A stretch of DNA of 37,681 bases from Escherichia phage T7. The notes below the pieces were generated by a model, which was given only the letters and a program-made list of their open reading frames with translations, had not been told where the DNA came from and did not search any database. Positions 1 through 37,681 of the stretch are shown in pieces. How positions within the stretch are numbered: the first letter of the stretch is position 1; the number at the start of each line of letters is the position of its first letter. Location of the stretch: the sequence record MZ375246.1. One strand, 5' to 3'. Made by a program: the position numbers and the translations under genes.

Positions 1-141
1 CTCACAGTGTACGGACCTAAAGTTCCCCCATAGGGGGTACCTAAAGCCCAGCCAATCACCTAAAGTCAACCTTCGGTTGACCTTGAGGGTTCCCTAAGGG
101 TTTGTCTTTGGGTGTTACCTTGAGTGTCTCTCTGTGTCCCT
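1..141. repeat. Left terminal direct repeat (TR); window begins one base inside the genome end
   Basis: 1..141 is identical to 37541..37681; sequence matches the T7 terminal repetition. Confidence 0.9.
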
Positions 142-154
142 CTCTGTTACAGTC

Positions 155-325
155 TCCTAAAGTATCCTCCTAAAGTCACCTCCTAACGTCCATCCTAAAG
201 CCAACACCTAAAGCCTACACCTAAAGACCCATCAAGTCAACGCCTATCTTAAAGTTTAAACATAAAGACCAGACCTAAAGACCAGACCTAAAGACACTAC
301 ATAAAGACCAGACCTAAAGACGCCT
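155..325 (+). repeat. Left-end short repeat array next to TR (CCTAAAG / ACCTAAAGAC-type motifs)
   Basis: Repeated cctaaag, acacctaaag and aagaccagacctaaag units visible in the sequence; corresponds to the T7 left-end repeat region. Confidence 0.7.
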
Positions 326-368
326 TGTTGTTAGCCATAAAGTGATAACCTTTAATCATTGTCTTTAT

Positions 369-391
369 TAATACAACTCACTATAGGGAGA
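369..391 (+). promoter_or_regulatory. T7 RNA polymerase promoter phiOL
   Basis: taatacaactcactatagggaga; one mismatch to the 23-bp consensus (A at -11); position matches T7 phiOL. Confidence 0.8.
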
Positions 392-442
392 GACAACTTA
401 AAGAGACTTAAAAGATTAATTTAAAATTTATCAAAAAGAGTA

Positions 443-480
443 TTGACTTAAAGTCTAACCTATAGGATACTTACAGCCAT
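443..480 (+). promoter_or_regulatory. E. coli RNA polymerase early promoter A1
   Basis: ttgact (-35, 443..448), 17-bp spacer, gatact (-10, 466..471); matches T7 A1. Confidence 0.85.
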
Positions 481-569
481 CGAGAGGGACACGGCGAATA
501 GCCATCCCAATCGACACCGGGGTCAACCGGATAAGTAGACAGCCTGATAAGTCGCACGAAAAACAGGTA

Positions 570-608
570 TTGACAACATGAAGTAACATGCAGTAAGATA
601 CAAATCGC
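570..608 (+). promoter_or_regulatory. E. coli RNA polymerase early promoter A2
   Basis: ttgaca -35 at 570..575 and taagat -10 at 594..599; matches T7 A2. Confidence 0.8.
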
Positions 609-694
609 TAGGTAACACTAGCAGCGTCAACCGGGCGCACAGTGCCTTCTAGGTGACTTAAGCGCACCACGGCACATAAGGTGAAACAAAACGG

Positions 695-732
695 TTGACA
701 ACATGAAGTAAACACGGTACGATGTACCACAT
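695..732 (+). promoter_or_regulatory. E. coli RNA polymerase early promoter A3
   Basis: ttgaca -35 at 695..700 and tacgat -10 at 718..723; matches T7 A3. Confidence 0.8.
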
Positions 733-839
733 GAAACGACAGTGAGTCACCACACTGAAAGGTGATGCGGTCTAACGAAACCTGACCTAAGACGCTCTTT
801 AACAATCTGGTAAATAGCTCTTGAGTGCATGACTAGCGG

Positions 840-885
840 ATAACTCAAGGGTATCGCAAGGTGCCCTTTATGATATTCACTAATA
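840..885 (+). promoter_or_regulatory. RNase III processing hairpin R0.3
   Basis: Imperfect hairpin (caagggtatcgcaaggtgccctttatg) just upstream of gene 0.3, as in T7. Confidence 0.55.
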
Positions 886-905
886 ACTGCACGAGGTAAC
901 ACAAG

Positions 906-1259
906 ATGGCTATGTCTAACATGACTTACAACAACGTTTTCGACCACGCTTACGAAATGCTGAAAGAAAACATCCGTTATGATGACATCCGTGACACTGA
1001 TGACCTGCACGATGCTATTCACATGGCTGCCGATAATGCAGTTCCGCACTACTACGCTGACATCTTTAGCGTAATGGCAAGTGAGGGCATTGACCTTGAG
1101 TTCGAAGACTCTGGTCTGATGCCTGACACCAAGGACGTAATCCGCATCCTGCAAGCGCGTATCTATGAGCAATTAACGATTGACCTCTGGGAAGACGCAG
1201 AAGACTTGCTCAATGAATACTTGGAGGAAGTCGAGGAGTACGAGGAGGATGAAGAGTAA
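906..1259 (+). CDS. ocr: Ocr (gene 0.3): DNA-mimic inhibitor of type I restriction-modification / BREX
   Basis: 117-aa [22 protein letters not shown]...EEYEEDEE, acidic, matches T7 gp0.3. Confidence 0.97.
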
Positions 1260-1390
1260 TGTCTACTACCAACGTGCAATACGGTCTGACCGCTCAAACT
1301 GTACTTTTCTATAGCGACATGGGGCGGCGTGGCATAGACGAAAGGAAAAGGTTAAAGCCAAGAAACTCGCCGCACTTGAACAGGCACTAG
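1259..1390 (+). pseudogene. 0.4: Gene 0.4 remnant: first ~21 codons ([21 protein letters not shown]) fused out of context to sequence from the end of the 0.6 region; 43-codon ORF
   Basis: ATG overlaps the ocr stop (taatg) as in T7; downstream text jumps to the sequence that immediately precedes gene 0.7. Implies about 563 bp deleted. Confidence 0.6.
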
Positions 1391-1438
1391 CCAACACACT
1401 GAACGCTATCTCATAACGAACATAAAGGACACAATGCA

Positions 1439-2518
1439 ATGAACATTACCGACATCATGAACGCTATCGACGCAATCAAAGCACTGCCAATCTGTGAACT
1501 TGACAAGCGTCAAGGTATGCTTATCGACTTACTGGTCGAGATGGTCAACAGCGAGACGTGTGATGGCGAGCTAACCGAACTAAATCAGGCACTTGAGCAT
1601 CAAGATTGGTGGACTACCTTGAAGTGTCTCACGGCTGACGCAGGGTTCAAGATGCTCGGTAATGGTCACTTCTCGGCTGCTTATAGTCACCCGCTGCTAC
1701 CTAACAGAGTGATTAAGGTGGGCTTTAAGAAAGAGGATTCAGGCGCAGCCTATACCGCATTCTGCCGCATGTATCAGGGTCGTCCTGGTATCCCTAACGT
1801 CTACGATGTACAGCGCCACGCTGGATGCTATACGGTGGTACTTGACGCACTTAAGGATTGCGAGCGTTTCAACAATGATGCCCATTATAAATACGCTGAG
1901 ATTGCAAGCGACATCATTGATTGCAATTCGGATGAGCATGATGAGTTAACTGGATGGGATGGTGAGTTTGTTGAAACTTGTAAACTAATCCGCAAGTTCT
2001 TTGAGGGCATCGCCTCATTCGACATGCATAGCGGGAACATCATGTTCTCAAATGGAGACGTACCATACATCACCGACCCGGTATCATTCTCGCAGAAGAA
2101 AGACGGTGGCGCATTCAGCATCGACCCTGAGGAACTCATCAAGGAAGTCGAGGAAGTCGCACGACAGAAAGAAATTGACCGCGCTAAGGCCCGTAAAGAA
2201 CGTCACGAGGGGCGCTTAGAGGCACGCAGATTCAAACGTCGCAACCGCAAGGCACGTAAAGCACACAAAGCTAAGCGCGAAAGAATGCTTGCTGCGTGGC
2301 GATGGGCTGAACGTCAAGAACGGCGTAACCATGAGGTAGCTGTAGATGTACTAGGAAGAACCAATAACGCTATGCTCTGGGTCAACATGTTCTCTGGGGA
2401 CTTTAAGGCGCTTGAGGAACGAATCGCGCTGCACTGGCGTAATGCTGACCGGATGGCTATCGCTAATGGTCTTACGCTCAACATTGATAAGCAACTTGAC
2501 GCAATGTTAATGGGCTGA
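1439..2518 (+). CDS. 0.7: Gene 0.7 protein kinase / host transcription shutoff
   Basis: 359-aa [20 protein letters not shown]..., matches T7 gp0.7. Confidence 0.97.
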
Positions 2519-2585
2519 TAGTCTTATCTTACAGGTCATCTGCGGGTGGCCTGAATAGGTACGATTTACTAACTGGAAGAGGCAC
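2519..2585 (+). promoter_or_regulatory. Intergenic region with RNase III site R1 (and host promoter C area)
   Basis: Positional correspondence to the T7 0.7-gene 1 intergenic region; hairpin potential (ggtcatctgcgggtggcc). Confidence 0.4.
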
Positions 2586-2588
2586 TAA

Positions 2589-5240
2589 ATGAACACGATT
2601 AACATCGCTAAGAACGACTTCTCTGACATCGAACTGGCTGCTATCCCGTTCAACACTCTGGCTGACCATTACGGTGAGCGTTTAGCTCGCGAACAGTTGG
2701 CCCTTGAGCATGAGTCTTACGAGATGGGTGAAGCACGCTTCCGCAAGATGTTTGAGCGTCAACTTAAAGCTGGTGAGGTTGCGGATAACGCTGCCGCCAA
2801 GCCTCTCATCACTACCCTACTCCCTAAGATGATTGCACGCATCAACGACTGGTTTGAGGAAGTGAAAGCTAAGCGCGGCAAGCGCCCGACAGCCTTCCAG
2901 TTCCTGCAAGAAATCAAGCCGGAAGCCGTAGCGTACATCACCATTAAGACCACTCTGGCTTGCCTAACCAGTGCTGACAATACAACCGTTCAGGCTGTAG
3001 CAAGCGCAATCGGTCGGGCCATTGAGGACGAGGCTCGCTTCGGTCGTATCCGTGACCTTGAAGCTAAGCACTTCAAGAAAAACGTTGAGGAACAACTCAA
3101 CAAGCGCGTAGGGCACGTCTACAAGAAAGCATTTATGCGAGTTGTCGAGGCTGACATGCTCTCTAAGGGTCTACTCGGTGGCGAGGCGTGGTCTTCGTGG
3201 CATAAGGAAGACTCTATTCATGTAGGAGTACGCTGCATCGAGATGCTCATTGAGTCAACCGGAATGGTTAGCTTACACCGCCAAAATGCTGGCGTAGTAG
3301 GTCAAGACTCTGAGACTATCGAACTCGCACCTGAATACGCTGAGGCTATCGCAACCCGTGCAGGTGCGCTGGCTGGCATCTCTCCGATGTTCCAACCTTG
3401 CGTAGTTCCTCCTAAGCCGTGGACTGGCATTACTGGTGGTGGCTATTGGGCTAACGGTCGTCGTCCTCTGGCGCTGGTGCGTACTCACAGTAAGAAAGCA
3501 CTGATGCGCTACGAAGACGTTTACATGCCTGAGGTGTACAAAGCGATTAACATTGCGCAAAACACCGCATGGAAAATCAACAAGAAAGTCCTAGCGGTCG
3601 CCAACGTAATCACCAAGTGGAAGCATTGTCCGGTCGAGGACATCCCTGCGATTGAGCGTGAAGAACTCCCGATGAAACCGGAAGACATCGACATGAATCC
3701 TGAGGCTCTCACCGCGTGGAAACGTGCTGCCGCTGCTGTGTACCGCAAGGACAAGGCTCGCAAGTCTCGCCGTATCAGCCTTGAGTTCATGCTTGAGCAA
3801 GCCAATAAGTTTGCTAACCATAAGGCCATCTGGTTCCCTTACAACATGGACTGGCGCGGTCGTGTTTACGCTGTGTCAATGTTCAACCCGCAAGGTAACG
3901 ATATGACCAAAGGACTGCTTACGCTGGCGAAAGGTAAACCAATCGGTAAGGAAGGTTACTACTGGCTGAAAATCCACGGTGCAAACTGTGCGGGTGTCGA
4001 TAAGGTTCCGTTCCCTGAGCGCATCAAGTTCATTGAGGAAAACCACGAGAACATCATGGCTTGCGCTAAGTCTCCACTGGAGAACACTTGGTGGGCTGAG
4101 CAAGATTCTCCGTTCTGCTTCCTTGCGTTCTGCTTTGAGTACGCTGGGGTACAGCACCACGGCCTGAGCTATAACTGCTCCCTTCCGCTGGCGTTTGACG
4201 GGTCTTGCTCTGGCATCCAGCACTTCTCCGCGATGCTCCGAGATGAGGTAGGTGGTCGCGCGGTTAACTTGCTTCCTAGTGAAACCGTTCAGGACATCTA
4301 CGGGATTGTTGCTAAGAAAGTCAACGAGATTCTACAAGCAGACGCAATCAATGGGACCGATAACGAAGTAGTTACCGTGACCGATGAGAACACTGGTGAA
4401 ATCTCTGAGAAAGTCAAGCTGGGCACTAAGGCACTGGCTGGTCAATGGCTGGCTTACGGTGTTACTCGCAGTGTGACTAAGCGTTCAGTCATGACGCTAG
4501 CTTACGGGTCCAAAGAGTTCGGCTTCCGTCAACAAGTGCTGGAAGATACCATTCAGCCAGCTATTGATTCCGGCAAGGGTCTGATGTTCACTCAGCCGAA
4601 TCAGGCTGCTGGATACATGGCTAAGCTGATTTGGGAATCTGTGAGCGTGACGGTGGTAGCTGCGGTTGAAGCAATGAACTGGCTTAAGTCTGCTGCTAAG
4701 CTGCTGGCTGCTGAGGTCAAAGATAAGAAGACTGGAGAGATTCTTCGCAAGCGTTGCGCTGTGCATTGGGTAACTCCTGATGGTTTCCCTGTGTGGCAGG
4801 AATACAAGAAGCCTATTCAGACGCGCTTGAACCTGATGTTCCTCGGTCAGTTCCGCTTACAGCCTACCATTAACACCAACAAAGATAGCGAGATTGATGC
4901 ACACAAACAGGAGTCTGGTATCGCTCCTAACTTTGTACACAGCCAAGACGGTAGCCACCTTCGTAAGACTGTAGTGTGGGCACACGAGAAGTACGGAATC
5001 GAATCTTTTGCACTGATTCACGACTCCTTCGGTACCATTCCGGCTGACGCTGCGAACCTGTTCAAAGCAGTGCGCGAAACTATGGTTGACACATATGAGT
5101 CTTGTGATGTACTGGCTGATTTCTACGACCAGTTCGCTGACCAGTTGCACGAGTCTCAATTGGACAAAATGCCAGCACTTCCGGCTAAAGGTAACTTGAA
5201 CCTCCGTGACATCTTAGAGTCGGACTTCGCGTTCGCGTAA
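2589..5240 (+). CDS. 1: T7 RNA polymerase (gene 1), single-subunit DNA-dependent RNA polymerase
   Basis: 883-aa ORF MNTINIAKNDFSDIELAAIPFNTLADHYG...DFAFA. Confidence 0.99.
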   Translation: MNTINIAKNDFSDIELAAIPFNTLADHYGERLAREQLALEHESYEMGEARFRKMFERQLKAGEVADNAAAKPLITTLLPKMIARINDWFEEVKAKRGKRPTAFQFLQEIKPEAVAYITIKTTLACLTSADNTTVQAVASAIGRAIEDEARFGRIRDLEAKHFKKNVEEQLNKRVGHVYKKAFMRVVEADMLSKGLLGGEAWSSWHKEDSIHVGVRCIEMLIESTGMVSLHRQNAGVVGQDSETIELAPEYAEAIATRAGALAGISPMFQPCVVPPKPWTGITGGGYWANGRRPLALVRTHSKKALMRYEDVYMPEVYKAINIAQNTAWKINKKVLAVANVITKWKHCPVEDIPAIEREELPMKPEDIDMNPEALTAWKRAAAAVYRKDKARKSRRISLEFMLEQANKFANHKAIWFPYNMDWRGRVYAVSMFNPQGNDMTKGLLTLAKGKPIGKEGYYWLKIHGANCAGVDKVPFPERIKFIEENHENIMACAKSPLENTWWAEQDSPFCFLAFCFEYAGVQHHGLSYNCSLPLAFDGSCSGIQHFSAMLRDEVGGRAVNLLPSETVQDIYGIVAKKVNEILQADAINGTDNEVVTVTDENTGEISEKVKLGTKALAGQWLAYGVTRSVTKRSVMTLAYGSKEFGFRQQVLEDTIQPAIDSGKGLMFTQPNQAAGYMAKLIWESVSVTVVAAVEAMNWLKSAAKLLAAEVKDKKTGEILRKRCAVHWVTPDGFPVWQEYKKPIQTRLNLMFLGQFRLQPTINTNKDSEIDAHKQESGIAPNFVHSQDGSHLRKTVVWAHEKYGIESFALIHDSFGTIPADAANLFKAVRETMVDTYESCDVLADFYDQFADQLHESQLDKMPALPAKGNLNLRDILESDFAFA

Positions 5241-5248
5241 CGCCAAAT

Positions 5249-5271
5249 CAATACGACTCACTATAGAGGGA
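5249..5271 (+). promoter_or_regulatory. T7 promoter phi1.1A
   Basis: caatacgactcactatagaggga. Confidence 0.85.
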
Positions 5272-5274
5272 CAA

Positions 5275-5320
5275 ACTCAAGGTCATTCGCAAGAGTGGCC
5301 TTTATGATTGACCTTCTTCC
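5275..5320 (+). promoter_or_regulatory. RNase III site R1.1 hairpin
   Basis: Palindromic aaggtcattcgcaagagtggcctttatgattgacctt. Confidence 0.6.
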
Positions 5321-5323
5321 GGT

Positions 5324-5346
5324 TAATACGACTCACTATAGGAGAA
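5324..5346 (+). promoter_or_regulatory. T7 promoter phi1.1B
   Basis: taatacgactcactataggagaa. Confidence 0.85.
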
Positions 5347-5424
5347 CCTTAAGGTTTAACTTTAAGACCCTTAAGTGTTAATTAGAGATTTAAATTAAAG
5401 AATTACTAAGAGAGGACTTTAAGT

Positions 5425-5553
5425 ATGCGTAACTTCGAAAAGATGACCAAACGTTCTAACCGTAATGCTCGTGACTTCGAGGCAACCAAAGGTCGCAAGT
5501 TGAATAAGACTAAGCGTGACCGCTCTCACAAGCGTAGCTGGGAGGGTCAGTAA
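5425..5553 (+). CDS. 1.1: Gene 1.1 small basic protein
   Basis: 42-codon ORF MRNFEKMTKRSNRNARDFEATKGRKLNKTKRDRSHKRSWEGQ; position matches T7. Confidence 0.85.
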   Translation: MRNFEKMTKRSNRNARDFEATKGRKLNKTKRDRSHKRSWEGQ

Positions 5554-5554
5554 G

Positions 5555-5812
5555 ATGGGACGTTTATATAGTGGTAATCTGGCAGCATTCAAGGCAGCAA
5601 CAAACAAGCTGTTCCAGTTAGACTTAGCGGTCATTTATGATGACTGGTATGATGCCTATACAAGAAAAGATTGCATACGGTTACGTATTGAGGACAGGAG
5701 TGGAAACCTGATTGATACTAGCACCTTCTACCACCACGACGAGGACGTTCTGTTCAATATGTGTACTGATTGGTTGAACCATATGTATGACCAGTTGAAG
5801 GACTGGAAGTAA
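5555..5812 (+). CDS. 1.2: Gene 1.2 inhibitor of host dGTP triphosphohydrolase (Dgt)
   Basis: 85-aa MGRLYSGNLAAFKAATNKLFQ...DQLKDWK (internal start within track ORF 5516..5812). Confidence 0.93.
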   Translation: MGRLYSGNLAAFKAATNKLFQLDLAVIYDDWYDAYTRKDCIRLRIEDRSGNLIDTSTFYHHDEDVLFNMCTDWLNHMYDQLKDWK

Positions 5813-5832
5813 TACGACTCAGTATAGGGACA
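5810..5832 (+). promoter_or_regulatory. T7 promoter phi1.3
   Basis: taatacgactcagtatagggaca (G at -5 as in T7 phi1.3). Confidence 0.85.
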
Positions 5833-5872
5833 ATGCTTAAGGTCGCTCTCTAGGAGTGGCCTTAGTCATTTA
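5833..5872 (+). promoter_or_regulatory. RNase III site R1.3 hairpin
   Basis: gcttaaggtcgctctctaggagtggccttagtc stem-loop. Confidence 0.55.
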
Positions 5873-5892
5873 ACCAATAGGAGATAAACATT

Positions 5893-6972
5893 ATGATGAA
5901 CATTAAGACTAACCCGTTTAAAGCCGTGTCTTTCGTAGAGTCTGCCATTAAGAAGGCTCTGGATAACGCTGGGTATCTTATCGCTGAAATCAAGTACGAT
6001 GGTGTACGCGGGAACATCTGCGTAGACAATACTGCTAACAGTTACTGGCTCTCTCGTGTATCTAAAACGATTCCGGCACTGGAGCACTTAAACGGGTTTG
6101 ATGTTCGCTGGAAGCGTCTACTGAACGATGACCGTTGCTTCTACAAAGATGGCTTTATGCTTGATGGGGAACTCATGGTCAAGGGCGTAGACTTTAACAC
6201 AGGGTCCGGCCTACTGCGTACCAAATGGACTGACACGAAGAACCAAGAGTTCCATGAAGAGTTATTCGTTGAACCAATCCGTAAGAAAGATAAAGTTCCC
6301 TTTAAGCTGCACACTGGACACCTTCACATAAAACTGTACGCTATCCTCCCGCTGCACATCGTGGAGTCTGGAGAAGACTGTGATGTCATGACGTTGCTCA
6401 TGCAGGAACACGTTAAGAACATGCTGCCTCTGCTACAGGAATACTTCCCTGAAATCGAATGGCAAGCGGCTGAATCTTACGAGGTCTACGATATGGTAGA
6501 ACTACAGCAACTGTACGAGCAGAAGCGAGCAGAAGGCCATGAGGGTCTCATTGTGAAAGACCCGATGTGTATCTATAAGCGCGGTAAGAAATCTGGCTGG
6601 TGGAAAATGAAACCTGAGAACGAAGCTGACGGTATCATTCAGGGTCTGGTATGGGGTACAAAAGGTCTGGCTAATGAAGGTAAAGTGATTGGTTTTGAGG
6701 TGCTTCTTGAGAGTGGTCGTTTAGTTAACGCCACGAATATCTCTCGCGCCTTAATGGATGAGTTCACTGAGACAGTAAAAGAGGCCACCCTAAGTCAATG
6801 GGGATTCTTTAGCCCATACGGTATTGGCGACAACGATGCTTGTACTATTAACCCTTACGATGGCTGGGCGTGTCAAATTAGCTACATGGAGGAAACACCT
6901 GATGGCTCTTTGCGGCACCCATCGTTCGTAATGTTCCGTGGCACCGAGGACAACCCTCAAGAGAAAATGTAA
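5893..6972 (+). CDS. 1.3: ATP-dependent DNA ligase (gene 1.3)
   Basis: 359-aa ORF MMNIKTNPFKAVSF...; ligase KYDGVRG motif (IKYDGVRGN) present. Confidence 0.98.
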   Translation: MMNIKTNPFKAVSFVESAIKKALDNAGYLIAEIKYDGVRGNICVDNTANSYWLSRVSKTIPALEHLNGFDVRWKRLLNDDRCFYKDGFMLDGELMVKGVDFNTGSGLLRTKWTDTKNQEFHEELFVEPIRKKDKVPFKLHTGHLHIKLYAILPLHIVESGEDCDVMTLLMQEHVKNMLPLLQEYFPEIEWQAAESYEVYDMVELQQLYEQKRAEGHEGLIVKDPMCIYKRGKKSGWWKMKPENEADGIIQGLVWGTKGLANEGKVIGFEVLLESGRLVNATNISRALMDEFTETVKEATLSQWGFFSPYGIGDNDACTINPYDGWACQISYMEETPDGSLRHPSFVMFRGTEDNPQEKM

Positions 6973-6977
6973 TCACA

Positions 6978-7010
6978 CTGGCTCACCTTCGGGTGGGCCT
7001 TTCTGCGTTT
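6978..7010 (+). terminator. TE, intrinsic terminator for host RNA polymerase (end of early region)
   Basis: GC-rich hairpin ggctcaccttcgggtgggcc followed by tttctgcgttt. Confidence 0.8.
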
Positions 7011-7022
7011 ATAAGGAGACAC

Positions 7023-7045
7023 TTTTACGACTCACTAAAGGAGGT
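7023..7045 (+). promoter_or_regulatory. T7 promoter phi1.5, altered at -16/-15 by the upstream deletion junction
   Basis: ttttacgactcactaaaggaggt; consensus TAAT at -17..-14 reads tttt here. Confidence 0.7.
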
Positions 7046-7052
7046 ACACACC

Positions 7053-7142
7053 ATGATGTACTTAATGCCATTACTCATCGTCATTGTAGGATGCCTTGCG
7101 CTCCACTGTAGCGATGATGATATGCCAGATGGTCACGCTTAA
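7053..7142 (+). CDS. 1.5: Gene 1.5 small protein
   Basis: 29-codon ORF MMYLMPLLIVIVGCLALHCSDDDMPDGHA; position matches T7 gene 1.5. Confidence 0.75.
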   Translation: MMYLMPLLIVIVGCLALHCSDDDMPDGHA

Positions 7143-7162
7143 TACGACTCACTAAAGGAGAC
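7140..7162 (+). promoter_or_regulatory. T7 promoter phi1.6
   Basis: taatacgactcactaaaggagac. Confidence 0.85.
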
Positions 7163-7167
7163 ACTAT

Positions 7168-7428
7168 ATGTTTCGACTTCATTACAACAAAAGCGTTAAG
7201 AATTTCACGGTTCGCCGTGCTGACCGTTCAATCGTATGTGCGAGCGAGCGCCGAGCTAAGATACCTCTTATTGGTAACACAGTTCCTTTGGCACCGAGCG
7301 TCCACATCATTATCACCCGTGGTGACTTTGAGAAAGCAATAGACAAGAAACGTCCGGTTCTTAGTGTGGCAGTGACCCGCTTCCCGTTCGTCCGTCTGTT
7401 ACTCAAACGAATCAAGGAGGTGTTCTGA
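7168..7428 (+). CDS. 1.6: Gene 1.6 protein
   Basis: 86-aa [24 protein letters not shown]... Confidence 0.9.
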
Positions 7429-8010
7429 TGGGACTGTTAGATGGTGAAGCCTGGGAAAAAGAAAACCCGCCAGTACAAGCAACTGGGTGTATAGCTTGCT
7501 TAGAGAAAGATGACCGTTATCCACACACCTGTAACAAAGGAGCTAACGATATGACCGAACGTGAACAAGAGATGATCATTAAGTTGATAGACAATAATGA
7601 AGGTCGCCCAGATGATTTGAATGGCTGCGGTATTCTCTGCTCCAATGTCCCTTGCCACCTCTGCCCCGCAAATAACGATCAAAAGATAACCTTAGGTGAA
7701 ATCCGAGCGATGGACCCACGTAAACCACATCTGAATAAACCTGAGGTAACTCCTACAGATGACCAGCCTTCCGCTGAGACAATCGAAGGTGTCACTAAGC
7801 CTTCCCACTACATGCTGTTTGACGACATTGAGGCTATCGAAGTGATTGCTCGTTCAATGACCGTTGAGCAGTTCAAGGGATACTGCTTCGGTAACATCTT
7901 AAAGTACAGACTACGTGCTGGTAAGAAGTCAGAGTTAGCGTACTTAGAGAAAGACCTAGCGAAAGCAGACTTCTATAAAGAACTCTTTGAGAAACATAAG
8001 GATAAATGTT

Positions 8011-8018
<8 letters not shown>
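7428..8018 (+). CDS. 1.7: Gene 1.7 nucleoside monophosphate kinase
   Basis: 196-aa [18 protein letters not shown]... Confidence 0.93.
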
Positions 8019-8351
<333 letters not shown>

Positions 8352-8354
<3 letters not shown>

Positions 8355-8375
8355 TACGACTCACTATTAGGGAAG
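8352..8375 (+). promoter_or_regulatory. T7 promoter phi2.5
   Basis: taatacgactcactattagggaag. Confidence 0.85.
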
Positions 8376-8419
8376 ACTCCCTCTGAGAAACCAAACGAAA
8401 CCTAAAGGAGATTAACATT

Positions 8420-9118
8420 ATGGCTAAGAAGATTTTCACCTCTGCGCTGGGTACCGCTGAACCTTACGCTTACATCGCCAAGCCGGACTACGGCAACGAA
8501 GAGCGTGGCTTTGGGAACCCTCGTGGTGTCTATAAAGTTGACCTGACTATTCCCAACAAAGACCCGCGCTGCCAGCGTATGGTCGATGAAATCGTGAAGT
8601 GTCACGAAGAGGCTTATGCTGCTGCCGTTGAGGAATACGAAGCTAATCCACCTGCTGTAGCTCGTGGTAAGAAACCGCTGAAACCGTATGAGGGTGACAT
8701 GCCGTTCTTCGATAACGGTGACGGTACGACTACCTTTAAGTTCAAATGCTACGCGTCTTTCCAAGACAAGAAGACCAAAGAGACCAAGCACATCAATCTG
8801 GTTGTGGTTGACTCAAAAGGTAAGAAGATGGAAGACGTTCCGATTATCGGTGGTGGCTCTAAGCTGAAAGTTAAATATTCTCTGGTTCCATACAAGTGGA
8901 ACACTGCTGTAGGTGCGAGCGTTAAGCTGCAACTGGAATCCGTGATGCTGGTCGAACTGGCTACCTTTGGTGGCGGTGAAGACGATTGGGCTGACGAAGT
9001 TGAAGAGAACGGCTATGTTGCCTCTGGTTCTGCCAAAGCGAGCAAACCACGCGACGAAGAAAGCTGGGACGAAGACGACGAAGAGTCCGAGGAAGCAGAC
9101 GAAGACGGAGACTTCTAA
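8420..9118 (+). CDS. 2.5: Single-stranded DNA-binding protein (gene 2.5)
   Basis: 232-aa ORF MAKKIFTSALGTAEPYAYI... with acidic C-terminal tail ...DEDGDF. Confidence 0.98.
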   Translation: MAKKIFTSALGTAEPYAYIAKPDYGNEERGFGNPRGVYKVDLTIPNKDPRCQRMVDEIVKCHEEAYAAAVEEYEANPPAVARGKKPLKPYEGDMPFFDNGDGTTTFKFKCYASFQDKKTKETKHINLVVVDSKGKKMEDVPIIGGGSKLKVKYSLVPYKWNTAVGASVKLQLESVMLVELATFGGGEDDWADEVEENGYVASGSAKASKPRDEESWDEDDEESEEADEDGDF

Positions 9119-9538
9119 GTGGAACTGCGGGAGAAAATCCTTGAGCGAATCAAGGTGACTTCCTCTGGGTGTTGGGAGTGGCAGGGCGCTACGAACAATA
9201 AAGGGTACGGGCAGGTGTGGTGCAGCAATACCGGAAAGGTTGTCTACTGTCATCGCGTAATGTCTAATGCTCCGAAAGGTTCTACCGTCCTGCACTCCTG
9301 TGATAATCCATTATGTTGTAACCCTGAACACCTATCCATAGGAACTCCAAAAGAGAACTCCACTGACATGGTAAATAAGGGTCGCTCACACAAGGGGTAT
9401 AAACTTTCAGACGAAGACGTAATGGCAATCATGGAGTCCAGCGAGTCCAATGTATCCTTAGCTCGCACCTATGGTGTCTCCCAACAGACTATTTGTGATA
9501 TACGCAAAGGGAGGCGACATGGCAGGTTACGGCGCTAA
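9119..9538 (+). CDS. 2.8: Gene 2.8 protein, HNH endonuclease-like
   Basis: 139-aa ORF with GTG start (VELREKILERIKVTSSGCWEW...); Cys/His-rich HNH-type motif. Confidence 0.85.
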   Translation: MELREKILERIKVTSSGCWEWQGATNNKGYGQVWCSNTGKVVYCHRVMSNAPKGSTVLHSCDNPLCCNPEHLSIGTPKENSTDMVNKGRSHKGYKLSDEDVMAIMESSESNVSLARTYGVSQQTICDIRKGRRHGRLRR

Positions 9539-9968
9539 AGGAATCCGAAAGGTTGGAGCGTTTCGCTCTGGCCTAGAGGACAAGGTTTCAAAGCAGTTGG
9601 AATCAAAAGGTATTAAATTCGAGTATGAAGAGTGGAAAGTGCCTTATGTAATTCCGGCGAGCAATCACACTTACACTCCAGACTTCTTACTTCCAAACGG
9701 TATATTCGTTGAGACAAAGGGTCTGTGGGAAAGCGATGATAGAAAGAAGCACTTATTAATTAGGGAGCAGCACCCCGAGCTAGACATCCGTATTGTCTTC
9801 TCAAGCTCACGTACTAAGTTATACAAAGGTTCTCCAACGTCTTATGGAGAGTTCTGCGAAAAGCATGGTATTAAGTTCGCTGATAAACTGATACCTGCTG
9901 AGTGGATAAAGGAACCCAAGAAGGAGGTCCCCTTTGATAGATTAAAAAGGAAAGGAGGAAAGAAATAA
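9519..9968 (+). CDS. 3: Endonuclease I (gene 3), Holliday junction resolvase
   Basis: 149-aa MAGYGAKGIRKVGAFRSG... (internal start in track ORF 9471..9968). Confidence 0.95.
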   Translation: MAGYGAKGIRKVGAFRSGLEDKVSKQLESKGIKFEYEEWKVPYVIPASNHTYTPDFLLPNGIFVETKGLWESDDRKKHLLIREQHPELDIRIVFSSSRTKLYKGSPTSYGEFCEKHGIKFADKLIPAEWIKEPKKEVPFDRLKRKGGKK

Positions 9969-10423
9969 TGGCTCGTGTACAGTTTAAACAACGTGAATCT
10001 ACTGACGCAATCTTTGTTCACTGCTCGGCTACCAAGCCAAGTCAGAATGTTGGTGTCCGTGAGATTCGCCAGTGGCACAAAGAGCAGGGTTGGCTCGATG
10101 TGGGATACCACTTTATCATCAAGCGAGACGGTACTGTGGAGGCAGGACGAGATGAGATGGCTGTAGGCTCTCACGCTAAGGGTTACAACCACAACTCTAT
10201 CGGCGTCTGCCTTGTTGGTGGTATCGACGATAAAGGTAAGTTCGACGCTAACTTTACGCCAGCCCAAATGCAATCCCTTCGCTCACTGCTTGTCACACTG
10301 CTGGCTAAGTACGAAGGCGCTGTGCTTCGCGCCCATCATGAGGTGGCGCCGAAGGCTTGCCCTTCGTTCGACCTTAAGCGTTGGTGGGAGAAGAACGAAC
10401 TGGTCACTTCTGACCGTGGATAA
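9968..10423 (+). CDS. 3.5: Lysozyme / N-acetylmuramoyl-L-alanine amidase and RNA polymerase inhibitor (gene 3.5)
   Basis: 151-aa ORF MARVQFKQRESTDAIFVHCSATKPSQNV... Confidence 0.98.
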   Translation: MARVQFKQRESTDAIFVHCSATKPSQNVGVREIRQWHKEQGWLDVGYHFIIKRDGTVEAGRDEMAVGSHAKGYNHNSIGVCLVGGIDDKGKFDANFTPAQMQSLRSLLVTLLAKYEGAVLRAHHEVAPKACPSFDLKRWWEKNELVTSDRG

Positions 10424-12235
<1,812 letters not shown>

Positions 12236-12303
12236 CAGGTTTCTTGACAGTTGTTTCATATGAAGAGATTGTTAAGTCACGATAATCAATAGGAGAAATC
12301 AAT

Positions 12304-14418
12304 ATGATCGTTTCTGACATCGAAGCTAACGCCCTCTTAGAGAGCGTCACTAAGTTCCACTGCGGGGTTATCTACGACTACTCCACCGCTGAGTACGTAA
12401 GCTACCGTCCGAGTGACTTCGGTGCGTATCTGGATGCGCTGGAAGCCGAGGTTGCACGAGGCGGTCTTATTGTGTTCCACAACGGTCACAAGTATGACGT
12501 TCCTGCATTGACCAAACTGGCAAAGTTGCAATTGAACCGAGAGTTCCACCTTCCTCGTGAGAACTGTATTGACACCCTTGTGTTGTCACGTTTGATTCAT
12601 TCCAACCTCAAGGACACCGATATGGGTCTTCTGCGTTCCGGCAAGTTGCCCGGAAAACGCTTTGGGTCTCACGCTTTGGAGGCGTGGGGTTATCGCTTAG
12701 GCGAGATGAAGGGTGAATACAAAGACGACTTTAAGCGTATGCTTGAAGAGCAGGGTGAAGAATACGTTGACGGAATGGAGTGGTGGAACTTCAACGAAGA
12801 GATGATGGACTATAACGTTCAGGACGTTGTGGTAACTAAAGCTCTCCTTGAGAAGCTACTCTCTGACAAACATTACTTCCCTCCTGAGATTGACTTTACG
12901 GACGTAGGATACACTACGTTCTGGTCAGAATCCCTTGAGGCCGTTGACATTGAACATCGTGCTGCATGGCTGCTCGCTAAACAAGAGCGCAACGGGTTCC
13001 CGTTTGACACAAAAGCAATCGAAGAGTTGTACGTAGAGTTAGCTGCTCGCCGCTCTGAGTTGCTCCGTAAATTGACCGAAACGTTCGGCTCGTGGTATCA
13101 GCCTAAAGGTGGCACTGAGATGTTCTGCCATCCGCGAACAGGTAAGCCACTACCTAAATACCCTCGCATTAAGACACCTAAAGTTGGTGGTATCTTTAAG
13201 AAGCCTAAGAACAAGGCACAGCGAGAAGGCCGTGAGCCTTGCGAACTTGATACCCGCGAGTACGTTGCTGGTGCTCCTTACACCCCAGTTGAACATGTTG
13301 TGTTTAACCCTTCGTCTCGTGACCACATTCAGAAGAAACTCCAAGAGGCTGGGTGGGTCCCGACCAAGTACACCGATAAGGGTGCTCCTGTGGTGGACGA
13401 TGAGGTACTCGAAGGAGTACGTGTAGATGACCCTGAGAAGCAAGCCGCTATCGACCTCATTAAAGAGTACTTGATGATTCAGAAGCGAATCGGACAGTCT
13501 GCTGAGGGAGACAAAGCATGGCTTCGTTATGTTGCTGAGGATGGTAAGATTCATGGTTCTGTTAACCCTAATGGAGCAGTTACGGGTCGTGCGACCCATG
13601 CGTTCCCAAACCTTGCGCAAATTCCGGGTGTACGTTCTCCTTATGGAGAGCAGTGTCGCGCTGCTTTTGGCGCTGAGCACCATTTGGATGGGATAACTGG
13701 TAAGCCTTGGGTTCAGGCTGGCATCGACGCATCCGGTCTTGAGCTACGCTGCTTGGCTCACTTCATGGCTCGCTTTGATAACGGCGAGTACGCTCACGAG
13801 ATTCTTAACGGCGACATCCACACTAAGAACCAGATAGCTGCTGAACTACCTACCCGAGATAACGCTAAGACGTTCATCTATGGGTTCCTCTATGGTGCTG
13901 GTGATGAGAAGATTGGACAGATTGTTGGTGCTGGTAAAGAGCGCGGTAAGGAACTCAAGAAGAAATTCCTTGAGAACACCCCCGCGATTGCAGCACTCCG
14001 CGAGTCTATCCAACAGACACTTGTCGAGTCCTCTCAATGGGTAGCTGGTGAGCAACAAGTCAAGTGGAAACGCCGCTGGATTAAAGGTCTGGATGGTCGT
14101 AAGGTACACGTTCGTAGTCCTCACGCTGCCTTGAATACCCTACTGCAATCTGCTGGTGCTCTCATCTGCAAACTGTGGATTATCAAGACCGAAGAGATGC
14201 TCGTAGAGAAAGGCTTGAAGCATGGCTGGGATGGGGACTTTGCGTACATGGCATGGGTACATGATGAAATCCAAGTAGGCTGCCGTACCGAAGAGATTGC
14301 TCAGGTGGTCATTGAGACCGCACAAGAAGCGATGCGCTGGGTTGGAGACCACTGGAACTTCCGGTGTCTTCTGGATACCGAAGGTAAGATGGGTCCTAAT
14401 TGGGCGATTTGCCACTGA
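12304..14418 (+). CDS. 5: DNA polymerase (gene 5)
   Basis: 704-aa [30 protein letters not shown]... Confidence 0.99.
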
Positions 14419-14433
14419 TACAGGAGGCTACTC

Positions 14434-14790
14434 ATGAACGAAAGACACTTAACAGGTGCTGCTTCTGAAATGCTAGTAGCCTACAAATTTACCAAAGCTG
14501 GGTACACTGTCTATTACCCTATGCTGACTCAGAGTAAAGAGGACTTGGTTGTATGTAAGGATGGTAAATTTAGTAAGGTTCAGGTTAAAACAGCCACAAC
14601 GGTTCAAACCAACACAGGAGATGCCAAGCAGGTTAGGCTAGGTGGATGCGGTAGGTCCGAATATAAGGATGGAGACTTTGACATTCTTGCGGTTGTGGTT
14701 GACGAAGATGTGCTTATTTTCACATGGGACGAAGTAAAAGGTAAGACATCCATGTGTGTCGGCAAGAGAAACAAAGGCATAAAACTATAG
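14434..14790 (+). CDS. 5.3: Gene 5.3 protein
   Basis: 118-aa ORF MNERHLTGAASEMLVAYKF... Confidence 0.9.
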   Translation: MNERHLTGAASEMLVAYKFTKAGYTVYYPMLTQSKEDLVVCKDGKFSKVQVKTATTVQTNTGDAKQVRLGGCGRSEYKDGDFDILAVVVDEDVLIFTWDEVKGKTSMCVGKRNKGIKL

Positions 14791-14801
14791 GAGAAATTAT
14801 T

Positions 14802-15101
14802 ATGGCTATGACAAAGAAATTTAAAGTGTCCTTCGACGTTACCGCAAAGATGTCGTCTGACGTTCAGGCAATCTTAGAGAAAGATATGCTGCATCTATGT
14901 AAGCAGGTCGGCTCAGGTGCGATTGTCCCCAATGGTAAACAGAAGGAAATGATTGTCCAGTTCCTGACACACGGTATGGAAGGATTGATGACATTCGTAG
15001 TACGTACATCATTTCGTGAGGCCATTAAGGACATGCACGAAGAGTATGCAGATAAGGACTCTTTCAAACAATCTCCTGCAACAGTACGGGAGGTGTTCTG
15101 A
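14802..15101 (+). CDS. 5.5: Gene 5.5 protein (H-NS binding)
   Basis: 99-aa MAMTKKFKVSFDVTAKMSSD... (internal start in track ORF 14754..15101). Confidence 0.92.
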   Translation: MAMTKKFKVSFDVTAKMSSDVQAILEKDMLHLCKQVGSGAIVPNGKQKEMIVQFLTHGMEGLMTFVVRTSFREAIKDMHEEYADKDSFKQSPATVREVF

Positions 15102-15310
15102 TGTCTGACTACCTGAAAGTGCTGCAAGCAATCAAAAGTTGCCCTAAGACTTTCCAGTCCAACTATGTACGGAACAATGCGAGCCTCGTAGCGGAGGCCG
15201 CTTCCCGTGGTCACATCTCGTGCCTGACTACTAGTGGACGTAACGGTGGCGCTTGGGAAATCACTGCTTCCGGTACTCGCTTTCTGAAACGAATGGGAGG
15301 ATGTGTCTAA
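15101..15310 (+). CDS. 5.7: Gene 5.7 protein
   Basis: 69-aa ORF MSDYLKVLQAIKSCPKTFQS... Confidence 0.9.
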   Translation: MSDYLKVLQAIKSCPKTFQSNYVRNNASLVAEAASRGHISCLTTSGRNGGAWEITASGTRFLKRMGGCV

Positions 15311-15468
15311 TGTCTCGTGACCTTGTGACTATTCCACGCGATGTGTGGAACGATATACAGGGCTACATCGACTCTCTGGAACGTGAGAACGATAGCCTTA
15401 AGAATCAACTAATGGAAGCTGACGAATACGTAGCGGAACTAGAGGAGAAACTTAATGGCACTTCTTGA
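15310..15468 (+). CDS. 5.9: Gene 5.9 RecBCD inhibitor
   Basis: 52-aa MSRDLVTIPRDVWNDIQGYIDSLERENDSL... (internal start in track ORF 15253..15468). Confidence 0.88.
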   Translation: MSRDLVTIPRDVWNDIQGYIDSLERENDSLKNQLMEADEYVAELEEKLNGTS

Positions 15469-16357
15469 CCTTAAACAATTCTATGAGTTACGTGAAGGCT
15501 GCGACGACAAGGGTATCCTTGTGATGGACGGCGACTGGCTGGTCTTCCAAGCTATGAGTGCTGCTGAGTTTGATGCCTCTTGGGAGGAAGAGATTTGGCA
15601 CCGATGCTGTGACCACGCTAAGGCCCGTCAGATTCTTGAGGATTCCATTAAGTCCTACGAGACCCGTAAGAAGGCTTGGGCAGGTGCTCCAATTGTCCTT
15701 GCGTTCACCGATAGTGTTAACTGGCGTAAAGAACTGGTTGACCCGAACTATAAGGCTAACCGTAAGGCCGTGAAGAAACCTGTAGGGTACTTTGAGTTCC
15801 TTGATGCTCTCTTTGAGCGCGAAGAGTTCTATTGCATCCGTGAGCCTATGCTTGAGGGTGATGACGTTATGGGAGTTATTGCTTCCAATCCGTCTGCCTT
15901 CGGTGCTCGTAAGGCTGTAATCATCTCTTGCGATAAGGACTTTAAGACCATCCCTAACTGTGACTTCCTGTGGTGTACCACTGGTAACATCCTGACTCAG
16001 ACCGAAGAGTCCGCTGACTGGTGGCACCTCTTCCAGACCATCAAGGGTGACATCACTGATGGTTACTCAGGGATTGCTGGATGGGGTGATACCGCCGAGG
16101 ACTTCTTGAATAACCCGTTCATAACCGAGCCTAAAACGTCTGTGCTTAAGTCCGGTAAGAACAAAGGCCAAGAGGTTACTAAATGGGTTAAACGCGACCC
16201 TGAGCCTCATGAGACGCTTTGGGACTGCATTAAGTCCATTGGCGCGAAGGCTGGTATGACCGAAGAGGATATTATCAAGCAGGGCCAAATGGCTCGAATC
16301 CTACGGTTCAACGAGTACAACTTTATTGACAAGGAGATTTACCTGTGGAGACCGTAG
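15455..16357 (+). CDS. 6: 5'-3' exonuclease (gene 6)
   Basis: 300-aa ORF MALLDLKQFYELREGCDDKGILVMDGDWLVF... Confidence 0.98.
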   Translation: MALLDLKQFYELREGCDDKGILVMDGDWLVFQAMSAAEFDASWEEEIWHRCCDHAKARQILEDSIKSYETRKKAWAGAPIVLAFTDSVNWRKELVDPNYKANRKAVKKPVGYFEFLDALFEREEFYCIREPMLEGDDVMGVIASNPSAFGARKAVIISCDKDFKTIPNCDFLWCTTGNILTQTEESADWWHLFQTIKGDITDGYSGIAGWGDTAEDFLNNPFITEPKTSVLKSGKNKGQEVTKWVKRDPEPHETLWDCIKSIGAKAGMTEEDIIKQGQMARILRFNEYNFIDKEIYLWRP

Positions 16358-16458
16358 CGTATATTGGTCTGGGTCTTTGTGTTCTCGGAGTGTGCCTCAT
16401 TTCGTGGGGCCTTTGGGACTTAGCCAGAATAATCAAGTCGTTACACGACACTAAGTGA
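16345..16458 (+). CDS. 6.3: Gene 6.3 small protein
   Basis: 37-codon ORF with GTG start (ETVAYIGLGLCVLGVCLISWGLWDLARIIKSLHDTK), overlapping end of gene 6 as in T7. Confidence 0.65.
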   Translation: METVAYIGLGLCVLGVCLISWGLWDLARIIKSLHDTK

Positions 16459-16478
16459 TAAACTCAAGGTCCCTAAAT

Positions 16479-16501
16479 TAATACGACTCACTATAGGGAG
16501 A
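16479..16501 (+). promoter_or_regulatory. T7 promoter phi6.5 (class III, consensus)
   Basis: taatacgactcactatagggaga. Confidence 0.9.
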
Positions 16502-16548
16502 TAGGGGCCTTTACGATTATTACTTTAAGATTTAACTCTAAGAGGAAT
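16500..16548 (+). promoter_or_regulatory. RNase III site R6.5 region
   Basis: Positional correspondence to T7 R6.5 just downstream of phi6.5. Confidence 0.45.
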
Positions 16549-16555
16549 CTTTATT

Positions 16556-16810
16556 ATGTTAACACCTATTAACCAATTACTTAAGAACCCTAACGATATT
16601 CCAGATGTACCTCGTGCAACCGCTGAGTATCTACAGGTTCGATTCAACTATGCGTACCTCGAAGCGTCTGGTCATATAGGACTTATGCGTGCTAATGGTT
16701 GTAGTGAGGCCCACATCTTGGGTTTCATTCAGGGCCTACAGTATGCCTCTAACGTCATTGACGAGATTGAGTTACGCAAGGAACAACTAAGAGATGATGG
16801 GGAGGATTGA
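16556..16810 (+). CDS. 6.5: Gene 6.5 protein
   Basis: 84-aa [28 protein letters not shown]... Confidence 0.9.
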
Positions 16811-16814
16811 CACT

Positions 16815-17081
16815 ATGTGTTTCTCACCGAAAATTAAAACTCCGAAGATGGATACCAATCAGATTCGAGCCGTTGAGCCAGCGCCTCTGACCCAAGAAGT
16901 GTCAAGCGTGGAGTTCGGTGGGTCTTCTGATGAGACGGATACCGAGGGCACCGAAGTGTCTGGACGCAAAGGCCTCAAGGTCGAACGTGATGATTCCGTA
17001 GCGAAGTCTAAAGCCAGCGGCAATGGCTCCGCTCGTATGAAATCTTCCATCCGTAAGTCCGCATTTGGAGGTAAGAAGTGA
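16815..17081 (+). CDS. 6.7: Gene 6.7 virion protein
   Basis: 88-aa MCFSPKIKTPKMDTNQIRAVEP... (internal start in track ORF 16794..17081). Confidence 0.88.
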   Translation: MCFSPKIKTPKMDTNQIRAVEPAPLTQEVSSVEFGGSSDETDTEGTEVSGRKGLKVERDDSVAKSKASGNGSARMKSSIRKSAFGGKK

Positions 17082-17482
17082 TGTCTGAGTTCACATGTGT
17101 GGAGGCTAAGAGTCGCTTCCGTGCAATCCGGTGGACTGTGGAACACCTTGGGTTGCCTAAAGGATTCGAAGGACACTTTGTGGGCTACAGCCTCTACGTA
17201 GACGAAGTGATGGACATGTCTGGTTGCCGTGAAGAGTACATTCTGGACTCTACCGGAAAACATGTAGCGTACTTCGCGTGGTGCGTAAGCTGTGACATTC
17301 ACCACAAAGGAGACATTCTGGATGTAACGTCCGTTGTCATTAATCCTGAGGCAGACTCTAAGGGCTTACAGCGATTCCTAGCGAAACGCTTTAAGTACCT
17401 TGCGGAACTCCACGATTGCGATTGGGTGTCTCGTTGTAAGCATGAAGGCGAGACAATGCGTGTATACTTTAAGGAGGTATAA
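17081..17482 (+). CDS. 7: Gene 7 host-range protein
   Basis: 133-aa MSEFTCVEAKSRFRAIRWTVEHLG... Confidence 0.9.
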   Translation: MSEFTCVEAKSRFRAIRWTVEHLGLPKGFEGHFVGYSLYVDEVMDMSGCREEYILDSTGKHVAYFAWCVSCDIHHKGDILDVTSVVINPEADSKGLQRFLAKRFKYLAELHDCDWVSRCKHEGETMRVYFKEV

Positions 17483-17485
17483 GTT

Positions 17486-17785
17486 ATGGGTAAGAAAGTT
17501 AAGAAGGCCGTGAAGAAAGTCCCCAAGTCCGTTAAGAAAGTCGTTAAGGAAGGGGCTCGTCCGGTTAAACAGGTTGCTGGCGGTCTAGCTGGTCTGGCTG
17601 GTGGTACTGGTGAAGCACAGATGGTGGAAGTACCACAAGCTGCCGCACAGATTGTTGACGTACCTGAGAAAGAGGTTTCCACTGAGGACGAAGCACAGAC
17701 AGAAAGCGGACGCAAGAAAGCTCGTGCTGGCGGTAAGAAATCCTTGAGTGTAGCCCGTAGCTCCGGTGGCGGTATCAACATTTAA
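17486..17785 (+). CDS. 7.3: Gene 7.3 tail/virion protein
   Basis: 99-aa lysine-rich ORF MGKKVKKAVKKVPKSVKKVVKEG... Confidence 0.92.
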   Translation: MGKKVKKAVKKVPKSVKKVVKEGARPVKQVAGGLAGLAGGTGEAQMVEVPQAAAQIVDVPEKEVSTEDEAQTESGRKKARAGGKKSLSVARSSGGGINI

Positions 17786-17798
17786 TCAGGAGGTTATC

Positions 17799-18191
17799 GT
17801 GGAAGACTGCATTGAATGGACCGGAGGTGTCAACTCTAAGGGTTATGGTCGTAAGTGGGTTAATGGTAAACTTGTGACTCCACATAGGCACATCTATGAG
17901 GAGACATATGGTCCAGTTCCAACAGGAATTGTGGTGATGCATATCTGCGATAACCCTAGGTGCTATAACATAAAGCACCTTACGCTTGGAACTCCAAAGG
18001 ATAATTCCGAGGACATGGTTACCAAAGGTAGACAGGCTAAAGGAGAGGAACTAAGCAAGAAACTTACAGAGTCAGACGTTCTCGCTATACGCTCTTCAAC
18101 CTTAAGCCACCGCTCCTTAGGAGAACTGTATGGAGTCAGTCAATCAACCATAACGCGAATACTACAGCGTAAGACATGGAGACACATTTAA
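17799..18191 (+). CDS. 7.7: Gene 7.7 protein, HNH endonuclease-like (paralogous to 2.8)
   Basis: 130-codon ORF with GTG start after ggagg RBS (VEDCIEWTGGVNSKGYGRKW...); similar to gp2.8 seen in this window. Confidence 0.8.
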   Translation: MEDCIEWTGGVNSKGYGRKWVNGKLVTPHRHIYEETYGPVPTGIVVMHICDNPRCYNIKHLTLGTPKDNSEDMVTKGRQAKGEELSKKLTESDVLAIRSSTLSHRSLGELYGVSQSTITRILQRKTWRHI

Positions 18192-19801
18192 TGGCTGAGA
18201 AACGAACAGGACTTGCGGAGGATGGCGCAAAGTCTGTCTATGAGCGTTTAAAGAACGACCGTGCTCCCTATGAGACACGCGCTCAGAATTGCGCTCAATA
18301 TACCATCCCATCATTGTTCCCTAAGGACTCCGATAACGCCTCTACAGATTATCAAACTCCGTGGCAAGCCGTGGGCGCTCGTGGTCTGAACAATCTAGCC
18401 TCTAAGCTCATGCTGGCTCTATTCCCTATGCAGACTTGGATGCGACTTACTATATCTGAATATGAAGCAAAGCAGTTACTGAGCGACCCCGATGGACTCG
18501 CTAAGGTCGATGAGGGCCTCTCGATGGTAGAGCGTATCATCATGAACTACATTGAGTCTAACAGTTACCGCGTGACTCTCTTTGAGGCTCTCAAACAGTT
18601 AGTCGTAGCTGGTAACGTCCTGCTGTACCTACCGGAACCGGAAGGGTCAAACTATAATCCCATGAAGCTGTACCGATTGTCTTCTTATGTGGTCCAACGA
18701 GACGCATTCGGCAACGTTCTGCAAATGGTGACTCGTGACCAGATAGCTTTTGGTGCTCTCCCTGAGGACATCCGTAAGGCTGTAGAAGGTCAAGGTGGTG
18801 AGAAGAAAGCTGATGAGACAATCGACGTGTACACTCACATCTATCTGGATGAGGACTCAGGTGAATACCTCCGATACGAAGAGGTCGAGGGTATGGAAGT
18901 CCAAGGCTCCGATGGGACTTATCCTAAAGAGGCTTGCCCATACATCCCGATTCGGATGGTCAGACTAGATGGTGAATCCTACGGTCGTTCGTACATTGAG
19001 GAATACTTAGGTGACTTACGGTCCCTTGAAAATCTCCAAGAGGCTATCGTCAAGATGTCCATGATTAGCTCTAAGGTTATCGGCTTAGTGAATCCTGCTG
19101 GTATCACCCAGCCACGCCGACTGACCAAAGCTCAGACTGGTGACTTCGTTACTGGTCGTCCAGAAGACATCTCGTTCCTCCAACTGGAGAAGCAAGCAGA
19201 CTTTACTGTAGCTAAAGCCGTAAGTGACGCTATCGAGGCTCGCCTTTCGTTTGCCTTTATGTTGAACTCTGCGGTTCAGCGTACAGGTGAACGTGTGACC
19301 GCCGAAGAGATTCGGTATGTAGCTTCTGAACTTGAAGATACTTTAGGTGGTGTCTACTCTATCCTTTCTCAAGAATTACAATTGCCTCTGGTACGAGTGC
19401 TCTTGAAGCAACTACAAGCCACGCAACAGATTCCTGAGTTACCTAAGGAAGCCGTAGAGCCAACCATTAGTACAGGTCTGGAAGCAATTGGTCGAGGACA
19501 AGACCTTGATAAGCTGGAGCGGTGTGTCACTGCGTGGGCTGCACTGGCACCTATGCGGGACGACCCTGATATTAACCTTGCGATGATTAAGTTACGTATT
19601 GCCAACGCTATCGGTATTGACACTTCTGGTATTCTACTCACCGAAGAACAGAAGCAACAGAAGATGGCCCAACAGTCTATGCAAATGGGTATGGATAATG
19701 GTGCTGCTGCGCTGGCTCAAGGTATGGCTGCACAAGCTACAGCTTCACCTGAGGCTATGGCTGCTGCCGCTGATTCCGTAGGTTTACAGCCGGGAATTTA
19801 A
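18191..19801 (+). CDS. 8: Head-to-tail connector / portal protein (gene 8)
   Basis: 536-aa MAEKRTGLAEDGAKSVYERLKNDRAPYETRAQ... (internal start of track ORF 18176..19801). Confidence 0.98.
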   Translation: MAEKRTGLAEDGAKSVYERLKNDRAPYETRAQNCAQYTIPSLFPKDSDNASTDYQTPWQAVGARGLNNLASKLMLALFPMQTWMRLTISEYEAKQLLSDPDGLAKVDEGLSMVERIIMNYIESNSYRVTLFEALKQLVVAGNVLLYLPEPEGSNYNPMKLYRLSSYVVQRDAFGNVLQMVTRDQIAFGALPEDIRKAVEGQGGEKKADETIDVYTHIYLDEDSGEYLRYEEVEGMEVQGSDGTYPKEACPYIPIRMVRLDGESYGRSYIEEYLGDLRSLENLQEAIVKMSMISSKVIGLVNPAGITQPRRLTKAQTGDFVTGRPEDISFLQLEKQADFTVAKAVSDAIEARLSFAFMLNSAVQRTGERVTAEEIRYVASELEDTLGGVYSILSQELQLPLVRVLLKQLQATQQIPELPKEAVEPTISTGLEAIGRGQDLDKLERCVTAWAALAPMRDDPDINLAMIKLRIANAIGIDTSGILLTEEQKQQKMAQQSMQMGMDNGAAALAQGMAAQATASPEAMAAAADSVGLQPGI

Positions 19802-19821
19802 TACGACTCACTATAGGGAGA
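19799..19821 (+). promoter_or_regulatory. T7 promoter phi9
   Basis: taatacgactcactatagggaga overlapping gene 8 stop. Confidence 0.9.
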
Positions 19822-19900
19822 CCTCATCTTTGAAATGAGCGATGACAAGAGGTTGGAGTCCTCGGTCTTCCTGTAGTTCAACTTTAAGGAGACAATAATA

Positions 19901-20824
19901 ATGGCTGAATCTAATGCAGACGTATATGCATCTTTTGGCGTGAACTCCGCTGTGATGTCTGGTGGTTCCGTTGAGGAACATGAGCAGAACATGCTGGCTC
20001 TTGATGTTGCTGCCCGTGATGGCGATGATGCAATCGAGTTAGCGTCAGACGAAGTGGAAACAGAACGTGACCTGTATGACAACTCTGACCCGTTCGGTCA
20101 AGAGGATGACGAAGGCCGCATTCAGGTTCGTATCGGTGATGGCTCTGAGCCGACCGATGTGGACACTGGAGAAGAAGGCGTTGAGGGCACCGAAGGTTCC
20201 GAAGAGTTTACCCCACTGGGCGAGACTCCAGAAGAACTGGTAGCTGCCTCTGAGCAACTTGGTGAGCACGAAGAGGGCTTCCAAGAGATGATTAACATTG
20301 CTGCTGAGCGTGGCATGAGTGTCGAGACCATTGAGGCTATCCAGCGTGAGTACGAGGAGAACGAAGAGTTGTCCGCCGAGTCCTACGCTAAGCTGGCTGA
20401 AATTGGCTACACGAAGGCTTTCATTGACTCGTATATCCGTGGTCAAGAAGCTCTGGTGGAGCAGTACGTAAACAGTGTCATTGAGTACGCTGGTGGTCGT
20501 GAACGTTTTGATGCACTGTATAACCACCTTGAGACGCACAACCCTGAGGCTGCACAGTCGCTGGATAATGCGTTGACCAATCGTGACTTAGCGACCGTTA
20601 AGGCTATCATCAACTTGGCTGGTGAGTCTCGCGCTAAGGCGTTCGGTCGTAAGCCAACTCGTAGTGTGACTAATCGTGCTATTCCGGCTAAACCTCAGGC
20701 TACCAAGCGTGAAGGCTTTGCGGACCGTAGCGAGATGATTAAAGCTATGAGTGACCCTCGGTATCGCACAGATGCCAACTATCGTCGTCAAGTCGAACAG
20801 AAAGTAATCGATTCGAACTTCTGA
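19901..20824 (+). CDS. 9: Capsid assembly scaffolding protein (gene 9)
   Basis: 307-aa acidic ORF MAESNADVYASFGVNSAVMSGGSVEEHEQN... Confidence 0.98.
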   Translation: MAESNADVYASFGVNSAVMSGGSVEEHEQNMLALDVAARDGDDAIELASDEVETERDLYDNSDPFGQEDDEGRIQVRIGDGSEPTDVDTGEEGVEGTEGSEEFTPLGETPEELVAASEQLGEHEEGFQEMINIAAERGMSVETIEAIQREYEENEELSAESYAKLAEIGYTKAFIDSYIRGQEALVEQYVNSVIEYAGGRERFDALYNHLETHNPEAAQSLDNALTNRDLATVKAIINLAGESRAKAFGRKPTRSVTNRAIPAKPQATKREGFADRSEMIKAMSDPRYRTDANYRRQVEQKVIDSNF

Positions 20825-20837
20825 TAGACTTCGAAAT

Positions 20838-20860
20838 TAATACGACTCACTATAGGGAGA
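20838..20860 (+). promoter_or_regulatory. T7 promoter phi10 with gene 10 leader and strong RBS
   Basis: taatacgactcactatagggaga followed by ccacaacggtttccctctagaaataattttgtttaactttaagaaggagatatacat atg. Confidence 0.95.
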
Positions 20861-20917
20861 CCACAACGGTTTCCCTCTAGAAATAATTTTGTTTAACTTT
20901 AAGAAGGAGATATACAT

Positions 20918-21955
20918 ATGGCTAGCATGACTGGTGGACAGCAAATGGGTACTAACCAAGGTAAAGGTGTAGTTGCTGCTGGAGATAAACTGGCGTTGTT
21001 CTTGAAGGTATTTGGCGGTGAAGTCCTGACTGCGTTCGCTCGTACCTCCGTGACCACTTCTCGCCACATGGTACGTTCCATCTCCAGCGGTAAATCCGCT
21101 CAGTTCCCTGTTCTGGGTCGCACTCAGGCAGCGTATCTGGCTCCGGGCGAGAACCTCGACGATAAACGTAAGGACATCAAACACACCGAGAAGGTAATCA
21201 CCATTGACGGTCTCCTGACGGCTGACGTTCTGATTTATGATATTGAGGACGCGATGAACCACTACGACGTTCGCTCTGAGTATACCTCTCAGTTGGGTGA
21301 ATCTCTGGCGATGGCTGCGGATGGTGCGGTTCTGGCTGAGATTGCCGGTCTGTGTAACGTGGAAAGCAAATATAATGAGAACATCGAGGGCTTAGGTACT
21401 GCTACCGTAATTGAGACCACTCAGAACAAGGCCGCACTTACCGACCAAGTTGCGCTGGGTAAGGAGATTATTGCGGCTCTGACTAAGGCTCGTGCGGCTC
21501 TGACCAAGAACTATGTTCCGGCTGCTGACCGTGTGTTCTACTGTGACCCAGATAGCTACTCTGCGATTCTGGCAGCACTGATGCCGAACGCAGCAAACTA
21601 CGCTGCTCTGATTGACCCTGAGAAGGGTTCTATCCGCAACGTTATGGGCTTTGAGGTTGTAGAAGTTCCGCACCTCACCGCTGGTGGTGCTGGTACCGCT
21701 CGTGAGGGCACTACTGGTCAGAAGCACGTCTTCCCTGCCAATAAAGGTGAGGGTAATGTCAAGGTTGCTAAGGACAACGTTATCGGCCTGTTCATGCACC
21801 GCTCTGCGGTAGGTACTGTTAAGCTGCGTGACTTGGCTCTGGAGCGCGCTCGCCGTGCTAACTTCCAAGCGGACCAGATTATCGCTAAGTACGCAATGGG
21901 CCACGGTGGTCTTCGCCCAGAAGCTGCTGGTGCAGTGGTTTTCAAAGTGGAGTAA
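20918..21955 (+). CDS. 10A: Major capsid protein 10A
   Basis: 345-aa ORF MASMTGGQQMGTNQGKGVVAAGDKLALFLKV... Confidence 0.99.
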   Translation: MASMTGGQQMGTNQGKGVVAAGDKLALFLKVFGGEVLTAFARTSVTTSRHMVRSISSGKSAQFPVLGRTQAAYLAPGENLDDKRKDIKHTEKVITIDGLLTADVLIYDIEDAMNHYDVRSEYTSQLGESLAMAADGAVLAEIAGLCNVESKYNENIEGLGTATVIETTQNKAALTDQVALGKEIIAALTKARAALTKNYVPAADRVFYCDPDSYSAILAALMPNAANYAALIDPEKGSIRNVMGFEVVEVPHLTAGGAGTAREGTTGQKHVFPANKGEGNVKVAKDNVIGLFMHRSAVGTVKLRDLALERARRANFQADQIIAKYAMGHGGLRPEAAGAVVFKVE

Positions 21956-22113
21956 TGCTGGGGGTGGCCTCAACGGTCGCTGCTAGTCCCGAAGAGGCGA
22001 GTGTTACTTCAACAGAAGAAACCTTAACGCCAGCACAGGAGGCCGCACGCACCCGCGCTGCTAACAAAGCCCGAAAGGAAGCTGAGTTGGCTGCTGCCAC
22101 CGCTGAGCAATAA
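20918..22113 (+). CDS. 10B: Minor capsid protein 10B, made by programmed -1 ribosomal frameshift near the end of 10A
   Basis: Slippery ggttttc at about 21937..21943 just before the 10A stop; -1 frame continues to taa at 22111..22113, matching the T7 10B arrangement. Confidence 0.75.
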
Positions 22114-22161
22114 CTAGCATAACCCCTTGGGGCCTCTAAACGGGTCTTGAGGGGTTTTTTG
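22114..22161 (+). terminator. Tphi, T7 RNA polymerase terminator
   Basis: ctagcataaccccttggggcctctaaacgggtcttgaggggttttttg hairpin plus U-tract. Confidence 0.95.
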
Positions 22162-22178
22162 CTGAAAGGAGGAACTAT

Positions 22179-22769
22179 ATGCGCTCATACGATATGAACG
22201 TTGAGACTGCCGCTGAGTTATCAGCTGTGAACGACATTCTGGCGTCTATCGGTGAACCTCCGGTATCAACGCTGGAAGGTGACGCTAACGCAGATGCAGC
22301 GAACGCTCGGCGTATTCTCAACAAGATTAACCGACAGATTCAATCTCGTGGATGGACGTTCAACATTGAGGAAGGCATAACGCTACTACCTGATGTTTAC
22401 TCCAACCTGATTGTATACAGTGACGACTATTTATCCCTAATGTCTACTTCCGGTCAATCCATCTACGTTAACCGAGGTGGCTATGTGTATGACCGAACGA
22501 GTCAATCAGACCGCTTTGACTCTGGTATTACTGTGAACATTATTCGTCTCCGCGACTACGATGAGATGCCTGAGTGCTTCCGTTACTGGATTGTCACCAA
22601 GGCTTCCCGTCAGTTCAACAACCGATTCTTTGGGGAACCGGAAGTAGAGGGTGTACTCCAAGAAGAGGAAGATGAGGCTAGACGTCTCTGCATGGAGTAT
22701 GAGATGGACTACGGTGGGTACAATATGCTGGATGGAGATGCGTTCACTTCTGGTCTACTGACTCGCTAA
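22179..22769 (+). CDS. 11: Tail tubular protein A (gene 11)
   Basis: 196-aa [32 protein letters not shown]... Confidence 0.98.
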
Positions 22770-22792
22770 CATTAATAAATAAGGAGGCTCTA

Positions 22793-25177
22793 ATGGCACT
22801 CATTAGCCAATCAATCAAGAACTTGAAGGGTGGTATCAGCCAACAGCCTGACATCCTTCGTTATCCAGACCAAGGGTCACGCCAAGTTAACGGTTGGTCT
22901 TCGGAGACCGAGGGCCTCCAAAAGCGTCCACCTCTTGTTTTCTTAAATACACTTGGAGACAACGGTGCGTTAGGTCAAGCTCCGTACATCCACCTGATTA
23001 ACCGAGATGAGCACGAACAGTATTACGCTGTGTTCACTGGTAGCGGAATCCGAGTGTTCGACCTTTCTGGTAACGAGAAGCAAGTTAGGTATCCTAACGG
23101 TTCCAACTACATCAAGACCGCTAATCCACGTAACGACCTGCGAATGGTTACTGTAGCAGACTATACGTTCATCGTTAACCGTAACGTTGTTGCACAGAAG
23201 AACACAAAGTCTGTCAACTTACCGAATTACAACCCTAATCAAGACGGATTGATTAACGTTCGTGGTGGTCAGTATGGTAGGGAACTAATTGTACACATTA
23301 ACGGTAAAGACGTTGCGAAGTATAAGATACCAGATGGTAGTCAACCTGAACACGTAAACAATACGGATGCCCAATGGTTAGCTGAAGAGTTAGCCAAGCA
23401 GATGCGCACTAACTTGTCTGATTGGACTGTAAATGTAGGGCAAGGGTTCATCCATGTGACCGCACCTAGTGGTCAACAGATTGACTCCTTCACGACTAAA
23501 GATGGCTACGCAGACCAGTTGATTAACCCTGTGACCCACTACGCTCAGTCGTTCTCTAAGCTGCCACCTAATGCTCCTAACGGCTACATGGTGAAAATCG
23601 TAGGGGACGCCTCTAAGTCTGCCGACCAGTATTACGTTCGGTATGACGCTGAGCGGAAAGTTTGGACTGAGACTTTAGGTTGGAACACTGAGGACCAAGT
23701 TCTATGGGAAACCATGCCACACGCTCTTGTGCGAGCCGCTGACGGTAATTTCGACTTCAAGTGGCTTGAGTGGTCTCCTAAGTCTTGTGGTGACGTTGAC
23801 ACCAACCCTTGGCCTTCTTTTGTTGGTTCAAGTATTAACGATGTGTTCTTCTTCCGTAACCGCTTAGGATTCCTTAGTGGGGAGAACATCATATTGAGTC
23901 GTACAGCCAAATACTTCAACTTCTACCCTGCGTCCATTGCGAACCTTAGTGATGACGACCCTATAGACGTAGCTGTGAGTACCAACCGAATAGCAATCCT
24001 TAAGTACGCCGTTCCGTTCTCAGAAGAGTTACTCATCTGGTCCGATGAAGCACAATTCGTCCTGACTGCCTCGGGTACTCTCACATCTAAGTCGGTTGAG
24101 TTGAACCTAACGACCCAGTTTGACGTACAGGACCGAGCGAGACCTTTTGGGATTGGGCGTAATGTCTACTTTGCTAGTCCGAGGTCCAGCTTCGCGTCCA
24201 TCCACAGGTACTACGCTGTGCAGGATGTCAGTTCCGTTAAGAATGCTGAGGACATTACATCACACGTTCCTAACTACATCCCTAATGGTGTGTTCAGTAT
24301 TTGCGGAAGTGGTACGGAAAACTTCTGTTCGGTACTATCTCACGGGGACCCTAGTAAAATCTTCATGTACAAATTCCTGTACCTGAACGAAGAGTTAAGG
24401 CAACAGTCGTGGTCTCATTGGGACTTTGGGGAAAACGTACAGGTTCTAGCTTGTCAGAGTATCAGCTCAGATATGTATGTGATTCTTCGCAATGAGTTCA
24501 ATACGTTCCTAGCTAGAATCTCTTTCACTAAGAACGCCATTGACTTACAGGGAGAACCCTATCGTGCCTTTATGGACATGAAGATTCGATACACGATTCC
24601 TAGTGGAACATACAACGATGACACATTCACTACCTCTATTCATATTCCAACAATTTATGGTGCAAACTTCGGGAGGGGCAAAATCACTGTATTGGAGCCT
24701 GATGGTAAGATAACCGTGTTTGAGCAACCTACGGCTGGGTGGAATAGCGACCCTTGGCTGAGACTCAGCGGTAACTTGGAGGGACGCATGGTGTACATTG
24801 GGTTCAACATTAACTTCGTATATGAGTTCTCTAAGTTCCTCATCAAGCAGACTGCCGACGACGGGTCTACCTCCACGGAAGACATTGGGCGCTTACAGTT
24901 ACGCCGAGCGTGGGTTAACTACGAGAACTCTGGTACGTTTGACATTTATGTTGAGAACCAATCGTCTAACTGGAAGTACACAATGGCTGGTGCCCGATTA
25001 GGCTCTAACACTCTGAGGGCTGGGAGACTGAACTTAGGGACCGGACAATATCGATTCCCTGTGGTTGGTAACGCCAAGTTCAACACTGTATACATCTTGT
25101 CAGATGAGACTACCCCTCTGAACATCATTGGGTGTGGCTGGGAAGGTAACTACTTACGGAGAAGTTCCGGTATTTAA
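22793..25177 (+). CDS. 12: Tail tubular protein B (gene 12)
   Basis: 794-aa ORF MALISQSIKNLKGGISQQPDILRYPDQGS... Confidence 0.98.
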   Translation: MALISQSIKNLKGGISQQPDILRYPDQGSRQVNGWSSETEGLQKRPPLVFLNTLGDNGALGQAPYIHLINRDEHEQYYAVFTGSGIRVFDLSGNEKQVRYPNGSNYIKTANPRNDLRMVTVADYTFIVNRNVVAQKNTKSVNLPNYNPNQDGLINVRGGQYGRELIVHINGKDVAKYKIPDGSQPEHVNNTDAQWLAEELAKQMRTNLSDWTVNVGQGFIHVTAPSGQQIDSFTTKDGYADQLINPVTHYAQSFSKLPPNAPNGYMVKIVGDASKSADQYYVRYDAERKVWTETLGWNTEDQVLWETMPHALVRAADGNFDFKWLEWSPKSCGDVDTNPWPSFVGSSINDVFFFRNRLGFLSGENIILSRTAKYFNFYPASIANLSDDDPIDVAVSTNRIAILKYAVPFSEELLIWSDEAQFVLTASGTLTSKSVELNLTTQFDVQDRARPFGIGRNVYFASPRSSFASIHRYYAVQDVSSVKNAEDITSHVPNYIPNGVFSICGSGTENFCSVLSHGDPSKIFMYKFLYLNEELRQQSWSHWDFGENVQVLACQSISSDMYVILRNEFNTFLARISFTKNAIDLQGEPYRAFMDMKIRYTIPSGTYNDDTFTTSIHIPTIYGANFGRGKITVLEPDGKITVFEQPTAGWNSDPWLRLSGNLEGRMVYIGFNINFVYEFSKFLIKQTADDGSTSTEDIGRLQLRRAWVNYENSGTFDIYVENQSSNWKYTMAGARLGSNTLRAGRLNLGTGQYRFPVVGNAKFNTVYILSDETTPLNIIGCGWEGNYLRRSSGI

Positions 25178-25207
25178 TTAAATATTCTCCCTGTGGTGGC
25201 TCGAAAT

Positions 25208-25230
25208 TAATACGACTCACTATAGGGAGA
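25208..25230 (+). promoter_or_regulatory. T7 promoter phi13
   Basis: taatacgactcactatagggaga. Confidence 0.9.
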
Positions 25231-25257
25231 ACAATACGACTACGGGAGGGTTTTCTT

Positions 25258-25674
25258 ATGATGACTATAAGACCTACTAAAAGTACAGACTTTGAGGTAT
25301 TCACTCCGGCTCACCATGACATTCTTGAAGCTAAGGCTGCTGGTATTGAGCCGAGTTTCCCTGATGCTTCCGAGTGTGTCACGTTGAGCCTCTATGGGTT
25401 CCCTCTAGCTATCGGTGGTAACTGCGGGGACCAGTGCTGGTTCGTTACGAGCGACCAAGTGTGGCGACTTAGTGGAAAGGCTAAGCGAAAGTTCCGTAAG
25501 TTAATCATGGAGTATCGCGATAAGATGCTTGAGAAGTATGATACTCTTTGGAATTACGTATGGGTAGGCAATACGTCCCACATTCGTTTCCTCAAGACTA
25601 TCGGTGCGGTATTCCATGAAGAGTACACACGAGATGGTCAATTTCAGTTATTTACAATCACGAAAGGAGGATAA
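25258..25674 (+). CDS. 13: Gene 13 protein (internal virion / assembly)
   Basis: 138-aa ORF MMTIRPTKSTDFEVFTPAHHDILEAK... Confidence 0.95.
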   Translation: MMTIRPTKSTDFEVFTPAHHDILEAKAAGIEPSFPDASECVTLSLYGFPLAIGGNCGDQCWFVTSDQVWRLSGKAKRKFRKLIMEYRDKMLEKYDTLWNYVWVGNTSHIRFLKTIGAVFHEEYTRDGQFQLFTITKGG

Positions 25675-25678
25675 CCAT

Positions 25679-26269
25679 ATGTGTTGGGCAGCCGCAATAC
25701 CTATCGCTATATCTGGCGCTCAGGCTATCAGTGGTCAGAACGCTCAGGCCAAAATGATTGCCGCTCAGACCGCTGCTGGTCGTCGTCAAGCTATGGAAAT
25801 CATGAGGCAGACGAACATCCAGAATGCTGACCTATCGTTGCAAGCTCGAAGTAAACTTGAGGAAGCGTCCGCCGAGTTGACCTCACAGAACATGCAGAAG
25901 GTCCAAGCTATTGGGTCTATCCGAGCGGCTATCGGAGAGAGTATGCTTGAAGGTTCCTCAATGGACCGCATTAAGCGAGTCACAGAAGGACAGTTCATTC
26001 GGGAAGCCAATATGGTAACTGAGAACTATCGCCGTGACTACCAAGCAATCTTCGCACAGCAACTTGGTGGTACTCAAAGTGCTGCAAGTCAGATTGACGA
26101 AATCTATAAGAGCGAACAGAAACAGAAGAGTAAGCTACAGATGGTTCTGGACCCACTGGCTATCATGGGGTCTTCCGCTGCGAGTGCTTACGCATCCGGT
26201 GCGTTCGACTCTAAGTCCACAACTAAGGCACCTATTGTTGCCGCTAAAGGAACCAAGACGGGGAGGTAA
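25679..26269 (+). CDS. 14: Internal core protein gp14
   Basis: 196-aa MCWAAAIPIAISGAQAISGQNAQAKM... (internal start in track ORF 25604..26269). Confidence 0.95.
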   Translation: MCWAAAIPIAISGAQAISGQNAQAKMIAAQTAAGRRQAMEIMRQTNIQNADLSLQARSKLEEASAELTSQNMQKVQAIGSIRAAIGESMLEGSSMDRIKRVTEGQFIREANMVTENYRRDYQAIFAQQLGGTQSAASQIDEIYKSEQKQKSKLQMVLDPLAIMGSSAASAYASGAFDSKSTTKAPIVAAKGTKTGR

Positions 26270-26275
26270 TGAGCT

Positions 26276-28519
26276 ATGAGTAAAATTGAATCTGCCCTTC
26301 AAGCGGCACAACCGGGACTCTCTCGGTTACGTGGTGGTGCTGGAGGTATGGGCTATCGTGCAGCAACCACTCAGGCCGAACAGCCAAGGTCAAGCCTATT
26401 GGACACCATTGGTCGGTTCGCTAAGGCTGGTGCCGATATGTATACCGCTAAGGAACAACGAGCACGAGACCTAGCTGATGAACGCTCTAACGAGATTATC
26501 CGTAAGCTGACCCCTGAGCAACGTCGAGAAGCTCTCAACAACGGGACCCTTCTGTATCAGGATGACCCATACGCTATGGAAGCACTCCGAGTCAAGACTG
26601 GTCGTAACGCTGCGTATCTTGTGGACGATGACGTTATGCAGAAGATAAAAGAGGGTGTCTTCCGTACTCGCGAAGAGATGGAAGAGTATCGCCATAGTCG
26701 CCTTCAAGAGGGCGCTAAGGTATACGCTGAGCAGTTCGGCATCGACCCTGAGGACGTTGATTATCAGCGTGGTTTCAACGGGGACATTACCGAGCGTAAC
26801 ATCTCGCTGTATGGTGCGCATGATAACTTCTTGAGCCAGCAAGCTCAGAAGGGCGCTATCATGAACAGCCGAGTGGAACTCAACGGTGTCCTTCAAGACC
26901 CTGATATGCTGCGTCGTCCAGACTCTGCTGACTTCTTTGAGAAGTATATCGACAACGGTCTGGTTACTGGCGCAATCCCATCTGATGCTCAAGCCACACA
27001 GCTTATAAGCCAAGCGTTCAGTGACGCTTCTAGCCGTGCTGGTGGTGCTGACTTCCTGATGCGAGTCGGTGACAAGAAGGTAACACTTAACGGAGCCACT
27101 ACGACTTACCGAGAGTTGATTGGTGAGGAACAGTGGAACGCTCTCATGGTCACAGCACAACGTTCTCAGTTTGAGACTGACGCGAAGCTGAACGAGCAGT
27201 ATCGCTTGAAGATTAACTCTGCGCTGAACCAAGAGGACCCAAGGACAGCTTGGGAGATGCTTCAAGGTATCAAGGCTGAACTAGATAAGGTCCAACCTGA
27301 TGAGCAGATGACACCACAACGTGAGTGGCTAATCTCCGCACAGGAACAAGTTCAGAATCAGATGAACGCATGGACGAAAGCTCAGGCCAAGGCTCTGGAC
27401 GATTCCATGAAGTCAATGAACAAACTTGACGTAATCGACAAGCAATTCCAGAAGCGAATCAACGGTGAGTGGGTCTCAACGGATTTTAAGGATATGCCAG
27501 TCAACGAGAACACTGGTGAGTTCAAGCATAGCGATATGGTTAACTACGCCAATAAGAAGCTCGCTGAGATTGACAGTATGGACATTCCAGACGGTGCCAA
27601 GGATGCTATGAAGTTGAAGTACCTTCAAGCGGACTCTAAGGACGGAGCATTCCGTACAGCCATCGGAACCATGGTCACTGACGCTGGTCAAGAGTGGTCT
27701 GCCGCTGTGATTAACGGTAAGTTACCAGAACGAACCCCAGCTATGGATGCTCTGCGCAGAATCCGCAATGCTGACCCTCAGTTGATTGCTGCGCTATACC
27801 CAGACCAAGCTGAGCTATTCCTGACGATGGACATGATGGACAAGCAGGGTATTGACCCTCAGGTTATTCTTGATGCCGACCGACTGACTGTTAAGCGGTC
27901 CAAAGAGCAACGCTTTGAGGATGATAAAGCATTCGAGTCTGCACTGAATGCATCTAAGGCTCCTGAGATTGCCCGTATGCCAGCGTCACTGCGCGAATCT
28001 GCACGTAAGATTTATGACTCCGTTAAGTATCGCTCGGGGAACGAAAGCATGGCTATGGAGCAGATGACCAAGTTCCTTAAGGAATCTACCTACACGTTCA
28101 CTGGTGATGATGTTGACGGTGATACCGTTGGTGTGATTCCTAAGAATATGATGCAGGTTAACTCTGACCCGAAATCATGGGAGCAAGGTCGGGATATTCT
28201 GGAGGAAGCACGTAAGGGAATCATTGCGAGCAACCCTTGGATAACCAATAAGCAACTGACCATGTATTCTCAAGGTGACTCCATTTACCTTATGGACACC
28301 ACAGGTCAAGTCAGAGTCCGATACGACAAAGAGTTACTCTCGAAGGTCTGGAGTGAGAACCAGAAGAAACTCGAAGAGAAAGCTCGTGAGAAGGCTCTGG
28401 CTGATGTGAACAAGCGAGCACCTATAGTTGCCGCTACGAAGGCCCGTGAAGCTGCTGCTAAACGAGTCCGAGAGAAACGTAAACAGACTCCTAAGTTCAT
28501 CTACGGACGTAAGGAGTAA
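26276..28519 (+). CDS. 15: Internal core protein gp15
   Basis: 747-aa ORF MSKIESALQAAQPGLSRLRGGAGGMGYR... Confidence 0.98.
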   Translation: MSKIESALQAAQPGLSRLRGGAGGMGYRAATTQAEQPRSSLLDTIGRFAKAGADMYTAKEQRARDLADERSNEIIRKLTPEQRREALNNGTLLYQDDPYAMEALRVKTGRNAAYLVDDDVMQKIKEGVFRTREEMEEYRHSRLQEGAKVYAEQFGIDPEDVDYQRGFNGDITERNISLYGAHDNFLSQQAQKGAIMNSRVELNGVLQDPDMLRRPDSADFFEKYIDNGLVTGAIPSDAQATQLISQAFSDASSRAGGADFLMRVGDKKVTLNGATTTYRELIGEEQWNALMVTAQRSQFETDAKLNEQYRLKINSALNQEDPRTAWEMLQGIKAELDKVQPDEQMTPQREWLISAQEQVQNQMNAWTKAQAKALDDSMKSMNKLDVIDKQFQKRINGEWVSTDFKDMPVNENTGEFKHSDMVNYANKKLAEIDSMDIPDGAKDAMKLKYLQADSKDGAFRTAIGTMVTDAGQEWSAAVINGKLPERTPAMDALRRIRNADPQLIAALYPDQAELFLTMDMMDKQGIDPQVILDADRLTVKRSKEQRFEDDKAFESALNASKAPEIARMPASLRESARKIYDSVKYRSGNESMAMEQMTKFLKESTYTFTGDDVDGDTVGVIPKNMMQVNSDPKSWEQGRDILEEARKGIIASNPWITNKQLTMYSQGDSIYLMDTTGQVRVRYDKELLSKVWSENQKKLEEKAREKALADVNKRAPIVAATKAREAAAKRVREKRKQTPKFIYGRKE

Positions 28520-28545
28520 CTAAAGGCTACATAAGGAGGCCCTAA

Positions 28546-31500
28546 ATGGATAAGTACGATAAGAACGTACCAAGTGATTATGATGGTCTGTTCCAAAAGG
28601 CTGCTGATGCCAACGGGGTCTCTTATGACCTTTTACGTAAAGTCGCTTGGACAGAATCACGATTTGTGCCTACAGCAAAATCTAAGACTGGACCATTAGG
28701 CATGATGCAATTTACCAAGGCAACCGCTAAGGCCCTCGGTCTGCGAGTTACCGATGGTCCAGACGACGACCGACTGAACCCTGAGTTAGCTATTAATGCT
28801 GCCGCTAAGCAACTTGCAGGTCTGGTAGGGAAGTTTGATGGCGATGAACTCAAAGCTGCCCTTGCGTACAACCAAGGCGAGGGACGCTTGGGTAATCCAC
28901 AACTTGAGGCGTACTCTAAGGGAGACTTCGCATCAATCTCTGAGGAGGGACGTAACTACATGCGTAACCTTCTGGATGTTGCTAAGTCACCTATGGCTGG
29001 ACAGTTGGAAACTTTTGGTGGCATAACCCCAAAGGGTAAAGGCATTCCGGCTGAGGTAGGATTGGCTGGAATTGGTCACAAGCAGAAAGTAACACAGGAA
29101 CTTCCTGAGTCCACAAGTTTTGACGTTAAGGGTATCGAACAGGAGGCTACGGCGAAACCATTCGCCAAGGACTTTTGGGAGACCCACGGAGAAACACTTG
29201 ACGAGTACAACAGTCGTTCAACCTTCTTCGGATTCAAAAATGCTGCCGAAGCTGAACTCTCCAACTCAGTCGCTGGGATGGCTTTCCGTGCTGGTCGTCT
29301 CGATAATGGTTTTGATGTGTTTAAAGACACCATTACGCCGACTCGCTGGAACTCTCACATCTGGACTCCAGAGGAGTTAGAGAAGATTCGAACAGAGGTT
29401 AAGAACCCTGCGTACATCAACGTTGTAACTGGTGGTTCCCCTGAGAACCTCGATGACCTCATTAAATTGGCTAACGAGAACTTTGAGAATGACTCCCGCG
29501 CTGCCGAGGCTGGCCTAGGTGCCAAACTGAGTGCTGGTATTATTGGTGCTGGTGTGGACCCGCTTAGCTATGTTCCTATGGTCGGTGTCACTGGTAAGGG
29601 CTTTAAGTTAATCAATAAGGCTCTTGTAGTTGGTGCCGAAAGTGCTGCTCTGAACGTTGCATCCGAAGGTCTCCGTACCTCCGTAGCTGGTGGTGACGCA
29701 GACTATGCGGGTGCTGCCTTAGGTGGCTTTGTGTTTGGCGCAGGCATGTCTGCAATCAGTGACGCTGTAGCTGCTGGACTGAAACGCAGTAAACCAGAAG
29801 CTGAGTTCGACAATGAGTTCATCGGTCCTATGATGCGATTGGAAGCCCGTGAGACAGCACGAAACGCCAACTCTGCGGACCTCTCTCGGATGAACACTGA
29901 GAACATGAAGTTTGAAGGTGAACATAATGGTGTCCCTTATGAGGACTTACCAACAGAGAGAGGTGCCGTGGTGTTACATGATGGCTCCGTTCTAAGTGCA
30001 AGCAACCCAATCAACCCTAAGACTCTAAAAGAGTTCTCCGAGGTTGACCCTGAGAAGGCTGCGCGAGGAATCAAACTGGCTGGGTTCACCGAGATTGGCT
30101 TGAAGACCTTGGGGTCTGACGATGCTGACATCCGTAGAGTGGCTATCGACCTCGTTCGCTCTCCTACTGGTATGCAGTCTGGTGCCTCAGGTAAGTTCGG
30201 TGCAACAGCTTCTGACATCCATGAGAGACTTCATGGTACTGACCAGCGTACTTATAATGACTTGTACAAAGCAATGTCTGACGCTATGAAAGACCCTGAG
30301 TTCTCTACTGGCGGCGCTAAGATGTCCCGTGAAGAAACTCGATACACTATCTACCGTAGAGCGGCACTAGCTATTGAGCGTCCAGAACTACAGAAGGCAC
30401 TCACTCCGTCTGAGAGAATCGTTATGGACATCATTAAGCGTCACTTTGACACCAAGCGTGAACTTATGGAAAACCCAGCAATATTCGGTAACACAAAGGC
30501 TGTGAGTATCTTCCCTGAGAGTCGCCACAAAGGTACTTACGTTCCTCACGTATATGACCGTCATGCCAAGGCGCTGATGATTCAACGCTACGGTGCCGAA
30601 GGTTTGCAGGAAGGGATTGCCCGCTCATGGATGAACAGCTACGTCTCCAGACCTGAGGTCAAGGCCAGAGTCGATGAGATGCTTAAGGAATTACACGGGG
30701 TGAAGGAAGTAACACCAGAGATGGTAGAGAAGTACGCTATGGATAAGGCTTATGGTATCTCCCGCTCAGACCAGTTCACCAACAGTTCCATAATAGAAGA
30801 GAACATTGAGGGCTTAGTAGGTATCGAGAATAACTCATTCCTTGAGGCACGTAACTTGTTTGATTCGGACCTATCCATCACTATGCCAGACGGACAGCAA
30901 TTCTCAGTGAATGACCTAAGGGACTTCGATATGTTCCGCATCATGCCAGCGTATGACCGCTGTGTCAATGGTGACATCGCCATCATGGGGTCTACTGGTA
31001 AAACCACTAAGGAACTTAAGGATGAGATTTTGGCTCTCAAAGCGAAAGCTGAGGGAGACGGTAAGAAGACTGGCGAGGTACATGCTTTAATGGATACCGT
31101 TAAGATTCTTACTGGTCGTGCTAGACGCAATCAGGACACTGTGTGGGAAACCTCACTGCGTGCCATCAATGACCTAGGGTTCTTCGCTAAGAACGCCTAC
31201 ATGGGTGCTCAGAACATTACGGAGATTGCTGGGATGATTGTCACTGGTAACGTTCGTGCTCTAGGGCATGGTATCCCAATTCTGCGTGATACACTCTACA
31301 AGTCTAAACCAGTTTCAGCTAAGGAACTCAAGGAACTCCATGCGTCTCTGTTCGGGAAGGAGGTGGACCAGTTGATTCGGCCTAAACGTGCTGACATTGT
31401 GCAGCGCCTAAGGGAAGCAACTGATACCGGACCTGCCGTGGCGAACATCGTAGGGACCTTGAAGTATTCAACACAGGAACTGGCTGCTCGCTCTCCGTGG

Positions 31501-32502
31501 ACTAAGCTACTGAACGGAACCACTAACTACCTTCTGGATGCTGCGCGTCAAGGTATGCTTGGGGATGTTATTAGTGCCACCCTAACAGGTAAGACTACCC
31601 GCTGGGAGAAAGAAGGCTTCCTTCGTGGTGCCTCCGTAACTCCTGAGCAGATGGCTGGCATCAAGTCTCTCATCAAGGAACATATGGTACGCGGTGAGGA
31701 CGGGAAGTTTACCGTTAAGGACAAGCAAGCGTTCTCTATGGACCCACGGGCTATGGACTTATGGAGACTGGCTGACAAGGTAGCTGATGAGGCAATGCTG
31801 CGTCCACATAAGGTGTCCTTACAGGATTCCCATGCGTTCGGAGCACTAGGTAAGATGGTTATGCAGTTTAAGTCTTTCACTATCAAGTCCCTTAACTCTA
31901 AGTTCCTGCGAACCTTCTATGATGGATACAAGAACAACCGAGCGATTGACGCTGCGCTGAGCATCATCACCTCTATGGGTCTCGCTGGTGGTTTCTATGC
32001 TATGGCTGCACACGTCAGAGCATACGCTCTGCCTAAGGAGAAACGTAAGGAGTACTTGGAGCGTGCACTGGACCCAACCATGATTGCCCACGCTGCGTTA
32101 TCTCGTAGTTCTCAATTGGGTGTTCCTTTGGCTATGGTTGACCTAGTTGGTGGTGTTTTAGGGTTCGAGTCCTCCAAGATGGCTCGCTCTACGATTCTAC
32201 CTAAGGACACCGTGAAGGAACGTGACCCAAACAAACCGTACACCTCTAGAGAGGTAATGGGCGCTATGGGTTCAAACCTTCTGGAACAGATGCCTTCGGC
32301 TGGCTTTGTGGCTAACGTAGGGGCTACCTTAATGAATGCTGCTGGCGTGGTCAACTCACCTAATAAAGCAACCGAGCAGGACTTCATGACTGGTCTTATG
32401 AACTCCACAAAAGAGTTAGTACCGAACGACCCATTGACTCAACAGCTTGTGTTGAAGATTTATGAGGCGAACGGTGTTAACTTGAGGGAGCGTAGGAAAT
32501 AA
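28546..32502 (+). CDS. 16: Internal core protein gp16 with N-terminal lytic transglycosylase domain
   Basis: 1318-aa ORF MDKYDKNVPSDYDGLFQKAADANGVSYDLLRKVAWTESRF... (SLT-like motif). Confidence 0.98.
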   Translation: MDKYDKNVPSDYDGLFQKAADANGVSYDLLRKVAWTESRFVPTAKSKTGPLGMMQFTKATAKALGLRVTDGPDDDRLNPELAINAAAKQLAGLVGKFDGDELKAALAYNQGEGRLGNPQLEAYSKGDFASISEEGRNYMRNLLDVAKSPMAGQLETFGGITPKGKGIPAEVGLAGIGHKQKVTQELPESTSFDVKGIEQEATAKPFAKDFWETHGETLDEYNSRSTFFGFKNAAEAELSNSVAGMAFRAGRLDNGFDVFKDTITPTRWNSHIWTPEELEKIRTEVKNPAYINVVTGGSPENLDDLIKLANENFENDSRAAEAGLGAKLSAGIIGAGVDPLSYVPMVGVTGKGFKLINKALVVGAESAALNVASEGLRTSVAGGDADYAGAALGGFVFGAGMSAISDAVAAGLKRSKPEAEFDNEFIGPMMRLEARETARNANSADLSRMNTENMKFEGEHNGVPYEDLPTERGAVVLHDGSVLSASNPINPKTLKEFSEVDPEKAARGIKLAGFTEIGLKTLGSDDADIRRVAIDLVRSPTGMQSGASGKFGATASDIHERLHGTDQRTYNDLYKAMSDAMKDPEFSTGGAKMSREETRYTIYRRAALAIERPELQKALTPSERIVMDIIKRHFDTKRELMENPAIFGNTKAVSIFPESRHKGTYVPHVYDRHAKALMIQRYGAEGLQEGIARSWMNSYVSRPEVKARVDEMLKELHGVKEVTPEMVEKYAMDKAYGISRSDQFTNSSIIEENIEGLVGIENNSFLEARNLFDSDLSITMPDGQQFSVNDLRDFDMFRIMPAYDRCVNGDIAIMGSTGKTTKELKDEILALKAKAEGDGKKTGEVHALMDTVKILTGRARRNQDTVWETSLRAINDLGFFAKNAYMGAQNITEIAGMIVTGNVRALGHGIPILRDTLYKSKPVSAKELKELHASLFGKEVDQLIRPKRADIVQRLREATDTGPAVANIVGTLKYSTQELAARSPWTKLLNGTTNYLLDAARQGMLGDVISATLTGKTTRWEKEGFLRGASVTPEQMAGIKSLIKEHMVRGEDGKFTVKDKQAFSMDPRAMDLWRLADKVADEAMLRPHKVSLQDSHAFGALGKMVMQFKSFTIKSLNSKFLRTFYDGYKNNRAIDAALSIITSMGLAGGFYAMAAHVRAYALPKEKRKEYLERALDPTMIAHAALSRSSQLGVPLAMVDLVGGVLGFESSKMARSTILPKDTVKERDPNKPYTSREVMGAMGSNLLEQMPSAGFVANVGATLMNAAGVVNSPNKATEQDFMTGLMNSTKELVPNDPLTQQLVLKIYEANGVNLRERRK

Positions 32503-32522
32503 TACGACTCACTATAGGGAGA
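32500..32522 (+). promoter_or_regulatory. T7 promoter phi17
   Basis: taatacgactcactatagggaga overlapping gene 16 stop. Confidence 0.9.
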
Positions 32523-32574
32523 GGCGAAATAATCTTCTCCCTGTAGTCTCTTAGATTTACTTTAAGGAGGTCAA

Positions 32575-34236
32575 ATGGCTAACGTAATTAAAACCGTTTT
32601 GACTTACCAGTTAGATGGCTCCAATCGTGATTTTAATATCCCGTTTGAGTATCTAGCCCGTAAGTTCGTAGTGGTAACTCTTATTGGTGTAGACCGAAAG
32701 GTCCTTACGATTAATACAGACTATCGCTTTGCTACACGTACTACTATCTCTCTGACAAAGGCTTGGGGTCCAGCCGATGGCTACACGACCATCGAGTTAC
32801 GTCGAGTAACCTCCACTACCGACCGATTGGTTGACTTTACGGATGGTTCAATCCTCCGCGCGTATGACCTTAACGTCGCTCAGATTCAAACGATGCACGT
32901 AGCGGAAGAGGCCCGTGACCTCACTACGGATACTATCGGTGTCAATAACGATGGTCACTTGGATGCTCGTGGTCGTCGAATTGTGAACCTAGCGAACGCC
33001 GTGGATGACCGCGATGCTGTTCCGTTTGGTCAACTAAAGACCATGAACCAGAACTCATGGCAAGCACGTAATGAAGCCTTACAGTTCCGTAATGAGGCTG
33101 AGACTTTCAGAAACCAAGCGGAGGGCTTTAAGAACGAGTCCAGTACCAACGCTACGAACACAAAGCAGTGGCGCGATGAGACCAAGGGTTTCCGAGACGA
33201 AGCCAAGCGGTTCGAGAATACGGCTGGTCAATACGCTACATCTGCTGGGAACTCTGCTTCCGCTGCGCATCAATCTGAGGTAAACGCTGAGAACTCTGCC
33301 ACAGCATCCGCTAACTCTGCTCATTTGGCAGAACAGCAAGCAGACCGTGCGGAACGTGAGGCAGACAAGCTGGAAAATTACAATGGATTGGCTGGTGCAA
33401 TTGATAAGGTAGATGGAACCAATGTGTACTGGAAAGGAAATATTCACGCTAACGGGCGCCTTTACATGACCACAAACGGTTTTGACTGTGGCCAGTATCA
33501 ACAGTTCTTTGGTGGTGTCACTAATCGTTACTCTGTCATGGAGTGGGGAGATGAGAACGGATGGCTGATGTATGTTCAACGTAGAGAGTGGACAACAGCG
33601 ATAGGCGGTAACATCCAGTTAGTAGTAAACGGACAGATCATCACCCAAGGTGGAGCCATGACCGGTCAGCTAAAATTGCAGAATGGGCATGTTCTTCAAT
33701 TAGAGTCCGCATCCGACAAGGCGCACTATATTCTATCTAAAGATGGTAACAGGAATAACTGGTACATTGGTAGAGGGTCAGATAACAACAATGACTGTAC
33801 CTTCCACTCCTATGTACATGGTACGACCTTAACACTCAAGCAGGACTATGCAGTAGTTAACAAACACTTCCACGTAGGTCAGGCCGTTGTGGCCACTGAT
33901 GGTAATATTCAAGGTACTAAGTGGGGAGGTAAATGGCTGGATGCTTACCTACGTGACAGCTTCGTTGCGAAGTCCAAGGCGTGGACTCAGGTGTGGTCTG
34001 GTAGTGCTGGCGGTGGGGTAAGTGTGACTGTTTCACAGGATCTCCGCTTCCGCAATATCTGGATTAAGTGTGCCAACAACTCTTGGAACTTCTTCCGTAC
34101 TGGCCCCGATGGAATCTACTTCATAGCCTCTGATGGTGGATGGTTACGATTCCAAATACACTCCAACGGTCTCGGATTCAAGAATATTGCAGACAGTCGT
34201 TCAGTACCTAATGCAATCATGGTGGAGAACGAGTAA
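32575..34236 (+). CDS. 17: Tail fiber protein (gene 17)
   Basis: 553-aa ORF MANVIKTVLTYQLDGSNRDFNIPFEYLARKF... Confidence 0.98.
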   Translation: MANVIKTVLTYQLDGSNRDFNIPFEYLARKFVVVTLIGVDRKVLTINTDYRFATRTTISLTKAWGPADGYTTIELRRVTSTTDRLVDFTDGSILRAYDLNVAQIQTMHVAEEARDLTTDTIGVNNDGHLDARGRRIVNLANAVDDRDAVPFGQLKTMNQNSWQARNEALQFRNEAETFRNQAEGFKNESSTNATNTKQWRDETKGFRDEAKRFENTAGQYATSAGNSASAAHQSEVNAENSATASANSAHLAEQQADRAEREADKLENYNGLAGAIDKVDGTNVYWKGNIHANGRLYMTTNGFDCGQYQQFFGGVTNRYSVMEWGDENGWLMYVQRREWTTAIGGNIQLVVNGQIITQGGAMTGQLKLQNGHVLQLESASDKAHYILSKDGNRNNWYIGRGSDNNNDCTFHSYVHGTTLTLKQDYAVVNKHFHVGQAVVATDGNIQGTKWGGKWLDAYLRDSFVAKSKAWTQVWSGSAGGGVSVTVSQDLRFRNIWIKCANNSWNFFRTGPDGIYFIASDGGWLRFQIHSNGLGFKNIADSRSVPNAIMVENE

Positions 34237-34294
34237 TTGGTAAATCACAAGGAAAGACGTGTAGTCCACGGATGGACTCTCAAGGAGGTACAAG

Positions 34295-34498
34295 GTGCTA
34301 TCATTAGACTTTAACAACGAATTGATTAAGGCTGCTCCAATTGTTGGGACGGGTGTAGCAGATGTTAGTGCTCGACTGTTCTTTGGGTTAAGCCTTAACG
34401 AATGGTTCTACGTTGCTGCTATCGCCTACACAGTGGTTCAGATTGGTGCCAAGGTAGTCGATAAGATGATTGACTGGAAGAAAGCCAATAAGGAGTGA
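34295..34498 (+). CDS. 17.5: Holin (gene 17.5)
   Basis: 67-aa ORF with hydrophobic segment MLSLDFNNELIKAAPIVGTGVADVSARLFFGLSL... Confidence 0.92.
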   Translation: MLSLDFNNELIKAAPIVGTGVADVSARLFFGLSLNEWFYVAAIAYTVVQIGAKVVDKMIDWKKANKE

Positions 34499-34503
34499 TA
34501 TGT

Positions 34504-34773
34504 ATGGAAAAGGATAAGAGCCTTATTACATTCTTAGAGATGTTGGACACTGCGATGGCTCAGCGTATGCTTGCGGACCTTTCGGACCATGAGCGTCGCT
34601 CTCCGCAACTCTATAATGCTATTAACAAACTGTTAGACCGCCACAAGTTCCAGATTGGTAAGTTGCAGCCGGATGTTCACATCTTAGGTGGCCTTGCTGG
34701 TGCTCTTGAAGAGTACAAAGAGAAAGTCGGTGATAACGGTCTTACGGATGATGATATTTACACATTACAGTGA
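34504..34773 (+). CDS. 18: Terminase small subunit (gene 18)
   Basis: 89-aa MEKDKSLITFLEMLDTAMAQRML... (internal start in track ORF 34495..34773). Confidence 0.93.
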   Translation: MEKDKSLITFLEMLDTAMAQRMLADLSDHERRSPQLYNAINKLLDRHKFQIGKLQPDVHILGGLAGALEEYKEKVGDNGLTDDDIYTLQ

Positions 34774-34775
34774 TA

Positions 34776-34860
34776 TACTCAAGGCCACTACAGATAGTGG
34801 TCTTTATGGATGTCATTGTCTATACGAGATGCTCCTACGTGAAATCTGAAAGTTAACGGG
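34776..34860 (+). promoter_or_regulatory. RNase III site R18.5 hairpin region
   Basis: aaggccactacagatagtggtcttta stem-loop between genes 18 and 18.5. Confidence 0.55.
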
Positions 34861-34867
34861 AGGCATT

Positions 34868-35299
34868 ATGCTAGAATTTTTACGTAAGCTAATCCCTTGG
34901 GTTCTCGCTGGGATGCTATTCGGGTTAGGATGGCATCTAGGGTCAGACTCAATGGACGCTAAATGGAAACAGGAGGTACACAATGAGTACGTTAAGAGAG
35001 TTGAGGCTGCGAAGAGCACTCAAAGAGCAATCGATGCGGTATCTGCTAAGTATCAAGAAGACCTTGCCGCGCTGGAAGGGAGCACTGATAGGATTATTTC
35101 TGATTTGCGTAGCGACAATAAGCGGTTGCGCGTCAGAGTCAAAACTACCGGAACCTCCGATGGTCAGTGTGGATTCGAGCCTGATGGTCGAGCCGAACTT
35201 GACGACCGAGATGCTAAACGTATTCTCGCAGTGACCCAGAAGGGTGACGCATGGATTCGTGCGTTACAGGATACTATTCGTGAACTGCAACGTAAGTAG
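34868..35299 (+). CDS. 18.5: Gene 18.5 Rz-like spanin (inner-membrane component)
   Basis: 143-aa ORF with N-terminal transmembrane segment MLEFLRKLIPWVLAGMLFGLGWHLG... Confidence 0.9.
   Translation: MLEFLRKLIPWVLAGMLFGLGWHLGSDSMDAKWKQEVHNEYVKRVEAAKSTQRAIDAVSAKYQEDLAALEGSTDRIISDLRSDNKRLRVRVKTTGTSDGQCGFEPDGRAELDDRDAKRILAVTQKGDAWIRALQDTIRELQRK
34983..35234 (+). CDS. 18.7: Gene 18.7 Rz1-like spanin (outer-membrane lipoprotein) embedded in 18.5 in another frame
   Basis: 83-aa embedded ORF containing a lipobox-like ATISGCASES. Confidence 0.75.
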   Translation: MSTLRELRLRRALKEQSMRYLLSIKKTLPRWKGALIGLFLICVATISGCASESKLPEPPMVSVDSSLMVEPNLTTEMLNVFSQ

Positions 35300-35320
35300 G
35301 AAATCAAGTAAGGAGGCAAT

Positions 35321-37081
35321 GTGTCTACTCAATCCAATCGTAATGCGCTCGTAGTGGCGCAACTGAAAGGAGACTTCGTGGCGTTCCTATTCGTCTTATG
35401 GAAGGCGCTAAACCTACCGGTGCCCACTAAGTGTCAGATTGACATGGCTAAGGTGCTGGCGAATGGAGACAACAAGAAGTTCATCTTACAGGCTTTCCGT
35501 GGTATCGGTAAGTCGTTCATCACATGTGCGTTCGTTGTGTGGTCCTTATGGAGAGACCCTCAGTTGAAGATACTTATCGTATCAGCCTCTAAGGAGCGTG
35601 CAGACGCTAACTCCATCTTTATTAAGAACATCATTGACCTGCTGCCATTCCTATCTGAGTTAAAGCCAAGACCCGGACAGCGTGACTCGGTAATCAGCTT
35701 TGATGTAGGCCCAGCCAATCCTGACCACTCTCCTAGTGTGAAATCAGTAGGTATCACTGGTCAGTTAACTGGTAGCCGTGCTGACATTATCATTGCGGAT
35801 GACGTTGAGATTCCGTCTAACAGCGCAACTATGGGTGCCCGTGAGAAGCTATGGACTCTGGTTCAGGAGTTCGCTGCGTTACTTAAACCGCTGCCTTCCT
35901 CTCGCGTTATCTACCTTGGTACACCTCAGACAGAGATGACTCTCTATAAGGAACTTGAGGATAACCGTGGGTACACAACCATTATCTGGCCTGCTCTGTA
36001 CCCAAGGACACGTGAAGAGAACCTCTATTACTCACAGCGTCTTGCTCCTATGTTACGCGCTGAGTACGATGAGAACCCTGAGGCACTTGCTGGGACTCCA
36101 ACAGACCCAGTGCGCTTTGACCGTGATGACCTGCGCGAGCGTGAGTTGGAATACGGTAAGGCTGGCTTTACGCTACAGTTCATGCTTAACCCTAACCTTA
36201 GTGATGCCGAGAAGTACCCGCTGAGGCTTCGTGACGCTATCGTAGCGGCCTTAGACTTAGAGAAGGCCCCAATGCATTACCAGTGGCTTCCGAACCGTCA
36301 GAACATCATTGAGGACCTTCCTAACGTTGGCCTTAAGGGTGATGACCTGCATACGTACCACGATTGTTCCAACAACTCAGGTCAGTACCAACAGAAGATT
36401 CTGGTCATTGACCCTAGTGGTCGCGGTAAGGACGAAACAGGTTACGCTGTGCTGTACACACTGAACGGTTACATCTACCTTATGGAAGCTGGAGGTTTCC
36501 GTGATGGCTACTCCGATAAGACCCTTGAGTTACTCGCTAAGAAGGCAAAGCAATGGGGAGTCCAGACGGTTGTCTACGAGAGTAACTTCGGTGACGGTAT
36601 GTTCGGTAAGGTATTCAGTCCTATCCTTCTTAAACACCACAACTGTGCGATGGAAGAGATTCGTGCCCGTGGTATGAAAGAGATGCGTATTTGCGATACC
36701 CTTGAGCCAGTCATGCAGACTCACCGCCTTGTAATTCGTGATGAGGTCATTAGGGCCGACTACCAGTCCGCTCGTGACGTAGACGGTAAGCATGACGTTA
36801 AGTACTCGTTGTTCTACCAGATGACCCGTATCACTCGTGAGAAAGGCGCTCTGGCTCATGATGACCGATTGGATGCCCTTGCGTTAGGCATTGAGTATCT
36901 CCGTGAGTCCATGCAGTTGGATTCCGTTAAGGTCGAGGGTGAAGTACTTGCTGACTTCCTTGAGGAACACATGATGCGTCCTACGGTTGCTGCTACGCAT
37001 ATCATTGAGATGTCTGTGGGAGGAGTTGATGTGTACTCTGAGGACGATGAGGGTTACGGTACGTCTTTCATTGAGTGGTGA
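35321..37081 (+). CDS. 19: Terminase large subunit (gene 19)
   Basis: 586-aa [52 protein letters not shown]... Confidence 0.98.
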
Positions 37082-37162
37082 TTTATGCATTAGGACTGCA
37101 TAGGGATGCACTATAGACCACGGATGGTCAGTTCTTTAAGTTACTGAAAAGACACGATAAAT

Positions 37163-37185
37163 TAATACGACTCACTATAGGGAGA
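37163..37185 (+). promoter_or_regulatory. T7 promoter phiOR (associated with secondary origin)
   Basis: taatacgactcactatagggaga. Confidence 0.9.
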
Positions 37186-37339
37186 GGAGGGACGAAAGGT
37201 TACTATATAGATACTGAATGAATACTTATAGAGTGCATAAAGTATGCATAATGGTGTACCTAGAGTGACCTCTAAGAATGGTGATTATATTGTATTAGTA
37301 TCACCTTAACTTAAGGACCAACATAAAGGGAGGAGACTC

Positions 37340-37387
37340 ATGTTCCGCTTATTGTTGAACCTACTGCGGCATAGAGTCAAGTCCTAA
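37340..37387 (+). pseudogene. 19.5: Gene 19.5 remnant (MFRLLLNLLRH... then out-of-context tail; 15 codons)
   Basis: ATG with ggagga RBS at the expected position, but the ORF stops after 15 codons; offset arithmetic implies about 189 bp missing here. Confidence 0.55.
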
Positions 37388-37535
37388 GGTATACCCATAA
37401 AGAGCCTCTAATGGTCTATCCTAAGGTCTATACCTAAAGATAGGCCATCCTATCAGTGTCACCTAAAGAGGGTCTTAGAGAGGGCCTATGGAGTTCCTAT
37501 AGGGTCCTTTAAAATATACCATAAAAATCTGAGTG
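37385..37535 (+). repeat. Right-end short repeat array next to TR (CCTAAAG / CCTAAGG-type motifs)
   Basis: Repeated cctaaggt, acctaaag and cctatag motifs visible in the sequence. Confidence 0.65.
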
Positions 37536-37539
37536 ACTA

Positions 37540-37681
37540 TCTCACAGTGTACGGACCTAAAGTTCCCCCATAGGGGGTACCTAAAGCCCAGCCAATCACC
37601 TAAAGTCAACCTTCGGTTGACCTTGAGGGTTCCCTAAGGGTTTGTCTTTGGGTGTTACCTTGAGTGTCTCTCTGTGTCCCT
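37540..37681. repeat. Right terminal direct repeat (TR)
   Basis: 37541..37681 is identical to 1..141. Confidence 0.9.

Follow-up and report, generated by a model that had tools for sequence, protein, structure and literature searches.

The window, by which we mean the whole 37,681-nt stretch of DNA analysed here (record MZ375246.1, Escherichia phage T7), carries the same sequence in the same orientation at both of its ends, as expected of a T7-type (Teseptimavirus) direct terminal repeat (TR). Positions 1-141 and 37541-37681 are 100% identical and form the sole long direct repeat in the window; counting the T at 37540, which is absent from the left end, the TR is 142 bp long. It is homologous to the T7 TR, conserved outer segments included, and is shorter than the canonical 160 bp. 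The class II T7 RNA polymerase pause/termination signal follows directly after the TR and departs from the wild-type ATCTGTT. The features discussed below are the following.

1..141, no strand assigned: left TR, without the first T of the 142-bp repeat; aligns with positions 2-160 of the T7 reference
65..81, no strand assigned: TR hairpin GTCAACC-TTCG-GGTTGAC, intact in the window; later clones of the series have lost 11 bp of it and the T7_1t clones 8 bp
98..102, no strand assigned: deletion junction of the left copy, the retained GGGTT; reference 99-116 missing
142..148 (reference 161-167), plus strand: class II T7 RNA polymerase pause/termination signal, CTCTGTT for ATCTGTT (A161C)
37540..37681, no strand assigned: right TR, complete at 142 bp, from the repeat match and the reference alignment
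37638..37642, no strand assigned: deletion junction of the right copy, the retained GGGTT; reference 39876-39893 missing

When aligned by MAFFT with the T7 reference (V01146, 39,937 bp, TR of 160 bp), each copy of the TR shows one 18-nt gap, at reference 99-116 on the left and 39876-39893 on the right, and outside this gap both copies equal the V01146 TR with no other change. Around the gap the reference reads CCCTAA-GGGTT-GGGGATGACCCTT-GGGTT-TGTC and the window CCCTAA-GGGTT-TGTC, such that the endpoints lie in two 5-bp GGGTT direct repeats (reference 99-103 and 117-121), one of which is kept. The right TR begins TCTCACAG after ...GAGTGACTA and ends ...GTGTCCCT, the same as in the reference. 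An earlier note, made from the letters of the window and general knowledge of the reference, had described a TR 18 bp short of canonical in both copies, with a loss between GGGTT direct repeats at about 95-110; the alignment bears out the length, the reference sequence given there and the position. With respect to the canonical T7 TR (V01146 / NC_001604), the window's repeat thus has the same position and the same ends (TCTCACAGTG... and ...CTGTGTCCCT), and differs in being without a central hairpin unit and in the base after the TR, a C for an A, which breaks ATCTGTT.

The 18-bp loss in the window is real. The identity of the two copies calls for more care. That both are identical and 142 bp long, counting the missing first base, is true of the record, and the suggestion that TR copies are homogenised, so that a change in one spreads to the other, fits established T7 biology, but short-read assembly alone would also yield identical copies. 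The source genomes are SOAPdenovo de novo assemblies of short reads, and repeats of the TR type are collapsed or lost in short-read assemblies (PMC10438801). Because such an assembly cannot separate the copies, their identity in the record is not independent evidence.

What the earlier note missed is the status of the window, which is a laboratory-evolved clone and not a natural variant. Of the phage genomes in the collection, the one closest to the window is the 37,682-bp record MZ375254.1 ('Mutant Escherichia phage T7 clone T7_110S'), and the window is this record minus its first base, with 8 mismatches over the whole length (window 216, 4499, 8520, 17558, 21046, 30764, 30961 and 30970; rounded identity over the first 25 kb, 100.0%). 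At five of the eight the window has the wild-type base, and at three it has a change specific to it with respect to that record. The gene 16 changes at 30764 and 30961 are absent from MZ375254.1 and common to later clones of the same series, and three gene 16 alleles of the window are found in later clones, which implies that the window is a sibling clone or another version of T7_110S. It is in any case a genome-reduced laboratory T7 and not wild T7. The series derives from CiPGr, an iterative CRISPR/Cas9 reduction of the T7 genome (Yuan et al., NAR 2022; PMC9825161), from which large-plaque (L) and small-plaque (S) clones were deposited every 10 transfers up to transfer 300 (MZ375233-292). 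The host was MG1655 with Cas9, lambda Red and a library of spacers and repair templates; phage and cells were combined at ~10^9 each, or ~1 phage per cell, and populations below 10^5 PFU/ml were re-expanded (PMC9825161), so bottlenecks may have occurred. The other differences between the window and T7 in the MAFFT alignment, namely removal of gene 1.4, deletions in 0.4-0.6, 3.8, 4.2-4.7 and 19.5, and twelve point changes, fit this origin. In the main text of the CiPGr paper (PMC9825161) 'terminal repeat' occurs once, as background, and the TR deletion is not discussed; the same main text contains neither 'intergenic' nor 'non-coding' nor 'microhomology', and does not discuss non-coding changes.

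The deposited clones give the deletion a time course, for which TR status was read from BLAST coordinate spans for many clones and from direct alignment for others. All 12 clones available from transfers 10-70 have the full-length TR. Six of the eight from transfers 80-110 carry the deletion (80L, 80S, 90L, 90S, 100S and 110S), while 100L and 110L have the full-length TR, and from transfers 120-300 it is found in 37 of 38 clones, 270L being the exception. Both derivatives of T7_300L (MZ375293, MZ375294) and T7_5t1-3 have it as well. By BLAST, every record with the deletion has two matching places, that is, both copies of the TR.

Beyond this series the deletion is missing from the phage records and metagenomes searched. 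Among 50,697 phage genomes no record outside the CiPGr series carries it, and matches to the junction sequence at ≥95% identity came from CiPGr clones only. The IMG/VR and JGI metagenomes held 0 exact matches to the junction, while T7-like TRs, which served as a positive control, were found there. Wild-type T7 and T7 evolved in other laboratories have a TR of 160 bp; a reference TR of 142 bp would have undone the earlier claim, and the reference and all T7 records outside this one series have the full 160-bp TR. A natural variant or a difference in the ancestral stock was also considered and was ruled out by the full 160 bp in the clones of transfers 10-70. We conclude from these comparisons that the deletion is a new mutation of the CiPGr experiment rather than an ancestral or natural polymorphism; it arose during passaging, at about transfers 70-80, and had come near fixation by transfer 120.

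The sequence at the junction points to a mechanism. The centre of the TR is made up of degenerate units, all with an initial GGGT (GGGTTCCCTAA, GGGTTGGGGATGACCCTT, GGGTTTGTCTTT, GGGTGTTACC...), and the window is without exactly the second of them, which is 18 bp long. We consider it likely that this was a hairpin-assisted slipped-strand deletion in a CiPGr clone, copied to both ends at packaging and tolerated. The second unit would have been lost when its own GGGTT mispaired with the GGGTT of the next unit, and a hairpin of the form CCC-AAGGGT...ACCCTT-GGG would set both repeats at the base of its stem, aiding the slip; a hairpin with direct repeats at its base is a classic substrate for replication slippage (PMC4134008). 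The endpoints lie in a direct repeat of which one copy is kept, and the microhomology exceeds that of random endpoints: of 3523 possible TR deletions of 5-40 bp, 16 (0.45%) have at least 5 bp of microhomology, the 18-bp deletion among them. Given that so few possible deletions have such microhomology, the junction is more than chance. An 11-bp deletion seen in later clones belongs to the same set of 16.

Predictions of secondary structure bear on the hairpin in both directions. The predicted hairpin of the lost unit is CCC.AAGGGT / ACCCTTGGG, and the single-stranded DNA of reference 60-125 is predicted to fold at -13.5 kcal/mol (z -3.1), compared with -7.8 for the window; in RNA, an 11-bp hairpin predicted for the reference is lost in the window. 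Against a role for the hairpin, the stem is short, and the fold of the whole TR is not unusual when compared with shuffles (z about -1). A similar system is the hairpin-assisted slippage modelled by Canceill, Viguera and Ehrlich (reviewed in PMC4134008), in which an inverted repeat likewise lies between direct repeats and is lost along with one copy of them. Compared with the experimental substrates, the TR has much shorter repeats (5 bp) and a much shorter stem (6-9 bp).

Mutational bias alone does not explain which deletions occur in the TR. The longest microhomology is in 8-bp ACCTAAAG pairs at reference 16-58 (window 15-57), which would give deletions of 24 and 19 bp, and neither was seen in the clones aligned. 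This absence points to a functional constraint on the left third of the TR.

The presence of the deletion at both ends can be explained by the way in which the ends are made. The T7 concatemer junction contains a single TR, and the second copy is made at packaging (PMC10438801), so a change in the junction copy would appear at both ends of the progeny DNA. Tolerance of the loss would follow from two properties: the deletion spares the outer TR segments, conserved among the aligned natural relatives, and concatemer formation would require only homology between the two ends. The 142-bp allele is viable and came near fixation, which argues that any effect on concatemers or packaging was not harmful under those conditions.

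How the deletion came to spread is a separate question. Direct benefit, biased repair of a heteroduplex loop and drift through bottlenecks are all possible causes judging from the clone sequences. We give drift or hitch-hiking an even chance, and regard spread through direct benefit as conceivable and the less probable of the two. At transfer 80 the deletion was already present on two haplotypes that differ 45 bp away, A161C in 80L and T162C with T167A in 80S, and it occurs with either A405 or G405 in phiOL and with gene 19.5 either present or deleted. Its occurrence on several haplotypes makes simple hitch-hiking with a single linked change less likely. The deletion may have moved onto different flanking haplotypes when TRs of different molecules annealed at junctions, at a multiplicity of ~1. 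Hitch-hiking with the right-end deletion of gene 19.5 was ruled out, as many clones with the TR deletion keep 19.5.

A more specific version of direct benefit, which we regard as somewhat unlikely, holds that the deletion was adaptive as one part of a coordinated remodelling of the concatemer junction (CJ). It would have taken away a hairpin and T-run at which T7 RNA polymerase (or the replisome) slows or stops on its way across the junction, in concert with a stronger phiOL and a lost class II CJ pause signal. A terminator-like hairpin with a T-run is present at 94-129 of the reference TR and absent from the window, but the number of such matches is no higher than in shuffles (1 found, 0.7 expected). 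The neighbouring elements did change. ATCTGTT is invariant in the natural relatives aligned; in the series the wild-type motif is confined to 10L, 10S and 20L and is gone by about transfers 20-30, with T162C present by 20S and A161C by 40S, followed by double and T167A forms, for a total of at least four alleles (T162C, A161C, T162C+A161C and T162C+T167A). Any base change in the class II motif abolishes termination (10.1101/2021.01.11.426313), and polymerase paused at this signal helps to start maturation (PMC3276506).

The promoter downstream changed as well. In phiOL (window ~369-391) the +1 base, at window 386 (reference 405), is G for A, giving TATAGGGAGA, and in later clones A394G is added to A405G. 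Both changes are towards the consensus T7 promoter, which we take to be TAATACGACTCACTATAGGGAGA and to which phiOL with A405G and A394G would be a complete match; we read this as a probable stepwise evolution towards a stronger promoter. The adaptive explanation is further favoured by independent hits in other TR hairpins (G36T with an 11-bp deletion in later clones; an 8-bp deletion in the T7_1t clones) and by the near fixation of the 18-bp deletion on several haplotypes. Against it, the genome-reduced T7 clones generally had lower fitness than wild type, and the 't' clones were isolated after the two phage populations had been mixed, which makes the independence of their changes uncertain. 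Taken together, the changes in the TR, the pause signal and phiOL suggest selection on traffic across the concatemer junction. That the whole junction module (TR hairpins, ATCTGTT and phiOL) was under strong directional selection during high-multiplicity passage on Cas9/lambda-Red cells, with the 18-bp deletion as one obstacle-removing step, is a speculation we hold to be unlikely; if it were true, the CJ pause would be dispensable or even costly under CiPGr conditions.

Alternatively, the deletion could have spread by biased transmission, with no contribution from fitness. In mixed infections the junction TR would be a heteroduplex of wild-type and deletion strands, whose 18-nt hairpin loop would be removed preferentially, thereby converting wild type to deletion. 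Infection at ~1 phage per cell is compatible with this idea, as are the looped-out strand, which is predicted to be able to fold on itself, and the presence of the allele on several haplotypes that differ just 45 bp away, which reassortment of TRs at junctions would produce. Yet wild-type TRs were still present in the large-plaque clones of transfers 100 and 110, and a full-length TR variant is found as late as 270L. We therefore think biased transmission improbable.

The passage on Cas9 cells raises a different possibility for the origin of the deletion, escape from a cut in the TR, guided by a library spacer or made off target, with joining at the GGGTT microhomology. The clone had gone through 110 transfers on cells with Cas9 and lambda Red, and 13 NGG protospacers would cut within reference 90-125. 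The CiPGr spacers, however, were designed against genes, and no gene is annotated before record position 907; the nearest other T7 protospacer has at least 6 mismatches in 20 positions, some of them in the seed; and the designed deletions look different, that of gene 1.4, for instance, running exactly from ATG to stop without microhomology. An off-target cut was rejected because no other T7 protospacer is within 5 mismatches of any TR site at which Cas9 would cut reference 90-125. CRISPR escape is accordingly a highly improbable origin. Designed CiPGr deletions such as that of gene 1.4 share experiment and genome with the TR deletion, which differs in being non-coding, outside the design targets and located between repeats.

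An artefact of assembly or finishing, with a true TR of 160 bp, is more improbable still: although the genomes are short-read de novo assemblies, of a kind that handles terminal repeats badly, and homopolymer noise is seen in CCCCC/GGGGG across the series, the identical junction is found in ~48 separately assembled clones and is absent from 12 earlier ones that went through the same pipeline, the time course is orderly, the junction bears a slippage signature, and typical assembler word sizes far exceed a 5-bp repeat.

Slippage between repeats, which we favour for the laboratory deletion, also seems to be the process behind natural differences in TR length among T7-like phages. The relatives examined, namely the Yersinia phages vB_YpYeO9 and YpsP-G, Escherichia phage C5 and a 37,555-bp IMG/VR contig, which we take to be phiA1122, all keep the 18 bp. 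The repeat of vB_YpYeO9 is annotated as 148 bp and the TR of phage 13a as 170 bp. Natural TRs of 148 bp are without 12 bp that adjoin the unit lost from the window, which corresponds to a deletion between 6-bp TTGGGT repeats (reference 115-126), and the TR of phage 13a has extra units in the central stretch. The natural length variants and the window thus differ from T7 in the same central stretch and at the same kind of GGGT/TTGGGT repeats. In contrast to the 148-bp TRs, however, the window has lost an 18-bp unit that natural phages retain, and its 142-bp TR is shorter than any natural TR aligned. The conservation of these 18 bp in all natural relatives examined argues for some function in the wild.

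These 18 bp in the middle of the TR are dispensable for viability, though kept by every natural relative examined. TRs of 142 bp, and of 131 bp in some later clones, still support growth, which narrows where essential end signals can lie. Taken alone, it is a small deletion, probably by slippage, in an element already known, and of modest importance. As part of the junction module the deletion is potentially more notable, and the neighbouring changes in the pause signal and phiOL may matter more. Together with these changes, the junction region forms a hotspot of fast non-coding evolution, and those who use genome-reduced T7 as a chassis should be aware that its ends and packaging region are not wild type.

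Several other changes were noted in the TRs of the series. T7_270L, alone among the late clones in having a TR of full length, carries AA in place of T116 (~113-120), which makes the start of the second unit the same as that of the first (CCCTAAGGGTT twice) and looks like a templated copy from the neighbouring repeat. T7_170L, 220S and 250S share G36T in CCCCCATAGGGGG and an 11-bp deletion (reference 70-80) between ACCTT repeats in the GTCAACCTTCGGTTGAC hairpin. In T7_1t1-3, which we take to be clones from the second (cassette-100) library, the centre of the GTCAACCTTCGGTTGAC hairpin is lost by an 8-bp deletion (positions 71-78) with no microhomology.

The DNA between the TR and phiOL is also variable. 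T7_220S and 250S have large deletions and small duplications in CCTAAAG-type repeats at reference ~180-330, and T7_1t2 shows the same instability of the repeat array at ~185-200 and upstream of phiOL. The array of CCTAAAG-type repeats is another unstable non-coding stretch.

Elsewhere in the window, deletions differ in the kind of junction they leave. The gene 1.4 deletion takes exactly the stretch from ATG to stop and has no microhomology (window 7025/7026; reference 7608-7763 missing), which is the signature of a designed CiPGr repair template, and the gene 3.8 deletion (window 10515/10516, reference 11254-11545) likewise has no microhomology. A 1019-bp deletion at window 12234/12235 (reference 13265-14283) lies between 5-bp ACAGG repeats; it begins with the final base of gene 4A/4B and takes out 4.3, 4.5 and 4.7 along with the end of 4.2. 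Parallel deletions of 769-1,019 bp over 4.5-4.7 have been reported in heat-adapted T7 populations (PMC8923235). At window 37370/37371 a 189-bp deletion (reference 39420-39608) between 9-bp ATAGAGTCA repeats takes most of gene 19.5 and downstream DNA, ~170 bp to the left of the right TR; since sister clones with the TR deletion keep the 19.5 region, the two deletions are not linked. Finally, a 563-bp deletion at window 1321/1322 (reference 1341-1903) takes the end of 0.4, all of 0.5 and 0.6A and most of a possible 0.6B, with a microhomology of only 1 bp and endpoints off the gene boundaries.

Follow-up and report, generated by a model that had tools for sequence, protein, structure and literature searches.

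The phiOL locus and its +1 base

The DNA analysed here, referred to below as the window, is a stretch of 37,681 nucleotides from Escherichia phage T7 (MZ375246.1), and close to its left end lies phiOL, the leftmost promoter of the T7 RNA polymerase (Table 1). The promoter is flanked on the left by the terminal repeat and CCTAAAG-type repeats, and on the right by the host promoters A1-A3. Colinear alignment with positions 1-520 of V01146 places it at the orthologous position of reference T7, with an offset of 19 that comprises a missing first base and the loss of 18 bp from the terminal repeat. The genome also encodes, in gene 1, the single-subunit RNA polymerase cognate to this promoter. The predicted start site was taken from the annotations 'T7 promoter phiOL' at 405 in V01146 and 'phiOL mRNA start site' in T7.1. 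When the window was scanned with the 23-bp T7 consensus, allowing up to three mismatches and assessing significance from shuffles of the window, 10 promoter matches were observed against 0 expected.

Table 1. Coordinates of phiOL and neighbouring features in the window
Feature	Position	Strand	Description
phiOL, leftmost T7 RNA polymerase promoter	369..391	+	-17 to +6, mutant allele TAATACAACTCACTATAGGGAGA
phiOL -11	375..375	+	A (consensus G); sole non-consensus position left; reference 394; G in 10 related clones
phiOL +1	386..386	+	G in window, A in reference T7 (A405G); from alignment and whole-genome comparison
AT-rich stretch directly 3' of phiOL	392..445	+	54 bp, 79.6% A+T against 51.5% in the whole window
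A1, A2 and A3 (early promoters, host sigma-70), 3' of phiOL	443..723	+	promoter-like sites 443-471, 570-599 and 695-723
Gene 1, T7 RNA polymerase (user of phiOL)	2589..5240	+	MZ375254 CDS 2590-5241, annotated RNA polymerase; window offset 1

Consistent with the reading in the initial annotation that phiOL departs from consensus at -11 alone, the consensus scan matched 22 of its 23 positions to the class III consensus TAATACGACTCACTATAGGGAGA. The same annotation had suggested that the wild-type promoter might lie further from consensus around +1/+2, and had named alignment to reference phiOL as the check and identity of the two sites as the outcome that would speak against it. The suggestion proved sound. 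Reference phiOL (V01146, 388-410) reads TAATACAACTCACTATAAGGAGA and is off consensus at both -11 and +1, the base at 405 (+1) being A, and alignment leaves A405G as its single difference from the window. The first six transcribed positions are thus GGGAGA in the window versus AGGAGA in V01146, through one A>G transition, and the +1 change in phiOL is confirmed as a genuine one-base substitution. From -10 to +6 the promoter now equals the class III consensus; that class, of strong late promoters, is defined by agreement at all 23 positions, and the A at -11 keeps the window's phiOL outside it, whereas the phiOL of the sibling MZ375250 falls within.

Alignment with the reference shows 392-445 to be the same as wild type, and the three host promoter-like sites correspond to the A1, A2 and A3 starts at 498, 626 and 750 of V01146. 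An overlapping coding function at phiOL was considered and rejected: across 300-520 there are only mechanical ORFs of 20-44 aa, none of which is annotated in T7.

Elsewhere, the window differs from reference T7 by 12 SNPs, six of which are A>G, the commonest class, and by five internal deletions (reference 1341-1903, 7608-7763, 11254-11545, 13265-14283 and 39420-39608). Among the T7 promoters of the window, phiOL alone carries a point change, and phi2.5 retains its A start. Several further differences were recorded in passing. The deletion of gene 1.4 (reference 7608-7763) is precise, and removes positions -17 to -15 of phi1.5 to leave ...TTTACGACTCACTAAAGGAGGT (window 7021-7046), while the 13265-14283 deletion removes phi4.3 and phi4.7 entirely. 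Gene 1 carries Q184R (window 3139, reference A3721G), which is common to MZ375254 and lies 9 nt from an AGG PAM, and the silent change L637L (window 4499, reference G5081A), which is confined to the window and absent from MZ375254. Both terminal-repeat copies lack the same 18 bp, GGGTTGGGGATGACCCTT (window 97/98 and 37637/37638; reference 99-116 and 39876-39893). This deletion sits between GGGTT direct repeats and, judged from record offsets, is found with either phiOL allele across the clone series.

Distribution of phiOL alleles in a passage lineage and in natural relatives

The window equals none of the phage records compared. Save for eight base differences, it is identical to positions 2-37682 of MZ375254.1 ('Mutant Escherichia phage T7 clone T7_110S'); five of these are sites at which the window is wild type, and at the other three its base is unique. 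The window is therefore a genome-reduced, laboratory-evolved T7, either a clone of T7_110S or a near-sibling, or another version of the deposit. Yuan et al. 2022 (PMC9825161) describe the iterative reduction of the T7 genome by CRISPR-Cas9 with homology cassettes and serial passage, in which 60 clones were sequenced, sampled at intervals of 10 transfers up to 300, about 60 point mutations in all were reported for T7, and the T7 mutants were mostly less fit than wild type. The MZ375 clones are named by transfer number followed by L (large plaque) or S (small plaque), and because this naming matches the design of PMC9825161 we infer that the MZ375 series represents the passages of that study, whose main text contains no occurrence of the term 'phiOL'.

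To describe the distribution of the allele, a phage collection was queried with 41-mers centred on +1, such that the megablast seed had to span the variant. The wild-type combination of -11A and +1A was found in 55 records, comprising all T7 records outside the MZ375/OL9647 series (among them V01146, NC_001604, AY264774-8, GU071091, LR7457xx, PP3843xx and PV2238xx) together with early clones of the line (MZ375233-236, 238, 239 and 244) and five OL9647xx records. The window's combination, -11A with +1G, occurs in 43 records, all of them MZ375. A further 10 (nine MZ375 and OL964739) combine -11G with +1G and so have the perfect class III 23-mer, examples being MZ375250 at 369-391 and OL964739 at 371-393. 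One record each adds to +1G either an A>G change at +8 (MZ375262, clone 150S, 370-400), after which phiOL matches phi17 through +9, or the pair -17 T>G and -27 T>G (MZ375287, clone 280L, 362-394). Counted together, 55 separately assembled records have +1G.

Accession order in the series follows transfer number, as confirmed on clones 30L, 90S, 110S, 150S and 280L, and this allows the alleles to be followed through the passages. The first four clones (10L to 20S) lack +1G, which is earliest in 30L, is mixed with A through 60S (six of the nine collection records of the 30L-70L range have it), and is observed in every clone from 70L on (49 clones; 48/48 records from MZ375247 to MZ375294). A405G arose in the passage line by about transfer 30. 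The -11G/+1G combination was seen from about transfer 90 to transfer 250 without sweeping, and had gone from the last clones.

Beyond the laboratory line, 18 Teseptimavirus phiOL orthologues were collected from IMG/VR and GenBank. Seven of these have the -11A/+1A state (T7, Yanou, vB_Yep_15, CQ615, Pila, C5 and one UViG) and two have -11G/+1A (3A_8767 and NC-A). The exact 23-mer of the window, with -11A and +1G, is found in three (CICC 80001, 64795_ec1 and one UViG), and six more start with G and have -11G or another variant (PHB19, JacobBurckhardt, phiA1122, N30, pO111 and HZ2R8). Since 9/18 natural orthologues have +1G, the mutant state of phiOL is within natural variation and clearly viable.

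Two other groups of changes were noted in this lineage. The motif ATCTGTT at reference 161-167, which directly follows the 160-bp terminal repeat and is the sole + strand copy in T7, is a strictly conserved class II pause and termination motif of the T7 RNA polymerase at the concatemer junction, where termination is reportedly abolished by 'any base change'. A161C (window 142, motif 142-148) alters its first base, giving CTCTGTT. This substitution is present in 34 records (33 MZ375 and OL964741), all from the same group's series and including nearly all of the late clones, and occurs with both phiOL alleles; it is perhaps of greater interest than A405G. In gp16, the window has H740R (window 30764, reference 32813) and R806C (window 30961, reference 33010), in place of which MZ375254 has G809S (30971, reference 33019). 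These residues lie near G737D, I754T and E761K, gp16 substitutions that permit transcription-independent genome entry. In one SpCas9 target (GCGTATGACCGCCGTGTCAA-TGG), reference 33010 is seed position 8 and reference 33019 falls in the GG of the PAM, and the changes there look like alternative Cas9-escape alleles, which is the simpler reading. We considered and set aside the use of the gp16 changes as an independent sign of selection on entry, which is unsafe with 33010 and 33019 inside a single Cas9 target.

Promoter strength and the case for selection

T7 RNA polymerase melts its promoter from -4 to +3 and holds the initiating GTP through specific contacts to guanine. The enzyme strongly prefers to initiate with GTP, and substitutions in the initiation region alter initiation more than binding (PMC11617373). 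In the S2 entries for a barcoded in vitro library (Komura 2018, PMC5937735), the consensus promoter scores 169 +/- 19 and its +1 G>A variant 68.0, or about 40%, the latter value being a single barcode on a -11G background; -17 T>G on the consensus background is likewise placed at about 40% in those entries. Because a consensus promoter with +1A gives about 40% of the +1G activity in this assay, A405G is likely to be a modest promoter-up change, of about two- to three-fold, with the -11A defect remaining. The size of the +1 effect is context-dependent, since yields from the A-initiating phi2.5 can resemble those of class III promoters in vitro (Coleman 2004, as relayed in PMC3683919).

The explanation that best accounts for these observations, and that we consider likely, is a genuine +1 transition in a T7_110S-like passage clone that raised initiation at phiOL. 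Replacement of AGGAGA by GGGAGA would raise productive initiation about two- to three-fold through the GTP preference of the polymerase, taking phiOL from a weak, doubly non-consensus promoter to a singly non-consensus one. Additional rightward transcription by T7 RNA polymerase would then run from the extreme left end of the genome across the early region, including gene 1. This may speed the polymerase-driven pull-in of genomes entering cells that already contain T7 RNA polymerase, increase T7-RNAP expression of early genes and, possibly, raise promoter-dependent origin activity at the left end.

Any of these downstream effects might have been the one selected. The initial annotation had this promoter contributing to genome entry driven by T7 RNA polymerase, and that is the role cited for it in the relevant statement of PMC6171733, with reference to Garcia & Molineux 1995; the same paper regards phiOL as weakly used. 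During normal infection, however, the first ~1 kb enters through a gp15/gp16-dependent step and the next ~6 kb is drawn in by host RNA polymerase, ~7 kb in total (PMC6042481). Because the host polymerase normally pulls in the early DNA, a benefit to entry would fall mainly to genomes entering cells that contain T7 RNA polymerase, for example at high multiplicity. The benefit could equally lie in transcription of the early genes or of gene 1, or in promoter-dependent origin activity. A T7 secondary origin consists of a T7 RNAP promoter with an AT-rich region after it, at which DNA synthesis starts. Every T7 origin needs a T7 promoter (PMC8373140), and the A+T content of 392-445 suggests that phiOL may possibly act as an origin; the secondary origins named in PMC8373140 are phiOR and phi6.5, not phiOL.

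Direct selection for A405G is plausible. Four different changes in the phiOL region occur in one clone series, two of them being exactly the consensus-restoring substitutions, and a rough, post hoc estimate puts at 2.5e-7 the chance that 60 random substitutions would include both of these. Such numbers are set against a reading that we judge unlikely and nonetheless take seriously, in which the transition is neutral or almost so, matters little to the biology of the phage, and spread through one passaged population by hitch-hiking on Cas9-escape mutations or on deletions that were beneficial. Hitch-hiking would suit data drawn from a single lineage, and A405G fits the background mutation spectrum because half of the SNPs in the window are A>G. 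It is also in keeping with the weak use of phiOL described above, with the even division of natural relatives between +1A and +1G (9:9), which suggests weak constraint, and with the -11G/+1G double mutant never having swept. Since the perfect-consensus allele did not sweep, the notion that a stronger phiOL is always better is unsupported, and the -17 T>G of the late clone 280L points away from consensus. The same reading is less easily reconciled with so many changes around one promoter in a study with so few T7 point mutations, or with a loss of about 60% of activity for +1A in vitro (PMC5937735, S2 entries). Linkage to A161C has, moreover, been broken: although the two sites are only 244 bp apart, all four haplotypes exist in the MZ375 series (A161C/A405G: 233 A/A, 237 A/G, 244 C/A and 240 C/G), and recombination or recurrence must therefore have uncoupled them, which weakens simple hitch-hiking.

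Three other accounts were weighed. In the first, which bears on origin alone and would leave the function the same, gene conversion (ectopic recombination) from one of the class III promoters of perfect sequence, and not point mutation, supplied the +1G. Six identical consensus 23-mers are available in the genome as donors, the consensus-ward changes at +1 and -11 both match them, the A>G at +8 of MZ375262 reproduces phi17, and recombination between short repeats was active in these phages, as in the 18-bp deletion between GGGTT repeats. Conversion nonetheless appears improbable to us, for the change at +1 came without one at -11, which would limit the flanking homology to about 10 nt leftward and 5-6 nt rightward, every step amounts to one A>G transition, the commonest class here, and there is no co-converted flanking marker to prove a tract. 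The suggestion that A405G is a CRISPR-Cas9 escape mutation, having destroyed a protospacer or PAM, draws on the report that about 23.5% of T7 point mutations lie in spacer or PAM regions (PMC9825161) and on other SNPs of the window that do fit this origin, such as the gene 16 positions 33010/33019 in the seed and PAM of one target. It is very improbable for phiOL and is effectively refuted by enumeration of PAMs and protospacers: no NGG protospacer, whichever strand is read, includes position 405, and this base provides only the N of a PAM, AGG at 405-407, which the mutation preserves as GGG while making a new one. The spacers were, in addition, aimed at genes (PMC9825161), whereas phiOL is intergenic. 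Finally, an artefact of sequencing or assembly, for instance through consensus-promoter reads misassigned to phiOL, is scarcely credible. The 16-mer ACTCACTATAGGGAGA is indeed repeated six times elsewhere in the genome; against this, the allele is shared by 55 separately assembled records, the earliest clones of this study and every other T7 record lack it, the retained -11A distinguishes phiOL from a collapsed copy of the consensus, and phiOL is flanked by unique sequence.

Raised initiation following a point transition at +1 can be extended into a broader scenario, which we put forward as distinctly doubtful. Here, the strengthening of phiOL, by +1 A>G and then -11 A>G in some clones, would be a repeatable adaptive route during prolonged serial passage with phage at high density. 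phiOL would enter the cell first and, where T7 RNA polymerase is already present and host RNA polymerase is shut off, would provide the sole pull-in for late-arriving genomes to replicate and recombine; a trade-off would keep phiOL weak in nature, and A161C would reflect the same readjustment of T7 RNA polymerase traffic over the left end.

phiOL, the preference of T7 RNA polymerase for a G start and the distinction between class II and class III promoters are textbook matters, and with the allele both public and natural the change carries little weight for basic biology. The A405G phiOL is real, probably functional, already public in 55 records and naturally present in relatives. Its modest value lies in marking the window as laboratory-evolved, genome-reduced T7, not wild type, and in adding a non-coding regulatory change that is absent from the main text of the source paper (PMC9825161). 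Taken together, +1G, -11G, +8G, -17G and A161C suggest that the left-end signals for T7 RNA polymerase were evolving in that experiment. Users of these reduced T7 chassis should allow for a phiOL, and possibly a junction pause site, that is no longer wild type.

Comparison with known promoters and phage lines

Wild-type T7 phiOL (V01146/NC_001604) is the closest counterpart of the window's promoter, with the same locus, strand and flanks, the same -11A, and 22/23 bases shared; it differs in its +1 A and AGGAGA start, where the window has G and GGGAGA. The class III promoters phi6.5, phi9, phi10, phi13, phi17 and phiOR are identical to the window's phiOL from -10 to +6 and differ from it in having G at -11, where the window keeps A. 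Together with wild-type phiOL, the class II promoter phi2.5 makes up the only pair of T7 promoters with +1A, an illustration that T7 RNA polymerase can start with ATP. The phi2.5 promoter has -1T/+1A on a -11G background, and it has kept its A start in the window while phiOL has lost its own.

Among natural phages, CICC 80001 (KM242061) and 64795_ec1 (KU927499) share the window's 23-mer, TAATACAACTCACTATAGGGAGA, exactly, and their left-end context is the same. In those phages it is a natural allele in a diverged genome, with flanks 82-85% identical to T7, whereas the window's copy is a new mutation within a laboratory line of T7. A further parallel is provided by the T7 lines of the Bull laboratory with an RNA polymerase of altered specificity (PMC6171733), in which phiOL was mutated and duplicated in four of four lines, changes that the authors interpret as restoring genome entry driven by T7 RNA polymerase. 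Those changes fall in the recognition triplet at -11 to -9 and answer a changed polymerase; the window's change, by contrast, is at +1, and the specificity region of its polymerase is not known to be altered. The Bull-laboratory lines can nonetheless be seen as a precedent for phiOL as a target of experimental evolution.

Follow-up and report, generated by a model that had tools for sequence, protein, structure and literature searches.

Viable deletions in the early region of bacteriophage T7 (genes 0.3-0.7), lying at short direct repeats and arising without CRISPR, are reportedly known from the work of Studier in the 1970s, and the Masker laboratory is said to have described break-stimulated deletion between direct repeats in T7 in the 1990s. 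When T7 is grown under SpCas9 in E. coli MG1655, deletions in non-essential genes remove the target and keep one copy of the flanking repeat (PMC11294054). The joining is phage-encoded, independent of recA and recBCD, and less frequent without the ligase gene 1.3, and Cas9 cutting raises T7 deletions to about 1e-2 of progeny (PMC11294054). The repeats used in this T7 escape are exact, 8-15 bp long, and mostly 30-50% GC. The 'minihomology' escape of phage T4, as cited in PMC11294054 (ref. 34 there), follows the same logic, in which a Cas cut is followed by a short-repeat deletion and an escape mutant; the recombinase in that case is UvsX.

A second described system is CiPGr, which took T7 through 300 passages on E. 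coli MG1655 cells equipped with SpCas9 and a plasmid pool of spacers against non-essential genes (main text of PMC9825161). Each plasmid supplied one spacer and a repair template of 2 × 50 bp, whose intended deletion was 100 bp or a complete gene, and clones were named L or S for large or small plaques (PMC9825161). According to the same text, the mutants were mostly below wild type in fitness, and Yuan et al. 2022 report the loss of "large fragments (gp0.3-0.6, gp4.3-4.7 and gp19.5)", which they consider undesigned and a probable CRISPR escape. Both the loss of the 0.4-0.6 block and the mechanism of escape are already known. The genomes of the series are deposited as MZ375233-293 and OL9647xx.

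The DNA analysed here, the window, is a single stretch of 37,681 nucleotides. Its closest record in the deposited T7 collection, and the only colinear one, is MZ375254.1 ("Mutant T7 clone T7_110S"), from which it differs by eight substitutions (window 216, 4499, 8520, 17558, 21046, 30764, 30961, and 30970) and by the lack of the first base; these differences may reflect another isolate or version, or altered input. By this comparison the window is essentially a T7 clone of the T7_110S genotype, a small-plaque isolate of transfer 110 in the CiPGr series. The deletion described below is the same object as the gp0.3-0.6 'large fragment' loss of PMC9825161, with the difference that gene 0.3 is intact in the window's allele.

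Alignment with the T7 reference NC_001604 shows a gap of exactly 563 bp in the window (ref 1342–1904), with the junction at window 1322|1323. The exact match on the left ends at ref 1341 and the exact match on the right begins at ref 1904, both of which are window 1322; the ambiguity of the junction is therefore 1 bp, a G common to both flanks. An earlier sequence-only reading had put the missing DNA at about 563 bp, and the alignment gives that figure to the base. The distance from the 0.3 stop to the 0.7 start is 179 bp in the window vs 742 bp in NC_001604, and so the short spacing is not one that the reference shares. Outside the deletion, window 1-1322 differs from NC_001604 by 2 substitutions and one 18-bp deletion, and window 1322-7025 by 2 substitutions. 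In total, the window contains seven length differences (18 + 563 + 156 + 292 + 1,019 + 189 + 18 bp), and these together with the absent first base add up to 39,937 − 37,681 without remainder. The loss of 0.4–0.6 is a real deletion in a T7 derivative. The features of the region are as follows.

906..1259, plus strand: gene 0.3 (ocr), intact; equals NC_001604 925-1278 with no differences; its stop overlaps the 0.4 ATG by one base
1259..1390, plus strand: chimeric 43-codon ORF, by translation gp0.4 residues 1-21 followed by the C-terminal 22 residues of gp0.6B (GRRGIDERKRLKPRNSPHLNRH); stop 1388-1390 = ref 1970-1972
1259..1322, plus strand: gene 0.4 remnant (ref 1278-1341); the exact reference match ends at window 1322 = ref 1341
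1321..1324, no strand: deletion junction within a run of four G, the flanks meeting at 1322 by alignment; the same in 31 GenBank clones
1322..1333, no strand: right-hand copy (ref 1904-1915, GGGCGGCGTGGC) of a 12-nt imperfect direct repeat, retained, from the repeat comparison
1323..1390, plus strand: 3' remnant of the 0.6B frame (ref 1905-1972), by translation
1391..1438, plus strand: spacer upstream of 0.7 with its ribosome-binding region (AAGGA), unchanged and 100% identical to ref 1973-2020
1439..2518, plus strand: gene 0.7 protein kinase, intact, from the ORF list and the reference comparison

The deleted interval takes with it gene 0.4 codons 22–51, all of gene 0.5 (ref 1496-1639) and gene 0.6A (ref 1636-1797), and most of 0.6B, which runs to ref 1972. 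The E. coli promoter B (ref 1514) also lies inside it, as does the stem-loop of RNase III site R0.5 (ref 1428–1479, with a putative cut near 1469), whose position was transferred onto the reference from the annotation of T7.1 (DQ100054). In the reference this stem-loop folds strongly (z = -4.8 vs shuffled controls), and it is absent from the window. The inventory of losses given by the sequence-only reading (0.4, 0.5, 0.6A/B, R0.5, and promoter B) is borne out, since each element is either within ref 1342–1904 or cut by it.

What remains of gene 0.4 begins normally. Its ATG (1259-1261) overlaps the ocr stop (TAA, 1257-1259) by one base, residues 1-21 are those of gp0.4, and the sequence diverges at codon 22, all much as had been read from the letters alone; the 43-codon chimeric ORF at 1259..1390 was likewise recovered on translation. 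The same reading had the sequence jump to DNA directly upstream of 0.7. This is correct for the position, but the segment is in fact the 3' end of the 0.6B frame, to which the 0.4 remnant is fused in frame and at whose stop the fusion terminates. A minus-strand ORF (1266-1439, 57 codons, TTG start) that runs antisense across the junction was taken as a chance ORF; the genome is otherwise fully plus-strand. A search of both strands at the junction revealed no newly created promoter, terminator, stable RNA structure, or Rfam family.

Recurrence of this loss was followed through the series, in which 59 of 60 clones were classified and MZ375246 was left out. The alleles found are listed here.

Wild type: 2 clones, both from transfer 10, T7_10L and T7_10S (MZ375233, MZ375234), 39,938 bp, with 0.4-0.6 present
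Allele A (that of the window): 31 clones, all deposited as "Mutant Escherichia phage T7 clone T7_nnL/S", earliest at transfer 30; 563 bp deleted; junction 1 bp (G)
Allele B: 7 clones, plus OL964739–41; the same 563 bp in the same register as A; junction GTGGC
Allele C: 3 clones, plus OL964748–50; 1,480 bp deleted, 0.3 fused to 0.7; 13-bp exact repeat AGGAAGTCGAGGA
Allele D1: 10 clones, plus MZ375293; 676 bp deleted; junction CTGAACGCT
Allele D2: 5 clones; the same 676 bp in the same register as D1; junction CTGACCGCT
Allele E: 1 clone, MZ375272 (T7_200S); 699 bp deleted, from ref 1341 to ref 2041 in gene 0.7; no base in common at the junction

Every clone examined from transfer 20 onward (57/57) has lost 0.4–0.6. 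The junctions indicate that at least four independent undesigned deletions (A/B, C, D1/D2, and E) lie behind a loss that the main text of PMC9825161 pools under one label. That text also does not describe the anatomy of the junctions, with their imperfect repeats and in-register pairs of alleles. Allele C, at its 13-bp exact repeat, is a deletion of the classical Studier/Masker type. Allele E begins at the left breakpoint of allele A (ref 1341) and resembles a second deletion, of 136 bp, on an allele-A genome; if so, the piece of 0.6B that allele A retains would seem to have remained under attack.

Several related observations were made among these and other records. In OL964739 (T7_5t1, allele B), the substitution A1985C makes the D repeat's right copy (CTGAACGCT) read like its left copy (CTGACCGCT). 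The substitution lies 10 nt from a minus-strand PAM (CCA, ref 1973-1975), and it could have come from a D2 genome by conversion or be a point mutation that gave escape. Four genomes from another laboratory, PV223880-3, propagated on the host BL21(DE3), carry a 0.3-0.7 deletion of about 1,481 bp with its junction at ref 1258/2737. As the junction of PV223881 adjoins the 13-bp repeat of allele C, the area may be a general deletion hot spot of T7. Two further T7 records from other laboratories were considered as possible sharers of the window's junction and were rejected: AY264777 lacks 0.7 instead, MG833025 has an engineered RNAP insertion, and the junction occurs in neither.

The window's junction does not have a clean direct repeat. 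Exact identity between the flanks is limited to 1 bp, and homology appears only when mismatches are allowed, in which case the left copy at ref 1341–1352 (GTGCGCTGTGGC) and the right copy at ref 1904–1915 (GGGCGGCGTGGC) match at 9/12 positions. Thus, the short direct repeat expected by the sequence-only reading is present as a 12-nt imperfect repeat, and not as an exact one. Among 28,368 permissible endpoint pairs, the register shared by alleles A and B is one of 7 with at least 9/12 identity. The two alleles differ only at the three mismatched positions of the repeat; allele A has the bases of the right copy at all three, and allele B has those of the left copy at all three. D1 and D2 show the same in-register pairing at an 8/9 repeat, CTGA[C/A]CGCT. 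If a further deletion arose independently and at random, it would share the register (to within 12 nt) with a chance of about 7e-4. The A/B pair points to annealing of the repeats with a heteroduplex intermediate, or to slippage, as the origin of these junctions.

The longest exact repeat able to delete the block is a 10-bp sequence, CAATGGCACA (ref 1369-1378 and 1822-1831), which lies inside the deleted interval and was used in none of the 57 deletion-bearing clones examined. Counted by motif rather than by library spacers, 56 of the 67 candidate SpCas9 NGG sites in ref 1270-2020 are destroyed in the window, and 8 candidate sites persist unmutated in the gene remnants. A deletion through CAATGGCACA would leave 22 such sites vs the 11 left in the window's allele, and this might be why the longer repeat was not used, although the count is suggestive only. 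In comparison with the repeats of PMC11294054, the one at the window's junction is 12 nt long, GC-rich, and has three mismatches, leaving exact identity of 1 bp in allele A and 5 bp (GTGGC) in its sister allele B. Since no exact repeat of 8–15 bp is found there, the window's deletion would be best described as an imperfect-repeat variant of T7 Cas9-escape joining.

Altogether, the window represents a CiPGr clone whose 0.4-0.6 block was very probably lost through an undesigned deletion, begun by a Cas9 cut, completed by annealing at the imperfect repeat, and followed by selection. The T7_110S provenance and the account given in PMC9825161 support growth of this phage on cells with Cas9 and spacers against the deleted genes. 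The cut would have fallen inside the 0.4-0.6 block. The broken ends would then be resected, and the recombination and ligation machinery of the phage itself would rejoin them by annealing ref 1341-1352 with ref 1904-1915; the window retains gene 1.3 (ligase) without any change. Annealing of this kind would produce a heteroduplex with mismatches, and its two strands would segregate into two alleles. Allele A would come from the right-copy strand and look like a 1-bp junction, and allele B would come from the left-copy strand and look like a GTGGC junction. The deleted genome would be strongly selected, because it would have shed at one stroke most Cas9 targets of three to four neighbouring genes that the phage can do without; removal of this many targets in a single step fits selection under Cas9. 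Allele A was first sampled at transfer 30 and allele B only at transfer 150, and a single heteroduplex event thus requires that B was scarce to begin with. The timing would be explained equally well if recombination with wild type had converted the junction at a later stage, or if A and B went back to independent events at a hot spot.

A different origin for the same junction is spontaneous slippage or template switching at the imperfect repeat, without Cas9, with the product enriched because the loss of 0.4-0.6, or a shorter genome, gave faster growth in shaken rich MG1655 culture. The T7 early region, to judge from Studier's deletion mutants, reportedly both tolerates and throws off deletions; slippage in either direction of replication also predicts in-register pairs that keep one repeat copy or the other; and the similar 0.3-0.7 deletion of PV223880-3 arose in an independent laboratory. 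The candidate Cas9 sites that persist in the remnants count on the same side. Faster growth is harder to reconcile with the literature, in which gp0.4 is reported as a growth advantage for T7 and not a cost (PMC5624674), and CiPGr mutants are described in the main text of PMC9825161 as mostly less fit than wild type. Furthermore, at least four independent block deletions swept within 20-40 transfers, and did so only under a regime that targets these genes, and Cas9 cutting has been shown experimentally to lift such deletions to the high frequency noted above (PMC11294054). Slippage without Cas9 is improbable as the origin of the window's deletion. The sequence-only reading regarded a short repeat at the junction as the signature of spontaneous deletion, an attribution that does not suit a clone from a Cas9 library experiment in which this class of loss is reported as undesigned and a probable CRISPR escape (main text of PMC9825161).

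Homologous recombination with a plasmid template that specified the junction, that is, a designed CiPGr edit, is a very unlikely source. The experiment does install such deletions, and what looks like one is seen elsewhere in the window, where gene 1.4 has been cut exactly from ATG to stop with no microhomology. However, the cassettes hit one gene each (100 bp or the whole gene), and the present loss covers three to four genes together with intergenic DNA; its ends fall within ORFs, at codon 22 of 0.4 and in the 0.6B extension; and the authors themselves call the large fragments undesigned (main text of PMC9825161). A gene-precise edit as the route of 0.4-0.6 loss was found in none of the 57 deletion-bearing clones. 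In addition, a synthetic template would yield one junction, so the in-register A and B variants speak against it. As for the window being misassembled, or coming from a natural relative of T7 without 0.4–0.6 from the outset, no point in support was found and the idea has next to no probability, given that the sequence on either side of the break is T7 at 100% identity and ORF 0.4 is interrupted by it, that the same junction occurs in 31 separately assembled clones across 270 transfers while the transfer-10 clones are full length, and that the seven length differences sum exactly to 39937 - 37681.

The window contains further changes besides the undesigned loss of 0.4-0.6. At window 7025|7026 the missing gene 1.4 corresponds to ref 7608-7763 (156 bp), and its exact removal is the signature of a designed homology-template edit, in contrast to the 0.4-0.6 loss. 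A 292-bp deletion in gene 3.8 (window 10515|10516, ref 11254-11545) also shows no microhomology and keeps the 3' end that overlaps the 4A start; it was probably designed, with its extent limited so as to leave gene 4 untouched. At window 12235-12247, a deletion of 1,019 bp begins at the end of gene 4.2 and reaches into 4.7. Its junction is a 13-nt imperfect repeat, ACAGG[A/T]TTCTTGA (12/13), with the base of the right copy kept, and this is the undesigned 'gp4.3-4.7' fragment named in the main text of PMC9825161. A reported hot spot for T7 escape, TCCAACGA, lies 17 nt upstream of this 4.2–4.7 junction and is not the junction used. Most of gene 19.5 is removed by a 189-bp deletion at window 37371-37379, at the 9-bp exact repeat ATAGAGTCA (ref 39420-39428 and 39609-39617), and this is the undesigned 'gp19.5' fragment of the same text.

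Changes near the genome ends were also seen. Both copies of the terminal repeat have lost 18 bp (ref 99-116) between two pentamers GGGTT, at window 98-102 and on the right at about 37637-37642, and A161C (window 142) also lies inside the terminal repeat. At window 386 (ref 405), the annotated start base of φOL is changed from A to G, converting ...CACTATAAGGAGA to ...CACTATAGGGAGA, which is nearer the strong-promoter consensus. The change is present in T7_30L, T7_150L, T7_5t1, and T7_110S and absent from T7_20L, indicating that it arose early and spread, and it may be adaptive.

The products lost with the deletion are gp0.4, the small hydrophobic gp0.5, and gp0.6A/B; gp0.6 is a reported inhibitor of MreB (PMC5624674). 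Functional gp0.4 is a two-helix protein of 51 residues with an interface composed of V15, V22, W28, M32, L35, and Y39, and the substitutions V22A, W28A, M32A, L35A, and Y39A each abolish FtsZ inhibition (PMC13423816). In the window's remnant, which stops at residue 21 of gp0.4, a G takes the place of V22, and nothing is left of W28, M32, L35, and Y39. As these interface residues are missing, the gp0.4 remnant should be inactive, in agreement with the functional loss that the sequence-only reading had assigned to the deletion. The start of 0.4 can still serve for translation of the 43-residue 0.4'-'0.6B peptide, which is likely to be inert. The refactored genome T7.1 (DQ100054) is also viable with a disrupted 0.4, with the difference that its lesion is an engineered frameshift and that 0.5, 0.6, and R0.5 are kept. 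T7 early transcripts are processed by RNase III. With R0.5 lost, RNase III should leave the messages of 0.3 and 0.7 together on a single fragment.

The pairing of alleles also bears on how T7 joins broken DNA. Three repeats form the basis for the imperfect-repeat reading: the 9/12 repeat of the A/B pair, the 8/9 repeat of the D1/D2 pair, and the 12/13 repeat at the 4.2-4.7 deletion. On a tentative view, for which the chances are well below even, T7 break-induced joining may routinely use imperfect repeats by way of an uncorrected heteroduplex, with one repair event seeding two alleles. If this were true, junctions given the score '1-bp microhomology' would in reality have formed by annealing of repeats. 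Still less likely is that the fusion peptide of the majority allele has a selected function. The paired alleles, as evidence for heteroduplex and imperfect-repeat joining, are the sole element of this analysis that is mildly new.

For biology at large the window carries little weight, as it is a deposited laboratory mutant. Because it belongs to an engineered and evolved T7, its other oddities (the six further deletions and the φOL start base) need a check of provenance before any is called novel. Under multiplexed Cas9 pressure, T7 repeatedly drops the whole 0.4-0.6 block by undesigned deletions and not through the templates supplied, which bears on the design of phage genome engineering. The paired alleles offer a small, testable clue that imperfect repeats and segregation of a heteroduplex may take part in the escape deletions of T7.

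What the first reader, a model, noticed from the sequence alone, without database searches (positions are those of the whole stretch)
6973..7052. Apparently exact start-to-stop excision of gene 1.4 that also alters promoter phi1.5
Between the ligase stop and gene 1.5 the window reads ...aaggagacacttt|tacgactcactaaaggaggt. In T7 as I recall it, the gene 1.4 ATG follows ...ACACTTT directly, and its TAA stop forms -17..-15 of phi1.5 (AAC TGG TAA TACGACTC). The junction is therefore consistent with removal of exactly the 156-bp ORF, ATG through TAA. A codon-exact deletion is more typical of engineering than of spontaneous repeat-mediated loss. A side effect is that phi1.5 now reads TTTT instead of TAAT at -17..-14, which should weaken the promoter. 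Gene 1.5 then depends on read-through from phi1.3 across TE. TE itself is retained.
Basis: partly seen in the sequence, partly recalled or inferred. Interest (0 to 1): 0.6.

Follow-up and report, generated by a model that had tools for sequence, protein, structure and literature searches.

The report
Engineered gene 1.4 deletion in T7
The window is a published laboratory mutant of phage T7 in which gene 1.4 was removed exactly from start codon to stop codon by CRISPR-assisted recombination, so the feature is real but man-made and already documented, and its clipping of the phi1.5 promoter is a probably mild design side effect.

Summary
The window lacks exactly T7 bases 7608-7763 (V01146 numbering). 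That is the 156-bp gene 1.4, ATG through TAA. The junction lies at window 7025|7026, its placement is unique, and it has no microhomology.

The window is GenBank MZ375254.1, "Mutant Escherichia phage T7 clone T7_110S". Its naming matches the CiPGr genome-reduction study (Yuan et al., NAR 2022). That study's "cassette-gene" library used Cas9 plus 50-bp homology arms to delete whole genes. The same junction occurs in 63 phage records, and every one listed is a lab T7 mutant.

Natural 1.4-less relatives (13a, Yanou, IME390, YpP-R) have a different junction. In them the TE tail abuts an intact TAATACGACTC.

Because the 1.4 stop codon is -17..-15 of phi1.5, the promoter now reads TTTT at -17..-14 (A>T at -16 and -15). 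Published in-vitro data give about 68% activity for each single change, so a modest weakening is likely. It has not been measured.

TE is retained. The claim that gene 1.5 now "depends" on read-through is overstated, because TE is the terminator for E. coli RNA polymerase and the cited sources list only Tphi for T7 RNA polymerase.

Verdict: real, engineered, already known, low interest.

The parts
5893..6972 (+). Gene 1.3 (DNA ligase), intact. It forms the left context of the deletion.
   Evidence: ORF; annotated as ATP-dependent DNA ligase in MZ375254.1.
6980..7010 (+). Early terminator TE, retained. Hairpin GGCTCACC-TTCG-GGTGGGCC at 6980-6999, tail TTTCTGCGTTT at 7000-7010.
   Evidence: 100% identical to V01146, where TE is annotated at 7588. 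RNA fold -18.3 kcal/mol, z = -3.3.
7012..7025 (+). Orphan ribosome-binding site of the deleted gene 1.4 (TAAGGAG plus spacer ACACTTT). No start codon follows it now.
   Evidence: This block is absent from natural 1.4-less relatives.
7025..7026 (+). Deletion junction. V01146 7608-7763 (gene 1.4, 156 bp, ATG..TAA) is missing between these two bases.
   Evidence: unique placement, 0 microhomology. The 40-nt junction is found in 63 records, and every one listed is a lab T7 mutant.
7023..7045 (+). Promoter phi1.5, -17..+6, now TTTTACGACTCACTAAAGGAGGT with +1 = G at 7040. A>T at -16 (7024) and at -15 (7025). The stretch -14..+6 is unchanged.
   Evidence: The wild type reads TAATACGACTCACTAAAGGAGGT.
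7053..7142 (+). Gene 1.5 (29 aa), intact, with its own RBS.
   Evidence: V01146 7791-7880.
7140..7162 (+). Promoter phi1.6, intact (TAATACGACTCACTAAAGGAGAC), 117 bp downstream of phi1.5.

Best explanation
This is a designed, scarless deletion of the whole gene 1.4 ORF in a laboratory T7 mutant. The clone is T7_110S: a small-plaque isolate from transfer 110 of the CiPGr 'cassette-gene' line.

Inferred mechanism, taken from the published method. Plasmid-borne SpCas9 guides cut inside gene 1.4 of the infecting phage. A 100-bp plasmid template supplied two 50-bp arms, one ending at the base before the ATG and one starting at the base after the TAA. Homologous recombination with this template repaired the break. 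The product has no protospacer, escapes Cas9 and sweeps the population.

Consequences:
- Shown: loss of the 51-aa hydrophobic gp1.4.
- Shown: an orphan 1.4 RBS remains.
- Shown: because the 1.4 stop codon is also -17..-15 of phi1.5, the promoter carries A>T at -16 and -15.
- Inferred: promoter strength is reduced modestly, roughly two-fold if the two effects multiply. Little phenotype is expected, because gene 1.5 and downstream genes are also transcribed from phi1.1A, phi1.1B and phi1.3 through TE, and from phi1.6 117 bp further on.
For: Identity and provenance:
- The window equals MZ375254.1 positions 2-37682 at 100% identity, titled 'Mutant Escherichia phage T7 clone T7_110S'.
- The paper describes cassette-gene designs with 50-bp arms to delete entire genes. 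It describes large and small plaques picked every 10 transfers, 60 sequenced T7 mutants, and names such as T7_300L.

The deletion itself:
- It runs exactly ATG..TAA, has 0 microhomology and leaves no scar.
- Eleven SpCas9 protospacer+NGG sites lie inside gene 1.4.
- The three deletions the authors call undesigned (gp0.3-0.6, gp4.3-4.7, gp19.5) match the window's 564-, 1019- and 189-bp deletions. Those ignore gene borders and carry 1-9 bp of microhomology.
- The junction is shared by 63 records; the 60 listed are MZ3752xx or OL9647xx lab mutants.

Promoter effect:
- Komura et al. 2018, file S2: -16 A>T scored 114.5 and -15 A>T scored 115.7, against a wild-type mean of 169.
- The TTTT form persisted unchanged to transfers 240 and 290.
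- The independently engineered T7-B chassis, judged from its derivative T7-B-J, also clips phi1.5. It has wild-type-size plaques and a burst of 197 versus 224.
Against: - Supplementary Table S10 (accessions) and the cassette sequences are not held, and an accession search of the literature found nothing. The link from record to paper therefore rests on the record title, the naming scheme and the matching genotype.
- The paper says regulatory elements were not targeted, yet this design removes 3 nt of phi1.5. That fits a design drawn from CDS coordinates alone, but I could not verify it.
- The activity of the double -16T/-15T promoter was not found in the stored data.
- phi1.5 was one of only five promoters that evolved in the T7-delta-1 lines and was fixed in all four, which the authors read as strong selection. 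A real fitness cost therefore cannot be excluded.
Confidence: 0.96

Rival explanations
1. A spontaneous deletion (illegitimate recombination or a CRISPR-escape deletion) that happened to coincide with the ORF borders.
For: Undesigned deletions did arise in the same lines, and several are present in this genome.
Against: Both end points hit the first base of the ATG and the last base of the TAA, with 0 microhomology. The undesigned deletions in the same genome ignore gene borders and carry 1-9 bp of microhomology. The library contained a template designed to make a whole-gene deletion.
Confidence: 0.02
2. A natural or ancestral arrangement without gene 1.4, as seen in wild T7 relatives.
For: 13a, Yanou, IME390 and YpP-R natively lack gene 1.4. 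gp1.4 homologues occur in only 46 phage records.
Against: In those phages the TE tail runs straight into an intact promoter (GCGTTTAATACGACTC). The window keeps 13 extra nt of the 1.4 RBS and reads TTTT. The rest of the window is T7 itself, with 9 substitutions against clone T7_10L, and the record is titled as a mutant.
Confidence: 0.005
3. An assembly or sequencing artefact.
For: None specific. The terminal-repeat differences could in principle be assembly-related.
Against: The same junction appears in 63 separately deposited genomes. The flanks are clean and 100% identical to the reference.
Confidence: 0.005

Closest known systems
CiPGr cassette-gene deletions in T7 (Yuan, Shi, Jiang, Ma; Nucleic Acids Res 2022; PMC9825161); GenBank series MZ375233-MZ375294 and OL9647xx
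   Same: It is the same object. The window is clone T7_110S of that series, and the 1.4 junction is identical in 63 records.
   Different: Nothing structural differs. The paper's main text does not mention gp1.4 or the clipping of phi1.5.
Seamless gp1.4 deletion in the T7-A/T7-B chassis phages (SMART method, mBio 2025, PMC12153263), seen here in derivative T7-B-J, PV223883
   Same: An independent engineered removal of 156 bp at gene 1.4 that also damages the upstream end of phi1.5. The phage remains viable with near wild-type plaques.
   Different: It was made by Red-ccdB recombineering with 40-nt arms. The junction is shifted by 1 nt (CACTTTAACGACTC), so -17..-14 reads TTTA rather than TTTT.
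Natural Teseptimaviruses without gene 1.4 (13a NC_011045, Cedecea phage Yanou, IME390, Yersinia phage YpP-R)
   Same: The order ligase - TE - phi1.5 - gene 1.5 - phi1.6 - gene 1.6, with no gene 1.4.
   Different: TE abuts an intact TAATACGACTC. There is no orphan RBS, and these phages lack 169 bp relative to T7 rather than 156.
T7 class II promoters with natural variation in the AT-rich -17..-13 segment (for example phi4.7 CTATT, phi1.1A and phi4c CAAT)
   Same: A functional T7 promoter can carry T at -16 (phi4.7) and non-consensus bases at -17 and -13.
   Different: In correct register no natural T7 promoter has T at -15. The phiOL row is one base out of register, because its annotated start is one base downstream of the aligned +1.

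Membership tests
Designed scarless whole-ORF deletion (CiPGr cassette-gene type) | Deletion end points coincide with the first base of the start codon and the last base of the stop codon of an annotated gene. | tested here: met
   V01146 7608-7763 equals the gene 1.4 CDS.
Designed scarless whole-ORF deletion (CiPGr cassette-gene type) | No foreign scar, and flanks identical to the parent over at least the 50-bp arm length. | tested here: met
   100% identity on both sides.
Designed scarless whole-ORF deletion (CiPGr cassette-gene type) | SpCas9 protospacers present in the removed segment, as needed for counter-selection. | tested here: met
   11 sites of 20 nt plus NGG lie inside gene 1.4.
Designed scarless whole-ORF deletion (CiPGr cassette-gene type) | Provenance: the record belongs to the study's deposited mutants. 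| tested here: met
   Record title 'Mutant ... clone T7_110S'. The naming and sampling scheme match the paper. The Table S10 accession list itself is not held.
Designed scarless whole-ORF deletion (CiPGr cassette-gene type) | The synthesized HR template sequence equals the junction. | not testable with these tools
   The supplementary cassette tables are not available.
Spontaneous microhomology-mediated deletion | A short direct repeat at the two end points. | tested here: not met
   0 nt of microhomology, against 1-9 nt at the undesigned deletions in the same genome.
Natural 1.4-less Teseptimavirus arrangement | The TE tail directly abuts an intact phi1.5 (GCGTTTAATACGACTC). | tested here: not met
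   The window has 13 extra nt and TTTT.
T7 RNA polymerase promoter (phi1.5) | 23-bp element -17..+6 with the recognition core (-12..-5) and initiation region intact. | tested here: met
   -14..+6 is identical to wild-type phi1.5.
T7 RNA polymerase promoter (phi1.5) | Consensus AT-rich upstream segment TAATA at -17..-13. | tested here: not met
   It reads TTTTA, with A>T at -16 and -15.
T7 RNA polymerase promoter (phi1.5) | Transcription initiates at +1 (window 7040) at a useful rate. | not testable with these tools
   Only proxy data exist: each single substitution keeps about 68% activity in vitro, and the double variant is absent from the stored data.

The most novel reading that the evidence does not exclude
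A 'whole-gene' deletion design drawn from CDS coordinates may have unintentionally damaged phi1.5. In T7-delta-1 evolution experiments phi1.5 evolved in all four lines, which the authors read as strong selection. If so, part of the fitness loss attributed to gene loss in genome-reduced T7, and the 'non-essential' call for gp1.4, would be confounded by a regulatory lesion. A design copying the natural 1.4-less relatives, with TE abutting an intact TAATACGACTC, would then be fitter.
Probability: 0.12. Interest if true: 0.25.

Novelty: already known. Interest (0 to 1): 0.08.

Why it matters
It matters little for biology. This is a deposited, published engineered phage, and gp1.4 was already treated as dispensable.

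There are two practical points.
- Whole-genome scans will meet synthetic or engineered records, and codon-exact junctions without microhomology are a reliable flag for them.
- In compact phage genomes, ORF-coordinate deletion designs can clip overlapping regulatory elements. Here the 1.4 stop codon is also -17..-15 of phi1.5. Two independent engineering efforts did this at the same locus. Natural 1.4-less relatives show a junction that keeps the promoter intact.

Tried and rejected
- A literature search for the accessions and the clone name found nothing.
- The supplementary tables of the CiPGr paper are not held. The accession link therefore rests on the record title and naming scheme.
- The simple terminator scan did not call TE, because its T-tail is interrupted (TTTCTGCGTTT). 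Identity to the annotated reference and an RNA fold were used instead.
- The exact double promoter variant TTTTACGACTCACTATAGG is not in the stored part of Komura's dataset, so only single-substitution values could be used.
- I looked for compensatory changes at the clipped promoter in later transfers and found none. The one mismatch in T7_240L lies inside gene 1.5, and T7_290S keeps TTTT in a phi1.5/phi1.6 hybrid promoter.
- Loci fetched by accession (L002, L003) were not exported to the script machine. The full-length sister clone T7_10L (L004) served as the reference for the genome-wide comparison.
- The mechanical ORF 6993-7142 (GTG start inside the TE hairpin, in frame with gene 1.5) has no visible RBS and was dismissed as a by-product of ORF listing.

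Full report
**What is in the sequence**

Window 6973-7052 is the spacer between the stop codon of the ligase gene (ORF 5893-6972) and the ATG of gene 1.5 (7053). It reads TAATCACACTGGCTCACCTTCGGGTGGGCCTTTCTGCGTTTATAAGGAGACACTTT|TACGACTCACTAAAGGAGGTACACACC.

A megablast of 6700-7400 against the phage collection hit T7 records at 100% identity. Ordinary T7 records matched in two pieces, and a long run of MZ3752xx records matched in one piece.

Alignment with the T7 reference V01146 shows a single 156-column gap and otherwise perfect identity. V01146 annotates gene 1.4 at 7608-7763, TE at 7588 and the phi1.5 start at 7778. The TAA stop at 7761-7763 is therefore -17..-15 of the promoter.

**Is the deletion really codon-exact?**

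I compared the whole window with the full-length sister clone T7_10L (MZ375233, locus L004) and tested how far each deletion can be slid. The gene 1.4 deletion cannot be moved a single base in either direction. The removed block begins with ATG and ends with TAA, and there is no microhomology.

The same genome carries other deletions:
- 564 bp in the gene 0.4-0.6 region, with 1 bp of microhomology.
- 1019 bp from just past gene 4 into gene 4.7, with 5 bp of microhomology. This removes phi4.3 and phi4.7.
- 189 bp over gene 19.5, with 9 bp of microhomology.

None of these three respects gene borders. A fourth deletion of 292 bp lies inside gene 3.8 and has no microhomology.

**What the window is**

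The first 25 kb of the window match MZ375254.1 positions 2-25001 at 100% in one piece. That record is 37,682 bp and is titled "Mutant Escherichia phage T7 clone T7_110S, complete genome". Sister records are T7_10L, T7_240L and T7_290S.

This naming matches Yuan et al., Nucleic Acids Res 2022 (PMC9825161). [quoted passage not shown]
- 200-bp cassettes carried a spacer and a 100-bp repair template with two 50-bp arms.
- Large and small plaques were picked every 10 transfers, and 60 T7 mutants were sequenced.
- Clones carry names such as T7_300L.

The authors list three undesigned large deletions in T7: gp0.3-0.6, gp4.3-4.7 and gp19.5. These are the three microhomology-bearing deletions I found in the window. 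The gene 1.4 deletion therefore belongs to the designed class. Gene 1.4 contains 11 usable SpCas9 sites.

The accession table (S10) and the cassette sequences are not held, and an accession search found nothing. That last link is therefore inferred from the title, the naming scheme and the genotype.

**How widespread is the junction?**

I searched with a 40-nt probe centred on the junction. Each half is too short to seed a megablast hit on its own. It found 63 records, all labelled Escherichia phage T7, and the 60 listed are all MZ3752xx or OL9647xx lab mutants. The junction first appears at MZ375237 and recurs in most later accessions listed. No environmental phage has it.

**Natural relatives**

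gp1.4 homologues occur in only 46 phage records, and only 5 of them fall in the 60-80% identity band. Several wild Teseptimaviruses align in one piece across the junction: 13a, Cedecea phage Yanou, IME390 and Yersinia phage YpP-R.

Their sequence is GCGTTTAATACGACTCACTAAAGGAGGT. The TE tail runs directly into an intact phi1.5, and in 13a both elements are annotated. Relative to them, T7 carries 169 extra bases, namely the 1.4 RBS plus the ORF.

The window differs from this natural state by 13 retained bases (the orphan RBS TAAGGAGACACTTT) and by TTTT instead of TAAT.

**Effect on phi1.5**

The promoter now reads TTTTACGACTCACTAAAGGAGGT (window 7023-7045, +1 at 7040). The -17 T is preserved by chance. 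Positions -16 and -15 change from A to T, and -14..+6 are untouched.

Among the 17 T7 promoters, -16 is T once (phi4.7). In correct register -15 is always A (phiOL is one base out of register in that table).

In the barcoded in-vitro dataset of Komura et al. 2018 (PMC5937735, file S2):
- -16 A>T scored 114.5.
- -15 A>T scored 115.7.
- Five wild-type replicates averaged 169, so each single change keeps about 68% of activity.
- The class II -2 T>A change scored 161 and 138.

The double variant is not in the stored data. If the two effects multiply, about 45% activity would remain. This is an inference, drawn from a consensus background, in vitro.

From my own knowledge and not tested here: -17..-13 is read in the minor groove by the AT-rich recognition loop. 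A-to-T transversions disturb that groove little.

**Tolerance in vivo**

- The TTTT form is unchanged in T7_240L. In T7_290S it survives in a phi1.5/phi1.6 hybrid promoter formed when gene 1.5 was lost by recombination between the two promoters.
- T7-B-J (PV223883), a derivative of the T7-B chassis built by Red-ccdB recombineering, has a 1.4 deletion shifted by one base (CACTTTAACGACTC; -17..-14 = TTTA).
- T7-B makes wild-type-size plaques and has a burst of 197 against 224.

One piece of evidence points the other way. phi1.5 was fixed for a new sequence in all four T7-delta-1 lines forced to use an altered polymerase. The authors count the promoters that evolved, phi1.5 among them, as transcriptional hubs under the highest selective pressure. 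A small cost therefore cannot be excluded.

**Read-through**

TE is the terminator for E. coli RNA polymerase. The cited sources name only Tphi, after gene 10, as the terminator for T7 RNA polymerase. Transcripts from phi1.1A, phi1.1B and phi1.3 therefore already cross TE and cover gene 1.5 in the wild type, and phi1.6 lies 117 bp downstream. The statement that gene 1.5 now "depends" on read-through is not supported.

**Verdict**

The interpretation as an engineered, codon-exact excision that alters phi1.5 is supported. The functional consequence is probably modest and has not been measured.

The feature is a known, published construct. Novelty: already known. Interest: low.

Noticed in passing
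window 386 (V01146 404): An A>G substitution changes phiOL from TAATACAACTCACTATAAGGAGA to ...TATAGGGAGA. This gives the consensus initiation region and may be an adaptive promoter-up change in the evolved line.
   Followed up: partly
window 3139, 4499, 17522, 17757, 30764, 32018, 32123: Point differences from clone T7_10L: T7 RNA polymerase Q184R (plus silent L637L); gp7.3 T13P and H91R; gp16 H740R, K1158R and A1193V.
   Followed up: partly
window junctions 1322|1323, 12239|12240, 37379|37380: Three deletions that ignore gene borders: 564 bp (genes 0.4-0.6), 1019 bp (end of 4.2 through most of 4.7, removing promoters phi4.3 and phi4.7) and 189 bp (gene 19.5). They carry 1, 5 and 9 bp of microhomology. 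They match the 'undesigned large fragments' reported by the authors.
   Followed up: yes
window junction 10515|10516: A 292-bp deletion inside gene 3.8 with no microhomology. It keeps the first 29 nt and last 45 nt of the ORF, so the RBS and start of gene 4A are spared. It is probably a trimmed design for an overlapping gene. Why 29 nt are kept at the 5' end is unexplained.
   Followed up: partly
window 102|103, 37642|37643 and 563|564: The same 18-bp deletion (GGGTT microhomology) occurs in both terminal repeats. A 1-bp loss occurs in an A-run upstream of gene 0.3.
   Followed up: no
L005 (13a) 365-417; L006, L008, L009: Natural T7 relatives lack gene 1.4, and TE abuts an intact phi1.5. Relative to them, T7's gene 1.4 plus its RBS is a 169-bp extra block. 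gp1.4 homologues are rare, found in 46 phage records.
   Followed up: partly
L007 (PV223883, T7-B-J) around 420-430: An independent engineered 1.4 deletion is offset by 1 nt (CACTTTAACGACTC), changing -16, -15 and -14 of phi1.5. The T7-B chassis still grows almost like the wild type.
   Followed up: yes
L011 (MZ375290, T7_290S) around 520-560: Gene 1.5 was lost by recombination between the near-identical phi1.5 and phi1.6. This left one hybrid promoter that keeps the TTTT upstream end.
   Followed up: partly
window 6993-7142: The mechanical ORF list shows a GTG-start frame beginning inside the TE hairpin and running in frame into gene 1.5. It has no visible RBS and is probably meaningless.
   Followed up: no

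Follow-up and report, generated by a model that had tools for sequence, protein, structure and literature searches.

The window, i.e., the whole stretch of 37,681 nucleotides of Escherichia phage T7 DNA (MZ375246.1) analyzed here, lacks 1,019 bp between genes 4 and 5; the two copies of an imperfect direct repeat recombined here, with the crossover in the sequence ACAGG, and the segment was thereby deleted. The gap is not a chance feature but a single distinct change, with precisely mapped ends, relative to the reference T7 genome. We are highly confident that the window carries the gp4.3-4.7 "large fragment" deletion from the passaging of T7 by CRISPR/Cas9 iterative genome reduction (CiPGr), and that it is a sister clone of T7_110S. 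The deletion, its viability and its sequence have already been published and deposited, and in this respect the finding is real but ordinary; the only additions of the present analysis are the repeat anatomy, which explains the site of the deletion, and the two junction alleles found among the clones.

The genes on both sides of the gap are intact. Gene 4A (primase/helicase; 10535..12235, plus strand) is present in the list of open reading frames and aligns with T7 11565-13265; the listed frame reads MDNSHDS... from codon 17 and ends with the stop codon TGA at 12233-12235, and the junction microhomology begins with the last base of this codon. Gene 5 (DNA polymerase, 704 aa; 12304..14418, plus strand) is complete according to both the list of open reading frames and the reference alignment. 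Because the gene 4 stop codon ends at 12235 and the gene 5 ATG lies at 12304, the interval between the two genes (12236..12303, plus strand) is 68 bp long, compared to 1,087 bp in wild-type T7 (V01146), where it lies between the end of gene 4 at 13265 and the gene 5 start at 14353. In the V01146 annotation, this interval includes the end of gene 4.2 (12988-13326), promoter phi4.3 (13341), gene 4.3 (13352-13564), gene 4.5 (13584-13853), promoter phi4.7 (13915) and gene 4.7 (13927-14334). Comparison of the whole window to V01146 by megablast produced collinear blocks with five deletions between them, and base-by-base extension of the flanks identified the segment missing here as T7 13270-14288, exactly 1,019 bp (an equivalent placement starts at 13265). 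The original prediction, made from the sequence of the window, had stated a 68-bp spacing, a deletion of about 1 kb that removes the tail of gene 4.2 and genes 4.3, 4.5 and 4.7, and a T7 interval with phi4.3, phi4.7 and the same three genes; these statements agree with the open reading frames and sequence, with the reference alignment and with the V01146 annotation, respectively.

Coming from the left, the match to T7 is exact up to window position 12239 (T7 13269); coming from the right, it is exact as far as position 12235 (T7 14284). The 5-bp overlap common to both flanks, ACAGG (12235-12239), is the exact crossover zone. In wild-type T7, the recombining pair consists of a left copy at 13260-13277, TTCTGACAGGATTCTTGA, and a right copy at 14279-14296, TTCACACAGGTTTCTTGA, which match at 15 of 18 positions, with 12 matches in the 13-position core ACAGG(A/T)TTCTTGA. 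The start-to-start spacing of the two copies, 1,019 bp, is equal to the length of the deletion, and exactly one hybrid copy, ACAGG-T-TTCTTGA (12235..12247), has been kept, in which the T at 12240 derives from the right-hand (gene 4.7) copy. The junction was delineated by flank extension, repeat scans and alignment of sibling clones, and the repeat pair was found independently by a diagonal scan and by a repeat tool (family D6). The only better repeat in the 1.1-kb interval is formed by phi4.3 and phi4.7, and a deletion between these two would be 574 bp long and would not include gene 4.7; the ACAGG repeat is the second-best pair in the diagonal scan and the only strong pair that removes genes 4.3, 4.5 and 4.7 and yet spares genes 4 and 5. 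By our own calculation, the chance of an exact overlap of at least 5 bp at a random junction is about 0.5%, and that of a further 7/7 matches after one mismatch is about 6e-5; taken together, the two make a chance origin negligible. Thus, all testable features of a deletion between short direct repeats were found, i.e., repeats at the endpoints, a length equal to the repeat spacing, and microhomology beyond that expected by chance. A repeat-mediated deletion had been proposed before, and this part of the proposal stands; however, the near-repeats quoted in its support (ttctgacagg and ttcttgacag) are neighbouring strings inside the mutant, whereas the members of the true pair are separated by 1,019 bp in parental T7. 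T7 makes repeat-mediated deletions spontaneously during serial passage. A description of the gene 4.3-4.7 repeat pair was not found in the searchable literature, and the terms "microhomolog" and "direct repeat" are absent from the main text of the paper on the CiPGr experiment (Yuan et al., 2022, PMC9825161).

The lost material comprises the tail of gene 4.2, phi4.3, genes 4.3 and 4.5, phi4.7, and gene 4.7 with the exception of 15 codons. The segment also contains a modest hairpin (T7 13856-13901, z = -2.2), the position of which we take to be that of the R4.7 RNase III site. The product gp4.3 matches Pfam DUF5471 and gp4.7 has no Pfam match; both belong to PHROG families of unknown function. 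The 3' remnant of gene 4.7 (12238..12285, plus strand), identified by translation and by a frame check against T7 14332-14334, consists of the last 15 codons, GFLTVVSYEEIVKSR, followed by TAA (12283-12285), and has neither a start codon nor a ribosome-binding site of its own. The embedded gene 4.2 frame (11958..12263, plus strand) now encodes 101 aa (112 in the wild type), of which the first 94 are native and the last 7, FLDSCFI, form a new tail; the truncated frame still matches PHROG 5140, and wild-type gp4.2 matches Pfam DUF5480. Window positions 12240-12303 are identical to T7 14289-14352; therefore, the gene 5 Shine-Dalgarno sequence AGGAG (12291..12295, plus strand), 8 nt upstream of the ATG as in the wild type, and its spacing to the start codon are unaltered. 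No second copy of gp4.3, gp4.5 or gp4.7 was found in the whole window by tblastn and blastn, and the only matches of the deleted genes and segment were the gene 4.7 remnant, the gene 4.2 frame, and those of the lost promoters to other T7 promoters. These results bear out three further points of the original prediction, namely, a changed C-terminus of the embedded gene 4.2 frame, a retained gene 5 ribosome-binding site, and the absence of genes 4.3, 4.5 and 4.7 from the rest of the genome. A fourth has to be corrected: the sequence LSHDNQ, given as the retained C-terminus of gp4.7, belongs to another reading frame, and the true tail is the 15-residue sequence given above.

The junction region is present as one uninterrupted match in 28 GenBank records of T7, all of them laboratory mutants (23 records of the MZ3752xx series, OL964741, and PV223880-PV223883). 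Records of wild-type T7 and of other laboratory T7 match it in two pieces about 1 kb apart, and the junction is found in no wild-type record. The record MZ375254.1 (Mutant Escherichia phage T7 clone T7_110S) is 99.98% identical to the window over the whole length of the latter, with 8 mismatches and no gaps, and has the five deletions with the same boundaries, as well as the same T allele at the junction. It differs from the window in length (37,682 bp versus 37,681 bp, the window being without the first base of the T7 genome) and by 8 SNPs, 3 of which are private to the window and 5 to the record when the clones are compared. Most of the other markers of the window are shared with T7_80L and T7_120S. 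The near-identity to T7_110S, combined with private SNPs and common markers, is indicative of a sister clone, picked from the evolving population that also yielded T7_110S.

The link between the window and the CiPGr experiment is based on sequence, clone naming and content. In that experiment (Yuan et al., Nucleic Acids Res 2022, PMC9825161), T7 was passaged 300 times on cells with a library of Cas9 guides and donors, plaques of both sizes, large (L) and small (S), were taken at intervals of 10 transfers, and the genomes of 60 of them were sequenced; the clone name T7_110S fits both the L/S labels and the sampling at every tenth transfer. The undesigned losses of large fragments from T7 described in that paper are gp0.3-0.6, gp4.3-4.7 and gp19.5, and they were attributed to CRISPR-escape mutations with the qualification "probably" (PMC9825161). 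All three are found in the window, at T7 ~1342-1904 (563 bp), 13270-14288 (1,019 bp) and 39429-39617 (189 bp), along with two designed cassette deletions, one taking out gene 1.4 precisely from its ATG through its stop codon (T7 7608-7763) and one of 292 bp in gene 3.8. Thus, each feature of the CiPGr T7 lineage that could be tested is present, i.e., near-identity to a deposited clone, the three undesigned losses, and the designed cassettes. The junction microhomology is 0 bp for the designed deletions of genes 1.4 and 3.8, 9 bp for gp19.5 and 5 bp for gp4.3-4.7.

The formation of the deletion can be envisaged as follows. Cuts by Cas9 in the dispensable genes 4.3, 4.5 or 4.7 would produce breaks, and the T7 exonuclease and annealing functions would resect these breaks until the flanking repeats anneal; alternatively, replication might have slipped between the repeats. 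The deletion product would then have been selected and spread, because all targets in the region go in one step, so that every guide against it would be escaped at once. An improbable alternative is that the repeat-mediated deletion arose spontaneously and was selected for other reasons, e.g., a shorter genome and faster replication over hundreds of transfers, with Cas9 playing no part. The anatomy of the junction does resemble that of spontaneous T7 deletions between short direct repeats, as the classical literature is said to describe them. The authors of PMC9825161, for their part, say only "probably" of CRISPR escape. However, guides against non-essential genes were used in the experiment, and the disruption of gp4.7 is followed explicitly in the same paper. 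Furthermore, sibling clones of the same experiment had genes 4.3 and 4.7 removed separately by the designed route, with 4.5 kept, which shows that selection acted on this region in the same population, and sequenced T7 laboratory genomes from outside the experiment keep the wild-type interval.

Deliberate engineering with a homology donor, like that behind the seamless gp4.3-gp4.7 deletion of T7-B, is less probable still and, in our view, very unlikely. This explanation gains some weight from T7-B itself (PV223880), which has essentially the same junction, made by recombineering, and from the deletions of genes 1.4 and 3.8 in the window, which are plainly designed. Nevertheless, a designed HR cassette is expected to have boundaries that coincide with gene boundaries and do not depend on repeats, whereas the endpoints of the 1,019-bp deletion ignore gene boundaries, leaving 15 codons of gene 4.7 and cutting the gene 4.2 frame, and fall in a native repeat. 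In addition, the loss of gp4.3-4.7 is called one "that we did not design" in PMC9825161, and the boundaries of the other deletions in the window match those of the CiPGr clones, not those of T7-B. Finally, the gap between genes 4 and 5 is neither a natural variant nor an assembly artefact: for a spacing native to a natural T7-like phage, or an assembly collapse between the repeats, considered here as the counter-case named in the original prediction, no supporting point was found, and it is to be given hardly any credence because all wild-type T7 records have the 1,087-bp interval with the junction confined to laboratory mutants, the imperfect repeat of 13-18 nt is too short for an assembly collapse, 28 genomes, each assembled separately, have the same junction, and the loss of gp4.7 was tracked by PCR in PMC9825161.

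The reading that we prefer is escape from Cas9 through recombination between the repeats, and alignment of the clones revealed two alleles of the junction. The allele ACAGG-T-TTCTTGA, with the crossover to the left of the repeat mismatch, is found in the window, T7_110S, T7_80L and five other records; the allele ACAGG-A-TTCTTGA, with the crossover to the right of the mismatch, is found in T7_120S, 130L, 210S and 270S. Clones with the A allele and those with the T allele have most SNP markers in common and represent one recombining population. The two alleles are compatible with two independent events, with segregation of one annealed heteroduplex, or with a later point change. We tentatively suggest, while leaning slightly against it, that the repeat pair may be a recurrent deletion hotspot, with the T and A alleles going back either to separate events or to opposite strands of one annealed heteroduplex, and that, in addition, every minimal T7 chassis with this deletion may, through the loss of gp4.5, be sensitive to Lon-dependent toxin-antitoxin defences.

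With the two internal promoters lost, gene 5 would now be expressed only on read-through from phi4c, phi3.8 or further upstream, as had been predicted. Both promoters were located by a consensus scan and are kept, phi4c at 11624..11646 (plus strand; +1 at 11641, corresponding to T7 12671), which has become the T7 promoter closest to gene 5 on its upstream side, and phi3.8 at 10425..10447 (plus strand; +1 at 10442, corresponding to T7 11180). To our knowledge, there are no strong terminators between T7 class II genes, so that read-through is normal. The gene 5 message would, in addition, no longer be cut at R4.7. A scan of the junction revealed no newly created sigma-70-like (host-type) promoter, and the terminator search at the junction gave two weak terminator-like hits, at the background level. 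The gene 5 leader is not folded more stably than shuffled sequence in either the mutant (z = 0.25) or the wild type (z = -0.31), and therefore we make no claim of altered gene 5 translation. As regards annotation of this gene, records such as MZ375255 (T7_120L), in which 4.3 and 4.7 are missing through designed deletions and 4.5 is kept, give the DNA polymerase CDS with an extended upstream start.

The second predicted effect concerns counter-defence. T7 gp4.5 matches Pfam PF17574, "Inhibitor of toxin/antitoxin system (Gp4.5)", with an E-value of 2e-62, and no homologue of this type was detected in the whole window by tblastn, which gave only chance matches with E above 1. According to a review (PMC8230891), gp4.5 blocks Lon and thereby keeps the sanaTA system from firing; the function against Lon-dependent toxin-antitoxin systems assigned to gp4.5 in the original prediction is thus backed by the Pfam name and by that review. 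Judging from the gene content, this Lon-inhibiting function would have been lost from the phage. Given that gp4.5 is gone, it is reasonable to predict sensitivity to Lon-dependent toxin-antitoxin systems of the sanaTA type. In the searchable text, no phenotype of CiPGr clones on sanaTA hosts is reported.

Several other changes were observed in the same genome. The gene 3.8 deletion (292 bp, T7 11254-11545; window 10487-10535, junction 10515/10516) is not a multiple of three in length and brings the gene 3.8 start into the reading frame of gene 4A. In addition to the usual 566-aa primase/helicase, a 582-aa version with an N-terminal extension could, therefore, be produced, and the long form is the one annotated by GenBank in MZ375254. 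The gene 1.4 deletion (window 7023-7045, junction 7025/7026) takes the first three bases of phi1.5, changing TAATACGACTCAC to TTTTACGACTCAC, and may weaken this promoter. At window position 386 (T7 405), an A>G substitution at the +1 position of phiOL changes TATAAGGAGA to TATAGGGAGA, which is nearer to the T7 consensus; this substitution is common to all four CiPGr clones compared and is absent from T7-B. The 189-bp deletion in gene 19.5 (T7 39429-39617; window 37371-37379), with an exact 9-bp microhomology, ATAGAGTCA, is a second undesigned repeat-mediated loss in this genome. The 563-bp deletion that removes genes 0.4-0.6 (~T7 1342-1904; window 1322-1334) has its endpoints in an imperfect G+C-rich repeat, GGTGCGCTGTGGC / GGGCGGCGTGGC, and T7_80L has different boundaries at this locus, indicating at least two separate deletions here within the population. 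The terminal repeat contains an 18-bp deletion (T7 99-116, GGGTTGGGGATGACCCTT; window 98 and about 37642-37681), which, judging by length, affects both copies of the repeat, left and right. Point differences from wild-type T7 include two that are private to the window (4499 and 30764) and seven that are shared with siblings (17522, 22636, 24194, 30961, 32018, 32123 and 33214). They cluster in the virion genes 7.3, 12, 16 and 17, and most are common to other CiPGr clones; the shared differences suggest a laboratory stock or adaptation to the passage host.

The window is an engineered and passaged T7 mutant, and its differences from T7 should not be read as natural variation. The practical value of the present results is in annotation, and there is little in them for discovery. 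Loss of the 4.3-4.7 region is known, tolerated and already exploited in chassis building; it should be noted that T7 chassis phages without 4.3-4.7 are also without the gp4.5 counter-defence.

Two such phages, and two older kinds of T7 mutants, can be compared to the window. In T7-B (PV223880.1; SMART method, mBio 2025), gp4.3-gp4.7 were removed at the same repeat, leaving the same 68-bp spacing, as judged from its record and from the paper (PMC12153263). The differences are that the deletion was made deliberately by Red/ccdB recombineering, that the junction has the A allele with an extra C>T three bases past the repeat, and that 0.3-0.7, 1.7, 5.3 and 7.7 were removed and 19.5 was kept. According to the same paper, the deleted locus of T7-B served as an insertion site, and the burst size was 197 versus 224 in the wild type. 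PV223880 was also considered as an independent spontaneous recurrence of the deletion, and this was rejected since, according to PMC12153263, the phage was built by recombineering following an earlier list of non-essential genes. T7-mini (PP384394.1; PHEIGES, Nat Commun 2024) is likewise viable and has lost the greater part of the interval between genes 4 and 5 (PMC10933291); it differs in being designed and in having other boundaries, with about 92 bp more kept, including a synthetic bridging overhang. A Lon or toxin-antitoxin liability of the deletion is not mentioned in the available parts of these two chassis papers (PMC12153263, PMC10933291). T7 lacking gene 4.5, known from the sanaTA/Lon work as cited in PMC8230891, resembles the window in the absence of gp4.5, and the window additionally lacks 4.3, 4.7, two promoters and the presumed RNase III site. 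Since T7-B and T7-mini are viable, loss of the region is independently confirmed as tolerated. The classical T7 deletions between short direct repeats, reportedly described by Studier and co-workers and by Masker and co-workers, mainly in the early region (0.3-1.3), are similar to the deletion in the window in that as many bases are lost as separate the starts of the two repeats, a single copy remains, and the repeats are 5-13 bp long; they differ in location, the junction in the window being between genes 4 and 5.

Follow-up and report, generated by a model that had tools for sequence, protein, structure and literature searches.

A 189-bp deletion at a 9-bp direct repeat truncates gene 19.5 and removes a conserved hairpin in a genome-reduced derivative of phage T7

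Near the right end of an Escherichia phage T7 genome of 37,681 nucleotides (MZ375246.1; we call this whole stretch the window), gene 19.5 breaks off shortly after its start. This raises the questions of what exactly was lost, how it was lost and whether the loss reaches beyond the gene. The original prediction, made from the letters alone, described an ORF at 37340 that has a good ribosome-binding site and the N-terminus of gp19.5 and ends after 15 codons, and it estimated by offset arithmetic that the region is about 189 bp shorter than in T7. Our translation of 37340-37387 agrees with this description, and in the alignment to NC_001604 the gap is exactly 189 bp long. Over 37340..37540, the window's sequence differs from that of reference T7 (NC_001604).

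We compared the whole window with NC_001604 by BLAST and by global alignment. The two are colinear and >99.9% identical apart from six deletions and 12 substitutions. In total, 2,256 bp are lost relative to T7, and the first base of T7 is also absent. The deletions, in T7 coordinates with the window position in brackets, are:

99-116 and 39876-39893, 18 bp each: the same segment of each terminal repeat, as placed by the alignment
1341-1903 (window 1321/1322), 563 bp: genes 0.4-0.6
7608-7763 (window 7025/7026), 156 bp: exactly the gene 1.4 coding sequence, without microhomology
11254-11545, 292 bp: within gene 3.8, without microhomology
13265-14283 (window 12234/12235), 1,019 bp: genes 4.3-4.7, at the 5-bp repeat ACAGG
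39420-39608, equivalently 39429-39617 (window 37370/37380), 189 bp: most of gene 19.5 and DNA downstream of it

The gene 1.4 deletion looks like a designed edit because the coding sequence was removed exactly, and the 292-bp deletion in gene 3.8, with no microhomology at its edges, has the look of a designed one as well. The latter places the start codon of gene 3.8 in frame with gene 4A (window 10487-10534 corresponds to T7 11225-11253 joined to 11546-11564, and the 4A start lies at 11565). A primase/helicase with 16 extra N-terminal residues could be made from the gene 3.8 start, and the GenBank record of a sibling clone, MZ375254.1, annotates the gene 4A coding sequence from this upstream start. 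The deletion of genes 4.3-4.7 also takes out the promoters phi4.3 and phi4.7, and leaves the gene 4 stop codon intact.

A 9-bp direct repeat, ATAGAGTCA, flanks the 189-bp break on both sides (T7 39420-39428 and 39609-39617); its left copy sits in codons 11-14 of gene 19.5. One copy remains:

37371..37379, no strand: deletion junction, the single remaining ATAGAGTCA copy, with 189 bp of T7 gone

The alignment puts the gap after window position 37370, and the gap can slide 9 bp rightward because ATAGAGTCA is present at both edges. The lesion has the form of a microhomology deletion, with the repeat at both edges in the parent and one copy retained, and its 9 bases are the longest microhomology among the window's deletions. 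By our own arithmetic, about 0.3 repeats of 9 bp are expected by chance per 400 bp, and the repeat is unremarkable in itself. The lost DNA comprises 110 bp of gene 19.5 (codon 14 through the stop codon) and 79 bp 3′ of the stop, which bears out the expectation that the deletion runs past the ORF toward the right-end repeats.

Wild-type gene 19.5 occupies T7 39389-39538 and has 49 codons (NC_001604). Its ribosome-binding site and start are still present in the window at 37326-37342, where the sequence reads taaagggaggagactcATG with the ATG at 37340. The parts that remain are:

37326..37335, plus strand: gene 19.5 Shine-Dalgarno region, AAGGGAGGAG, identical to T7 and retained
37340..37387, plus strand: gene 19.5 remnant, MFRLLLNLLRHRVKS and then a stop; 13 native codons are followed by K, S and the stop (15 codons plus stop)

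Wild-type gp19.5 matches PHROG 2193 (function not assigned) across residues 1-49 and, weakly, a holin PHROG (E = 0.03). Its hydrophobic peak at residues 17-31 and its match to Pfam PF17553 (DUF5465) at residues 31-49 are both absent from the remnant. The remnant also lacks the C-terminal residues 31-49 by which we recognize members of the gp19.5 family. With only 13 of 49 residues left, and neither the hydrophobic segment nor the conserved C-terminal region among them, gene 19.5 of the window is most likely null. In this loss of coding capacity, the window resembles the Δ(19.5-m) class of mutants. Published T7 work reported the gp19.5 changes A24D and E38G as compensations when the holin or the endolysin is disabled, and it suggests a secondary role of gp19.5 in lysis.

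The surroundings of the gene are mostly preserved. The features of the right end, and the terminal repeat at the left end, are:

37163..37185, plus strand: promoter phiOR, TAATACGACTCACTATAGGGAGA, with its +1 at 37180; intact (phiOR at 39229 in NC_001604)
37380..37539, no strand: array of CCTAAAG-like short repeats (T7 39618-39777), without differences from T7
37540..37681, no strand: right terminal repeat, 142 bp versus 160 bp, with the 18-bp deletion (T7 39876-39893) at 37637/37638 between GGGTT repeats
1..141, no strand: left terminal repeat, with the same 18-bp deletion (T7 99-116) at window 97-98; the first T7 base is absent

From the phiOR +1 (37180) to the right terminal repeat (37540), the distance is 360 bp in the window versus 549 bp in T7. 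It was correctly foreseen, then, that more than the gene is affected and that the spacing between phiOR and the repeats changes as well. The phage was isolated as a plaque-forming clone, and therefore no essential packaging signal was removed: the 19.5 deletion shortens the phiOR-repeat distance without such a loss.

The 79 bp deleted downstream of gene 19.5 wholly include an imperfect inverted repeat of 41 nt (T7 39568-39586 and 39590-39608, with a 3-nt loop). Folded as single-stranded DNA, this hairpin has an energy of -7.2 kcal/mol (z = -3.2 versus shuffles). Over the full 381-nt region, the predicted fold is not significant (z = -1.0); the local hairpin is the one element that stands out. 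Among close T7 relatives it differs at a single loop base (G/A), whereas the 19.5 coding sequence varies (protein identity 78-98%). When viral contigs were scanned for the pattern, 70 had the element, mostly contigs of about 40 kb; its 24 variants form three classes, and within a class they differ mostly in the loop.

Hairpins of the same architecture occur directly after gene 19.5 in T3-like phages (Teetrevirus), K11/KP32-like phages (Przondovirus), Berlinvirus and two further lineages (z from -2.6 to -4.1). The T7 and T3-like hairpins have identical dot-bracket structures, and all 15 of 15 base pairs are kept between them, 4 of these by changes on both sides; when the partners were slid by 1-3 columns as a control, 0 pairs were kept. 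This count uses the gap-free set of T7 and T3-like hairpins only, and the other lineages are backed by separate folds. A MAFFT alignment of hairpins across genera was left out of the pair counting, as it was not in structural register. Judged by these comparisons, the hairpin is conserved across Studiervirinae with compensatory base pairs. Directly 3′ of it lies a conserved TA(G/C)AGTCAA motif, which in T7 is the right copy of the deletion repeat. No other conserved hairpin lies between gene 19.5 and the repeat array, and the window has lost all of this one (T7 39568-39608).

We take the hairpin to be the element called the M-hairpin (m) of T7 concatemer processing. Chung, Nardone and Hinkle are said to have mapped the M-hairpin, in 1990, about 190 bp to the left of the terminal repeat. 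The hairpin described here has its center at 39588; the right terminal repeat begins at 39778, 190 bp further right. A citing passage in Heineman et al. (2009) places m adjacent to gene 19.5. Our literature search for M-hairpin coordinates returned secondary citations only, primary papers being outside its reach. The hairpin is probably m, an identification that rests on the 190-bp position and on the citation of m as adjoining gene 19.5.

The window is not alone in carrying these lesions. Record MZ375254.1, titled “Mutant Escherichia phage T7 clone T7_110S”, has the same indel structure, including all deletions, and differs from the window by one base in length and by 8 substitutions (window positions 216, 4499, 8520, 17558, 21046, 30764, 30961 and 30970). 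Three of the substitutions are private to the window and five to MZ375254.1. Clones from transfer 170 on share two of the window-private alleles, both in gene 16 (30764 and 30961), which argues that the window is a genuine sibling or recombinant genotype, neither MZ375254.1 itself nor a corrupted copy. We also searched databases with a 39-mer centered on the 189-bp junction, for which wild-type T7 cannot supply a 28-base seed. It matched 41 phage records, all of them sibling clones within MZ375238-MZ375292, and no searched record outside the mutant clone series. With this distribution, the junction is evidently no chance feature.

A likely source for these records can be named. Yuan et al. (2022, Nucleic Acids Res, PMC9825161) applied CiPGr, a CRISPR/Cas9 iterative phage genome reduction, to T7. 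They sequenced 60 T7 clones, one large-plaque and one small-plaque clone per 10 transfers up to transfer 300, with names of the type T7_300L, and assembled the genomes de novo from short reads. Their designed edits removed a whole gene or 100 bp by means of 50-bp homology arms. Three “large fragment” losses were undesigned, namely gp0.3-0.6, gp4.3-4.7 and gp19.5, and the gp19.5 loss was also detected by population read mapping. All three regions are affected in the window. Because the clone names, the clone count and the set of deletions all agree, we infer with good support that the MZ3752xx records are the clones of Yuan et al. Our search of paper text found none that names the accession numbers or the clone name.

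The “gp19.5” loss of CiPGr, as represented by MZ375254.1, has the same junction as the window and the same companion deletions (0.4-0.6, 1.4, 3.8, 4.3-4.7 and 18 bp of the terminal repeat). PMC9825161, unlike the present account, is silent on the repeat at the junction and on the hairpin, and the words “hairpin”, “intergenic” and “non-coding” are absent from its main text. We are confident that the window is a laboratory genome-reduced T7 derivative of the clone series MZ375233-MZ375294, and that its lesion is an undesigned deletion at the 9-bp repeat with the consequences given here. The lesion is real and ordinary, and was already deposited and published.

Other changes of the window are shared within the series. 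With the 18-bp deletion in the terminal repeats, the small inverted repeat AAGGGT...ACCCTT loses its 3′ arm, ACCCTT. Many sibling clones have this 18-bp deletion whether or not gene 19.5 is deleted; 80L and 100S, for instance, carry it and keep gene 19.5. At window 142 (T7 161), the first base after the left terminal repeat, an A-to-C change turns ATCTGTT into CTCTGTT in 25 records, all of the clone series. The motif ATCTGTT is presumably the seven-base class II pause/termination motif for T7 RNA polymerase at the concatemer junction; what we could confirm is the existence of a strictly conserved seven-base motif. In a transposon study, positions 142 and 162 were the only essential sites near the left end. 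At window 386 (T7 405), an A-to-G change at the +1 of phiOL converts TATAAGGAGA to the consensus TATAGGGAGA. It occurs in 43 records, all of the series and from transfer 30 onward, and probably strengthens the promoter.

How did the 189-bp deletion arise? Its junction points to an undesigned event, either recombination or slipped mispairing between the ATAGAGTCA copies; a single remaining copy is what slipped mispairing or single-strand annealing leaves behind. A hairpin-forming inverted repeat beside one copy of a direct repeat is reported to promote such deletions. Spontaneous T7 deletions between short direct repeats were reportedly described by Studier et al. in 1979 and by Pierce, Kong and Masker in 1991. 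The window's deletion is like these in having a perfect short repeat at both ends, of which one copy is retained, and in that the lost segment holds a hairpin-forming inverted repeat beside one of the copies. It is unlike them in that the initial lesion may have been a break made by Cas9. Cas9 probably helped: if it cut within gene 19.5 and the ends were then resected and annealed through the 9-bp repeat, exactly this product would result.

Such a deletion would also remove most gene 19.5 protospacers, given the many NGG sites in the deleted part of the gene. It may then have been retained by escape from gene 19.5 spacers, by inactivation of the hairpin or by both. The consequences are twofold: gene 19.5 is most likely null, and the conserved hairpin is gone, with phiOR brought 189 bp closer to the terminal repeat. 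As phiOR, the short-repeat array and the terminal repeat remain, the phage would be viable. The likely cost is weaker growth with small plaques, as in the Δ19.5-m mutant of 1996. Cas9 pressure on gene 19.5 was not strong, because large-plaque clones keep an unmutated 19.5 coding sequence up to transfer 170.

The sibling clones that keep the segment bear on what was selected. All 14 available clones of this kind from transfers 30-170 carry 1-3 substitutions at paired positions of the hairpin. The substitutions lie at 39572, 39590, 39591, 39592, 39596 and 39606 and make up at least five alleles:

30L: C39606A
40L: A39572G + A39590T + C39592G
50L: A39590T + C39592G
70L: C39596T
60L, 80L, 100L, 100S, 110L, 130L, 140L, 150L, 160L and 170L: T39591C

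Every one of these substitutions weakens the stem, and the six positions are invariant in natural T7-like relatives. The 150-bp coding sequence of gene 19.5 has no change in any of the 14 clones, and the earlier clone 20S has no change in the segment. From transfer 30, all 55 of the 55 available clones are either hairpin-less (41, by the deletion described here) or stem-weakened (14).

We listed all NGG and NAG sites on both strands of the region. None provides a protospacer for T39591C, the commonest allele, or for A39590T + C39592G; a single minus-strand protospacer, 39599-39618, could account for C39596T and C39606A. With two alleles lacking a matching site, we rejected Cas9 escape as a full explanation of the substitutions. 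Templated correction, in which substitutions perfect a quasi-palindrome, was rejected too, as the observed effect is the opposite and all changes are at paired positions. Candidate causes are selection against hairpins, a hidden Cas9 target, and palindrome-stimulated mutation with hitch-hiking.

The same clones have other lesions in small palindromes of the terminal repeat:

T7 39803-39815: CCCCCATAGGGGG
T7 39840-39862: AAAGTCAACC/GGTTGACCTT
T7 39874-39893: AAGGGT/ACCCTT, removed by the window's 18-bp deletion

These data suggest a different account of why the deletion rose in the series. It may have done so mainly by destroying the hairpin (m), and not through loss of gene 19.5 or escape from Cas9, in which case the target of selection would be the hairpin or its 3′-arm sequence, and the deletion would be one of several inactivating alleles. 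In favor of this are the hits at paired positions in every segment-keeping clone of transfers 30-170, the untouched 19.5 coding sequence, the invariance of the substituted positions in nature, and the two alleles for which no NGG protospacer exists. However, five of the six positions are in the 3′ arm, which hints at a sequence-specific rather than a structural cause. Moreover, C39596T and C39606A could be escapes from the minus-strand site 39599-39618, and the clones with the full deletion are the weaker growers. We know of no mechanism that would make loss of the hairpin beneficial. On balance, we regard this account as possible but somewhat doubtful.

It is quite improbable that the deletion is a designed CiPGr edit, made by a Cas9 cut and a plasmid homology template. 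Gene 19.5 is non-essential and among the targetable genes, and other deletions of the window that lack microhomology (gene 1.4 and the 292 bp in 3.8) do look designed. However, the 189-bp deletion is neither exactly one gene nor 100 bp joined by 50-bp arms, and its edges do not coincide with the boundaries of gene 19.5: it begins inside the gene, ends 79 bp past it and lies on a 9-bp repeat. In addition, gp19.5 is one of the losses that the authors did not design (PMC9825161).

Still harder to credit is an artefact of assembly, caused by a short repeat close to the end of the genome. The genomes were assembled de novo from short reads, and repeats near ends are error-prone, but a 9-bp repeat is far shorter than a read. 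Separate assemblies of 41 clones gave the same junction, and 14 other clones of the series lack it; the junction persists over time, is fixed from transfer 180 and was seen in population read mapping (PMC9825161). Least credible of all is a natural polymorphism of a wild T7-like phage without full gene 19.5: the region does differ among natural relatives, such as KP32 with its extended 19.5 ORF, but among the records searched the junction occurs only in the mutant series, the gene and the hairpin are kept in all natural relatives examined, and the window is >99.9% identical to T7 elsewhere and has an exact engineered loss of gene 1.4.

An undesigned deletion at the 9-bp repeat during the reduction experiment is the reading we prefer, and plaque types indicate what it may have cost. 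The plaque type of a clone follows from its accession order, with odd numbers for L and even numbers for S every 10 transfers (233 = 10L ... 292 = 300S), a rule that we checked on 18 records. The closest record, MZ375254.1, is a plaque-purified clone named “S” for small plaque. At transfers 30-170, the deletion is present in 13 of 14 available small-plaque clones versus 2 of 15 large-plaque clones (Fisher p = 2e-5), in counts that leave out MZ375246, the expected clone 70S. From transfer 180 onward, all clones of both types have it. The association with plaque size is confounded by other differences between the clones, and it agrees with the small plaques of the 1996 mutant.

That mutant, Δ(19.5-m), was reported by Kim and Chung (Virology 1996, 216:20) and analyzed by Kim, Kim and Chung (Virology 1997, 236:37). 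It has lost gene 19.5 and the neighboring M-hairpin region, as the window has lost gene 19.5 and the presumed M-hairpin. Heineman et al. (2009), citing Kim and Chung 1996, describe late lysis and small plaques for a T7 that lacks gene 19.5 together with the M-hairpin next to it. As cited, the mutant is viable, with poor growth, small plaques and late lysis, and in the window's series the deletion is associated with small-plaque clones. Unlike the window's lesion, the Δ(19.5-m) mutant was deliberately built, whereas the deletion studied here is spontaneous, falls on a 9-bp repeat, leaves codons 1-13 in place and is accompanied by five other deletions in the genome. By analogy, the window's lesion would be functionally equivalent to the 1996 Δ19.5-m mutant.

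Since the lesion comes from a laboratory mutant that is already deposited and published, and since gene 19.5 and m were known to be dispensable as early as 1996, its value as a discovery is small. Its value for annotation lies in the junction, the 9-bp repeat and the loss of a conserved cis-element, which are absent from the source paper. Beyond the literature we examined, only three points are added here: where exactly the junction lies, that covariation supports the hairpin, and that sibling clones have parallel lesions in it. The features of the lesion missing from the source paper may explain part of the poor growth of genome-reduced T7 clones, and the parallel lesions in the siblings could serve as a genetic handle on the role of the M-hairpin in concatemer processing. 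We tentatively raise the idea, to which we give less than even weight, that this evolution experiment strongly selected for inactivation of the presumed M-hairpin itself. If that is true, and neither a hidden Cas9 target nor a mutational hot spot lies behind the pattern, an element that is conserved in Studiervirinae and thought to act in terminal-repeat duplication would be dispensable, and even costly, under some laboratory conditions.
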